The position numbers and the translations under genes were made by a program. From the NCBI GenBank assembly GCA_044892505.1, contig CM097883.1, positions 57,722,001 to 57,786,000 of the forward strand: a DNA stretch of 64,000 nt. Direction: 5' to 3'. Shown here piece after piece: positions 1-64,000 of this stretch; position 1 is the stretch's first letter; each line of letters begins with the position of its first letter. The notes beneath the pieces were generated by a model. The model did no database searches, had not been told where the DNA came from, and worked only from the letters and a program-made list of their open reading frames with translations. The DNA comes from Schmidtea nova (lineage: Eukaryota).

Positions 1-135
1 ATATATGCTAATTATATCACTAATATTAACAACAATAACAACAATCTTAATAATTATAATACAATTAATCAAAATACTCTAAATAATAATAATAATAATA
101 ATCTACAAAATAATCTACAAAATAATAATCTACAA

Positions 136-167
<32 letters not shown>

Positions 168-371
168 AAATAATCAAAATACTCGAAATAATATACAAAA
201 TAATATTAATAATAATACAAATAATCAAAATAATCTACAAAATAATATTAATAATAATAAAATAAATACATCTAATATAAATAAAAGAAAAAATACAACA
301 TTAACGGATTCAGTTCCTAAAAAACTGATCATAATCGACATCAGCGATGATGAAGATGAAAATAATATTTC

Positions 372-409
<38 letters not shown>

Positions 410-417
410 TTAATAAT

Positions 418-449
<32 letters not shown>

Positions 450-729
450 ATCCCTCATCAGTGATGATGAGGATGATCTTATTTATAATAAAAGTAGTAA
501 TATCGATATTATATCCGCCGATGACATAATCGTCAATGATGATGAATTTGACGATTATGTTAATATTATAAATAATAATAATAATAATAATAATAATCAA
601 ATTGGAATGGGTATTGTTGAAGTTACTTCCGACTTGAACGATACCCATTTTATTATAAAAATGGACGTATCTAATTTATTATTAAAAACGGTCTCTGTGC
701 CGGATATATTGATAGATAAATTAAAATAA
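1..729 (+). CDS. Asn-rich N-terminal extension of the pPolB frame, ended by one in-frame TAA (727-729)
   Basis: Manual translation of frame 1 is open from 1 to 726 (IYANYITNINNNN...LTDSVPKKLIIIDISDDEDE...DKLK*), in the same frame as pPolB. The start lies outside the window. Confidence 0.7.
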
Positions 730-3700
730 TATATTATTAATTTAAAATCAGTTAAAATTCAATTTTGTCTCAAGGTAGAATTTGAGAAAGATGATCAATT
801 ACAATCTTTTGTCATCTCAAATTCTGCCAGAGAGTGGAGTGATACATTTATTGAGGAAGGTATCACTAATTTAAATGAGAAGATTGTCCAGATTAACGAA
901 AAGGGGAGTAATTGGACAATCTCCAAAATAGAATATATTAGTTTTTTAGTGACTAAATTTTCAGAAATTAGTCGATTGAGCGGCAGCAGTTATATCGAAA
1001 CGCCGAATACTTTAAAAAATTTAAGTTGCCTTGTTAATGTTCAAAATAACGACACCTATTGCTTTCTTTACAGTTTCTTGGCAGTAGTTAAATATAATAG
1101 TATTGAACGCCAATACAGGCATAGGACTACTTCTTATGATCTTTCCCAACTTGTTTTTGACCCCACCGACATGCCCATAAAATTAGTTAACATAAAGAAA
1201 TTTGAGAGACAAAACAGTGGCTATAGTATAAATGTCCTTACATATGACGAAAAGGCCCAAATAGATGTAAGCGAAAATGACAATGATGATAATGTCGTCC
1301 TTAAACACCCCTTTATAGATATAGTCTACCGTAGTAAAGTAGTCGGGGCTATTCCCATAAATTTGCTTCTTTTGGAGAAAAAAGATAATTTTCATTATCT
1401 TGCGATTACCGACCTGAATCGCTTTTTGAATTGTAGAAATAGTGCCATCACCCCAGTTAGGATTTGCAGTCAATGGTGCCCTCGTTGCTTGAATGGGTTT
1501 AGGAACGACGAAGCCTTTAATCGTCATAAGGGTCTTTGTACCAAAAATCAGTTGGGTACTACACTGTACACCTTACCCAAAAATAAATTTTTAGAGTTTA
1601 CTGATTGGAAGAAAACAGTAACTCCTCCTTTCGTAATATATGCAGATTTCGAGGCAATATTACCTAAAGATACTGTTCACCACCAAAAACATCTTCCTAT
1701 TGCCGCAGGTCTCCTTCTCATTAACAACTTTACTGGGGTCAGAATATACAAATCTTTTGTAGGGCTAGACTGTGTTGATCAATTCTTAAGAGAAATTGAG
1801 TCAATCAGTCGGTATATAGTCACACCTTATTATTATAAAAATTATCAAAAACGCATGACCATCACTGCGACCCAACAGCGACAATTTGATAATAGCACTA
1901 ATTGCTATTTATGCAAAAAACTTTTAGTGGCACCGGTTAGGGATCATGACCATTTCACCGGTCTTTATATTGGAGCAGCCTGCTCAGAGTGTAACAAGTC
2001 CCGGCAAATACGCCACTCTTTGCCTGTAATCTTTCATAACTTGAAGGGTTACGATTTGCACCATATTTTAAAATATGGTCTTTCCAAATACAACAGTTGG
2101 AATATTAGTTGTATTCCCTTGACAAGCGAAAAGTTTTTAAGTCTTTTCGCGTACATCGATAGCTTAACGGTCAAGTTTATCGACTCTTACCAGTTTGTAA
2201 GTGAATCATTGAACAATGCAGTAAAAACCCTTACTAACTTACCTTTGACAAACTCGGAATTTCGAGGCACTATAGTCACTGCCAAGGGCATTTTTCCTTA
2301 CGACGCTGCCACTTCTTTAGAAGTTTTAAAATCGACCTTGTCATTACCACCTAAATGGAAAGATATAACTGCTGTCGAGTATGCTGCTGCCCATAAAATC
2401 TGGCAAGAAACCTCATGTACATCACTGTACGATTACATGATGGTTTATTTAAAATTGGACGTTTTTTTATTAGCAGATTATTTCCAACAATTTCGGGTAA
2501 AATCTATTATCCATAACAGGCTTGAGCCTTTAAATTTTCTCGGAATTCCCGGCATGTCGTGGAGTTCCGCTTTATTAACTCTTGACTCTCCTATCGAGCT
2601 CCTCACCGATATGGAGATGTATAACTTTTTCGAGGGCGGTATTCGCGGCGGACTAACGTTTGTCAATAAACATTATGTCAAGACGAGCCCGGATACCGCA
2701 TTACTATATATTGACATTAATAATTTATATGGGTGGGCCTTAAGCCAACCCCTGCCTTGTGGTAATTTTGAGTGGGTCACTGATGACCAATTATTAAATA
2801 ACATCGTTTGTGAGTGCACATCGGAAAATCTCGATACACTTCATTATGGTTACACCATAGAAGTGGATTTGGAAATTCCGGCATCGATTCACGACAAACT
2901 GGATGACCTTCCAGTTGCCGCTGAAAAGATGTGTGCACCGGGATCCAAGGTTGAGAAGCTGTTGCTAACGCATCTTCCAAAGAAGAATTATGTTCTTCAT
3001 TGGCGGCTTCTGCAACTATTTATTAAAATTGGTGTGAAGGTAACGCACATACATCGCGCTATTAAATTTACACAAGAGAAAATATTTTTTAATTATATAA
3101 AAATAAACACAGACTTACGAGCTGCATCTACAAATAAGCTCGATAAGAACTTTTATAAATTATTAAATAATAGTCTCTACGGAAAAACCGTAGAGAATTT
3201 AAAAAAAAGAATAAATTTACGACTGTGTAACTCGGCACAAAAACTGCTGACTTACACGTCAAAAGCTAATTTTAAAAAAACAAACAAAATAGACAATGAC
3301 CTCATCTCCGTATTGCTTCAGAAGGAATCAGTATGTTTGGATAGACCCAGCTACATTGGACAAACCGTACTGGATTTATCCAAACTTCGTATGTACCAGC
3401 TGCAGTATGAAGAGTTACAAAAATATCGTAACGACTTCAACTGCGAAATTAACATCGTTGCTGGGGATACTGATTCCTTCTTCTTGGAAATCAAACATAT
3501 TGACCTTAACACTCTTTTGACCGCAATGATTGACGATAGGCTTTTGGATACCTCTAATTATGACACTCATCATGCATTGTATAGTAGGTCCCTTGATTCT
3601 GTGATTGGCAAATTTAAGGATGAGAATAAGGGTCTACTGTATGATGAGTGGGTTTTCTTAAGACCTAAGTGCTATAGTCTTATGGGAGACGAGGCCTGCA

Positions 3701-3967
3701 TGAAAGCCAAGGGTATCTGTTTGAAAGATGCAGGTCTCACACACCAGTCTTACCTTGACTGTTTTTTAAACGATAAAATATATAATGTCCCCCAGTTCCG
3801 CATTACGAGCAAAAATCACCAGCTCTTTAGTATAAAAAGCAATAAGAGAGCCTTATCTTGTAGGGACGATAAGAGGAACTGGGTGGAAAAAAATAAAAGT
3901 TTGGCGTATGGCCACTATATGGGGGGTGACACCACTATATTTGTAGGTGATCGGGATGTCCAAGAGC

Positions 3968-4005
<38 letters not shown>

Positions 4006-4065
4006 GGTCCGGCTGATGACCCCTACGAGTTTTATGACCCGACGGCTCGGGATTATTTCGGATGA
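730..4065 (+). CDS. Protein-primed family B DNA polymerase (Polinton/adintovirus type) with OTU-like and endonuclease VII-like inserts
   Basis: Motifs: Exo I IYADFEA, Exo II FHNLKGYD, Exo III YLKLDVFLLADYF, Pol A LYIDINNLYG, Pol B KLLNNSLYGK, Pol C GDTDS, plus RPKCY and KAKG. Also an EndoVII-like CYLC...DHDHFTG...CSECN, an OTU-like DTYCFLYS...FHYLAI and a terminal-protein-like GSNW. The frame is open from 730, upstream of the ORF-track start at 949. Confidence 0.95.
3967..4005 (+). repeat. (CAA)13 encoding a C-terminal polyQ tract of pPolB
   Basis: Directly visible; translates Q13. Confidence 0.95.
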
Positions 4066-5059
4066 TGGAAAGATTGATGATGACAAGGACGATAAAGATG
4101 AAAAAAAAAAATAAATAAATAAATAAAAACCGAAAAGAATAAACAGAAAAGAAAAAAAAAAGATATGAGAACGCACAATCGGCCCTCTTCAGGGCCACAA
4201 TTGGTGATTGTAAACATATATATATAAATTAGATACAAGAAAACAGAAAAGAAATAATGAAAATTTGAAAATGAAACATAAATGAAATAATGAGATTTAA
4301 AAAACAGAAACAGAAAAGGATTCAGAATCAGATTGTGAAAGAATTAACTGTCCTCTTTAGGGCCAATACATTTTGATTGTAATAAATTGCGCAATCAATT
4401 AAAACTAATGAATTATTTTTTTTTTGTTATTTTTTTTATATGTTATTATTTTTACTTTTTTTTTATAAGTTCTTTTTATAAGTTATTTTTATNNNNNNNN
4501 NNNNNNNNNNNNNNNNNNNNNNNNNNNNNNNNNNNNNNNNNNNNNNNNNNNNNNNNNNNNNNNNNNNNNNNNNNNNNNNNNNNNNNNNNNNNNNNNNNNN
4601 NNNNNNNNNNNNNNNNNNNNNNNNNNNNNNNNNNNNNNNNNNNNNNNNNNNNNNNNNNNNNNNNNNNNNNNNNNNNNNNNNNNNNNNNNNNNNNNNNNNN
4701 NNNNNNNNNNNNNNNNNNNNNNNNNNNNNNNNNNNNNNNNNNNNNNNNNNNNNNNNNNNNNNNNNNNNNNNNNNNNNNNNNNNNNNNNNNNNNNNNNNNN
4801 NNNNNNNNNNNNNNNNNNNNNNNNNNNNNNNNNNNNNNNNNNNNNNNNNNNNNNNNNNNNNNNNNNNNNNNNNNNNNNNNNNNNNNNNNNNNNNNNNNNN
4901 NNNNNNNNNNNNNNNNNAGTAATTATAGTTATTATTACGAGTATTTATTGTTATTATTATTATCATTATTATTAATATAATTATTATTATTATTATTTTG
5001 ATTATTACTATTATTAATATGTACACGTACACAACGATATATTTATAAATAAATTTTGG

Positions 5060-5240
5060 CTTTTTAATGTCTTTGTTTATGTTGCACATGTGTTGCACGC
5101 ATGTGTCTTTGTTTAGTTTGCATGTGTATTGCAATGTCTTTGTTCATGTTGCACGCGTGTTGCAAAGTCCTTGCACGTGTGTTGCAATGTCTTTGTTAAC
5201 TTGCACGCATGTTGCAAAGTCTTTGTTTAGTTTGACAGAT
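5060..5240. repeat. Maverick subterminal repeat with GTCTTTGTT cores and TTGCA motifs
   Basis: Five GTCTTTGTT copies at ~30-50 bp spacing; further copies near 5415, 6232 and 6270. A homologous block lies at 51290-51450. Confidence 0.8.
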
Positions 5241-5559
5241 AATAATAATAATTAAACAACAACATTAGTAGCAGAACATTTAGTATCAGAACCCTGGAAG
5301 CAGAACATTCCGAGCAGAACCCTGGAAGCAGAACCTCTTCTGTGATGGTTTTTAAGTGCAAAAGCTTCATACTTGACAAATAATAATTAATTAAAAATGC
5401 ACACATATAAAAATGTCTTTGTTTAGTTTGCACACCTGTTGTAAATATTTTTGATGACTCTAATTTTGTCTTATAAAAAAAAATTGACTAAAAGAAATTG
5501 GTGTGTTAAAAAATTTGTGTTAAAAAATTTATGTTAAAAAATTTGTGTTAAAAAATTTG

Positions 5560-6118
5560 TGGTAAAAAAATTTTCTAAAAAAAAAAATTTGGTGTGAAAA
5601 AAATTTTTGAAAAAAAAAAAAAATTTGGCGCGAAAAAAAATTTTGAAAAAAAAAAATTTGGCGCGAAAAAATTTTTAAAAAAAAAAATTTGGCGCGAAAA
5701 AAATTTTTAAAAAAAAAAAAATTTTGTCGCAAAAAAAATTTTTGAAAAAAAAAATTTGGCGCGAAAAAATTTTTGAAAAAAAAAATTGGTAGCAAAAAAA
5801 AATTTTTGAAAAAAAAAAAATTTGGCGCAAAAAAAAATTTTTGAAAAAAAAAAATTTGGCGCGAAAAAATTTTTGAAAAAAAAAATTTGGCGCGAAAAAA
5901 ATTTTTGAAAAAAAAAAATTTGTCGCAAAAAAAATTTTTGAAAAAAAAAAATTTGGCGCGAAAAAATTTTTGAAAAGAAAAATTTGGCGCGAAAAAAATT
6001 TTTGAAAAAAAAAAAATTTGGCCCAAAAAAAATTTTTGAAAAAAAAAAATTTGGCCAGAAAAAAATTATTGAAAAAAAAAATTTGGCGCGAAAAAAAATT
6101 TTGAAAAAAAAAATTTTT
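5560..6118. repeat. ~31-34 bp tandem array (T-tract, G, A-tract, TTTGGCGCGAAA)
   Basis: About 17 units. Nine carry a perfect TTTGGCGCGAAA (near 5624, 5657, 5688, 5755, 5855, 5886, 5952, 5983, 6082); the rest are variants (GGTGTG, TGTCGC, GGCGCA, GGCCCA, etc.). Confidence 0.95.
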
Positions 6119-6193
6119 ATGACTCATCGATGACTCATCAAAAAAAAATTATGACTCATCGATGACTCATCGATGACTCATCGATGACTCATC
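6119..6193. promoter_or_regulatory. Cluster of six TGACTCA (AP-1 consensus) motifs in 11-bp ATGACTCATCG units
   Basis: TGACTCA at 6120, 6131, 6152, 6163, 6174 and 6185, plus TGAGTCA near 6259. Function is inferred from the motif only. Confidence 0.6.
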
Positions 6194-6895
6194 AAAAAAA
6201 AATTTTCTACCCCCCCCCGGGGGGGAGGGGGTCTTTGTTCTTTTTTTCCGCCCACGCATGAGTCATAATGTCTTTGTTCCCGGCTCCACACATCTACCTA
6301 CTGTGATTGTACATTCCGAGAAATAAGACGTCTGTCGTCGAGTTTGTGTCTGATACTGAGTGGTATATTGAAATTCATTTATAATTTTTATGTATATTTT
6401 GTATTTAAATTTTTTTGTCATTTTTTTGTGTTAATGTTTGTCTGTTTTTTATTATTTCATGAAAATGAAAGTGTGATGAATAATAAAGATTGTTATTTTT
6501 TTTATGTAGTATGTGTTTAAATGTATAAAAGATGTTAGCGAATACGGCACAATAAAATTTTAAAAAATATATTAGTTAGCGCTTTTCAGAGTTCTTACGA
6601 ATTTTATTTATAAAATATACTTTACGATGCTCAATATATATGTTATCAAAACAAAATTTGCTCATGTGGAAACTGGTATAATTATCGATAGTCAATGTAA
6701 AATCTACAATTTTGAAAAAACTATATATGTTAAGAACAGAATAGATTTGTCGTTCGCCAAACTATCTGCTTTTTATACATTTCAAATATATTTTTATAAA
6801 AGTGCGTTTGTAAGTGCGTTTTGTAAGTGCGTTTGTAAAAAGAGTTTGTAATATTACAACAAAATTTTAATAATAAAATTTTATATAATAATAGT

Positions 6896-7405
6896 AATGA
6901 AGCAAATTTTACAATTTTTATCAACGTTGGTGATGTTAATTTAAATATCATTCCTAATGATACGTGTTTATGGATTTTACCCGGAACTTTGACCGTAATC
7001 AGTGTTCCTGAACCAATTGAGATTTTGGAACAATTCCCTAACATAACATTTCAACCTTCCGATTATTTAACTCTAACAAATATAAGAAAAGGATTTCTCT
7101 CAACTGATAAAAAAGATGATTATTGTACCATTTGCGATGATGATAATAATAAATACTTATCAGTAAAATCATGCTATGTTGCGACAACTCCCCAGGATCT
7201 GTCTCAATTGAAATTATCCCCGGAAAGAATAATATTTATATACAGACATTCTATTTTTATAAACCGTATGGTCTTATTCAATAATAAATATTCCAAAACG
7301 CTCAAATTTACCTCATTAGAATTAATAAACAATGGCATTAAAGTGACAGGAAACTATAATATTGATAAAAATCTCTTACAACGTACGTTCCTTGGAGCCA
7401 AATAA
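6896..7405 (+). CDS. Unidentified coding-like frame (~170 codons, no clear ATG)
   Basis: The frame of track ORF 6989..7405 is open upstream (NEANFTIFINVGDVNLNIIPNDTCLWILPG...) and has normal amino-acid complexity. No family recognised. Confidence 0.3.
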   Translation, partial: NEANFTIFINVGDVNLNIIPNDTCLWILPGTLTVISVPEPIEILEQFPNITFQPSDYLTLTNIRKGFLSTDKKDDYCTICDDDNNKYLSVKSCYVATTPQDLSQLKLSPERIIFIYRHSIFINRMVLFNNKYSKTLKFTSLELINNGIKVTGNYNIDKNLLQRTFLGAK

Positions 7406-7499
7406 ATACAATGTTCTGTGTATTCTAAAAATAAATATTTCCAAATATAGTCCGGTAGTTCAAATTCAAAATGAAAGTTCAATTCATAGTTTGTCAAAT

Positions 7500-7690
7500 C
7501 ACCAAAAGTCCGTCGTTAATTTATCGAAATATAACGGATCACCTGGACACGACGAAGTACTATTAAATTTATTTATAAAATTACATAAAATTAAAACCCG
7601 GGAAATAAAAATAAAATTGATGAATCGGCAACCACACCAAAAATCAGAATACCTTGGTGTGATTTTCGGTTCATCAAACAAATCTCAAGA
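7500..7690 (+). pseudogene. Possible deleted non-LTR reverse transcriptase fragment
   Basis: KYNGSPGHDEVLLNLF resembles the K-PG-DGI motif; KSEYLGVIF resembles the RT YLG motif. The core between them is missing. Confidence 0.35.
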
Positions 7691-9009
7691 AATTTTTCAC
7701 CTTTTGAAATTGTATATGGTCGGAAGATTAATTTAAATTCTAGATTAGGACATATACAAAAAAGAAAACAATAATTAATCTAGAGAAAGCAGCTACAAAA
7801 TGAATGGTTGAAGAGATGTAAAGAAAATGAAGAGGAGAAGATTGATGTTCAATAAGTAATGCATATTAAAATTTTGATGTAATATTACAAACTGTTTTTA
7901 CAAACGCACTTACAAACGCACTTTTATAAAAATATATTTTGGTTGTTATTAAGAATNNNNNNNNNNNNNNNNNNNNNNNNNNNNNNNNNNNNNNNNNNNN
8001 NNNNNNNNNNNNNNNNNNNNNNNNNNNNNNNNNNNNNNNNNNNNNNNNNNNNNNNNNNNNNNNNNNNNNNNNNNNNNNNNNNNNTGTCTAAAGGAAACAA
8101 AAATAAAGTAAAGTGCAAAGAAAACTAAGTCCAAATGAATAAAATCACAAATTCAAAAAACATCAAATAAAGTGTAAAATTTATTATTTTCGATAAGAAA
8201 CTGTTGGGAGCGGATGCCAAATAATGAGATAAATTCACATATAATAAAGTAAAATCAAAGGGGGGACCTAGAAATAAATATTAAGAAAATACTAACAAAT
8301 TAAAAATTAATTACCTAATGGAAAACCTGAGCTAATGAGAAAACCTAGCGAATGGAAAACCCGTGCAGTATTAAAAAGTCTGTGTTATCAACAAAATTAT
8401 TAAATTACGTAGAGGAAATCAGAGAAACAAATTAACTTAGAAAAATAGCTCAGAGAAAAGCGGAAAAATTACAAATCAAACTAGTTATCAAATCAAAATT
8501 GTAAAAAGAAACAATAAGAAAGCATTAAAAGAAGGAAACAAAATTTCAATCTTGTCAGTTAGCCGAAGATAAAGTTTCATAGTGACTCAGTTAATTCAAA
8601 AAGGTTAATAAGAGTAAAACGAATAAAGCAGAAAATTTCAGACAAATCAAATTATAATTGCATACCAAAAATGCGATCTTTATTTGGGTAGACTTATCCC
8701 TAATGCAAGCAAAGTACAGATAAAGAAAAGGTTATATTGATAATCCTAAATTTTGCGTTGAACTCAAATAAAAATTATTCTGTTGAATATTATTGATTTT
8801 GGAAATAAGAACACGAGAAGTCAGAGAATAATACAGAGAATAATACAGAGAATAATAATTAAAAAACCAAAAAAACGTAAAATAACTTTGTTCTAAAATT
8901 ATTATTTCTGTGGAAGTCTAAGGACTTTTGAGCTTTAACACGTAGATTAACATCAGCAGTTATTTGCGGATAGTTGATAAGATTTAAAATTTTAAATGGG
9001 TTAAAACTT

Positions 9010-9410
9010 TTTTGTTCGTGGTTCAATGAGCTGGAAAGGAGAGGGCAATATGAATCCCACAATGTACACCAACATTTTTAAGATGAATTTACGGTTCTCC
9101 AATAAGAAATCAAGAACGGAAAATGTTTTTTTTTCAACAAGACAACGACCAAAAACATACAACTGAAAAAACAAAAGAAAGAAAATCTCAACGATGTCCT
9201 TGAATGGACTACTCAGAGCATAGACTTACTCCTAATAGAACAGTTATCGTATATTTCGCATCTTAAGTTTCAAGAAAGACCTCTTCAGCGTATGGATGAT
9301 TTGAAAGAGTATGTTAAAAACATTTTGGATAAAATCAGTACTGAAGAGACATAAAGGCTAGTCAATTCTATACCAAATCGGCCACGTCAAATCAATTATT
9401 GCATATCAGA
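9010..9410 (+). pseudogene. Degenerate Tc1-family transposase relic
   Basis: Fragments FFQQDNDQKHT, LEWTTQSIDLLLIE and RLVNSIPNR match Tc1 QQDNDPKH, WPSQSPDLNPIE and LV-SMP-R. Confidence 0.7.
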
Positions 9411-10695
9411 AAGGGGAATCTTTCGACTTACTTTACATATTTAAGTGCTATTGACAATTGTATATCTTGTGTTGAACTCAAATAAATGTTATTGTGTTGG
9501 AAGGCGCCAGAAATCTATACAGATTTAAAAAATAAACGCAACACTATTTGACAGGAAAGTGGAATTATTAACATATGAATTATTACCATTTGCACACATA
9601 AAAACCTTTTTATTATTTCGCAGCACACTTAAAACTTGCGTGCCGCGGCACTTTCCGAGAAGCACTGATGTATGTAATACACTGCCAATTTAAGATATCT
9701 AAATTTTAAATAATACAAAATATTACGCTGATTTTATGAATGATTTTTATGGCTTTCTAACGGATGTTTTTTTTATATTATCATTAAAATATTAAATAAT
9801 CTTCACATTCAATCTTTTTTTCGTTTCAATATTACAGAAAATAAATGAGAAAAAATTGTGACGAATACAAAAACATAATTATTTTTAAGCCATTGGCTGA
9901 AAAAATGAAAATAAATTAAATCAATAAATGTTATTTTTATTCGATTTTCAATGAAGTGGGGCTCTATCTAAACTTGACTGTATATGGAAAGAATATTTAA
10001 ATATATTTTTTATACATTTTAAATTATGTTAATTCAGGAAATAATTAGATTTTTATATAAATACATAAAGATTTTAATGAATTAATTTTAATGGAAAAAA
10101 GTAGCATTTAAAATGATAATTTTTATCAGAATTCAATATAATCACATTGCAAATCTTAGATGTAATATTTATATTTCCATTTTTAAACATATTTTTTTAA
10201 TTAATTAAACAAAAATTTAAGCTTTTACTTAATCAAGTTGTCTAACACAAGAATTAGCTGATTGTTTTAAAAAGGCATTACAACTTTATATAAAATTAAT
10301 TTTTTAATTAAAATAATTTTTCATTTTGTTATTGTAGAATTTTTCTGACATTGTAAAATATTTGTTGATCCAGGGGATACCAAACGAAATTTGTTCGATT
10401 TCTGGGAAATGATGTTTTGTTAAATGTGTAATGCTTTTATTAAAANNNNNNNNNNNNNNNNNNNNNNNNNNNNNNNNNNNNNNNNNNNNNNNNNNNNNNN
10501 NNNNNNNNNNNNNNNNNNNNNNNNNNNNNNNNNNNNNNNNNNNNNNNNNNNNNNNNNNNNNNNNNNNNNNNNNNNNNNNNNNNNTTAAATAAACAATAGC
10601 ACTTGCACAATTTCGAATCAAAGAGAAAACGCAAAGCAAGATGAAGCTGAAGCAACAGAAGAAAAACTTAGCACAAATATAATTTTTAATCAATA

Positions 10696-10922
10696 AAATT
10701 TATAATCATAATTATCTTTTTTCACCTTTGATATTTTTTATTATTATTATCAATAATTCTCATAATGACTATAGATCAAAAAAATTTTTTTATAAACAAT
10801 AACAATATTTCGGCACAGCCTTTATCAAGTGTGATAAAGGCTGTGCCGAAATATTGTGTTATTGTTTATAAAAAAAATTTTGATCTTTAGTCAGCATTAT
10901 GAGAATTATTGATAATAATAAT
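10696..10922. repeat. Hairpin (fold-back) repeat family A
   Basis: Near-perfect ~180-bp palindrome centred on TTTATCAAGTGTGATAAAGG, with arms ...GACTATAGATC...AATATTTCGGCACAGCC, preceded by the leader TCATAATTATCTTTT...TCACCTTTGAT. Confidence 0.9.
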
Positions 10923-11350
10923 AAAATTAATATTATTATTAACTCCAGTTTTGTCATTTCAGTAATGAAATCAAATTATATTTCATCGATATTTTTTCTC
11001 ACTTTATTATTCTCTACAATTGGTGTCAGAACCTGTCAAACATTTAGTTATTTGAAAGATCTCACTAATTCTAGTCAGTTTCTATGTTATCAGCCAGATC
11101 CTTTCGTTTTATATTCCCTTCCGTTGGAACTCAGTTGGTCTCGTCGTCGAAATTCACCAATGAGTCATCACAAAGTTGAAAAGTTCGCAAAATTTACTGA
11201 AAATATCCAATATCCTTTAATAAATTCCACAGCCGAATCGAATTCCTTGTTTCGCTCAAATAAAATTAATCGATCAATTACTTTTGCAGAAACTGATGTA
11301 AAGAAATTCCCCCTTTTCTTGGAAAATGGGGTATTTCAAGCAAAGATTTA

Positions 11351-11852
11351 AATCGACCTAGAATTATAGCCATTGATGGTAAGAATGAAACAATTCACAA
11401 TTAAAAAAATCGGACATCATCGAGCAATCAATGAATAATATACTAAAATTCATCTTTGTTAATTTAGCATTACATTCGACTTTTTACCCAATGGACGTCG
11501 TGCAACTTGAACATGAGCGCAACCATCCAGAATTGTTTATAGAGTTGTCTTTAATAACCGGGCTGGTAATGAATGAAAAATTACTTGGGTTGGATTTCAT
11601 TGTAATCACGACTTCGCATATATTCTGAAAATTGTAACCGGTGTCAAAGAAAGGACAGATTATTTTCAGGAGTTTTCAGAATTGTCGCAAATGTATTCTC
11701 CGAAAATAATATATCTCAATACATTGGTGTTAGAGGCTTGTGCACAGCACTACGTTCTACAAGAATTCCGAAACACTTTAAAAGCGGAACGACGGAGAAG
11801 TCAACTTCAATCCAGTAGCGATTCGAGATTAACGCGCGAGTCGTATTTTAAA
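11351..11852 (+). pseudogene. CAF1/POP2/CNOT7-like deadenylase pseudogene (intronless, at least 2 frameshifts)
   Basis: Consecutive fragments in three frames: RIIAID, LFIELSLITGLVMNEK, ITWVGFHCNHDFAYILKIVTG, FSELSQMYSPKII and LQEFRNTLKAERRRSQLQSSSDSRLTRESYFK. They are colinear with CAF1 YVAMD, FAELLMTSG, WLSFHSGYDFGYLIKILT and LQEVA...QHQAGSDSLLT..FFK. Confidence 0.75.
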
Positions 11853-12999
11853 TATATTTTTTATTATATTATATTACATAATATTTTATATTTATTTATA
11901 TTATTTGCATTTATATTTATATTTACCTAAAAAATTTCATACAAATTATTTACCCCGTCGCTTTTCAACAGCCAGACCAAATATTACTCCCGCTACCCTA
12001 CCGGATTATCTACCCCAAACTCTGCCTTGGCGCGCTTTAATAACAAAATACGAGAAGTCATCGTCACCACGGATTTACTCTCAGACATCAGCGCCTCTTT
12101 GAAAATCGACGAGACTTCCTTTTACATGTCATTCAACGAGTAGAATAGAAGATTCATAATAGAAGATTCACGAATTTATAAATAAATGACGAGTATAGAT
12201 TTCTAACTAAATTTCCTTAAAACTCTAGTAAATAATCGTAATAGATTTAGAGTAATTATGGAACTAAAACGGGCAATATATCTTCTAACGGTCGTCCTTG
12301 AACTCACCTCGACATTCGGTCAATTATAGTTTCGATTCATTCGATGCTCACATTTTGTGAATATACACCTATATGTTACAATACCAACGTTACACTGTAG
12401 CGAGCTACAAGATGGTTAACTAATCTTTTATGTGATGAGATGTTGGTGTTTAAGCCATGGGAATAGTCAAGGTCATTTGTTACCAGCAACCCACCAACTT
12501 TAACTTTAATTTTATTTTTTTACAAATTACCATCATTTAAAAATTATCAACTAGTAATATGCAAATTATTTTCAAGTTACATTGTACTAATATTTAATTT
12601 TATATTATTCATAAAATTAATTATTTTGCATTAAAATTGAAAATTTATATTGGAATTTAACATGAAAGACATTTTGATTCCAGAGAAATTTTAAATTTTT
12701 ACATGAAAATAATTTTTAATTGATTATTTAATGCATGTTCAATTAAATATTTTTTTTATTTTGGAATTTGTCAATATTTTATGTTAATGATAGTCAGTAA
12801 GCATATATATTTTTATTTATTCATTTGTGTAAAGTTCATAATTTTTAAAATAAAACTAATAAATTGATTTTGTCCAATTTTTTTAAGATTTTATTTATAA
12901 ACTACTTTTAAAAATGTATAAAGCCCGTCAAATGTATAAATCGTTTATTAGAATTTATATGAAATTAGATATTTGTGGCGACGGACGGACGGATAACGC

Positions 13000-13110
13000 A
13001 TCTTTATATTGCATTGTGAGATGATAAAAAACGTTATATGTACTTCATCGATCATCGGTCGATGAATCGCATATGACGTTGGTTATCAACTCACAATGCA
13101 ATATAAAGAT
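13000..13110. repeat. Imperfect ~110-bp palindrome
   Basis: ATCTTTATATTGCATTGTGAG...TTCATCGA / TCGATGAA...CTCACAATGCAATATAAAGAT. Confidence 0.8.
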
Positions 13111-13374
13111 TCATAATTTAGAGATCCTTCAAATATGGATAAGTCAAGTGTCCGGCAGAGGCTAGAAATGAACAAAACTGTATAAATTACATATTAATTC
13201 AAAAAAAGGCTTAAGAATTACGTAAGAATTTCGCGAAGTTTATATTTTTATCAAATTTCAATAGGTTTTTCATATAAAGTTGCTATCTATTTTTCTAAAC
13301 GTAATATTTTAAAAATAATTTTGTTTAAATAATCCTGTTTTTGATAAATTACTAATACTATCAAAAGTACCCAG

Positions 13375-14145
13375 TTACTTCTTTAGGAAAAGGAAAAGAT
13401 TCATTATAAAATATATTCTATTTAAATCTTCAAATTTTGTTCTCTTGTTGTTGTACTTCGTTATGATATCTCTACCGATTATTAGATTGATAATATCTGG
13501 TCTATAAACTGACATGAAACTGTTTTCATTGAGAACACGGTTTAACTTTTCACGGTGCAACAAAGTTGATGCTGTTCTATTCTCGTTTGTTCGTCTTATA
13601 ATTGCAGTAGAATATTCTTCTAATATCTCAAAATTGTCCATTTTTAGAAAGCTCGGTACAACTCTAATCTCTCCACTTTCAAAGTTTGAGCATATAAAAA
13701 CTGTCTACTGATATTTCCTTGTCCTGTAAATATCTGAATATTGTTAAAGACAATATTGATCATTTGGAAGTATTTTTTGGAATTCTTAAAAATTGTAGTT
13801 GGCAATTGTATGGATATTTCAACATTGTTGATTGTAAAGTTTTCAGCATCTTAGCCTAGGTGCCATTTGGATGTAATAAAGAGTCGTTTTCCGCCAAAAC
13901 AAAAATGTTGACCTATTGGTTTTACTGTTAACAAGAGCCAATAGTAACTCCAGTTTAGTATGAATGTTTTTGTTTTCCATTACTACATCGTACATGTGAA
14001 ATGGACTATCGACTTTTATGTTAAAATTAGCGTAGTTTAATTTCAGGTTCACTACTCTTCCATAATTCCTGACTTCATCGGTAATTGTATGGGGTTGTAG
14101 AGCATATTCGATAATTGCAAATTCTCTTTGGAGTGTGTTGGGCAT
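13375..14145 (-). other. Unidentified disrupted coding-like region
   Basis: Three successive complex open segments on the minus strand (MPNTLQ..., DAENFTINNVEISIQLP..., MDNFEIL...) separated by frameshifts or stops. Confidence 0.3.
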
Positions 14146-14289
14146 GATGATATTTTGAGAAGAAAATGTGGTTCATTTTGGTTATTTAAACAACTTAAAA
14201 AAACTTATTTAATTAATTAATTCTTTAACTAAATTAATGTCAATATTAAATTGGAATGTCTGAGGCCCTACAATAGCTCCCGTTGAAGT

Positions 14290-16260
14290 ACGCGGGACGT
14301 CTTTATGCACTGAAAAAGGATATTTGCTGTTGAAAGAGTTACTGAAGGTCATAATAGGAAAGATATTGAGAGATTTTACGTGCTCGTCTCGAAGGGAATG
14401 GAAGATTGTTTTGAAGACGTCAGATAATAGGTGTGTTTGTAAGGGTCGTCAGTTGTTCCGTGTTTTCTAGAATGTCTTCAGCAATAACATCCTCTTTTGT
14501 AATATGATTAATTGGCGCTTCGTCATGCTCGAGGGTACAAACGGATGGTTTTAATCTTGATAGGTTGACCAAAACGTGGTTGTTGTCAATTTCAAGTTTC
14601 GTTGTGTTTTTGTACAGTTCAATGATGCGGAATGGAACTTTGTATTTAGGTTTGAGGTTTGATGAGTAGATTCTTTTCATCCATGTGTGAGTTGCAGAGG
14701 AAAGCGACTGTGGTATATACGGTTTGTATGATGTAGAGTATGTGATGGACGGATTTGTGTCGATACTCAAAAGATGTTTGCACATAAGGTTGATCTCTTC
14801 TAGTGGTGAATCGTTATAGAGGTCAATGAGTTCGTTAGGCATGAAAGTGTTGGATGCAAACAAAAGTTGTGAAAGTGACAAGCCACTTGAGCGATTTGGT
14901 GTGTTGTGCTATACTAATAAAACGAATGGTAAAGTTTTGACCCATGACCTTGACGCTGAGATAATTCTGAGAGACGATTTCAAGGTTCGGTGAGAGCGTT
15001 TAACAAGACCATTTGTTTGCGGGTGATAGGAGCTTTTGAGTAAATGTTTTATGCCGAAACTGTTAGTAAGATCATCAACAAGATCCAATTCGAATTGTGT
15101 CCCTTGGTCGGTGATTATAGCGGTTGGGATTTTATAACGGGAAAACCAAGTGGATGTTAAGGCGTGTGCAACCATTTTTGCGGTGATGTCGGAAATCGTA
15201 ACGGCCTCAAACCAGAGTGTTTTTCGATCGATCATTGTCAGTATGTAACAGAGTCCGTCGTCTGCGGAGAGTTTGCCCACTAGGTCGATGTGGAGTATGT
15301 CGAATCTTGAACCCGTCGGGAATGGGGCGATTGTTGGTTTAGTATATATGTTAACTTTGCGTTGTAGGCAGCCTGTACATTCAGACACTCACTTTTTTAC
15401 GTCTTTGAATAATTAGAACAGGGTGACTTTCTGTCGCATAAGGTTGTTTGTGGACTAAATTCATGGGTGGTGTAGGTCATGAATCCCAAATAATGCTTCA
15501 TTTCTGAGTGACTAGTGTGGAATTGGTCTGAGAGTGTTTTTATACATTGTATCGTAATGTATACCGTCTATTATCTCAAGCGAGTCTTTGAAGCGTACGA
15601 GATCTTCTGAGGTTGATGGAGTTGAAAGAAGAGTATCTTGAGTAAAGACCGGAGTAGATGTTATAGATGCTGAAATGTTTCTAGAAAGGTAGATATGTTA
15701 TCTGACGATGTTTTTCTGTTCGATGGTTCTTTCGTGACGAGGCAGTGGATGAGAGGTTTGTGGTCGGTGAAGAACGTGAATTGCATTCCTTCTAAAATGT
15801 GACTGAATTGTTTGACAGCTAGAAAAATGACAAGTAAATCTCTTTCGAATGCGCTGTACTTTGACTCTGCCGATGAAGATCTTCTTGAAAATTCTTCTAT
15901 TGGTAGTGAGAGATTGTCTTTAATTTGGTTAAGGACTGCGCCTATAGCAATGATGGATGCGTCTGTTGTGAGGGTGAATGAAAGATCATGACGCGGGTAG
16001 TGAAGAGTGTTAATCCTAGCTATAGCGTCTTTGATTTTGTTGAATGAGTCACGTGTTGTATCAGACCAATTGATGATGGAATTATTTTTTCCTGTGTTCA
16101 GTGCTGAAATTCCTGATAGATATATTGCCAAAATGAAATACCCTACTCCTCCCAAAAGCTCATATAGCTCCAAATGATTGCCTGAACCGATTGCTAATGT
16201 CCGATTCCGTGGATACCCAATTATATACCCACTATAGGAAAAATCCAAGGTTGACAGACA
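14290..16260 (-). mobile_element. Degenerate Ty3/Gypsy pol relic (RT end, RNase H, integrase)
   Basis: RNase H: LTTDASIIAIGAVL, KYSAFERDLL, FTDHKPL. Integrase: HIDLVG, LTMIDRKT, ITDQGTQFE, SYHPQTNGLV. Frameshifts and deletions are present. Confidence 0.9.
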
Positions 16261-17050
16261 GCGGAGCTAGTTATTTTGGGAAGAACTGGAATAATTTTTG
16301 TCTTGTGATTCATTTGATATAATTAATCTGTTTTATGACGGGCAACTTAATTGCCTTATTTTAATATAATTCGTAAACAGACGGAAATATTTCGACTTTT
16401 ATCTTTTTAAAAATTTAATTTTGATACCAAATATCAAAGGATTAGTGATAAAATATAAAAGGCATTAACGATGAAATTTGTATTGGTATAAAAAAAGAGT
16501 AGTTTTATATGCCCAGAGCTCGATGTTGAGTTGTATGTACCAAACGGGTGTAAAGTATTTTATACCAAAACTAACATAAAATTAATAAAATATAATCAAA
16601 AAATAATACTTTTAGAACTATCTTAAAAAAACCGTTTTTAAAAATTTTATAAATTCGATGATATCTAAATTAAAAATAAAAAATTTTAAATTTCTCAATA
16701 TAATGTAATTTTCTTTTTTATTTCATTTTATACTTTAGTAATCTCAAATAAATTATATAAATAACTTTAAAAATTGTTATTTTTAAAAATTTTGATGTTT
16801 ATTCTTGGTCCAAAAGCTCAATGTGGTGCGCTGGAAGTATGTAATCTTTATAAACTCAAACTAGGCCTGGATAACCGAAAATGCCCCTAGGATCGCACTG
16901 ACAACCCAAAAGTTTCCAAGAACCGCACATAATGAATAATTACATAAGAATTCTTACATAAGATTAATGGCAAATAAAATAAAAGAAAAAAAATTAACAA
17001 TCATAGGAATAATAAAATGAATAAAAAATAATTAAAGTGTTTTATTCAGA

Positions 17051-17189
17051 ATGAAAAAATTTGAAACCGATAGCTTGGAAGGTCTCTTGAAAATTGTCAA
17101 AAAGCACAAAAAAAAGCGAATTTTCGTATTATTTACAGGGAACATGAATTCTGAAACCGGTCAAAGTTGGTGTCCCGATTGCGTCAATG
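17051..17189 (+). CDS. TXNDC17: Thioredoxin domain-containing protein 17 (TRP14), exon 1
   Basis: MKKF...IFVLFTGNMNSETGQSWCPDCVN followed by a GT donor at 17190. The WCPDC active site is diagnostic. Confidence 0.92.
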
Positions 17190-17322
17190 GTAAATAAATT
17201 TCTAATTCTAAAGAAAACTTAGATAAAATAAATTTTTCAATTTTCACGAATTAAACAATAAATAATTAATATTTAAGTTTTTGATGATGCCAAAATTAAA
17301 ATTTTATTTTACGTTATATATA

Positions 17323-17815
17323 TGTTACAGTTAAACCATCAACTTAGTCAATGTATACACCTATTAGTTAAAGTACGCTTTAAGTTAAATAATCAGAGAA
17401 AGCATACACAAATGGATTTATGAATACTTCTAATAGTTAGTGTATACACCTTCTACTTTAGATTAGTAAAAGTATTTTAATGATTTGTTTATGATCTACT
17501 GTCATATATGATGGATATTTTTACAATTTAAATTAGTGTTTACTTCATAATCTTTTTCGTAAATTTCGTAAGATTTCTATTTGTAGTAGACACAACAAGC
17601 ACAAGTCTTTAAAATTTTGAGGTTAGAATCTTTCAATTAATACTATCACCAATGCGAATCAATGTGTGTATACACTCACTAGTTAATGAATGCATTTACT
17701 AGATATCGTATGTATTATTTGAAATAATGTATACTTTTACTTAAACAACAAGTGAAAGCATGCATTAACTAGTTAGTGTATACACTCGCTGCAATTTATG
17801 CTTTAACTGTAACAC
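17323..17815. mobile_element. MITE-like element in TXNDC17 intron 1
   Basis: Terminal inverted repeats TGTTACAGTTAAACCAT / ATGCTTTAACTGTAACA; internal GTGTATACAC repeats. Confidence 0.55.
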
Positions 17816-18634
17816 ACACACACATATATATAATGAAAGGGTTTTAGTTTTTCTCAGTGAGGTTTTTGAAAAAGAAATTGCTCTATTTCTTTATTGAGTG
17901 AGAAAATGCTAGACAAAGTTTAATTTCGAAGCATTATAATGTTTCTGATTTTGAAGAAAACTAGTAGCCATGAAATTATTGACCAAATGCAGGATGTTTA
18001 CAAGAGTAAAATCCCTCTTCAAAAAGCGATTTACAGCTGGATTCCTAATTTTCAAAATTGGCACACTGCTGTTTTTGATATGGAAAAGCTAAGCAGATCT
18101 GTGTAGAATAGAAATGAGAAGAAAGTAATAGTGGAGAAAATCACCATGACAGAACGGTGGATTATAAAAAGAGGCCTAAGGAAACGTCCTATCATCTCTA
18201 GAAGTATGTTGCATAACTTGCTGAATGAAATTTGCATAAAATTGTGTCCAAGATTTGTGCCATTAGTTTTATACGGGTGACATGCAACAAAGGCGATATA
18301 GGTGTTGTAAAATATTTGAAAAACCTTGTGATATCTATTTTCTCAAACAAATAATCGCTGANNNNNNNNNNNNNNNNNNNNNNNNNNNNNNNNNNNNNNN
18401 NNNNNNNNNNNNNNNNNNNNNNNNNNNNNNNNNNNNNNNNNNNNNNNNNNNNNNNNNNNNNNNNNNNNNNNNNNNNNNNNNNNNNNNNNNNNNNNNNNNN
18501 NNNNNNNNNNNNNNNNTTGATAGTAATTTATTTATTTATATGTTGATGTTAGTAATGAGTATGTTTGTTGTGGAGGAAATTGTCGAACCCAACATAGTTT
18601 CCGGTGAAAATGTGTCGGAAAAATTTAACTATAA

Positions 18635-18900
18635 ACTTTATTTAATGTCAAAGAAAAAAACACTACTCACCAAATAGGCTTATTTAATTTTCAGCTGCCT
18701 CTTTGATTTTTCTTATCTTCTATCAATATTCTAGATGGGAAAGAAAATAGATAATTGTGGTTCTGGCTTTGGTGATGTTTTTTAGCTTCTATTCCTTTAG
18801 ATTTATTTCCTTAGTAAGAAAACTTTTATTCTTGGATTTCTTTTTAGTTTGTTTCCAACTTTCTATTGTTTCTATAGTTATTTTAGTATTTCTTTATTTT
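18635..18900 (-). repeat. Dispersed ~270-bp repeat, second copy at ~21015-21290
   Basis: Near-identical text AACTTTATTTAATGTCAAAG...CAGCTGCCTCTTTGA...GTGGTTCTGGCTTTGGTG...CTTGGATTTC at both positions; possibly a retroelement 3' end. Confidence 0.8.
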
Positions 18901-19479
18901 CTGCCGTTTTCAATTGCTTTCTATAGTAATTAATTTATCATTATTTACTATTCATTTTTTGAATTGCAATTATAATTAGCAATTTTTGTAAATAGATAAA
19001 AAATAAATAAAGGGGGGGGGTTACCCTGTCTCCGACAGGAANNNNNNNNNNNNNNNNNNNNNNNNNNNNNNNNNNNNNNNNNNNNNNNNNNNNNNNNNNN
19101 NNNNNNNNNNNNNNNNNNNNNNNNNNNNNNNNNNNNNNNNNNNNNNNNNNNNNNNNNNNNNNNNNNNNNNNNNNNNNNNNNNNNNNNNNNNNNNNNNNNN
19201 NNNNNNNNNNNNNNNNNNNNNNNNNNNNNNNNNNNNNNNNNNNNNNNNTACATAACTTCCCTCTTTAAAACCGGAGGTTAACAAAAAAACCAAATTTACA
19301 TATTTTACAGATATACAAATTTGTGTTGAGTTTCTTTTGTTAATTATTTTTGTTTTGTGTTTTTACAATTCACTAAAAAATATAAAAATTGTACAAATAA
19401 ACTTTGTTGTGCACATGTGATGTTTTTATTTGAGGCAGTCACTATAACGTTTTTTGTATTCTGGTATGATTGCTGTGTT

Positions 19480-20930
19480 TTTGTTGAGAGGTTGTAAGAG
19501 TCTTTTGCTAGGTTGTTTTTCGTTGTTAGAGGAGTTTTAATCTGAGTATGTTTATTCTGACTTTTTTGTTTTTAATTAGTAATGTACCCACGTTTCTATT
19601 CATTTCAAGTAGTGTTTAAGGGCCTTCGTACTTTGATTCGAAACCACTGGTAAAAGGTTTCTTTATTAGTACCATATCGACGAGGAAATTTGTTTTTGAT
19701 TGTTTGGGTTCATTATCCTTGTTTCTAGGTACTTCTTTTGTTTCGTTTTAATTTGCTTTTTCTTTGGTGTTGGAACTTTTTTCTGTTTTCTCAAAGTTTT
19801 TATAAGATTTGGTAAGTTTGTTCAGTGCTCAAAAGTTAGTTGGCTGGGGCTTTTGTTGTTTATTGTTGAAGGATTGTTTCTTAGTACGATTAAAATTTCT
19901 GGGAGTTTTCCTAACCAGTTACTGTCGCTGGCTTTGTTTCTGATCGCTTGTTTTAAAGATTTGTGTAGTCTTTCTACTTTGCCATTTGATTGTGGGTTGT
20001 ATGCTGTTGTTCTAATTCTTTTAATTTTATATTTTGAGCACAGTACTTTGAATAAATCTAATTTGAATTGTCTGCCTTGATCTCTGATGATTATTTTTGG
20101 ACATCCATATCTTGAAAACTAGTTTAGTTGGATGTTTTCGCAGACTGTCTTGGTAGTAATCTTTTTTCGATAGGTATTACTTCGAACCAGTTTGTTTTTC
20201 GGTCAATCATTGTTAACATGTATTTTTATTTGTCATTGGGTGGAAGTGGTCCTACTAGATCCACGTGAACTGTCTCGAATTGTTCGTATGTTTGAAATTT
20301 TAGTTTTGCTGTTTTGAATCTTTTTGTTGATTTGTTTTTTTGGCAGTTTAAACATGAGTTGACAGATTCTTTGATCTCTTTTCTCATGTTTGGTATTATA
20401 ACTTTTGTGTGCATGGGTTCTTATGTGGCTTTTGTTCCCGAGTGGTATATGTTGTGGAACTGTTTGATAAGTTTCTTTTCTGTGTTCTTCAGGCACTATT
20501 AGTATTTTGTGTTTTCGTTGGATATATCGTGCAAGATTCCATCAATGTCTTTTAGAACTAGTGAATTGAGTTTTGGGCAGTTTTTTATTGTTTTTTATTG
20601 TTTGTTTTCATGATTTCTTGGTTCACTATCAGGATCATGCTTATTGCGTTTATTTCTGTTTTGATTCGTGAAAGGGTGTCTGCTCAAATGTTTGCTGCGC
20701 CTGCTATGCATTTTATTTCACAATCGAATTGTGAAATGTAGTTTATTTGTCTTATTTGTCTTGGTGACGGCAATTTCATGTTGATTGCGTTCGTTAGTGG
20801 TTTGTGGAGTGTATAAACTTCTATTATTTCCCTTCAAAGAGGTATTGAAAGTGTTTTATTGTGTCGTGTACTGCCAACAATTCCCTGTCGAAAGTGAAAT
20901 ATCGCATTTGGTGTGCTTTAGAGAAAAATA
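19480..20930 (-). mobile_element. Second degenerate Gypsy pol relic (RNase H, integrase)
   Basis: Reverse-strand translation gives FDRELLAVHDTIKHF, IAGAANI*ADTLSR, HVDLVGPLP, LTMIDRKT, DQGRQF and TTAYNPQSNGKVER. Confidence 0.9.
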
Positions 20931-20959
20931 TTTTAGAGAAAAATGCAATTGGTAGCAAT

Positions 20960-20999
<40 letters not shown>

Positions 21000-21438
21000 C
21001 AACAAAATTTAATCATAAACTTTATTTAATGTCAAAGAAAAAAATACCACTCACGAAATAGGCTTATTTCATTTTCAGCTGCCTCTTTGATTTTTCTTAT
21101 CTTATATCAATATTCTAGATGGGAAAGAAAATAGATAATTGTGGTTCTGGCTTTGGTGATGTTTTTTTAGTTTCTATTCCTTTAGATTTATTTCCTTAGT
21201 AAGAAAACCTTTATTCTTGGATTTCTTTTTGGCTTGTTTCCAATTTTCTATTTTTTCTAAAGTTATTTTAGTATTTTTTTGTTTTCTTTGTTTTAATTGT
21301 TTTCTATANNNNNNNNNNNNNNNNNNNNNNNNNNNNNNNNNNNNNNNNNNNNNNNNNNNNNNNNNNNNNNNNNNNNNNNNNNNNNNNNNNNNNNNNNNNN
21401 NNNNNNNNNNNNNNNNNNNNNNNNNNNNNNNNNNNNNN

Positions 21439-21645
21439 TCACCTTTGATCTTTTTAATTATTAATATCAATAATTCCCATAATGGATGACTATAGATCAA
21501 AATTTTTTTAAATAAGTACACAAAATTTCGTAACAGCCTTTATCAAGTGTACACACTTGATAAAGGCTGTGCCGAAATATTGTGTACTTATTTAAAGAAA
21601 GTTTGATCTATAGTTATCCATTATGGAAATTATTGATATTAATAA
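21439..21645. repeat. Hairpin repeat family A copy
   Basis: Same leader and arms; centre TTTATCAAGTGTACACACTTGATAAAGG. Confidence 0.9.
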
Positions 21646-21659
21646 TATAATAATGGAAG

Positions 21660-22125
21660 ATATATAAGGGGAAATCATTACTGAAAATGAGAACTGGTTA
21701 ATCTCACAAAAATTAACTAATGCTCACAATTTTTTGCGACATGAGAGCTTTCTCAAAATTGATTTCACTGTATCAGATATCAATATCAACAACGACTATT
21801 ATGTAAAACTGGTAAAGGAAGCAAATTTCTTTTCACTGGTGCCTCAGTCACCATACAGTCCGGATCTTGCCCCTAATGATTTTCACCTCTTTTGACAACT
21901 TGAATAATGATTTTGCGAGAAAAAGTCTTTAATTGTGCCAGTGATTTGCTGACTTCATACACCAAAACCTTCTTTAAAATAACATGATGAGAAAAATGCG
22001 TGGAATTTAGTGGAGTGTAAATTGAAAAATAAACTTTTACATGCTGCTTGTTTGTTGCTGAAAATTTGAATAAAATTGGCTTTTTATTCCTTGTCGAGTC
22101 TAAGTACTTATTGGGCTCCCCACGT
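21660..22125 (+). pseudogene. Mariner transposase relic
   Basis: PQSPYSPDLAPNDFHLF motif; TIR-like end ACTTATTGGGCTCCCCACGTA similar to that at 44320-44340. Confidence 0.7.
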
Positions 22126-23276
22126 AAGTCGGTGTTTCAAAATGAAAATGAAATTTCTTCTGTGACAACTGATCATGTTGTTTTGTTCTTGAACTTGGTC
22201 ACAAATTGTAAGAAAGACGAAAAGGATAATAAATGACATCAAATCAGCGGTCCAGTATTTGGAAATTTATTGAGGTGATTATTATTTAATTGTTTAAGGT
22301 CTCGATACTCGGCGGTAGTTGAAATCAAATTATTTAATTTTTTTAAAACATTAAAATTGCAAAATTTTTTATTTGACTTTTTTTGGGAGCTATTATTTAT
22401 TTATTTGTTTATAAAAGAACACAGGAATTAATGGTAAAAAACCGACTTTTTAATTACTAATTGTTGTTGGCATTTTGAGTAGGCTATTGAGGCGGATATT
22501 GTACAATTCTCAAGTATTTTATAATTAAAAGTCGCTGTAATTTTGACAGAAATCAAAATGGTTTGTCGAACTCATTACCCCTGTTTAACTTCATCGAGTC
22601 TATCTTTCCCATTTTCTGTTTTTTACAGGATATCATAGATCCCTAAATGTCTCTAAAGTGTGTAACATAAAGTATGCTCAAATACATTAAATCCTCCCAA
22701 TTATTTCATTACGGATGCGCAGTCCTTTAAAAAGCAAATTATATGTTGAATTAATGATAAAGTAAATAATGTGTCGCTTGTTTTGTTTATTATTTGCAAT
22801 ATTTTTGATTTTATATTTTTATTCGGAATCCCATGCGTAATCCAGGTATATTCTAATTACCGTTTTCTTTTATGCGGTATTCCGGAAAAGAAACCTTATT
22901 TAATTTTAAAGACCTCTTATTTTATGTCGTATGTAGAAAACAATTACAACTATTAAAAGACATAGTAAAAAACATTTCATCATACTTTAGAAAATATCTA
23001 GTTAAAATAATAATATTAAAATAGTATTTTAAAAATTTTTTATTAATAATACTATTTAAATGCAAAACATACTTGGATAAAGTTATGACGTTTCGAACTT
23101 AGAAAGGCAATCTATTTAAAAAAATATTTTTAAAAAATTTTAAAAAAAATTTTAAAAAATTTCCTAAAATTTCTTGGTCTTCTAATTTTCTTTCGAACTC
23201 AATTAAAGAATTTGCAAAGCTTCAAAAAATCATTAAAAAATTTTATAAATGTTTTATTAAAAAGTCTTTTTTTCAG

Positions 23277-23358
23277 CAAGCCCAGTGATCGAGCGGATGA
23301 TTGGTAAATTTCCAGATGGTGCCGTATTTGTTACAGTTCTTGTTGGAAATCGAGAACA
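23277..23358 (+). CDS. TXNDC17: TXNDC17 exon 2
   Basis: TTTTCAG acceptor, (A)SPVIERMIGKFPDGAVFVTVLVGNRE, GTGAG donor; phase 1 matches exon 1. Confidence 0.88.
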
Positions 23359-24202
23359 GTGAGAAAAGTTATTTTAAAATTATTTTCACATGCAATTATT
23401 TAGCAGAAATTTGTGAAAATAATTGAAAACGCGTTTTTTTATTTACAATGAGTTATGTAAATAGCATTTGTCTAGTTGAATAATTTGTGGAAATTTGAGA
23501 ACGATCTTACTTATCAATTTCTATCATATATTATACATAAACTTTATTCATTTTATATGATCAAGCTTTTTTTATGGAAGTTCCAATGACAAATGATACA
23601 TTAGACCAATGAGGTCAATAAAGGTTTATAATTTTCGTTGTTTTACTTCTTCATTTAAATTTAATTGACCAAGAGGACATTTTTAATGGAGAACTCATTT
23701 AATTTTTAAGACTAGATCAAAAAGAATAAAATAAAGGTGAACAAAGTACAAGTTGTTAATGATCGTTTTTATAACTTTTTGCAAGTTATTAGTGATAAAT
23801 GAATACAACCAGCTTAATATTGCTGCATTAAAACAAAGAAAGTATGAAATATGAATCTAAAATACAGAAGATTATTTTAATTATGATATGATACAATTGA
23901 AGCTCCTTAGGAACTAACCATTCAGATAATTATATGACCCTTTTTTCAAATGGGCATTCATCGTATAATTTTACAATCTCTTTCGAACACTTGACCTCCA
24001 TATTGAATCTTGAAATATAATTTGCTTTGTAAAAAATTATGAAACGTTAAGAATCATATACTTTATTTATCATATACTCTTTATAATAAATAGATAAAAA
24101 TAATATATTTTATTTATAATAATAATATTATTTTGATATTATTTTAAAATTAAAATTTTCACTTAATAAAAATTGTATTAAAGCTTATCTTGTCATTTTC
24201 AA

Positions 24203-24204
<2 letters not shown>

Positions 24205-24279
<75 letters not shown>
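24205..24279. repeat. (TAA)n microsatellite
   Basis: Directly visible. Confidence 0.95.
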
Positions 24280-24622
24280 TATAGAAAAACGCCAACTCAG
24301 TAAATTCAACATAAACGCGATATATTTCGATTGTATAACAATCTTCGTCAGGCAGCAATCAGGACAATCAATAATAAAATAGAAAATATGCTAAATTTAA
24401 ACAAATTAATCAATAATAATCATCTCCAAACTATATCAAAATTTTAATTTAAAAATTTAAATTTTTAGTATAGAGATTATTATTATTGATTAATTTGTTT
24501 AAATTTAGCATATTTTCTATTTTATTATTGATTGTCCTGATTGCTGCCTGAGAAGATTGTTATACAATCGAAATATATCGCGTTTATGTTGAATTTACTG
24601 AGTTGGCGTTTTTCTATAATTA
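24276..24622. repeat. ~350-bp palindrome (two ~140-bp arms, ~60-bp spacer) in TXNDC17 intron 2
   Basis: 24276-24420 is the reverse complement of ~24476-24622 except for a 1-nt difference in the hammerhead core. Confidence 0.9.
24316..24354 (-). ncRNA. Putative minimal type-I hammerhead ribozyme (Penelope-type)
   Basis: Minus strand reads GC-CUGACGA-A-GAUUGU-UAU-ACAAUC-GAAA-UAUA-UC-GC: conserved core, 6-bp stem II, palindromic AUAUAU stem III, only ~3-bp stem I. Confidence 0.5.
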
Positions 24623-24903
24623 AATCATTGNNNNNNNNNNNNNNNNNNNNNNNNNNNNNNNNNNNNNNNNNNNNNNNNNNNNNNNNNNNNNNNNNNNNNN
24701 NNNNNNNNNNNNNNNNNNNNNNNNNNNNNNNNNNNNNNNNNNNNNNNNNNNNNNNNNNNNNNNNNNNNNNNNNNNNNNNNNNNNNNNNNNNNNNNNNNNN
24801 NNNNNNNNNNNNNNNNNNNNNATATTAAAATAATTGCAATTAATTATTAAAATATTAATTAGTTTAGTCATATAACAATGAAAAGCTCTCTTTTTCATTG
24901 TAG

Positions 24904-24985
24904 ATACAAAGATTTAGATTGTGTATTTCGGAAACATCCTCAAATTATGTTAACGGGAATTCCTACTTTAATGGAATTTGGAACA
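24904..24985 (+). CDS. TXNDC17: TXNDC17 exon 3
   Basis: TTTTCATTGTAG acceptor, (Q)YKDLDCVFRKHPQIMLTGIPTLMEFGT, GTTAGT donor; phase 2 matches exon 2. Corresponds to the WKDP-N-FR...PTL segment. The final exon was not located. Confidence 0.88.
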
Positions 24986-25008
24986 GTTAGTTTATTTATT
25001 TGAACCAT

Positions 25009-25084
<76 letters not shown>

Positions 25085-26375
25085 CTATAATATGTGTGAC
25101 ATCATATATTCTGCAATGATGGTTAACTGAAAAAAAAAATATTTTTCAGGAGATGGACTCACGTGTTTTTTATTCAAATAAACAGAAAAACCTTTAATGT
25201 ATAATAATAATAATTATTAATTGTATTATAATTATAACAATTAGCAAAACTAACAATAGTTGGGAAGTATTTTTCCAACAATATTACAATATTTGAAACT
25301 GAGTTTTCAAAACAGTATTTTTTATTTATTGAAAAAGTTACATGGCCTTTTTTCCACGCGTAATTTTATGTAATTTTATTGGTTTCACCTCTGATTCTTT
25401 ACTTACATCAATAAAGTGTATTTTCTTGATAAAGGCTGTTCCGAAGTATTGTGTGTCTAACAACCGAAAAAACCCAAATAAAAATATTTGATCTATAGTC
25501 GTACAATCATTAAAATTATTGATATTAGTAATTTTATGTTTCTTGAGCATGTACATTTGTTTCGTTACTCAAAAGTACGGACTGCTACTTCATGTCTCTT
25601 TAAATCAGCTGCATTCAAGTATAGTTTCATACAAACATAATTATCGCATCATTAAATGTAAGTCCTTTGCAATTCTATTTTGGTCAAGCGTTTTATGATA
25701 GAATTCATAGAGAATTAATTACATTTCATTGTTTCTACGAAATCCATAAATCTAAATTAAAATTGAGATTTATAGCATTCAAAATGATGCTGGCCTTGAT
25801 TAATTACATTTTAATGTACAATTCATTTAATTAAAATACCCCTTTCAACAATATCTTACACGAAAGTGTAGAAAGAAAATTAAAATTAATATAGGATAAG
25901 ATGGGAGATATTTTTTTAAAAAATAAACTTCAGTATTTTTTATTTATTTTCATTTTTCAAAAAAAATAATCAAAATATGTTTTTCTCTACGGTAAAAATT
26001 TTCTTTTTCTGCAGTTTGTTAAAGATAAAAAAATGATATTGGAAAAAAAACAAGGTAAAAGGTAAAGAAGAATGAAGATTCATTTTTAAAAAAAATTTAT
26101 TTTAATTTAAAATTTCATAATTTTGGCACAACATTAATCAGGTGTGTAATATACATGTGATAAATGCTGTGTCGAAATATCATGTACCTAACAACAAATA
26201 TATATATATATATATGAAAAATATATATGAAAATTATTGAATTAATTTAAAATTACTAATTTTGAAGGTAAATGAATGTATGCTTGGAATTTGTGTTCAA
26301 ACGATTTAGTTCGGAACTCGAAATATTAAGTCTTACCTTAAATGTCAAAGTGTCACTTACACAATCGTTACAGTC

Positions 26376-26428
<53 letters not shown>

Positions 26429-26431
<3 letters not shown>

Positions 26432-29400
26432 GGTGGTCCTTAATTTTGAAAAGTTGAAATCCTGTGCTCTCACCTCATAGAATTGTTTGTTATTATGACA
26501 GGATGCTGTGCTAATTTTATTTTTATTTTTGGATGATGTTTAGAGGTCGCCCAAGCTTTGGAATTGGAAATTCATCAAAATCGCTGCAAATGAGCTTCTA
26601 GAAACTATTTTTTATTTTCTCACTACTTATTTTGGTCAGTTCTGTTAGTTAGTTGATCCCAAACAATTAATTTAACCTCTAATAAATAATCTTTGTTGAT
26701 CAATAATACTGTCTGATTAGGAATTTGCAGTTTTATTAAGTTTTCTATGAAATGGCGTCATCTTTTTGGTGAGTAAACTTTTTCATGTGTTGTATGTTTT
26801 AGCTGCTGCTTTGCCATTCAGAACATTCAGTTATTATGCACTATTTGCCATTTTTTAGGCCAGAAAGTAAACATTCCACATGTAGACACAGTGACACACC
26901 AGTGTTAGTGTAATATTGTATTGTATGATATGTTGTTGTTGTGATGTAGTGAAGAATTTGATATAACAACACGAAGTCAAACTGCAGTTTATCTACTGGG
27001 TCAACCCACTACTGTGCTTTCTACTCTCAGACTTGCATCAAATGGTGAAGCATTGGGTTTGTTTTTCCATCACCACCTAACCCATGGTCTGCAGACACGA
27101 CAGGCATCAGCACATGTGATCGAACAGGTGACTGGAATTTGGAACAAGGCCCGCATACCGACATGTCGCAAAGACCATGCAATCACCAAGCTGGAGCAAC
27201 TATTCAAAGATTGGACACAGCTAAAAAAGCACAAAGATCGCAAGACAGAGCTCCATGTTGCCAGAGAAGATGAGTTTTGCGCCAAAATGAAGAATCTTTT
27301 TGACATTGCACATGCCGACGCCCTAACGACTATGAAGATCGAGGAAGATAGAGAATTTCTGCTGGCACAGCGAGAACCAGGACGACGAGGTTACCTTGGA
27401 TTAGTTGATAGAGCATTAGCTGAAAAAGAAGAGAGAAAAGCAGTCAGAATAAACTTGGAGAGGAAGAGACGTGAAAGAGCAGAAAGCGAGGCATCCGTTA
27501 GCACAATGGTTGCAGGATTTGGCAGCAGTAGTGAAGATGACAATAAACCTGAATCGGACACAGATAAGCCTGCTGAGTTCTCATCACCTCGCCGTAAGAA
27601 AAGCAGAGCAGCAACAAATGTGATTACCCCAAAGTTAGCAGCTGCCTTGGATCGTACCAAGTTGAGTGACAGAAAGGCTACGTTTGTCATTGCTGCGGCA
27701 GCTCAGAGCCTTGGGCATGATATTGATGAACTCAATATAAATCGGAGTTCTATAAAGCGTCACCGCGAGAAATACAGAGCTGAAATGGCAGCTGCATTAA
27801 AGGAAGATTTGTCTAGTGATGTTCCTTTGGTGGTACATTGGGATGGCAAACTAATGGTCGATCTCACTGGGAAGGATCACGTTGATCGCCTCCCTATAAT
27901 TGTGACCGGCTTTGGGGTGTGTCAGCTATTGAAGGTGAGCAAGATGTCTGGTGGAACAGGTGAGAACCAGTCATCTGCAGTGGTCCAGGCACTGAATGAG
28001 TGGAATGTGCAGGATCGTGTGGTAGGATTGTGCTTTGATACAACTAGTTCCAACACTGGTATCCACAACGGTGCCTGTGTTCTGATAGAACAGAAGCTAG
28101 GCAAGGACTTACTACACTTTGCCTGTCGCCACCACATTATGGAACTGTTGGCAGGAGCCGCATTTACAGTAAGTCTTGCACCATCATCTGCTTCTGAAGT
28201 CCTTCTGTTCAAGAGATTTCAACAAAAGTGGTCAATCCTCGACCACAATAACTACCAGACGGGAGCTAATTTGAATGAAATACCTGACGTGGTGAAGAAC
28301 GAAGTAATGGAATTTGCACACAGGCAGCTGCTTCGTGACAACGTCCGAGAAGACTACAGAGAATTCATTGAATTATCTATCATATTTCTTGGTGGCTTAC
28401 CCCATCGTGGGATTCATTTTATGGCACCTGGTGCAATGCACCATGCGAGATGGATGTCGAAAGTGATCTACTCACTCAAAGTGTGGATGTTTCGCTCACA
28501 ATTCAAGCTCACATCGTTCGAGGAGAAAGGACTTCTCCACATGTGCATCTTTGCAGTGGTTATATACCTCAAGGCCTGGTTCACTGCACCACTGGCTTCC
28601 AGTGCGCCTCGAAATGATCTGCAACTGCTTCAAGATTTGCACAATTACAAGCGTTACAATGAGAAAATCTCTATCGCAACATCCAAAAAACTTGAGCATC
28701 ATCTTTGGTATTTGTCGGAAGATTTAGTGGGTCTTGCCTTCTTCGATCCCGATGTACCGGTCGATACAAAACGTCAAATGGTGAAAGCACTGAATTACTG
28801 TAGCAAGGATGCCGTCGACAAAGTACTTCTACCAAAAGGTCTGAAACGCATCACAATGTCTGCAAGCAGTGCATGCAACTACAGTTTGGAGGATTTCATA
28901 ACTGTCAGATCTCAGGAATTCTTTGATAAGCTCCATATTTCTCAAGACTTCTTGAATTACGATCCTGACACTTGGGAAACTCGACAGGAGTACACAGATG
29001 GCATGTTGATCGTGTCTAAGCTACTAGTCACCAATGATAATGCAGAACGTGGAGTTGCCCTTGTTCAGGAGCTAAACAAGTGTATCACATACGATGAGGA
29101 CCAGTTTCAGTTTCTGCTGCAAGTTGTGGCAGACCATCGTCGTCAGTATGCAACCTGTCAGAAGTCGTTATTACATTGACTTAGTTGCGGAATGCGGAGT
29201 GCGGACATCGTCTTTGGTTGGACCGACTGACACTGACAGTCTAGAACATTTATTCCTATAAATAAATCTTAACAATAGATTCTGTACATTACGGAGTTTC
29301 ATATTTCCTAGTCATTTAATAACATAATAAAACGTTACCAATTTCAGTTTAGTAATAAAAATACTATACTATGCTCAAGTCAAATTTTTTGGTCATTTTA

Positions 29401-29550
29401 ATAAATTGTGAGCTGTTGGGCGACCTCTAAACATTATCTGATCATTAAAAAAATTTGCACAGTATCTTATGGCATCAAATGGAACATTTTAAAAGGGTGG
29501 GAGACATCCAATTGTGAGAAAAAAATATTACCATTGGTCTAAGGACCACC

Positions 29551-29553
<3 letters not shown>
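26429..29553 (+). mobile_element. Apparently intact hAT-like DNA transposon (probably hATm group)
   Basis: TIRs TAGGGTGGTCCTTA / TAAGGACCACCCTA, flanked on both sides by ATATATAT within a (TA)n tract; intact transposase; interior more GC-rich than the flanks. Confidence 0.85.
26752..29179 (+). CDS. Transposase, predicted 2 exons (26752-26768 + 26950-29179), 748 aa
   Basis: ATG GCG TCA TCT TTT TG|GTGAGT donor and TGTAG| acceptor join in phase (MASSFCEEFDITTRSQTAVYLLGQP...). Motifs HWDGK, CFDTT, ACRHH (CxxH), HHARWMSK and NDNAER. Confidence 0.85.
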
Positions 29554-29626
<73 letters not shown>

Positions 29627-29627
<1 letters not shown>

Positions 29628-31181
29628 CATTTTCGCGTTAAATTAGACACTTTCCATTTTAAATTAGACACTTTCGAATTTGAATTAGACACTTTAAAAG
29701 TTGAATTGGACACTTTAAAAGTTGAATTGGACACTTTAAAAGTTGAATTGGACACTAATTATAAAACCCCTACTATTTAATATACGTGTTTTTATAAAAA
29801 TACTTTATAGACAGAACATATCAACTAAATTCCCGCCCAAAAATATATAATCGTTTGAATTCATTTATCATGTCAAATGGTCGATATTATGAATTTTCTG
29901 AGGGATCAAACATTGAAGAAACTGAAATTGATGGTGCGGATGTGCATGAAAATCGCGAATCTCCTATAAAGAAATCGTATGCCAAATCCACCCGGGACGT
30001 TAAAATGGTGCTAATAAGCATGGTCACAGTAGACGGGAAAACAATAAGGGAAGCAGCAGCATCTTGCAGAATTAATGAGAGCACCGCGAGAACGATAATA
30101 AACAACTACAAGCGTAAAAGAACTTTTATTGTAGGCAAAAGAGGTGGTAACAATAAAACAAAAATTACTGATAAAATATTGGACCGAATTGAATTTTTTG
30201 TGGAGAATCGTAATCAAATTACTTTAAAAATGATAAAAAACAAAATTGAAGCCGAAGGAGTGTCTTTATCAACCACGTCTGTGTCTAAATGTCTTGAGAA
30301 GCTTCGTATTACATGTAAAAAAGCTTCTCGTGAACTTGAACGAGTAAATTTACCAGAAACCATTGAAAAGAGACGACGATACGCATTGGATTTTGCCCGA
30401 AATGCTCCTGCGCTGAAAGAGAAATGCATTTTTATAGACGAATGTGGTTTTAATCTACATATTCGTCGAACTACCGCCCGCTCAAAAATTGGAACAAGGG
30501 CAAATATCGTGATGCCAACAGTGAGAGGTCGAAATGTAACTGTTATTGCAGCAATGAATTCAAAAAAAATTATTCATAGCCGCATTGTAGGCGACAGTAC
30601 TTGTACAAGTTCAATATTCGGTGATTTTTTAATGGAGCTAATTGCGATTATTCAACGCGATGAGATTTACAACGGTGCATGGATAATTTTGGATAATGCT
30701 CAAATTCATAAAACTGATTATATACGAAACATCCTTACCGATACTAAATTTGTATTGAAATTTCTCTCACCCTATTCATACATGCTGAATCCCATCGAAA
30801 ATGCATGGAGTAAGTTGAAGAGTTTCGTCAAGAATATTTTATCATCGAATGTGGATAATGTAAATCTACGGGATATTATCTGTAATGGCTTGAACAATAT
30901 TGACCCGGGTGATTGTTGTGGATATGTTATGCATATGATGAATAACATTTCAAAAGCAGTGGCAGGAGAGCGATTTAAAATTTGAAAGATCATGTTTCGA
31001 TTAGTCGTCTTATTTGAAATATATATTCACGTCTTTTACAGTTTTATAACTAGTGTCCAATTCAACTTTTAAAGTGTCCAATTCAACTTTTAAAGTGTCC
31101 AATTCAACTTTTAAAGTGTCTAATTCAAATTTAAAAGTGTCTAATTTAAAGTGGAAAGTGTCTAATTTAACGCGAAAATGC
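29627..31181 (+). mobile_element. Tc1/IS630-like element, copy 1 (1555 bp)
   Basis: ~141-bp TIRs starting GCATTTTCGCG, each with six ~21-bp internal direct repeats; flanked by TA. Confidence 0.95.
29870..30985 (+). CDS. DD34E Tc1/IS630-like transposase (first ATG at 29870)
   Basis: N-terminal HTH (KTIREAA..INESTARTII); FIDE, LDNAQIH and NPIE with 34 residues between the second D and the E. Confidence 0.95.
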   Translation: MSNGRYYEFSEGSNIEETEIDGADVHENRESPIKKSYAKSTRDVKMVLISMVTVDGKTIREAAASCRINESTARTIINNYKRKRTFIVGKRGGNNKTKITDKILDRIEFFVENRNQITLKMIKNKIEAEGVSLSTTSVSKCLEKLRITCKKASRELERVNLPETIEKRRRYALDFARNAPALKEKCIFIDECGFNLHIRRTTARSKIGTRANIVMPTVRGRNVTVIAAMNSKKIIHSRIVGDSTCTSSIFGDFLMELIAIIQRDEIYNGAWIILDNAQIHKTDYIRNILTDTKFVLKFLSPYSYMLNPIENAWSKLKSFVKNILSSNVDNVNLRDIICNGLNNIDPGDCCGYVMHMMNNISKAVAGERFKI

Positions 31182-31189
31182 TATATATA

Positions 31190-32742
31190 GCATTTTCGCG
31201 TTAAATTAGACACTTTCCACTTTAAATTAGACACTTTTAAATTTGAATTAGACACTTTAAAAGTTGAATTGGACACTTTAAAAGTTGAATTGGACACTTT
31301 AAAAGTTGAATTGGACACTAGTTATAAAACTGTAAAAGACGTGAATATATATTTCAAATAAGACGACTAATCGAAACATGATCTTTCAAATTTTAAATCG
31401 CTCTCCTGCCACTGCTTTTGAAATGTTATTCATCATATGCATAACATATCCACAACAATCACCCGGGTCAATATTGTTCAAGCCATTACAGATAATATCC
31501 CGTAGATTTACATTATCCACATTCGATGATAAAATATTCTTGACGAAACTCTTCAACTTACTCCATGCATTTTCGATGGGATTCAGCATGTATGAATAGG
31601 GTGAGAGAAATTTCAATACAAATTTAGTATCGGTAAGGATGTTTCGTATATAATCAGTTTTATGAATTTGAGCATTATCCAAAATTATCCATGCACCGTT
31701 GTAAATCTCATCGCGTTGAATAATCGCAATTAGCTCCATTAAAAAATCACCGAATATTGAACTTGTACAAGTACTGTCGCCTACAATGCGGCTATGAATA
31801 ATTTTTTTTGAATTCATTGCTGCAATAACAGTTACATTTCGACCTCTCACTGTTGGCATCACGATATTTGCCCTTGTTCCAATTTTTGAGCGGGCGGTAG
31901 TTCGACGAATATGTAGATTAAAACCACATTCGTCTATAAAAATGCATTTCTCTTTCAGCGCAGGAGCATTTCGGGCAAAATCCAATGCGTATCGTCGTCT
32001 CTTTTCAATGGTTTCTGGTAAATTTACTCGTTCAAGTTCACGAGAAGCTTTTTTACATGTAATACGAAGCTTCTCAAGACATTTAGACACAGACGTGGTT
32101 GATAAAGACACTCCTTCGGCTTCAATTTTGTTTTTTATCATTTTTAAAGTAATTTGATTACGATTCTCCACAAAAAATTCAATTCGGTCCAATATTTTAT
32201 CAGTAATTTTTGTTTTATTGTTACCACCTCTTTTGCCTACAATAAAAGTTCTTTTACGCTTGTAGTTGTTTATTATCGTTCTCGCGGTGCTCTCATTAAT
32301 TCTGCAAGATGCTGCTGCTTCCCTTATTGTTTTCCCGTCTACTGTGACCATGCTTATTAGCACCATTTTAACGTCCCGGGTGGATTTGGCATACGATTTC
32401 TTTATAGGAGATTCGCGATTTTCATGCACATCCGCACCATCAATTTCAGTTTCTTCAATGTTTGATCCCTCAGAAAATTCATAATATCGACCATTTGACA
32501 TGATAAATGAATTCAAACGATTATATATTTTTGGGCGGGAATTTAGTTGATATGTTCTGTCTATAAAGTATTTTTATAAAAACACGTATATTAAATAGTA
32601 GGGGTTTTATAATTAGTGTCCAATTCAACTTTTAAAGTGTCCAATTCAACTTTTAAAGTGTCCAATTCAACTTTTAAAGTGTCTAATTCAAATTCGAAAG
32701 TGTCTAATTTAAAATGGAAAGTGTCTAATTTAACGCGAAAAT
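31190..32742 (-). mobile_element. Tc1/IS630-like element, copy 2, inverted and tail-to-tail with copy 1
   Basis: Mirror image about 31185.5 with spacer TATATATA; the outer terminal GC is missing. Confidence 0.95.
31386..32501 (-). CDS. DD34E transposase, identical protein to copy 1
   Basis: The ORF track gives an identical translation at mirrored coordinates. Confidence 0.95.
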   Translation of the reverse strand: MSNGRYYEFSEGSNIEETEIDGADVHENRESPIKKSYAKSTRDVKMVLISMVTVDGKTIREAAASCRINESTARTIINNYKRKRTFIVGKRGGNNKTKITDKILDRIEFFVENRNQITLKMIKNKIEAEGVSLSTTSVSKCLEKLRITCKKASRELERVNLPETIEKRRRYALDFARNAPALKEKCIFIDECGFNLHIRRTTARSKIGTRANIVMPTVRGRNVTVIAAMNSKKIIHSRIVGDSTCTSSIFGDFLMELIAIIQRDEIYNGAWIILDNAQIHKTDYIRNILTDTKFVLKFLSPYSYMLNPIENAWSKLKSFVKNILSSNVDNVNLRDIICNGLNNIDPGDCCGYVMHMMNNISKAVAGERFKI

Positions 32743-33609
32743 TTATATATATATATTTATATATTTATTTATATATATATATATATATATTTATTTATAT
32801 ATATATTTATATATATAATTTTGCATATATTTGTATCCCAAGTTTCAAGTCGATTAAATATGTGGAGATGACTGAAAATTATCCTTATTAAATGAGGGTT
32901 TTTAAATTATTGAAAACAGCGACAAGAAAATAACTTGTACAGTTACATGTTAAATTTATNNNNNNNNNNNNNNNNNNNNNNNNNNNNNNNNNNNNNNNNN
33001 NNNNNNNNNNNNNNNNNNNNNNNNNNNNNNNNNNNNNNNNNNNNNNNNNNNNNNNNNNNNNNNNNNNNNNNNNNNNNNNNNNNNNNNNNNNNNNNNNNNN
33101 NNNNNNNNNNNNNNNNNNNNNNNNNNNNNNNNNNNNNNNNNNNNNNNNNNNNNNNNNNNNNNNNNNNNNNNNNNNNNNNNNNNNNNNNNNNNNNNNNNNN
33201 NNNNNNNCATCTTTGTCGGTTATAATTGATACTCTCATGTCTGGTCTCATATATCCGATTGGCTTAGTAAATTTTAATATTTTATAATGTATTTTTAATT
33301 TTAAATAATCAATCTAATGTTGATATAAAATTGTAAATTGAATAATATTTTTAAAAATTATCAAATTTAAAAGACATTAATGAATCTTTTTATTTTATAA
33401 ACCGAAGTTATTTGTACATAAATAGCAGATTTTACAGATTTTAGGCTCATTCCACTAGCACAATTACACCAGCGCAATTCAACTAGACTAGTAACAATTG
33501 GTTACAACCCTAACCCCGCCCCTAACCCTTGTTACCTAGTGGAATTGTTCTAATAGAATCAACCGGTTACCGATTTTACTTTGTGCAAAGAAACGTTTAT
33601 ACATCAGTA

Positions 33610-34063
33610 CAGTGGCGTAGCAATAGGTTGTGCAGATTGTGCAAGGCACAAGGGCCCAGGACGAAAAATTAGTAAATTTTATACGTTCGAGCATTATAAA
33701 TTCCCCGATTGTCATCAAACCAAGCATCGCTTGGGCGTTTGTTTTGTTTTTAATTAAGACAGCAACCATTAGTGACAAAAATTAGTGACAATAACAACAA
33801 TTATTGTTCATTATATCATGATGGTACCTGGCATGTGCCCATTCTATATACAGAGAATACCTAGAAGTAACAAAATATCCCTTCAACCCCAACCGGAAAC
33901 GCTACTATTTCTGTTTTAAAATGCGCAAATTTACTCAGAGAGTTGCTAATCACCTTCCCCCAAGCCTGCCTATGGTTTGGTTCCTCGGATCACTTCGTTC
34001 GACAAATATTTTGTGCGTCCCAAAATCTGCACAAGGGCCCCAGAAATCCTTGGTACGCCACTG
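33610..34063. mobile_element. Non-autonomous hAT element (MITE)
   Basis: TIRs CAGTGGCGTA / TACGCCACTG; perfect 8-bp TSD CATCAGTA. Confidence 0.9.
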
Positions 34064-35040
34064 CATCAGTAAAATAATTACATCATAGAGTGCAATATAG
34101 ATCAGAGGATCCCAAGCATTGTTGAGTGAGCATTACATTAAAATTTTAATATTTATTGTAGTGCCTTAGATTAAATTTTCAATTTTATAAATTAATTAAT
34201 TATTAAATGGAGTAAAATTATAGATGTTGTTTTAATATTTACATATTTTCACTTTCATGCTGATCAAAAAAAAACAAAATGCAAGCTGTTAACAATGATT
34301 CAATATACCTATTCACCCAAGACATTCACAGTGACTCGTTTTCATCAAATGACAGCGATTATCAGTTTTACTCTAGTGGAGATGGTGTAGTGGATATTCA
34401 AAGAAGAAACAATTGCCAGTTCAGTAGATTGCAGAAATGTTTCGCTGCTGGAATGCGTAAAGAAGCCGTACAAACTGGAAGATGCTTGTCAACAACTGGA
34501 TCAATATTAATATACTATCCAGACAAATCTGAAATGACTAACTCAAAAAATCTACAAATCAATACATTGGATCACAATCAATCTCGATTAAAGGATTATT
34601 CGCCAGCACCAGAAATCAATCAATACGGACTGTCATGGAGCTCGCTCATTTCAACTCTTGTTATCACCGGTGAAGATTTCCGGTTGCGAAAAACCGACTT
34701 ATCAATTAGCGATCAATTTATATTAATAAAATCTGATTTGCTTTTAGTATTCCTACATTTATCTTTTTAACATTACTTTTAATGTCAAAAATATTTAACT
34801 TAATTTAAAAGCACATCAATTTAAATTTACAAAACCTTTTTTAATTTTATTATTCTTGTTCATTATTTTTAAAACAAACCAAAACATTTATTAACAAAAT
34901 AGAAAAAATTTAACTTTTGCTCAATTTTTTGCAAATGTGAAGTGTGTAATTGCATTTTTGTTATGAATATAGATAAAATTTTATTGTCAATTGCAATCCG
35001 TCAGTCTGATTCTAGATTTAGTTAGGGTGTAAAGCCAAAG

Positions 35041-35280
35041 AAAGTAGCATTTTCTTATGAATGGTTAATGGGGAATGAAATACAGGATGCTTTAAATAAA
35101 TTAGAATCTTTTGAAAAGTTTTCTCGTAAAGAAGCATTTTATGAAAGATTAAAATCATACATTAGCGCAGAATGAATTTGTAGAAAAGGTTTTTTAAAAT
35201 ATAAAAGAATACATGTTATACTACATGAAATCAGATGTATTAATCTTAGCAAATTATTTTGAAAGATTTAGAAATTTATA
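35041..35280 (+). pseudogene. Maverick pPolB relic (exonuclease III region)
   Basis: KVAFSYEWL...KEAFYERL and EYMLYYMKSDVLILANYFERFRNL; stop and frameshift present. Confidence 0.75.
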
Positions 35281-35307
35281 ATTAAAATATTAAGAAATAG
35301 ATCTGTG

Positions 35308-35398
<91 letters not shown>

Positions 35399-36094
35399 TC
35401 TCCCGCATTAAGTTGGAACGCAGGATTAAAAAATACAGCTGTTAGCTTGAAACGTTTTTAAAGTGATCACCCTATTCCGAAACCTGTTTGTGCAAACAAA
35501 CCTAATATTCATACACTGTATAACGATGAATACCGCCTCTTATAATATAAAATTAAATTATAATATAGAAATTTCAAATACTCACCAGTGTGTTGTCGGT
35601 GTGCTAAAAATGACTGATACTAGCATACTATAAAGTAGATATATCATACTTAAGTTATTGATTATATGATTTATTGATCTGTTCATTATGCTACTATCAA
35701 GAATTTATTATACTATATCCACATCATGATTGGCTGAACCATAGGTAATTTTATGTTATTATAGAATTTTATTGATTTATTTTAGATTTTCAGATGTTGG
35801 AATTTATATTCGCTTTCCACCTGGATTTGAACATTTTTCTTGCCACTTTCCCAGATTATTGGAAGTTTTATCGCTGACCGGTTTCAATGTAATATCACCC
35901 TTGAAAGTTTTATTTCAAATAAATGTATTAAACTTGCTTGCTTTTTTTCTATTGTGTCATTTTTAATGGATTTAATTTGATATTGGATAATCCTATTATC
36001 TCTTAAAGATACTGGATGAATTCATTTTTAATAGTATGATTAATTGATTTTTTTAATTAACACAAAAAAATAAATTTTATTCAGTAAATATATT

Positions 36095-36578
36095 ATACTA
36101 GGTAATTGTAAGGCGCCTAAGGTGCCCGTTGACAAATCATAAAATAAATGAACAATTTGATGTACGAAATTTTAATTAAAAATTCAATTTCTTTTATTCT
36201 TAAGCAATAAGCAATTGAAAATTATTTCTGTTATATATATATGGAATGGCAAAAAAAATTGTTTTTATTGAAGAACGTCTTGAAAAACTACATTCCGTGT
36301 GAATTGTCTTTGATCATTCAATAAATTTCCTTGCTGTGGATTCGATTCAATAAGCACCTTCACTTGACTTGCAACTCTTGATTAATTTTTAATTTTTATT
36401 TTGCAAAATAAACTTAGAAAGCGCTGTTTAAAACTTGTTAATCGTGTAAAAAATCTATGTTAGTATTAGTAGTTCAAAAAAATATTATGATAGTGTTAGA
36501 ATCAAGCAATCCGCGAGCGTTATAGAATCAGTGAATCAGCGAATCAGTGAATCAGTGATGAGCGTAATTATATATAAG
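36095..36578 (+). mobile_element. Possible non-autonomous Helitron/Helentron-type repeat
   Basis: Starts ATACTAGG...GCCCG; ends with short GAATCAGT tandem units and TATATATAAGAT. Resemblance only. Confidence 0.3.
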
Positions 36579-36699
36579 ATACTTATATATAAAAATTCAA
36601 ATAATAAGTATACATTAAAAAATAATAATAAAAATAAAATTTATTTAGAAATAAAATAACTTCCTAAAGAACAAAATATATCGAGAAATCATCACTTAG

Positions 36700-37850
36700 A
36701 GACTATCCAATTTTGGAACAAATTTTTCCAGATGAGGAAAACACTCTTTCAGCTTCTACACTGGTGGAATAGTATTTAAATATTCATATACTTTTTGTAA
36801 ATTTATTCCCCGACTTCCTCCTTCTTCGAAAATAGTCATTACTATTTGGTTGAGGATACCCAAAATACAAAATAAAATATAATCAATAAATTTACCTGGG
36901 GGAAAAATTGATGGGATAAATAATGTGATCTTTTGGAGTCCGGAGAAGAAAAAGACACAGTCAAAACTTGGAAAATGAGAAGTTGGAAACAGACAAAAGA
37001 GATCAAACATGAAAGCAAAAACAAAAGTCATTACTAATTAATAAGTACAGAAACGTGAAAGGAATTTGCAAAACGAAAACAAAAACATGTAGAAAGGTAA
37101 AAATCCTGACAGTTTGTCAGATAACAGAAGTGCGGATAAAAGTCGGTTTAAAAAGGAAAATCTGAAATTATCTAGACAACTGTCATAGATAAAACTGGAA
37201 CTGGGAGAAAAACACGAGATGTCCGAGAATCAAAATGGAAAAAGGCAAAATTATCTCAAGTGCCATAAATTTTGATGAGCTATAAAAAGGGAAGGAGTTA
37301 CAATTTTAGACAGGATTTTATAGAGAATATTTTAGTCAGAATTTTAGAGAGCAGAATTTTAGACAGAAGTTGTGAGAGATAGAAAGCGATAGAAGAATTA
37401 GTTGAATTAGAAGTGAAGAGAATTGTAAAGAAACCCGAAGCAAAACTTAAAAAGAAATTTAAAGAAGAGTTGAGAAGAGTTAAGAAGAGACAGAGTGAAG
37501 TTCAGCGTAAAGCCAAGTTAAACCAAGAAAGCAACCAGCTAAATTACCAATTGTTATACCCATCAGTGGTGAGTGATTGTTCGAACCAAGATTATACAAA
37601 AGTGCTATTCTTCACCATCGTGTCGTAATAAGCACCGTATAATCAGTTGTTGGTCTGTTGATTTTGGTCAAGTCAGTGTTAAAGAAAATATATGTGATAT
37701 TCAATAAAGTTTCCAGTGTTAATTGTTATTGTGGTCAATTAAAAGGCACGCTTTAGATTCAGATATTTGATTGGTAACTTTTACCATTTCACCAACAACC
37801 CATAACCCAACAATTTTAATAGTTTGGCCAAATTTCCAGATTGTTTTATT
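36700..37850 (-). pseudogene. hAT transposase C-terminal relic split by a solo LTR
   Basis: Removing 36848-37812 plus one TSD restores the frame NLAKLLKIVMTIFEEGGSRGINLQKVYEYLNTIPP, followed by EAERV in a shifted frame. Confidence 0.7.
36848..37812 (+). mobile_element. Solo LTR (family shared with 55608-56448)
   Basis: Ends (T>G)GTTGAGG...CCCAACA; 4-bp TSD ATTT; TATA-like and AATAAA signals; excision restores the flanking hAT frame. Confidence 0.8.
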
Positions 37851-37877
37851 AATACTTTATGATCAATTACCTTTTCT

Positions 37878-38177
37878 TTATTTATTGCAATTTCTAATCT
37901 TTCTCACATTGAATAGTTTGTATCTATGCTCATTTCTAAAGAATCTGCAGATGATGATATATTATAGAATACTTCATTAGATGTATTACTAGAATCTGAT
38001 AAGCGTTTAAGTCCCTCGAATGACATCAGCCCGCAAATATTACTTTCAAGAGTCCTTCTTTGAGCATCAACTAGTTGTGCTTCTCTTGCTGATTTGACTG
38101 CTGATGCAACACCTCCAGCTGCGGCTTTAGCTGTACCAAGTCCACTAAATATAAATGCGCCGTGTCAACCTTTTTTT
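37878..38177 (-). pseudogene. Maverick small Gly/Ala-rich virion-type protein relic
   Basis: KKG*HGAFIFSGLGTAKAAAGGVASAVKSAREAQL resembles the Polinton GGFLP-LAGL-A-GG-A-IAKAV motif. Confidence 0.6.
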
Positions 38178-38310
38178 ATTTAGATTTTATCTCTTCAATT
38201 TATTTCTTACAAACATATTATAAGCCATTTAAAGTTATGGATCCTAGCTTTCCAGAGTCAATCCATGGTGTATAATAAAAATATTAAAAGTTTTTCTTAA
38301 CATATATTGA

Positions 38311-41260
38311 AATACACTATTTCACAACCCAAAATTCAATTTAGATCATGATGATAATAATTTTACAAATGATGACAAGCAAGAAGATTACTTAAAGATC
38401 GCATTATTAACCAGTTCATTTATCGATTTCAAAAAAGCAGGAAATATAATTTTTCAAAATCGACAATCAAACAACCCATCAGATATATGTAATGCTCCTT
38501 TGTAGTACAAAATCAAAATTGATGATTTAACTGCTGGTGAGGATATTACCTTAGAGCAGGGGTCGGCAAACTATGGCCCGCGGGCTGCATGCTACCCGCT
38601 AGACAATTTTATGCAGCCCTCGAGAAATTATCAACTTGATATTATTTTTGCTTATCAATATGTATAAATACAAAATTCAAAAACTATTTGGCTATTAATT
38701 GCTGTTATTCATCCTCATAATATCTGGCCGTGAATTATTATGTTATTTAATCAATAAACCCAATTTATAGTTTGACTATCTTGTTGTGATTGATATTTAC
38801 TAATAACCAACAACATTACGGATATGAATTGGTCCTAAGAACTCGTTAAAAAATTAAAATCTTTTAAATACTGATTTTTTTATCGAATTGATTTTTCTAT
38901 TCATACAATATTTTAGTTTTTAAAAGTTTATAATACATCAAAAATGAACTCAAATAAATAAAGACAAATTTCAGATGAATGTCGTTCATTTAACAAAGAA
39001 TGGACATGTATGTACTTCTTTACAGATATTGGGAGTAAGGCAGCATGCCTACTATGCCAGGAATCCAGAATACAATCTTAAAAGACATTATCGGTCCAAG
39101 CATAAAGCATATGGAAATAATTTGTCTGAAATGGAATTGAGAAAAAGGGCTGATGAATTAATTATAAGTTTAAAGCAGCAACAAAATGTTTTTATTAAAC
39201 ACTCAAGTATACAGGAAGCAGCAACAAAAGCGATGCGTCTCATATGCTGGCAAAGGCAAATAAGCCATTCTCAGATGGAGAATTCATAAAAATCTGTATG
39301 CTTCAAGTTGTCAATGTTTTGTGTCCACAAGTAAAAGTAAGGTGGAATGCGTTTCTCTTTCCATTAAAACTGTTGCTCGGCGAATTAACGCTATTGGAGA
39401 AAACTTACAAAGTCAGTTATTGAATTGTAGTAAGTTATTTCAATCCTTTTCTATATCCTTGGATAAGAGTACAGACATTCAAAACACCGCCCAGTTGCTT
39501 ATTTTTATCAGAGGAATCAATGAGCAATTCATTGTTACAGAAGAATTATTGTGGAATTATTATGGAATCCATGAAAGATACCACTTCTGGTAAAGATATA
39601 TTCAATTCAGTAAAAAATTACTTTGATAGAATGGGGCTACAGTGGAATAATTTAGACAGCATAACAACTGATGGTGCACCTGCTCTGACAGGTAAACATG
39701 TTGGATTGATCAAACTCCTGAATGACAAAATAAAGAATGAGTATGCAGATCACGAACTAATGGCATTCCATTGTATAATTCTCCAAGAAAGTCTTTGCAA
39801 ATCGGTTCTTAGCTTTAAGCATGTGTCTGATGCAATTGTCATTGTAATTAATTAAATCCCGTAGTCTAAATCACAGACAATTCAAAGCATTATTAGATGA
39901 TTTAGGATGTGAATATTCTGACGACTTGTATCATAATAATGTACGATGTTTGAGTATGGGAATGATGCTAAAAAGAGTATGGAATCTCAGAGATGAAATC
40001 GTGTTATTTTTAGAAATGAAAAATATTAATTGTGAATTTTTGCAATTGGTTAAGACCCCAGAATGGTTGCGTGACTTTGCGTATTTTGTCAATTCTTTTG
40101 ATAAGCTTAATGAAGTTAATGTAAAATTGCAAGGTAAAGGACTTTTTGCACATTATTTATATATTATCATTAAATCATTCGAAGCAAAGCTTGCTCTCTT
40201 TTCAACACAATTAAAAGTGAATAATTTAGCACATTTTCCTTACTTACAAACACAAGTTGTTGATCAAGTAACAGCTATCAAATACAGTCAGCAAATATCA
40301 ACTTTAAAAGAGGAGTTTGCAAGAAGATTTGCTGAATTTAGATCTCTTGAAAATCAATTTAATTTGCTTGTGTGCTCATTTCAAACCGATCCAGAAACTA
40401 CAGCAATTGAACTTCAACTTGAATCGATAGATCTACAAAGTGACTGCACTCTTAAAGAACTATTTCGAATTTCTACACTGACAGAATTTTATTCAGGTTT
40501 AAATGCTAGTAAATTTAGCAAGATAACAAATTTCGCTAGCAGATTTTTCTCAATCTTTGGATCTACTTACATATGTGAGCAAACATTCTCGTGTTTAAAC
40601 ATTAACAAGTTCAAAACAAGGTCGCATCTTACAGATGTGAATTTGCAATCTGTGCTACGAATATGAACAAGTAAATTAGAGGCTGACTATGATGAACTTG
40701 TAGGGAAATTTTCTCAATTACATATATCTCATTACATATATACTCTTAACTTTCATGTATTTATGTCATCAAAATTCAATAAAGACATACGTAATTTATA
40801 TTATCTTATTTTCATGTTAAAATTTTAATTGCTGCTAAAAACAATCAAAACATAAATAACCCCCTTTAAATTTAATTAATAGCCATCACTACCAATTCCA
40901 TTGGGATTCCAGAAATTTTAAAAATCCTTATTCATTGTAATATTGATAAAAATCCACTTGCAAAAAAAGACAAATAAATAATGCGGCCCGCCATTTATGG
41001 AGTTGATGCAAATTTAGCCCACCATCAGAAAAGTTTACCGACCCCTGCCCTAGAGAATTATTTCTTTCCGCGTTTATTTGAAAAGACGTTACTCAAATTA
41101 TGGAGCTCTGAGGTGGAAATTATTCAGAACTCCGGAGATGTTTCAGCTATGTTAAATTTTGTATGAACTGTTAATGATTTTAAAAAATAATATGGAACAT
41201 TATCTGGTAGGGTATCTGATGTTGCAATAAGAGATACAACTGATAAAAATGATAACCCTT
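38311..41260 (+). pseudogene. Maverick major-capsid-like gene relic interrupted by the SPIN-like element
   Basis: LFHNPKFNL...LLTSSFIDFKKAGNIIFQNRQSNNPSD...DITLE | NYFFPRLFEK...EVEIIQNSGDVSAMLNFV is in frame once 38557-41055 is removed. Family assignment is from recalled motif resemblance. Confidence 0.65.
38557..41047 (+). mobile_element. SPIN/Charlie-like hAT transposon with decayed transposase (~38942-40666)
   Basis: TIRs CAGGGGTCGGCAAAC / GTTTACCGACCCCTG; TSD CCTTAGAG / CCCTAGAG; fragments ECRSFNKEW, LDKSTDIQNTAQL, TTDGAPAL and FGSTYICEQTFS across frameshifts. Confidence 0.93.
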
Positions 41261-41914
41261 AATGGAACATTAAAGAATATGATTTTTAAACCAAGGATGG
41301 GAAGTCGGAGTCGGAGTTGAGGAGTCGAGGAGTCGATATCGGATTCCGAGTCGATTAAAATTAATCTACTCTACGACTCCTTATTCACTTCGGAAAAAAA
41401 TGAATTAGACTTCTCTCTATTTCACGCACATATGTTTAAGTTACGAAATATCTGAATGCTAATCAAATAAAATGCACACCAGGTCCCAGATTTGCGGTCT
41501 AAAAACGAACAATGCATGGATACAGAGTGAGGGATAGTTTTACTATACTAGAGCCCAAAGGAGATAAAAAATAATGTGTCTAGAGAGAAAATTTATTCAA
41601 TCTTGGACTATGAATCGGAAACGGGAATCGGATATCTTTCAGAAATCGGAATCGGTAATATTTCCACGATTTCTGAACTTTTTGATGCCTATTGTAATGT
41701 TAAAAGAAAATATTCTAAAATCCATATCTCCGGTAATATTTATCGTATAACAATAAGATTAACACTTTGAAATTGCTAGTAGCTTTCTCTATCATTACAA
41801 TGCAATACACCGTTCTTCAAACAAAATTTAATAGTGACAGTCTTATTTCAAAGTCTGACCATTTTTCCATTTTTACCATTTTTACCCTTTCATGGAGTCG
41901 ATTGTTTTCCAAAC

Positions 41915-43010
41915 TTTAAACAATTCACAGAGCGAGGTAATTGAGTTTTGGTTGATATATTAGATGAATTGGCAGAGAATTGTCATCTAAAAATTCATTG
42001 TAAGGTGAGTCCAAATGGAGCTAGGAAACATGCAGAAATATACATAAGATAATGGGGAAATATAATAATTAGAATTCAACATTGGAAGAGAAGAATAAAT
42101 TTAAAGTTGGTGATAGGGTACGAATAGTCAAATAGAAGAGTAAGTTAGAAAAGAATATACATATGTAGTGTACTTGATCGGAATTATTTTTATTTTTTAT
42201 TATCAATTATGATAATTGTGTGTTGGCATTATTCTGATTTTTAGTTCTAATCCCCTCCCCCATTTGGAGTTACCCTTTCATGGTGTATTTAAAGTTTTTA
42301 GTCGTCTCGTGATTTTTAGAAAATAACAAAATAATTTTTTTAAAAATTCAAAAAAAAAAACAATTCCCATAGTAAACGAAATCCTACAGGAATTGACTGG
42401 GAAATAAAATAGATTAAAAAATTATTATCGTTATGGAAAATAAGAAATTACTAAAACCAAATCAAATAACTATAGAAAACAAAATTTTCAGAAACTATTG
42501 AAATACGAATTAATAAAATCAAAAAGAAGAAATTCGAAATTTGTTAAAAGGAACTATAAAGAAAATTTATGCTTTTCGAGAATTAACTGTGATTATGCAA
42601 GTAATAATACGTTCTTTTATTGTACTATATTTAATAAAAGTTTGCTATAAATATTGTTCTGTTGTTTATTCTATATTGTAAAACACACAATCACGCACAC
42701 ACACAAACCATCGACACAACATTCACCCAGCTGTCCCAAGACAGATTTTTACTGGAGATTCTGCTGGGCTCTTACAATCTCCCACAATAAATATCTACAA
42801 ATAACAAAATTAAAAAATAGTTTTAATCACTGAAGTTAACAAATTGTCGCTCTCGACAACTGTTACAACATACAATTGGTCTTAAGAAATATTTGTTGTT
42901 GATAAAGTTTTCGATACTAAGCCAACAACTTATAAAATCAAAGGTTTAAATAATGAAGAAATCTTGGTTAGATTTTATAGTAATGAACCAAACAAAACTG
43001 ACTTTTAGAT
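41915..43010 (+). pseudogene. Maverick retroviral-type integrase C-terminal relic
   Basis: VDILDEL..., FKVGDRVRI, KEYT|YNWS and EIFVVDKVFDTKPTTYKI...FYSNE; interrupted by a solo LTR. Confidence 0.8.
42164..42867. mobile_element. Solo LTR (704 bp)
   Basis: Termini TGTAGTG...TGTTACA; perfect 5-bp TSD ACATA; excision restores the integrase YTYNW. Confidence 0.88.
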
Positions 43011-43059
43011 AACAGGAAAACTTTAATAATTCATAGGATGAAAATATATTAGTCGAGCA

Positions 43060-43655
43060 GGGTATGGTAGAAAATATTGAAAAAGATGCAGAAACCTGTT
43101 GTTAAAGCTCTTGAAACCTTAGAAGTTAAAAAAAATTGAGGAAGCAAAAATATTTAATGTTGACTAAAAACTCCCCTACATATGTAAATGGTGAACTTAC
43201 TAAAATGTATAATACTACTTTACAATTAACCAAGCAGGAAGGTCAGATATATTTAACTGATACAAAACCAACTAAGGATGATGAGTTTACAACCTATGAA
43301 CTTACTCCAGTTTTGAAATCGTTAACAGAAGGAAAAGGAGAAGAAATTCTGGAACAAAAAGAAATTGAAAATCATTTAAAAATAACTAAAGACAGAACAA
43401 TGAAGTACATAAAAGAGTTGAAAACACTTCTTACAGTTCCTGCTGTTTCTTCTGATCCTGTTGTTGAGGAACCAGATAAAAGAGAAGGAATTTAAAAAAT
43501 AAATTTTCTACCAGATAATCCTATTAGCCTTTTTGTTGAATTAAGGTAATTACTAGCTGCAGAAAAGACTGGCCATAATAATGTATATAATGAAGGTAAT
43601 GCAATATGTAAACATTTGAATGAAATCCGACAAATTACAAATGAGAAATATTAGA
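43060..43655 (+). pseudogene. Maverick accessory ORF relic
   Basis: ORF 43136..43495 followed by FLPDNPISLFVELR*LLAAEKTGHNNVYNE, matching the Polinton D-P-EL..L.LL.A...GN...NE motif. Confidence 0.65.
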
Positions 43656-43789
43656 AAATAATAAAGAAATAGTTTCATTAGAATATTATCTTTGAGAGTA
43701 GCTAGTAAAATGTGGTATGATGAGCATACCCAGGTAGAAACATGTATAATATGATTATAATTCTTAGGGGATATTATGCATATTTGTAT

Positions 43790-44340
43790 ATTTCCCGGGG
43801 AAACATACACATATTTACGTACGTCATTATTCTGACTGACTTTTCTGAATCCGGCGTGAAGATCAATAGTTCTTACTACTCCAACATCGTGCAGCAAGCA
43901 AGGAAGGCACGACGCAAGAGCAGAGTGTGTGATCTCTATTATTTACACGATAATGCTCCCATCCACACCAGCTGCGTTTCCATGGCCAAAATTGAGCGTT
44001 GCGGGCTCAATTTGCTTCCCCATCCACCATACAGCCCCGATTTGGCTCCCTCCGATTTTTTCCTGTTTAACCATCTTAAGAAGCATCTGCGGGGCCAGGT
44101 GTTTGCCAACAAACATTAGTTGAGAGCAGCCGTGGAGAGTTTTCTGGGAGAAAAGCCTCCAGAATTCTTCAAAAACGCCTTCGAAAACCTCGTTATTCGC
44201 TGGGAAAATTGTGTCAATGCAGAAGGAAATTATTTTGAGAAATGATGCCTATTTACCATGCTTGTTCTAAATACAAAGTTTTGTGTTGATATCTTAAGTC
44301 TTTCTATTTTGGTCTCACGACTTATTGGGCGCACCACGTA
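43790..44340 (+). mobile_element. 5'-truncated mariner (DD34D) element
   Basis: HDNAPIH, HPPYSPDLAPSDFFLF and RWENCVNAEGNYFEK* (stop 44243-44245); one internal TAG at 44117; right TIR ending ...GCGCACCACGTA. Confidence 0.9.
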
Positions 44341-45189
44341 TATTTCTCGGCTCCCACAGCTCATTGTTTCTGACAACAACTTTAAAAGCATAATTTTAAC
44401 CAAATACTCTTGTTTTTAGTTAAAGAAAATATCTTCCTATTAAAAAAAGATTATTATTATTCACTGATTATAAGCTGTAAAAACTGTTAGCCGAGGGCGC
44501 CCAGAAATATATGTAAAGATGCATATATTTCCTTAAGAAACTTACAAATTTCCGTGATTTACCCTCAGAAATAAACGCACATTTACTTATATTTCTGCCA
44601 TGGTATGGTCGGGATAGGTCATTTTACTGTCTACTCATCTTCAATCTTTCGCGCTTATTTGATTTGATTTCTATAAGTGCTGAGAATCTAAATTTTCAAA
44701 TAACAGTAACGTTTGAATTGCGTTTTTAGTTAGTTGTGGGTATTCGTTTTGAAGTCACCTCAAGAAAGCTGAAAGCTCTTTTCCAATTAATGAATTTTGT
44801 GGATCAAATGGTTTTTCAAGTCAATTAGATTTGTTTGAAGCAATGTCAGAGAATAATTTTCATAAGTACTTTGGATCTTAATTTTTTGGACATTTTATTG
44901 TCCAGCTTTCTGAGATATTGACATATATTTATCCACAGGTGTGCCTTGTTGTAAAATAAATTAGTAATGACTGTTAGGAAAAAAATATTAAACTTAGACT
45001 CTAAAAGAATGAAAGTTTAGGAATTTCGATTTTTTCGATATAATTTGAATAAATTCTTATGTTTCAACAAAGTAGTCATGAAATATTTTATTTTAATATA
45101 ATATATTAATATTTAATTTTAATATTTTCATTTAATATATTAATATTTTATTTTAATATTTTAATTTAATATCATAATTATTTTTATTG

Positions 45190-45425
45190 TTTTTGTTTCA
45201 CCTTTGATCTTTTTTTAATATTAATATCAATAATTCCCATAATGGATGACTAGATCAAATTTTCTTTAAATAAGTACACAATATTTCGGCACAACCTTTA
45301 TCAAGTGTGTATTTCATATTTCAAATGCACACTTGACAAAAACTGTGCCGAAATATTGTGTACTTATTTAAAGAAATTTCGATCTATAGTCATCCATTAT
45401 GGGAATTATTAATATTAATATTAAT
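45190..45425. repeat. Hairpin repeat family A copy (longer centre)
   Basis: Same leader and arms; another leader plus left arm at 45895-46022 runs into a gap. Confidence 0.9.
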
Positions 45426-46383
45426 TTAATATTTTATTTTAATGTTTTAATTTAATATTTTAATATTTTATTTTAATATTTTAAACTCAATTATTTATCT
45501 TTTTATGTTCACAAATAATACGTTTCCTATATTTAGAATTGCTATGTTCTTTTCTCTGATTTTACAAACAATTATAAAATAAATGTGTTAATTTATGATT
45601 CATAATTTATGCAATTCGTGACAATTAGGAGTGAGATATGAATGTTAAAAGACCGCTTTTTATCTATATTTAAAAATCTTAAAACATAAAGTGTAAAATT
45701 TTTATTTTTTAATGCATTTTTAAGAATTGAAATTTATACAACGCCAGTAAAACAATTTTATGCTAATTACCAAATTGATTAAATACTTTTCTCTTTTAAC
45801 TTATCGTTATTCATTATATGTGTCACAGTAAAAGTATGAATGTACACATTTACTAGTAAATGTATAAATATAATAATTATAAATATAATAATAATAATCA
45901 TAATTATCTTTTTGTTTCACCTTTGATCTTTTTTTATTATTAATATCAATAATTCCCATAATGACTATAGATCAAAATTTCTTTAAACAAGTACACAATA
46001 ATTCGCCACAGCCTTTATCAATTTTGATATATAGCCNNNNNNNNNNNNNNNNNNNNNNNNNNNNNNNNNNNNNNNNNNNNNNNNNNNNNNNNNNNNNNNN
46101 NNNNNNNNNNNNNNNNNNNNNNNNNNNNNNNNNNNNNNNNNNNNNNNNNNNNNNNNNNNNNNNNNNNNNNNNNNNNNNNNNNNNNNNNNNNNNNNNNNNN
46201 NNNNNNNNNNNNNNNNNNNNNNNNNNNNNNNNNNNNNNNNNNNNNNNNNNNNNNNNNNNNNNNNNNNNNNNNNNNNNNNNNNNNNNNNNNNNNNNNNNNN
46301 NNNNNNNNNNNNNNNNNNNNNNNNNNNNNNNNNNNNNNNNNNNNNNNNNNNNNNNNNNNNNNNNNNNNNNNNNNNNNNNNNNN

Positions 46384-46495
46384 ATAAGTAACAAAATAAG
46401 CCTTTCCTGCAAAAAAAAATATATTTTATAATCGAAAACTTTCTCACTTAATAAAATTGTTTTTGCAGCAAAGGCTTATTTTGTTACTTATTTAT
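46384..46495. repeat. Hairpin repeat family B
   Basis: ATAAGTAACAAAATAAGCCTTT...AAAGGCTTATTTTGTTACTTAT; the same arm occurs at 57056, 58407 and ~62820. Confidence 0.8.
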
Positions 46496-48299
46496 TAATT
46501 TATTTAATACTTAATGCTGCTACCNNNNNNNNNNNNNNNNNNNNNNNNNNNNNNNNNNNNNNNNNNNNNNNNNNNNNNNNNNNNNNNNNNNNNNNNNNNN
46601 NNNNNNNNNNNNNNNNNNNNNNNNNNNNNNNNNNNNNNNNNNNNNNNNNNNNNNNNNNNNNNNNNNNNNNNNNNNNNNNNNNNNNNNNNNNNNNNNNNNN
46701 NNNNNNNNNNNNNNNNNNNNNNNNNNNNNNNNNNNNNNNNNNNNNNNNNNNNNNNNNNNNNNNNNNNNNNNNNNNNNNNNNNNNNNNNNNNNNNNNNNNN
46801 NNNNNNNNNNNNNNNNNNNNNNNNNNNNNNNNNNNNNNNNNNNNNNNNNNNNNNNNNNNNNNNNNNNNNNNNNNNNNNNNNNNNNNNNNNNNNNNNNNNN
46901 NNNNNNNNNNNNNNNNNNNNNNNNNNNNNNNNNNNNNNNNNNNNNNNNNNNNNNNNNNNNNNNNNNNNNNNNNNNNNNNNNNNNNNNNNNNNNNNNNNNN
47001 NNNNNNNNNNNNNNNNNNNNNNNNNNNNNNNNNNNNNNNNNNNNNNNNNNTAATAATGAACTATATAAATACAAATTCTGCTCAAAATTATGCATACTCC
47101 AGTAAAAATGGTTATTTTTATTAAAAAATCGGAAAATATGTGTGACTATTAAGAATTCTATGGAATATATGGTGGATAACATTTTTTAAATACGTATTTA
47201 TATCGAGGATGCTCTTAGTGAGGTAAATTCTACCGAATTATTAAATAATTTTAATTTTAATTTGCCCACTATCTAAGGACAGCACTTAAACCAATCAAAT
47301 TAATAGTAAAGCACCTTAGTCGGGAAGATTCCACTTTAGCTTCCTCTGACTTAGCTAGTAGTTCTATGAAAGAAAATAACAGAAGCTATTATTTCAAAAT
47401 GTTCTGAATTATTGAAAAATATATCAAAACACATTGAGGATCTTTTAAATCTCAATGGTTGTTACATTGGTTGTAACCTGTATAAAATGAAAATTTAAAC
47501 AAATTGAAGCAGCAATTCCCCTTGTTCAAAAACACCGACAAAAGAAATTAAAATTTGCAGAAACTTTTTGAATAGCTATTAACTAATAAGCTTACGTCAA
47601 CCGGTGAAGCAAGAACATTTTTGTTGTCTGCCAGCTTTTCTGTAAAACATTGCTCTTGTTTATCCGACAAATCGCTAAATTTGCTTTTGTTTTTGAATGC
47701 TTTTTATTTAAACCAAAATAATTAAAAATGNNNNNNNNNNNNNNNNNNNNNNNNNNNNNNNNNNNNNNNNNNNNNNNNNNNNNNNNNNNNNNNNNNNNNN
47801 NNNNNNNNNNNNNNNNNNNNNNNNNNNNNNNNNNNNNNNNNNNNNNNNNNNNNNNNNNNNNAATTTCATTACTATAATTTCAAATGCAGTTTATTAAATC
47901 ATAATAATTAAAATTTTAAAATTTGTGTTTTTTTTTGTATCAATAACTTTCATATTTAAAAGAAAATTAAATAAAAAGAGATCAAAGGTAAAACCAAATG
48001 ATATTTATTTGTTTTTGTATTTGGAATCAAATTCGAATTCGGACTCGGTGATTCTCAATATTTAGGGAGCCAGACTCGGTGAATCCTTAAATACCGAATC
48101 TTCAAAAACTCTTATTAAGTTGTTGCCAAAATAACGGCTGTTTTGCATTTTTGAAATTGTATAAATATTTTCCTAATAAAAACTATTTTTCTGACCAGCT
48201 ATTGCATATCCTTCTATTGCGGAAACAACGCAAAATATTATCAAAGCATGAAAAAGGAAACCAATCCATAATGTATTACACTTTGTTGGTTTACAAGCA

Positions 48300-49400
48300 G
48301 TAACACCCTTGAAGATAAATAAGACCAGGGACATCCATTAAACAATCAATTGAAGGCAATAATTAAAATAGACTCGCACAAATCTACCAAAGAAATTGCT
48401 AAAGAACTGTAAGTCGACCATTCAACAATCGCTCACAATTTGACACAACTTTGAAAATTAGGAAGCTTGATAGTCTATGTTCTCATGGTCTAAACCAGGG
48501 TTTCTTAAACTATGGGTCGCGACCCCTAATAGGGTCACTTAGCAAAATCTTGGGGTCGCGAAATTTTAATGTAAAATATTTAAATACTCGAATTTATAAA
48601 ATCTAGAAATTTAATTGTGACATAATCACACTCGCAATTTTTAATTTTATATTTTTGTAAGTTTCTAAATAAATTCTAAAACTATATTTTTTCATATGTA
48701 TTTATATTGTTACCTAATCAATAAATCACCACAGAATATTTATATTTTTCGTTTATATTTATATGGGGTCACCAAAAACTCACAATCATAAAAGGGGTCG
48801 TGAATGAAAAAAGTTTAAGAAGCCCTGGTCTAAACGAACATTAAATATTTCGTCGTTTCAAGGTTTTGACTTCTCTCATATTCCGCAGCAATAATGACAC
48901 ATTCCTCGGCCAAATTGTGACTTGCGACGGTAAATTGGCTCATTTATGGCTCAGGGGTTAGTTTGAAATGAAAATCCCTAAATTGAATCAAAAGAAGATA
49001 ATGAGGATGATTTAAAGGTCTGCAGTGTGACTGATTCACCACGATTTCTTAAATCCATGCGAAACGATAACTGCAGAAAATTATTGTTGCCAAATCAATG
49101 AGATGTATCAGGAATTACATGCAGCATTAATAATTAGAAATATACCAATTCTTCTCCACGATAACGCCCGCACACTTGTCACAGAATCACGGGATTCCTC
49201 CAACAGACCAGAATTCACCGGTTTCACGCCAACCCAATACCACTTATCCAAACACCTTAACAACTTCTTGCACATGAAATGCTGCAAAACACACCTTTCG
49301 AGAATTTGTCGAGTCCAGAACCCCAGAGCTTTACAAAATTGGAATCATAAAACATGTATCACGGTGCCAAAAGTATATTTATTCTAACTGATTTTACTTC
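48300..49400 (+). pseudogene. Degenerate mariner relic interrupted by a hAT MITE
   Basis: DSHKSTKEIAKEL, IVTCDGK and LLHDNAR fragments. Confidence 0.7.
48496..48827. mobile_element. hAT MITE (332 bp)
   Basis: TIRs CAGGGTTTCTTAAACT / AGTTTAAGAAGCCCTG; perfect 8-bp TSD GTCTAAAC. Confidence 0.92.
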
Positions 49401-49524
49401 TATTAATAAAGATAAATATCAATCAAGTTATTTTATTTTAAACCAATCCTTGTAAATCAGCCTAACACCCTTGCAAGTATATATTTTTTCAAAGTCAAAT
49501 TTTCTAACTCTATTTTTTTAAATT

Positions 49525-49795
49525 ATAATATCATAATTATCTTTTGGTTTCAACTTTGATCTCTTTTTATTTATATCAATAATTATCATAATTTTATGAC
49601 TATAGATCAAATATTTGATTTTTGATTTTTTGTTTGGTAAGTACACGATATTTCGGCACAGCCTTTATCAAGTGTGTTTTTCATTGACAAAGGCTGTGCC
49701 GAAATATCGGCTACTTAACAACTAAAAAACACAAAAAAAGAATATCTTTGATCTATAGTCATACAATTATGAAAATTATTAATATAATTAAATTA
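49525..49795. repeat. Hairpin repeat family A copy
   Basis: Leader plus arms around TTTATCAAGTGTGTTTTTCATTGACAAAGG. Confidence 0.88.
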
Positions 49796-51279
49796 TAATG
49801 TTTATAAATCCATCTAGTTGCGCCATTTTAATTCAAGAATGCTTGGGAATCAGACACAATGTGTTAACTTAAATCCATTAACTGTCAAATTTTTGTTCTC
49901 ATTGTACCGCAATGGTTAAAAATTTATATGTTAAATACTTTTACAAGTTGGGCAACATTGAAATAAAAAATAAATTTGAAAACCAGGTATGTGTGTTTAC
50001 CGAATACATATTATATTTGTTATAATCCTATTATAAGTGGAAAGAAAAAAATCTTTAAATCCCCATTTGGGGATTAAGGTAGCAAATTGGTATTAGGACA
50101 ATGTGCCATTTTTTCAAAATTATTTTTTTTTGAAAACTTGTTATTTTCATTTGGCAATGTTGTTTATAATATGATAAATGGAACTTTGAAATATCTGTTT
50201 CACAAAATGCGATATTGATTGTTCCAAAGAGCACTTAGAATGAATACTTTTAAATGTCATTAATGCACCGAGTCAATGAAGTTAATAATATAATTGCTGA
50301 AAATGAGTTTGAAGGTGAATTATACATTGTCACAAAGGCAGGAGCACAAACCAAAAATGATTTGTAATGCCAAGTGTTATTAAATATTACTAAAGATGTA
50401 TTTTCTTTTGGTATTTTATAAAGGTTATTTTTGTAAATATTATAATTATTGTATAAGGCATGATAACAAAATAAATATAACTCAAAACAATTTCAGTATT
50501 ATTATCCTCTAAACTGACATGTCACCAAGGGATATATTTGGCCTGCTATTAATTTTGGTTAGATAAATTCAGTGTAGAAATTTATTTCCTTTCATATTTT
50601 TTATGTTAAAAAATTATTTTCATTTTTTCCAAAGTGACAAGCATGTCAAGCAGCTATTTATTTGCGGAAGTAATTTTACAATGTTTACAAGTTTGATTTT
50701 TTTTGAAATAAAAAGATTTATTTTAATTTATTTATTATAAATTATATTAATAGACTTAACAATATTTTCAAATATTTAATTGATATTATATATTTTTAAT
50801 AAAGTTTAAAAATTAAATTCACAATAAATCTAATTGATTAACAATTATACTTTTTATAAAAATCAAATCTACCTTTTTTTGCTGCACACAATATGTAAAT
50901 GAAGAACTTTTTAATAAAATATCATATTATTTCTAGCATACTAATTTGGCGCATTCAGACCCCCTGAGACAAAAGGTGCAAATAAAAATTTCATAATTAA
51001 GAATAAATCTTTTTATTTGTTTTTTTCATTCATGATTAAAATGACTAGACATTTTTTATTCGAATGTGGGACATGTTAAAAAAAACTCATTAGCGGACAG
51101 AATTTTCTTAGATTTATTTTCGTGCTTTATTATAATGCATTAATTATTATAAATAAAATAAAATTTTTCTTTATAAATTTTATTTTTTTTCTTCTTCTTA
51201 AGTTTTATAAAAATTATTATTATTATTTTTATTATTATAGTCTTTAAAATTTTATAAGTTAGTGTGTGTCACATATCTT

Positions 51280-51661
51280 TTTTAATCGGTTTGCAATTTC
51301 TTTGTTAACTCGCACGTGTATTTCAATGTCTTTGTTATTATTGCACATTGATTGCATTGTCTTTGTTAAGTTGCATCTGTAATGTAATGTCTTTATTAAG
51401 TTGCATTTGCAATGTAATGTCGTTGTTAATGTACATATGTATCTTTTGCGATGTGCTTGTTTAAATTGTAATAGGAAAATATTTTTTTAAAAAAAAGTAA
51501 TAGAAGATTTTTTCAAACACGCATACACACACGATCTCGGGTATGATACTCATCTGTCAGTTACCTTTTGTTTGATATACTTATTATATAGTTTTAAAAA
51601 TTTGAACCTTGGACCTTTCGAGGGTATGACCTCTAAACTTACTTTTGAATTACCTTTACTT

Positions 51662-51715
<54 letters not shown>

Positions 51716-52668
51716 CATATACTATAAAGTTTTAAAGATTTTGGACACCTTGAAGTTTTTTTAAGGTTTGGAGGTTCAGTACCCTCCATTAACCTTTGAA
51801 AGTATGACAATGATACTTACATCTCAAATGTCTTTTGTTTGATATGTATATTATGAGGTATTAAAATTTTTGAACCTTGAACCCTTTAAGGGTATGACCT
51901 TCAAACTCACTATCAAACGTCCTTTTGAATGATATATAACTAGTAAGGTTTGTAAAACATTTAACTTTGGACACTCCTTGAAGGTTATTGACGCACCACA
52001 AACCTTTGATGGTATGACCATCATACACATCTCACAAATACCTTCCGAATGATATATAACTTGTAAGGTTTAAATATCTTTGAAGATTTTTGACACCTTG
52101 AAGGTTGAGCACCCACCATAAACCTTCATAATTATGACCATTGTGTTCACATCTCCACTACCTTTTGTTTGATATATAACTTGTAATGTTTAAAAATTCT
52201 TTGAAGGTTTTTGACCTCTTGAAAGTTGAGCACACACCATACATCTTCAAGGGTATGACCATCATACTTACCTCTCAATTACCTTTCGAATGATATATAA
52301 CTTCTAAGGATTGAAAAAGGTTGAAGGTCTTTGACCCTATGAAGGTTCAGGATTCTCCATAAACCTTCGAGGGTATGACCATTGTATGCACCTCTCAAAG
52401 ACCTTTCGAATGATACACTTATTTGAAGGTTTGACCTTATTTGACCTTTGGAAATTTAAATTAAAAATTTTAATTTGAAATGAATCATCGATGACATCAT
52501 AAAATTCAAATTTGGAATGAGTCATCGATGAGTCATAAAAATTTTTTACTCACCCGGGGTAGGAGTTCAGATGAGTTATGGTCTTTGTTATGAGTCATCG
52601 AGGAGTCATCGATGACTCATATGTCTTTGTTTAAGTATGACTCATGGTGGACACTACTGTCTACTACT
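51280..52668 (+). mobile_element. Second Maverick/Polinton terminal region (orphan right end)
   Basis: Ends ...ACACTACTGTCTACTACT (reverse complement AGTAGTAG). GTCTTTGTT/TTGCA block, TGA(C/G)TCA cluster and CATATGTCTTTGTT are shared with 5060-6302. Confidence 0.8.
51540..52430. repeat. Diverged tandem array of ~90- and ~120-bp units
   Basis: GTATGAC anchor near 51541, 51623, 51802, 51892, 52012, 52133, 52253 and 52373. Confidence 0.85.
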
Positions 52669-52870
52669 AGGTTTTCCTACATGACTAATAAATTATTCAT
52701 TAATTTTTATTTTTTGAATATCTTTTCATAGGGACCCTCCATATTTATCCATTGTGAATTTAACACTTTTCAGCCTTTTTACTGATTTCCCCCCCCCAAT
52801 CCCTTTTTCACTCTCGTCTCATGTTGCACCACTTTAGATGATCATGAACCAAATTTATAATCATATTATT

Positions 52871-52905
<35 letters not shown>

Positions 52906-55216
52906 CATGAAATACACCCATAACCGTACCTAAACAGATTAAACAAAAAATCGGTTGTACTCAGCTAATTGCTATTTGCATATGCCTAATAACATAAAAT
53001 TTTGTTTTAATACAAATACAAGTCAAACGACAAAACAACGCAAAATGTAAAGATTGTCTTTTGTATTGTTTGATTTTGTAAATAAATTTTTAAAATACTT
53101 CGTATTTAACTTCCAGTTTTTTCGCTCTTTAAGAACTGCCTACTCTCGTTTCCCCCTATAATTCCTTAAGTGTTCCACGGATGTCGGATAAGCGGCAAGG
53201 TATTCCTCCTATTAATGAACATATAGTTACTGTTTATGGTTGAAAATCTGTCATATTCATTCATTTACTTAGAAATAAAAATTTCATTTTAAAATTTGTA
53301 AAATGTTGTAAAAATATATTTAAGCTTTTTACTTAAACTTTAACATTCTCTATATCTGTTTTATAAATTGTTACAAACGGTTTTAACAGAGGATAATGAT
53401 CATTCTATGATCATTTTCATATCTGGACTAGTTCTATAGCAACACGTAACCTAGGTGAATAGGGGTCCTTTACAGCATATAAAAGACTTGAAATAATATA
53501 AAAAGCGGTTTATAAATATAAAAATCAGCAGTATTAAAACAAATATTACTAATTTACTCCAACTGATATTTTGTTGAAAAGGTCAAATAATTCTAACTAA
53601 TTATTTCCCATGTTTCTGCTAAAAATGTTTTAAAATTCGCGCAATTCAAACAAATAAATAGATTAGGATAAGTGATGTTCCCATTAGCTCTTGTTGCCTG
53701 TTCATTCCCAGGTGAAGACTTGGTTTATTATTTATTATAATTATTAATAATATTTTAATGACCGAATAATAGAATCCATACTAAACACGTTTAACCATTT
53801 ATATAAACGACATTTCCTTTTTAATTTTCATTATAGTGCGACAATAACTAAAATTCGACATCGACCATTATCGTAGGGGTCTTCTCTTTGCAATATCTTG
53901 AAACAATATCTTGAAACATAACATAATAAAGCAACTTTGAGACCAAAAAGACAGTCTCATAACAAATGTTCTGACTTTTTGAATATAATAAATAACGCAT
54001 CTGAACAAATAAATTGGTCACTAAGGAAGGTGTAAGATTGCTTGACGGCAAGGTAAAATCGCAGATTAATTAAAAATTGAATTTATACCTTCCTAAAATT
54101 GGACGAAATTAAAAATCATGAAACTATGCAGAAACTATATCAAAAAAGGTGGGAACAAAATCTAATGATGCGTTTTTTGTGGTGCTAAAGGAGTCGCGTA
54201 CACCAACATCGGTGATATTGGTGCAATTGTCTTGATCAAGAACTTCTGTTGTTTTCACCTTGGTATACATTGTATGGTCTTTAGTATAGATTCTGGAACG
54301 AAACTTCCATATTTATCTTCATTGGCAATTAGGAAATTATTTTGGATGAAAGGTTTATGGTCAGTGAGTAGTCAAATTTGGTTTCTATAGGAAGAGGCTA
54401 AATTGATGCCATTTTTTGTTTCGCTTTGAAGGTGAGCACGGAAGTATTTTATTCTTATGATTATGGCAATATATAATCTTTGATGTGCAATAATAATATA
54501 TAATTTTAGTCATTTATTTTATAATTTTTAATCAGAAACGACGTAGGCAGACTTCTCATGACGCTGTTTGGTGACATTTCGAATCATTTCGTTTTGTATT
54601 TTCATTCTTTGATATTATTAAAGTCATAACCGAAAATGTGCTTATATAAAACATGTATTGGATTTTTGTGCATACCGGACACTTCTTTACACTTTTGTTT
54701 ACTCATTTGAAACCCACACTGCATCTTATTTAAATAAAGTGCTCTCCAATTTGGTTGTGCGAATGAACAATATATTAAGATCAGGCTCAGAAGATATTAA
54801 AGACAGTTTTGACAGGCTTTAAAGTTGATAGTCGGGCAGTTTGTGCGTTACGATAAGCTGCAATAATCAGCACAATTAAGATAGGAATACTGCAATACAG
54901 TTTCTAATATCAATAAAAATTTAAATAATCAGATTAATATGCACCAAAATCGGTACTTAAATTCTTTCTCAAGTGTTAGAAATGTTTTACAATTTTTCTA
55001 CTTATAATAAACGACGTAATACGTACTGAACTTAGATTTAAATATGAACTAGCNNNNNNNNNNNNNNNNNNNNNNNNNNNNNNNNNNNNNNNNNNNNNNN
55101 NNNNNNNNNNNNNNNNNNNNNNNNNNNNNNNNNNNNNNNNNNNNNNNNNNNNNNNNNNNNNNNNNNNNNNNNNNNNNNNNNNNNNNNNNNNNNNNNNNNN
55201 NNNNNNNNNNNNNNNN

Positions 55217-55356
55217 GACTATAGATCAAATTTTTTTATAAACAATAACACAATATTTCGGCACAACCTTTATCAAAAAAAAAGGCTGTGCCGAAATATT
55301 GTGTTATTGTTTATAAAAATAATTTTGATCTATAGTCATCATTATGGGAATTATTG

Positions 55357-55358
<2 letters not shown>
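55217..55358. repeat. Hairpin repeat family A copy (short centre)
   Basis: GACTATAGATC...CGGCACAACCTTTATC...AAAGGCTGTGCCG...GATCTATAGTC. Confidence 0.9.
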
Positions 55359-55394
<36 letters not shown>

Positions 55395-55500
55395 GATATA
55401 TTTAAAATACCGAATTTTCTTTCCTAGAGATATATTATTTCAGAATTAACCTTAAAAATGTTTCCGTAAAAATTACCTTAATAAAATGAGTGTATTATTT

Positions 55501-55581
<81 letters not shown>

Positions 55582-55607
55582 CAGCGCCGATAACAACTCG
55601 ATAACAT

Positions 55608-56448
55608 TTTCGAAGATACCTTAATAAAAAAATTAAATACCATCATAATTAAGGGTAAAACTATCTTGTGGAACTTGGAGAAGAAGTAATAGCAAAAATT
55701 TGAGAAATAAGGAAAAATTAAAATCAAACAAGGAAAAATAAATCAAACAATTATTAAGAAAAGATGATTCCTAATAAAGAAGTACAAAAAGATAAAAGGA
55801 ATTCCAAAATTGAAAAATAAAAAGAAGAGGAAAGTTTATCAGAGATTATCAGAGATATCAGAATTGCAGGAAAAAAGTCGGAAATGCAAGAAATGAAAAA
55901 TGCATGATCTATAGAGTATGCGAGAGTCAAAAATTAAAAAACAAAATTATCTCAAGTACCACGAATTTGACGAACTATAAAAGGAAGAAACAGCGGTAGA
56001 CGAGAGAGAAGAATCAAAGTATATTTTTAGAAAACGTAGATCAAAGGAATATTTGAGAAAATTGTAGTGAATTTAGCGAAACAAGAAATTAATTGAATAG
56101 AGACAAAGTTTATTAATTCAATTTCCAAGCCAAAGTTAGAAAAAAATAGTCTGTTACCCATTGTCGAATCTAAATCAGTAGCCAGTGATCGTTAGACGGA
56201 GATATTGTACACAAGTGCTACTCCTCATCAAGTGTAGTAATAAGCACTGTATAATATTGTTGATATTATTGAATTTATTATCTGTCATATTATTGAATTG
56301 ATTGTACCAGTGTAATTTATGAAATCAGCTGTGATATCAATAAAGGTTCATGTTATTATTTGTTATTTTGTTGATCGAATAAACACGCTTGGAGTAAGAG
56401 AATTAATTAGTAAATTTCAAATTTCACCAACAACCCAATAACCCAACA
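55608..56448 (+). mobile_element. Solo LTR related to 36848-37812
   Basis: Ends T(G>T)TCGAAG...CCCAACA; 4-bp TSD ACAT; shared internal blocks (AAATTATCTCAAGT..., TTTCACCAACAACCCA). Confidence 0.75.
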
Positions 56449-57055
56449 ACATGATAACTTTGGCAATAAATAATAAAAAGATCATTTAATCCAAAAAAAT
56501 TTTTAGACTTCACCGCATTTGATTTAAAAAATCCTATAATAAATAAATAATTCAAATCCTGAAAAATGCATCATTTGATTTTCAGATAAATTTAAAATAA
56601 TAAATAGCGTGTATTTTTAAATATAATAATAAATAAATTAATTAAATAATTTAATTTTTTTTTCGCATCACCTATTGCAGCTTTGTACAATTAAACAATT
56701 TTTATCCCAACGTTCATTTTGATTATAATTGCATGGGCAGCATATAAATCGACTATCTATATTTTTTCAGTTATTTTAATTAAATTTCTTTTCTTAAAAA
56801 ATTATTTATTCCGATATTATATCAAAAAAGAATTTCTTATTCAATAAAAACTTTCTCACAGTCTATTTTTCAAGACTTGAAAGAGATTGTGCTGAAAGTT
56901 TGTATTGAAATTAAAACAAAAATATATTTTTGATTATTATCTGAAAATATATGAAAATAAATGAAGTCGGAAAAAGATTAGCGATTCAACACCAAATATT
57001 GTAAATATATCAGAGTATAAAAAGGTGATTCCTTCGTAGCAGCATTAAGTATTAA

Positions 57056-58499
57056 ATTAATTAATAAATAAGTAACAAAATAAGCCGTTGCTGCAAAAAT
57101 AATTTTATTAAGTGAGAAAATTTTCGATTATCAAATAATCCTCGTCAATCTCTAATTCGGCAAATAACTGGTATCTTCATTCATTCTGTTGTTTCTTTTT
57201 TCGTGATTTCTCTCCATTTTCATTGGATGTTAATCTGATTAATAAATGTTTTAAATTCTTAATTGTTTTTTAAATGTTTTTTTTGTTAAAAATTTAAAAA
57301 TATAAAATAAAAACTCCAAATTTTTTAAAAATCTTTCTAAATTTCTTTTCGAATAAATAAATTTATCCTTTTTTTAAATTTAAAATTTTTAAAATTTTTA
57401 TTGCCTGCATTCTACATTTTTAATTTTCTAACTCTTAATATTTGATTTTATTTTTTATAATTTTACAATTTAATTATATTATATCTCTTTGAAATGCCCA
57501 TAAATTCTCTGTACTATCACTTTTCTTTCTCCATTTTTTATATCTTCCTTTTACTTTTATACTTTCTTATTTGTAGAACCACATGTTTTTTTAACAAGAT
57601 AGTAAGTGGGCGATTTCGCTAACTTCCTCTTTAGAGTTAATTTTTGGGTGTTTGTCTCTAATGAGAATAGCTTCTTTAAGTCTGAGATTTTTCTCGTCGT
57701 TTTCGTTTGTCAATATTCTCACTGATATTAATTTTTCCTTATTTTCTGTCTGACATTGGTGAAGATGTCTATATACAGATGACTTTCCACCAGGATCAAG
57801 ATGTTCTTTAATTCTCTGATGCAAAGTCCGAAGGGCGCTTCCGATGTAAATTTCTTTGTATTTATTACACATGATGCTATAGACAATGTTCTTGAGAAAG
57901 CATAATTTCTTTGGTGTTTGGCAATTTTCCATCTTACATGTATTTTCCTTTCTCTTGTTGTTAGCTAGAGCTTGCCTTAATGTCTTAGATCTATGTGCCA
58001 AACGAATCGGAAGGCCAGTGAGATTAAGTTCTTTGATGATCATGAAATTTATTCGATCACTGATGAAAGGAATTCGAAGGTAGAAATCTTTCTTTTCCTT
58101 TTGTAGGTCTTTCTGCCTTCTCTGGTTGAATTTTACTTTGTTGATCTCGTTAATATTATGGTATCCATTACGATGCAGGACTTCTGTAAATATTCTTTGT
58201 TGTACTGAATTGTCCTCTTCCTTTGTGCATCGATTAGCTATCCTTTGTCTCTCATTTCTAATGACGTTTACCTTCTGCAGATGAGGAAGTGCTGATCTTT
58301 GGTGCATAAATATTACTTTGCCGGCTGATTTTCTGTAGAACCCATATGATGGTGTGTCTGAGTTGATTTTTATTCTCAGATCCAATAGTTCGAGGAATCC
58401 GTCTTCTTGACGAGGATTATTTGATAATCGAAAATTTTCTCACTTAATAAAATTATTTTTGCAGCACCGGCTTATTTTGTTACTTATTTATTAATTAAT
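57056..58499. mobile_element. Family-B inverted repeats (93 bp each) enclosing a Penelope fragment
   Basis: 57056-57148 and 58407-58499 are reverse complements with one mismatch by eye. Confidence 0.75.
57591..58420 (-). pseudogene. 5'-truncated Penelope-like element: RT thumb plus GIY-YIG endonuclease
   Basis: DGFLELLDLRI, FYRKS, RNGY, IPFIS, NIVYSIMC...YIGS..RTLHQRIKEH and LRLKEAILIR..PKIN. Confidence 0.92.
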
Positions 58500-59020
58500 G
58501 TAAATATATCAATGATGAAAACGAAAAGAAATATTTATGATATTTAAAAAAATATTAATTAAAGAAAACTCATAAAATAATAAGTCAATGAATAACTGAA
58601 ATATTTTGCAAAAAAAAAAAATTCTCGGAATAAACATCTCAAAATTATTAATATTTTGCAGTGAAATAATTCGGCGAATTTAAATTCGATGGATGTAACT
58701 TGATAAGAATTATTTGCATTTATTAGAAATAAATTATCGTTTTGATTTATTTTATAAATAATATTTTATTCGCTTTTATGCTAATTCCTATATTAGTTTA
58801 CACTAATTGCCGTTTCTATATTTGCTGAAAATAAATATGGGAAATTTTGTTTTATTAAATTATTTTTTTGAAGTTGTAATGCAAGTTTTTATTTTATAAA
58901 TGATTCTATAATGGATAAATAAATTAAATGTTGAAAATTTAAAACAATGTAAAAAGAAAAAAAGGAAAAATTATGGAAAAGGGTTGTGAAATGATAATAA
59001 AATAAAATAAGTGAATTATG

Positions 59021-59930
59021 CAGAGGCGTAGCTAAGGGGGGGCGCGGGGCACATATGTCCCCGGGCGCGAAAATGAGGCTTACAGCGTTACATTATAATA
59101 AGTAAACAAGGATAATAAATCGGTCACAAGGTCGCTTCTGCGGCTCAGCAGACGTGTCATCTGGTACGTCTGCCATCCACTGTGATGATGCTGCCTGCCA
59201 ACCACTGCAGCCAGCCGAGATACGGATTTTGCGTACAGCTGGTTCCGTCTGCACACGACTAAAAGACCTGAACACAAAATTTGGGTTAAAGCTGGATGTT
59301 AAGACTTTTCTATCCGACAGATGTTCATGCAATTCGTCGAAATTCCACAGATTTTGAAAATTTCTACGACACGGACATCAATGGCCAACGAACTTTTCAC
59401 AGAAATTGGAGATTGCAGAATGCTGCTCAGTAATCGGAATGAAGTTCTACTAGAAACTCCTTTGGATCTTCTTGGTTTTATTGTGTTTTATGGAAACGAC
59501 ATATTTCCGAATCTGCGAATTTCACTGCAAATTTTATTTCAATTGCAAGTTGTGAGCGGTCGTTCAGCAAATTGAAACTTGTAGCATTTGCGTGCGTCAA
59601 TGGGACAGGATCGTCTCAGCGATATTGCTCTTCTTAGCTTTGAAAGAGAAGCATTGGAAAAACTGATTTTGATTGCGTAATTGACCAGTTTGTGACAGTG
59701 AAATCAAAAAAAAATCTTTTGAAGACTATTTAAGCCAGTCGTCGACAGTGACTGAGTGGGTCATGTACTATAATTTCTATAAATTTGCTTCTTTAAATAC
59801 AATGTTTTATTAAAATTAAAATTTTTTTCCTTATTTAATGTAATAGAAAAATGTTATTAAACTGGGAGGGGGCTGGGGCGCCAATTTTATAGTTCGTCCC
59901 CGGACGCAAAATATCATAGCTACGCCTCTG
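59021..59930 (+). mobile_element. Internally deleted hAT (Tip100/Blackjack-like)
   Basis: TIRs CAGAGGCGTAGCTA / TAGCTACGCCTCTG; perfect 8-bp TSD GAATTATG; dimerisation-domain relic FPNLRISLQIL...ASCERSFSKLKL. Confidence 0.93.
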
Positions 59931-60429
59931 GAATTATGATAAATTCATAAACCAGAATCATTTATAAAAGAAAAATTGTTTTCTTTCCTTTTTTTTCATG
60001 ACGAAACGTATTCAAGATATGATAAAATTGACCTGGAAAATTTAACTGTAAAAATATACCTATACAAAATATAATATAAAATTTTTAAAACACATTAAAT
60101 ATAATTTTAAATACAAACCACCAGTGGCAAAGTAAAAACTTAAGGATCTTACAAAAGGTTTTATTTTCATTGTTTTGGAAACTAGGCAAAAAGAATTTAC
60201 AAGAATTTACAGAAAATAATAAACATAATTTTGAAAGAAGTATATTTGAGAACTTAAGTATATAAAATAAAATAAAAGATTTTGATTTCCTTCAATAAAC
60301 AAGTCATACCATAAAAAATTTAAAAATATAAATAAAATAATAAATAATTAATTAAATATACAAAATATTAATGTCAGACTTACGTATTATAATTACATCA
60401 ACACTTTCCCTAATTATATGACTATTGAT

Positions 60430-61135
60430 CAGCGGTTCCCAACCTTTCTGGTGCTGTGACCCCATGATAACATTTGCCAATTTATGGCGACCCAAACAAT
60501 AAAATCAATAGGGTTGCACTTCAGTTACAGCATTTTTGCAGCCAAATATTATGATAATTATGTTGTGGCTTCTAATTATCTGATTTTATTTTATTTTATA
60601 CTTTTATATTCACATATTTTTTATTACAAATTTTGAATAATATTCAAATTTCGAATAATATAATTGAATTATAATAATTTATCAATAAAACATTTTGTTA
60701 TAATTAAATGTTTGGTTAATATTTTTAAAAATTAATTTGCAAAGGAATAAAATATGCACGTGCATCACTAATTTTAATAATAGCTGAAAACACTGTTTTG
60801 CCGCAAACAGAATATGATTTCATTTTACTTCACTAAGTACATAGGTAATTTTGTAAAGAGTTGAAGTTGCAAGAATTTAAATGGCTAAAATTATTAAATT
60901 AAATAGGCTCCTGACATCTGTCGAATGAATCATAGCATTGTCCGTCGCTTCAGTGTTGTGACTGTAGTGCCAGTGTAGTCAGAGTAGGTCAGTAGAAGTA
61001 TCGCTTAAATATAAAATAATAATAAAGAACTACTGAATCGCGTCAAAAATTATTTTTCAGAAGGTCTCAGGCGACCCCTGGTAAACTGTCACGCAACCCC
61101 CGTTGGGGTCGCTACCCATATGTTGGGAACCACTG
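60430..61135. mobile_element. hAT MITE (706 bp)
   Basis: TIRs CAGCGGTTCCCAAC / GTTGGGAACCACTG; degenerate TSD CTATTGAT / CTATAAAT. Confidence 0.82.
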
Positions 61136-62317
61136 CTATAAATCAAAGTTTTTATGGTTTTTAAGTACACAATATTTTGACACAGCAAACAAAGGTGAAA
61201 CACAAAGATAATTATGATACATATTATAGATTACATAAAATACTTAATTTATTAAATATGCTTCAGTTCAAACATTATTTTAAAATTTCTCTTGTTTTTA
61301 NNNNNNNNNNNNNNNNNNNNNNNNNNNNNNNNNNNNNNNNNNNNNNNNNNNNNNNNNNNNNNNNNNNNNNNNNNNNNNNNNNNNNNNNNNNNNNNNNNNN
61401 NNNNNNNNNNNNNNNNNNNNNNNNNNNNNNNNNNNNNNNNNNNNNNNNNNNNNNNNNNNNNNNNNNNNNNNNNNNNNNNNNNNNNNNNNNNNNNNNNNNN
61501 NNNNNNNNNNNNNNNNNNNNNNNNNNNNNNNNNNNNNNNNNCTAAAATAATTTTATAAAAAATTCTGAGAAATTAAATTGTCAGAAACATTATTTTGATG
61601 ATTCATTTATAATTGCTTTTTATCTACGAATATCATTTAATTTGTCTTTTCTTGAAAAATAGATGAAACGCCTTGGCCCAATCGAATGTCTTAGTGAAGA
61701 TTTAATAGAACTTTTGATCAACACTTTGAGTGACACTTGATGGAGTTTGTGTTTTCCAATAAAATTTTAATTCTCGTTGAAATATTTGTTTTTTTGCGAT
61801 TTGAATGATAATTTTATTTTTCATTTTTTAATATTTTATTTCATTTATACAGTATTTTATATCATTTATATATAATTTATTATAATAATTACATTTATTT
61901 TTGTTTTAAATTATAAATAAAACCAATTTCAAGTGTGCCAAAATATATTTTTATGAATATTTTTTTCAAAATAGGTAATTATTATTCGCCTACGCTTTTT
62001 CACATTATTTCTATTAGTTCATACGCTTTTTGATGCGCTTTATATTTTAAACACATTAAAGTTTATATAGATTGAATTATAATTTGTATATAATCCTTGA
62101 CATGAAGGTATAAGATTTATTTTATTTTAATGTTAACATTTTCAAAATTGAGTAGGTTGGCCTAAAAGAATTTGCATATACCTGGTTTAAGTGTATCGTG
62201 GAAACGATAATTTGTATCGTCTAAATGTTTTTGTTGATAATTTATCAAACATTTTACAAAAATATGACATTTACATTATTAAGTAATACCCTAGATTCTA
62301 GGGTATGTAATAGATCA

Positions 62318-62710
62318 AAAAATGTAATTGATCAAATTTCAACTGGGGGGGGGGGGTCAAAGGTCAAATATGTTGTCAGAGATCTATTACTGAATAGGTC
62401 AAATATCGAACATTACGTTCCATTAGGAGTTTTATCTAGTGGGGGCACATCCTATTGCTATTATAATGCAAGTAATAATCATTTTAATGATAATGCACTT
62501 TTTATTTCTAGGGCCTAGAAATAAAAAGTGCATTATCATTAAAATGATTATTACTTGCATTATAATAGCAATAGGATGTGCCCCCCACTAGATAAAACTC
62601 CTAATGGAACGTAATGTTCGATCTTTGACCTATTCAGTAATAGATCACTGACAACATATTTGACCTTTGACCCCCCCCCTGTTGAAATTTGATCTATTAC
62701 ATTTTTTGAC
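62318..62710. repeat. ~390-bp near-perfect palindrome (fold-back MITE-like)
   Basis: Centre CTAGG-G-CCTAG at 62513; arms differ at a few positions and in poly-G length. Confidence 0.92.
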
Positions 62711-63876
62711 CTTATCTCTTTTTTATTACATCCAATAAAAAAGAGATAATTCACGAAAAATAAACAGCAATATACGGTGAAGATTGCAGTTATATTATGA
62801 ATTACGAGATTTATGAATTATAATCGAAAATTTTCACTTAATTGAAATTTTGCAGCAAAGGCTTATTTTATTATTTATTAATTATTTAATAATATTAATA
62901 TCAATAATGTCGGGGTGAGTATTAAATCCATAAAAGCAAAATGAAAGCACATAAATATTGTTAAAATCAAAAAATATCAAAATAATTAAAGTGCAAAAAT
63001 TAATTAAAGTTTATTAAAAATTATTATTGATAGGGAGAAATGGGTATGGTTGAACGCCAAATCACAAGAAGAACTCAACAATAGTTAAATAAACTTAGTA
63101 AGGGTTTCTAGGAAAGGCTATTACGAAATAAAAAAACTAATCAAAATTAATTAACTTTTCAAATGGAAGCCTGAGTCAATGCAAAACCAAATAGATGAGG
63201 AAAATTAGAAAAGTATTAGAGAGCCGAGAGAGCAGGGAACCCGGGTAATTACATAAATACTTATTGATAATCTGACCTTGTCGCCATGAAAAATCGGACA
63301 ATTTTATTGTTATTGTCCCAAAAATATTTACTTAATTATATCAATTATCGTCTCAATTTTATTTATTTTAAAGGAGCTAAAAAAGAGATGAGCTGCCAGT
63401 TGACAAAAAATTTGAAAGAGATCGAAAGAGATCGAAAGAGGTAGACAGGATCTCATTGAAATCAAATCTTATTTAAATTAAACGTACCAGAAAAGGCGAT
63501 TGGCCCTTGGGTTTAACAAAATTCGTTTTTGAATAAAATGTGCAATTTATCCACGAATTGTAATTTGTTGTATCGATTTAATAAATTGTTTGGTGCTGGG
63601 TATTATTGATTTTATATAAATAAAAGAACACGAGGAGTCAAAAGTTGGTCTGATCTAGGAATAAATAANNNNNNNNNNNNNNNNNNNNNNNNNNNNNNNN
63701 NNNNNNNNNNNNNNNNNNNNNNNNNNNNNNNNNNNNNNNNNNNNNNNNNNNNNNNNNNNNNNNNNNNNNNNNNNNNNNNNNNNNNNNNNNNNNNNNNNNN
63801 NNNNNNNNNNNNNNNNNNNNNNNNNNNNNNNNNNNNNNNNNNNNNNNNNNNNNNNNNNNNNNNNNNNNNNNNNNNT

Positions 63877-64000
63877 TCACCTTTTAATCTTTTTAATCTT
63901 TTTTAATCTTAATATCACTAATTCCCATAATGATAAGATTATAGATCAAAATTTCTTTAAATAAGTACACAATATTTCGGCACAGCCTTTATCAAGTGTG
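63877..64000. repeat. Hairpin repeat family A, leader and left arm (runs off the window)
   Basis: TTCACCTTTT...ATAGATCAAAATT...AATATTTCGGCACAGCCTTTATCAAGTGTG. Confidence 0.88.

Follow-up and report, generated by a model that had tools for sequence, protein, structure and literature searches.

The right end of a Maverick element in Schmidtea nova carries tandem arrays of AP-1-type motifs. Judged from sequence, these arrays are probably host bZIP (Fos/Jun, ATF/CREB) sites in a putative modular enhancer, through which host factors would activate the integrated element when cells are stressed or dividing. The window analyzed was 64,000 nucleotides of contig CM097883.1 (positions 57,722,001 to 57,786,000), and plain coordinates below refer to it. 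The location of the repeats, their copy number, the identity of the motifs, and the repeated amplification of one 9-mer in different repeat units were observed directly.

TGACTCA was found at 6120 and 6131 and then at 6152, 6163, 6174, and 6185, in 11-bp steps with 21 bp separating the two blocks, which agrees with the two plus four copies reported in the preliminary description. The true repeated unit was the 9-mer ATGA(C/G)TCAT. Array 1 (6119–6138) contained two ATGACTCAT and array 2 (6151–6192) contained four, both with CG spacers. The C9-G7-A-G5 patch (6210–6231), TGAGTCA (6259), and the terminus (6302) were also present as described. The HMG-box-type motif GTCTTTGTT was located at 6231–6239 and again at 6270, where it was joined to the end-proximal ATGAGTCAT in a bZIP and HMG composite (6258–6278) whose 7-mer begins 38 nt inside the terminus. 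A perfect EGR/Zif268-type 9-mer, GCGTGGGCG (6249–6257, minus strand), abutted the last AP-1 site and was present in 29 of 30 related loci; it had been overlooked previously. The E2F array and CTTTGTT repeats noted nearby were mapped to nine E2F-type TTTGGCGCG in a 33-bp A/T-tract repeat (5624–6090) and five GTCTTTGTT of the Sox/TCF HMG-box type in ~30-bp repeats (5069–5227). The labels AP-1, CRE, EGR/Zif268, E2F, and HMG (Sox/TCF) are what we take these motifs to be from general knowledge, not from a motif database.

TGASTCA occurred 17 times in the 64-kb window against 5.43 expected, and none of 100 shuffles reached 17. Twelve of the 17 fell in two Maverick-type ends, at 6302 and 52668. The second end (51290–52668, minus strand) is that of a second Maverick-type family and reads AGTAGTAGACAG inward. 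Five TGASTCA, in both orientations, were located there together with HMG-type repeats and a 120-bp repeat; no mate was found within the window. The E2F array was replaced by this 120-bp tandem repeat in other families. The repeat (51889–52415 here, and in several sister-family ends) contained repeated AGGTCA-like half-sites, with AGGTCA-N4-AGGTCA, presumably a nuclear-receptor-type site, at its outer edge. Elsewhere, the window contained a perfect, spacerless inverted duplication of 1,557 bp (29629–32742), each arm with a 371-aa DDE transposase ORF, a C4 zinc-finger (nuclear-receptor-type) exon (34279–34770), a GIY-YIG ORF (57591–58307), and a GC-rich 630-aa ORF without a Pfam match (27287–29179).

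The arrays had been placed just inside a Maverick end, and this placement was confirmed by an exact end, a mate end, a 6-bp duplication, and core genes. All 30 related loci, taken from the best genome matches, diverged immediately beyond 6302, and public contigs had loose ends there, which ruled out an assembly artifact. The terminus reads AGTAGGTAGATG inward (6291–6302, minus strand), with the terminal sequence CTACCTACT at 6294–6302. The mate end was located at G000:C2:57702420 (L032:420), and the target-site duplication GTGATT (6 bp; 6303–6308 on the right) flanks both ends. Blastn and local alignment to the mate defined a right terminal inverted repeat (TIR) of ~1.3 kb (5020–6302), with 1143 matches and 36 mismatches. 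Both ends were found for 12 of the sampled elements, and 11 of these had matching 6-mer target duplications.

The gene set between the ends comprised a TBP-like protein, an A32-type ATPase, an rve integrase, two capsid candidates, a C5 protease, and protein-primed DNA polymerase B (pPolB). The pPolB ORF (1171–4065, plus strand; Pfam DNA_pol_B_2, PF03175, E 7.6e-28) is transcribed towards the right end, and the genes adjoining each end of the element point towards that end. The integrase (rve, E 2.6e-8, plus a chromo domain) was split over two frames. The packaging ATPase matched Pox_A32 (E 1.5e-6), and the adenoviral-type protease matched Peptidase_C5 (E 5.3e-6). The capsid candidates were ORFs of 406 and 350 aa without a Pfam match, conserved in position in distant elements. 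As for the (AGT)2/(AG)3 end motif, the studied family ends in a variant, AGTAGGTAG, and AGTAGT is present at the other Maverick-type end in the window. On this sequence evidence every defining test run identifies the element as a Maverick, with the capsid fold and the exact end motif excepted.

The window copy was 25,883 bp long versus 17.5–18.6 kb in seven other gene-carrying copies, because it carries a ~7.8-kb insert with BEL/Pao-type integrase domains (L032:7814 to L031:5616). The integrase (L032:5769-6837) lay in two frames in all gene-carrying copies sampled, with the split in the same position, and was contiguous in distant elements; the frame split is likely a short intron. The compact TBP-like protein (155 aa; L032:4010-4504, minus strand) matched Pfam TBP with E 4e-12, and its structural model (pLDDT 92) had TBP as the best PDB fold. 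About 36 close relatives were found, and 52 of the 81 loci with a relative also matched other Maverick genes. A TBP label is present in a figure legend of the adintovirus paper (10.1101/697771). TATAAA was present within 90 nt upstream of six of the 12 ORF starts surveyed in L032 and L031 (the ATPase, both capsid candidates, the protease, and two unnamed ORFs), with a background of ~1.5 per kb per strand and two of the 12 starts placed a few bases off. It was absent from the same 90 nt upstream of the TBP, polB, and integrase starts.

The terminal 23-mer occurred 6,373 times in the genome, so at least ~3,190 elements share the studied end type. If all copies were full length, they would make up as much as ~4.5% of the genome. 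The AP-1 9-mer ATGACTCAT occurred 164,987 times versus 5,057 for its reversed control, and the CRE 10-mer ATGACGTCAT 24,742 times versus 1,207. The corresponding counts were 15,613 versus 639 for the EGR-type GCGTGGGCG and 32,150 versus 2,253 for the E2F-type TTTGGCGCG; the reversed controls preserve base content, not dinucleotide content. Manual tracing covered 100 ATGACTCAT hits, the first on the plus strand of C1; they come from its first 1.2 Mb and are not a random sample. Ninety-one lay in Maverick-type ends or elements, two probably did, and seven were unassigned. Most perfect AP-1 motifs in the genome appear, on these counts, to lie in Maverick-type ends.

The reading of TGA(C/G)TCA as a bZIP site was strengthened by comparison across families. 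A check of motif conservation covered nine end types and 59 distinct ends, and all of them carried the AP-1 motif. In sister families, ATGACTCAT was retained, flipped, or exchanged for the CRE TGACGTCA inside the same arrays. The 9-mer was amplified in 11-, 12-, 13-, and 37-bp units with variable spacers. Among 36 distinct 13-mer contexts, position −4 was a purine in all 36 and position +4 a pyrimidine in 34, and positions ±5 and ±6 were variable. In five 13-bp arrays with 80 units, 21 of 720 core positions were off the mode, 11 of them at the central base, versus 117 of 320 spacer positions; the units are related by descent, so these figures are descriptive and should not be read as a p-value. 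It is known that bZIP dimers tolerate both 7-bp and 8-bp half-site spacing and a change of the central base. The family-wide motif pattern fits a host bZIP site, as far as sequence can indicate.

The modules around the bZIP sites also varied. Two gene-carrying sister copies had a single AP-1 site per end, indicating that the six-site array is dispensable for spread. A sister family with one AP-1 site per end duplicated an EGR-plus-HMG unit. The EGR 9-mer was present in 43 of 47 ends of the studied type and in 12 of the 14 sister-type ends, and it was absent from the first 120 nt of 14 sampled ends of the C, E, F, and G types. The modular enhancer proposed previously was upheld in its modularity, with modules kept, duplicated, and replaced among families; its enhancer activity is putative. 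Far from the ends, an internal promoter-like site with HMG, CRE, CCAAT, and TATA motifs was found in seven of nine elements examined. In the two copies of another family, the matching region had TGACTCA in one and a variant in the other.

Other proposed features of the arrays were not retained. Helical phasing was rejected: 13-bp pairs (28,787) were as numerous as 11-bp CG-spaced pairs (27,612), 12-bp steps were also common, and a spacing near 10–11 bp was not kept across families. The C9/G7 hairpin folded at −10.8 kcal/mol, no better than shuffles (z −0.39; second z −0.44). Over 38 loci, the run lengths of the patch varied and the G-run was lost in one. By sequence, C9-G7-A-G5 seems to be a GC patch rather than a structured element. 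The single strand of the AP-1 array folded strongly (z −5.7), which was not taken as evidence because the near-palindromic units give this fold. We also considered ATCGAT, which we take to be Cut/Onecut- or DRE-like, as the true motif. It was lost in the 12- and 13-bp arrays and is not invariant, and the CG junction recurs near most ends.

In 80 metagenome loci with distant TBP-bearing elements, GTCTTTGT occurred 43 times versus 13.6 in shuffles and the CRE 14 times versus 3.9. The bZIP–HMG composite occurred six times (in four loci) versus 0.3, with a pattern set after two of those loci had been seen. The AP-1 7-mer was not enriched in the 80 loci (43 versus 43.2), and EGR and E2F motifs were absent or low; few of these contigs reach the terminus. 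As to AP-1 arrays in Mavericks of other hosts, the one match on a viral contig was accompanied by no other Maverick gene.

Fold-back elements of 14–19 kb (L181-L182, L185-L188, L056-L057) had Maverick ends, arms of ~5–6 kb, and proper target duplications. No match to Maverick core genes was found in the three elements. Each arm contained a RING-finger ORF (Pfam zf-C3HC4_3, E 2e-9), for which a homologue search found none. Their near-full size hints at a possible packaging constraint. Two Maverick-type elements were nested in other Maverick copies (L181:1-395, L183:1-354), indicating that nesting occurs.

Candidate binding proteins were searched for in the host and in the element. The host genome gave 11 bZIP matches, all single loci and not a repeat family. 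They include Fos-like and Jun-like genes, and a Fos-like gene shares 92% identity with S. mediterranea Fos-1. A PF11928 search for a host EGR gene gave no match, and its controls likewise gave none. Pfam detected no bZIP among the 14 element ORFs scanned. Three element ORFs (206, 145, and 230 aa) gave no match in Atlas and PDB searches.

Under the enhancer reading, host Fos/Jun would bind the AP-1-type arrays, and likely EGR, E2F, and Sox/TCF sites would join the bZIP sites in one modular enhancer. The clustered sites would open the piRNA-silenced chromatin of the provirus. These sites would then act on promoters inside the element, over 1–5 kb, given that the genes nearest to each end are oriented towards it. 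Finally, immediate-early and E2F input would time element activity to wounding and proliferation. This timing step is the weakest of the four and is proposed only tentatively; the EGR-type site adds to the immediate-early reading. Planarian Polintons are described as piRNA-repressed, yet they gain H3K4me3 and RNA during differentiation (PMC8532177). A caution comes from a planarian motif study, in which motifs were without experimental verification and the presence of a motif by itself predicted regulation poorly (PMC10558129). Against the enhancer, the three core-gene-less elements carry and even triplicate the end modules, though an enhancer has little to drive there, and the direction of the genes beside both ends also counts against it. 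The same holds for the sister copies with a single AP-1 site per end, for the ends that lack the EGR 9-mer in their first 120 nt, and for the distant metagenome loci, with their unenriched AP-1 7-mer and absent or low EGR and E2F motifs.

The main rival is that host factors at these sites may aid protein-primed replication or excision at the end, not transcription. It had not been considered in the preliminary description, is compatible with an enhancer, and has in our analysis a modest chance of being right. It would explain why the core-gene-less fold-back elements keep and triplicate the modules. TGASTCA started 24–38 nt from the terminus in 73 of 79 sampled ends, at a place fixed per family; the sample is biased since most ends were found via the motif, and 11 of 14 sister-type ends found mainly via the EGR pattern were also positive. 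Host-factor sites in the adenovirus inverted terminal repeat are also reported to aid replication (PMC2685984). However, arrays were located up to 1–2.4 kb from the end in other families, the same motifs were found at the internal promoter-like site, and site number and spacing vary freely, unlike those of a geometry-dependent origin.

The arrays could also be neutral slippage products of a near-palindromic 11-bp unit, hitch-hiking on a successful element. Array copy number did differ from one copy to another and between the two ends of a single element, tandem repeats abound in the ends, and element copy number alone yields high genome counts. We consider slippage unlikely, as the same 9-mer was amplified in unrelated 11-, 12-, 13-, and 37-bp units with spacers ~12 times more variable than cores, and the motif occurs together with AP-1/CRE swaps and four other motifs of consensus grade. 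Terminal repeats are often bound by transposases, and the preliminary description offered binding by element-encoded proteins as its alternative. The integrase, the terminal protein/polymerase, the TBP-like protein, or an unnamed ORF might be the binder; the three ORFs without assignment leave room for it, and short exons may have escaped. This alternative is weak and has a slighter chance than slippage: the 14 scanned ORFs contained no bZIP, the bZIP matches in the genome fall at single loci, the fold of the TBP-like protein is that of TBP, a fold that reads TATA-like DNA, and tolerance of both 7-bp and 8-bp half-site spacing is typical of bZIP dimers. The modular host-factor enhancer remains our preferred explanation.

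Transposon LTRs spread inducible factor sites through host genomes, and the studied element likewise is a mobile element that multiplies signal-responsive motifs genome-wide. The differences are that it is DNA-polymerase-based and carries arrays, not single sites; any co-option by the host is hypothetical so far. The adenovirus inverted terminal repeat contains NFI, Oct-1, Sp1, and ATF sites (PMC2685984). Both are ends of protein-primed linear DNA elements with host-factor motifs in the outermost ~100 bp, among them a CRE/ATF-type motif and a GC patch. The planarian repeat differs in being 1.3 kb or much longer, in its tandemly amplified motifs, in the dominance of AP-1, EGR, E2F, and HMG types, in modules shuffled between families, and in its integration in thousands of copies.

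Vertebrate Mavericks/Polintons (PMC8097293) and adintoviruses (10.1101/697771), as described in those papers, share the ~17–18 kb size, TIRs, 6-bp duplication, pPolB, integrase, ATPase, and protease. Vertebrate copies average 22 per genome (PMC8097293) versus at least ~3,190 elements here. The descriptions consulted give 6-bp end motifs only, without factor-site arrays (PMC8097293, 10.1101/697771). In contrast to the elements described there, the studied family carries a gene for a TBP-like protein, and its integrase was split over two frames in all copies sampled; this integrase likely has an intron, whereas vertebrate Mavericks are intronless. AP-1-dependent regeneration-responsive enhancers also have clustered AP-1 motifs, and EGR is a known wound factor in acoels (PMC10232395). 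Those are host enhancers demonstrated by deletion and reporters in that account (PMC10232395), whereas ours is the end of a selfish element known from sequence. Maverick expansion has been reported in Dugesia (10.64898/2025.12.11.693146). A literature search turned up no published description of arrays of factor sites at Maverick ends in the texts consulted (PMC8097293, PMC6431247, 10.1101/697771, PMC11410931); repeat libraries in the supplements may already name these families.

Host-factor sites in adenovirus terminal repeats and the spreading of inducible sites by transposons are already known. New here are the AP-1/CRE interchange, the abutting EGR site, the contrast between core and spacer, and the genome-wide scale. 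The studied family is a candidate for the Schmidtea transposon expansions left unidentified in PMC11410931. For the activation of Mavericks, these ends offer a concrete and testable candidate host-factor code with natural module-swap variants. In the furthest-reaching scenario, which we consider rather improbable, the proviruses would be switched on by wounding (AP-1, CREB/ATF, EGR) and timed by E2F to stem-cell division, and their ends, with well over 90% of the perfect AP-1 motifs (~160,000), would soak up or redirect regeneration factors and seed injury-responsive enhancers. The excess in mobile DNA amounts to ~160,000 AP-1 9-mers, ~23,500 CREs, ~15,000 EGR-type motifs, and ~30,000 E2F-type motifs. 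In a genus that serves as a regeneration model, such an excess would distort any motif-enrichment analysis and could titrate or rewire wound factors.
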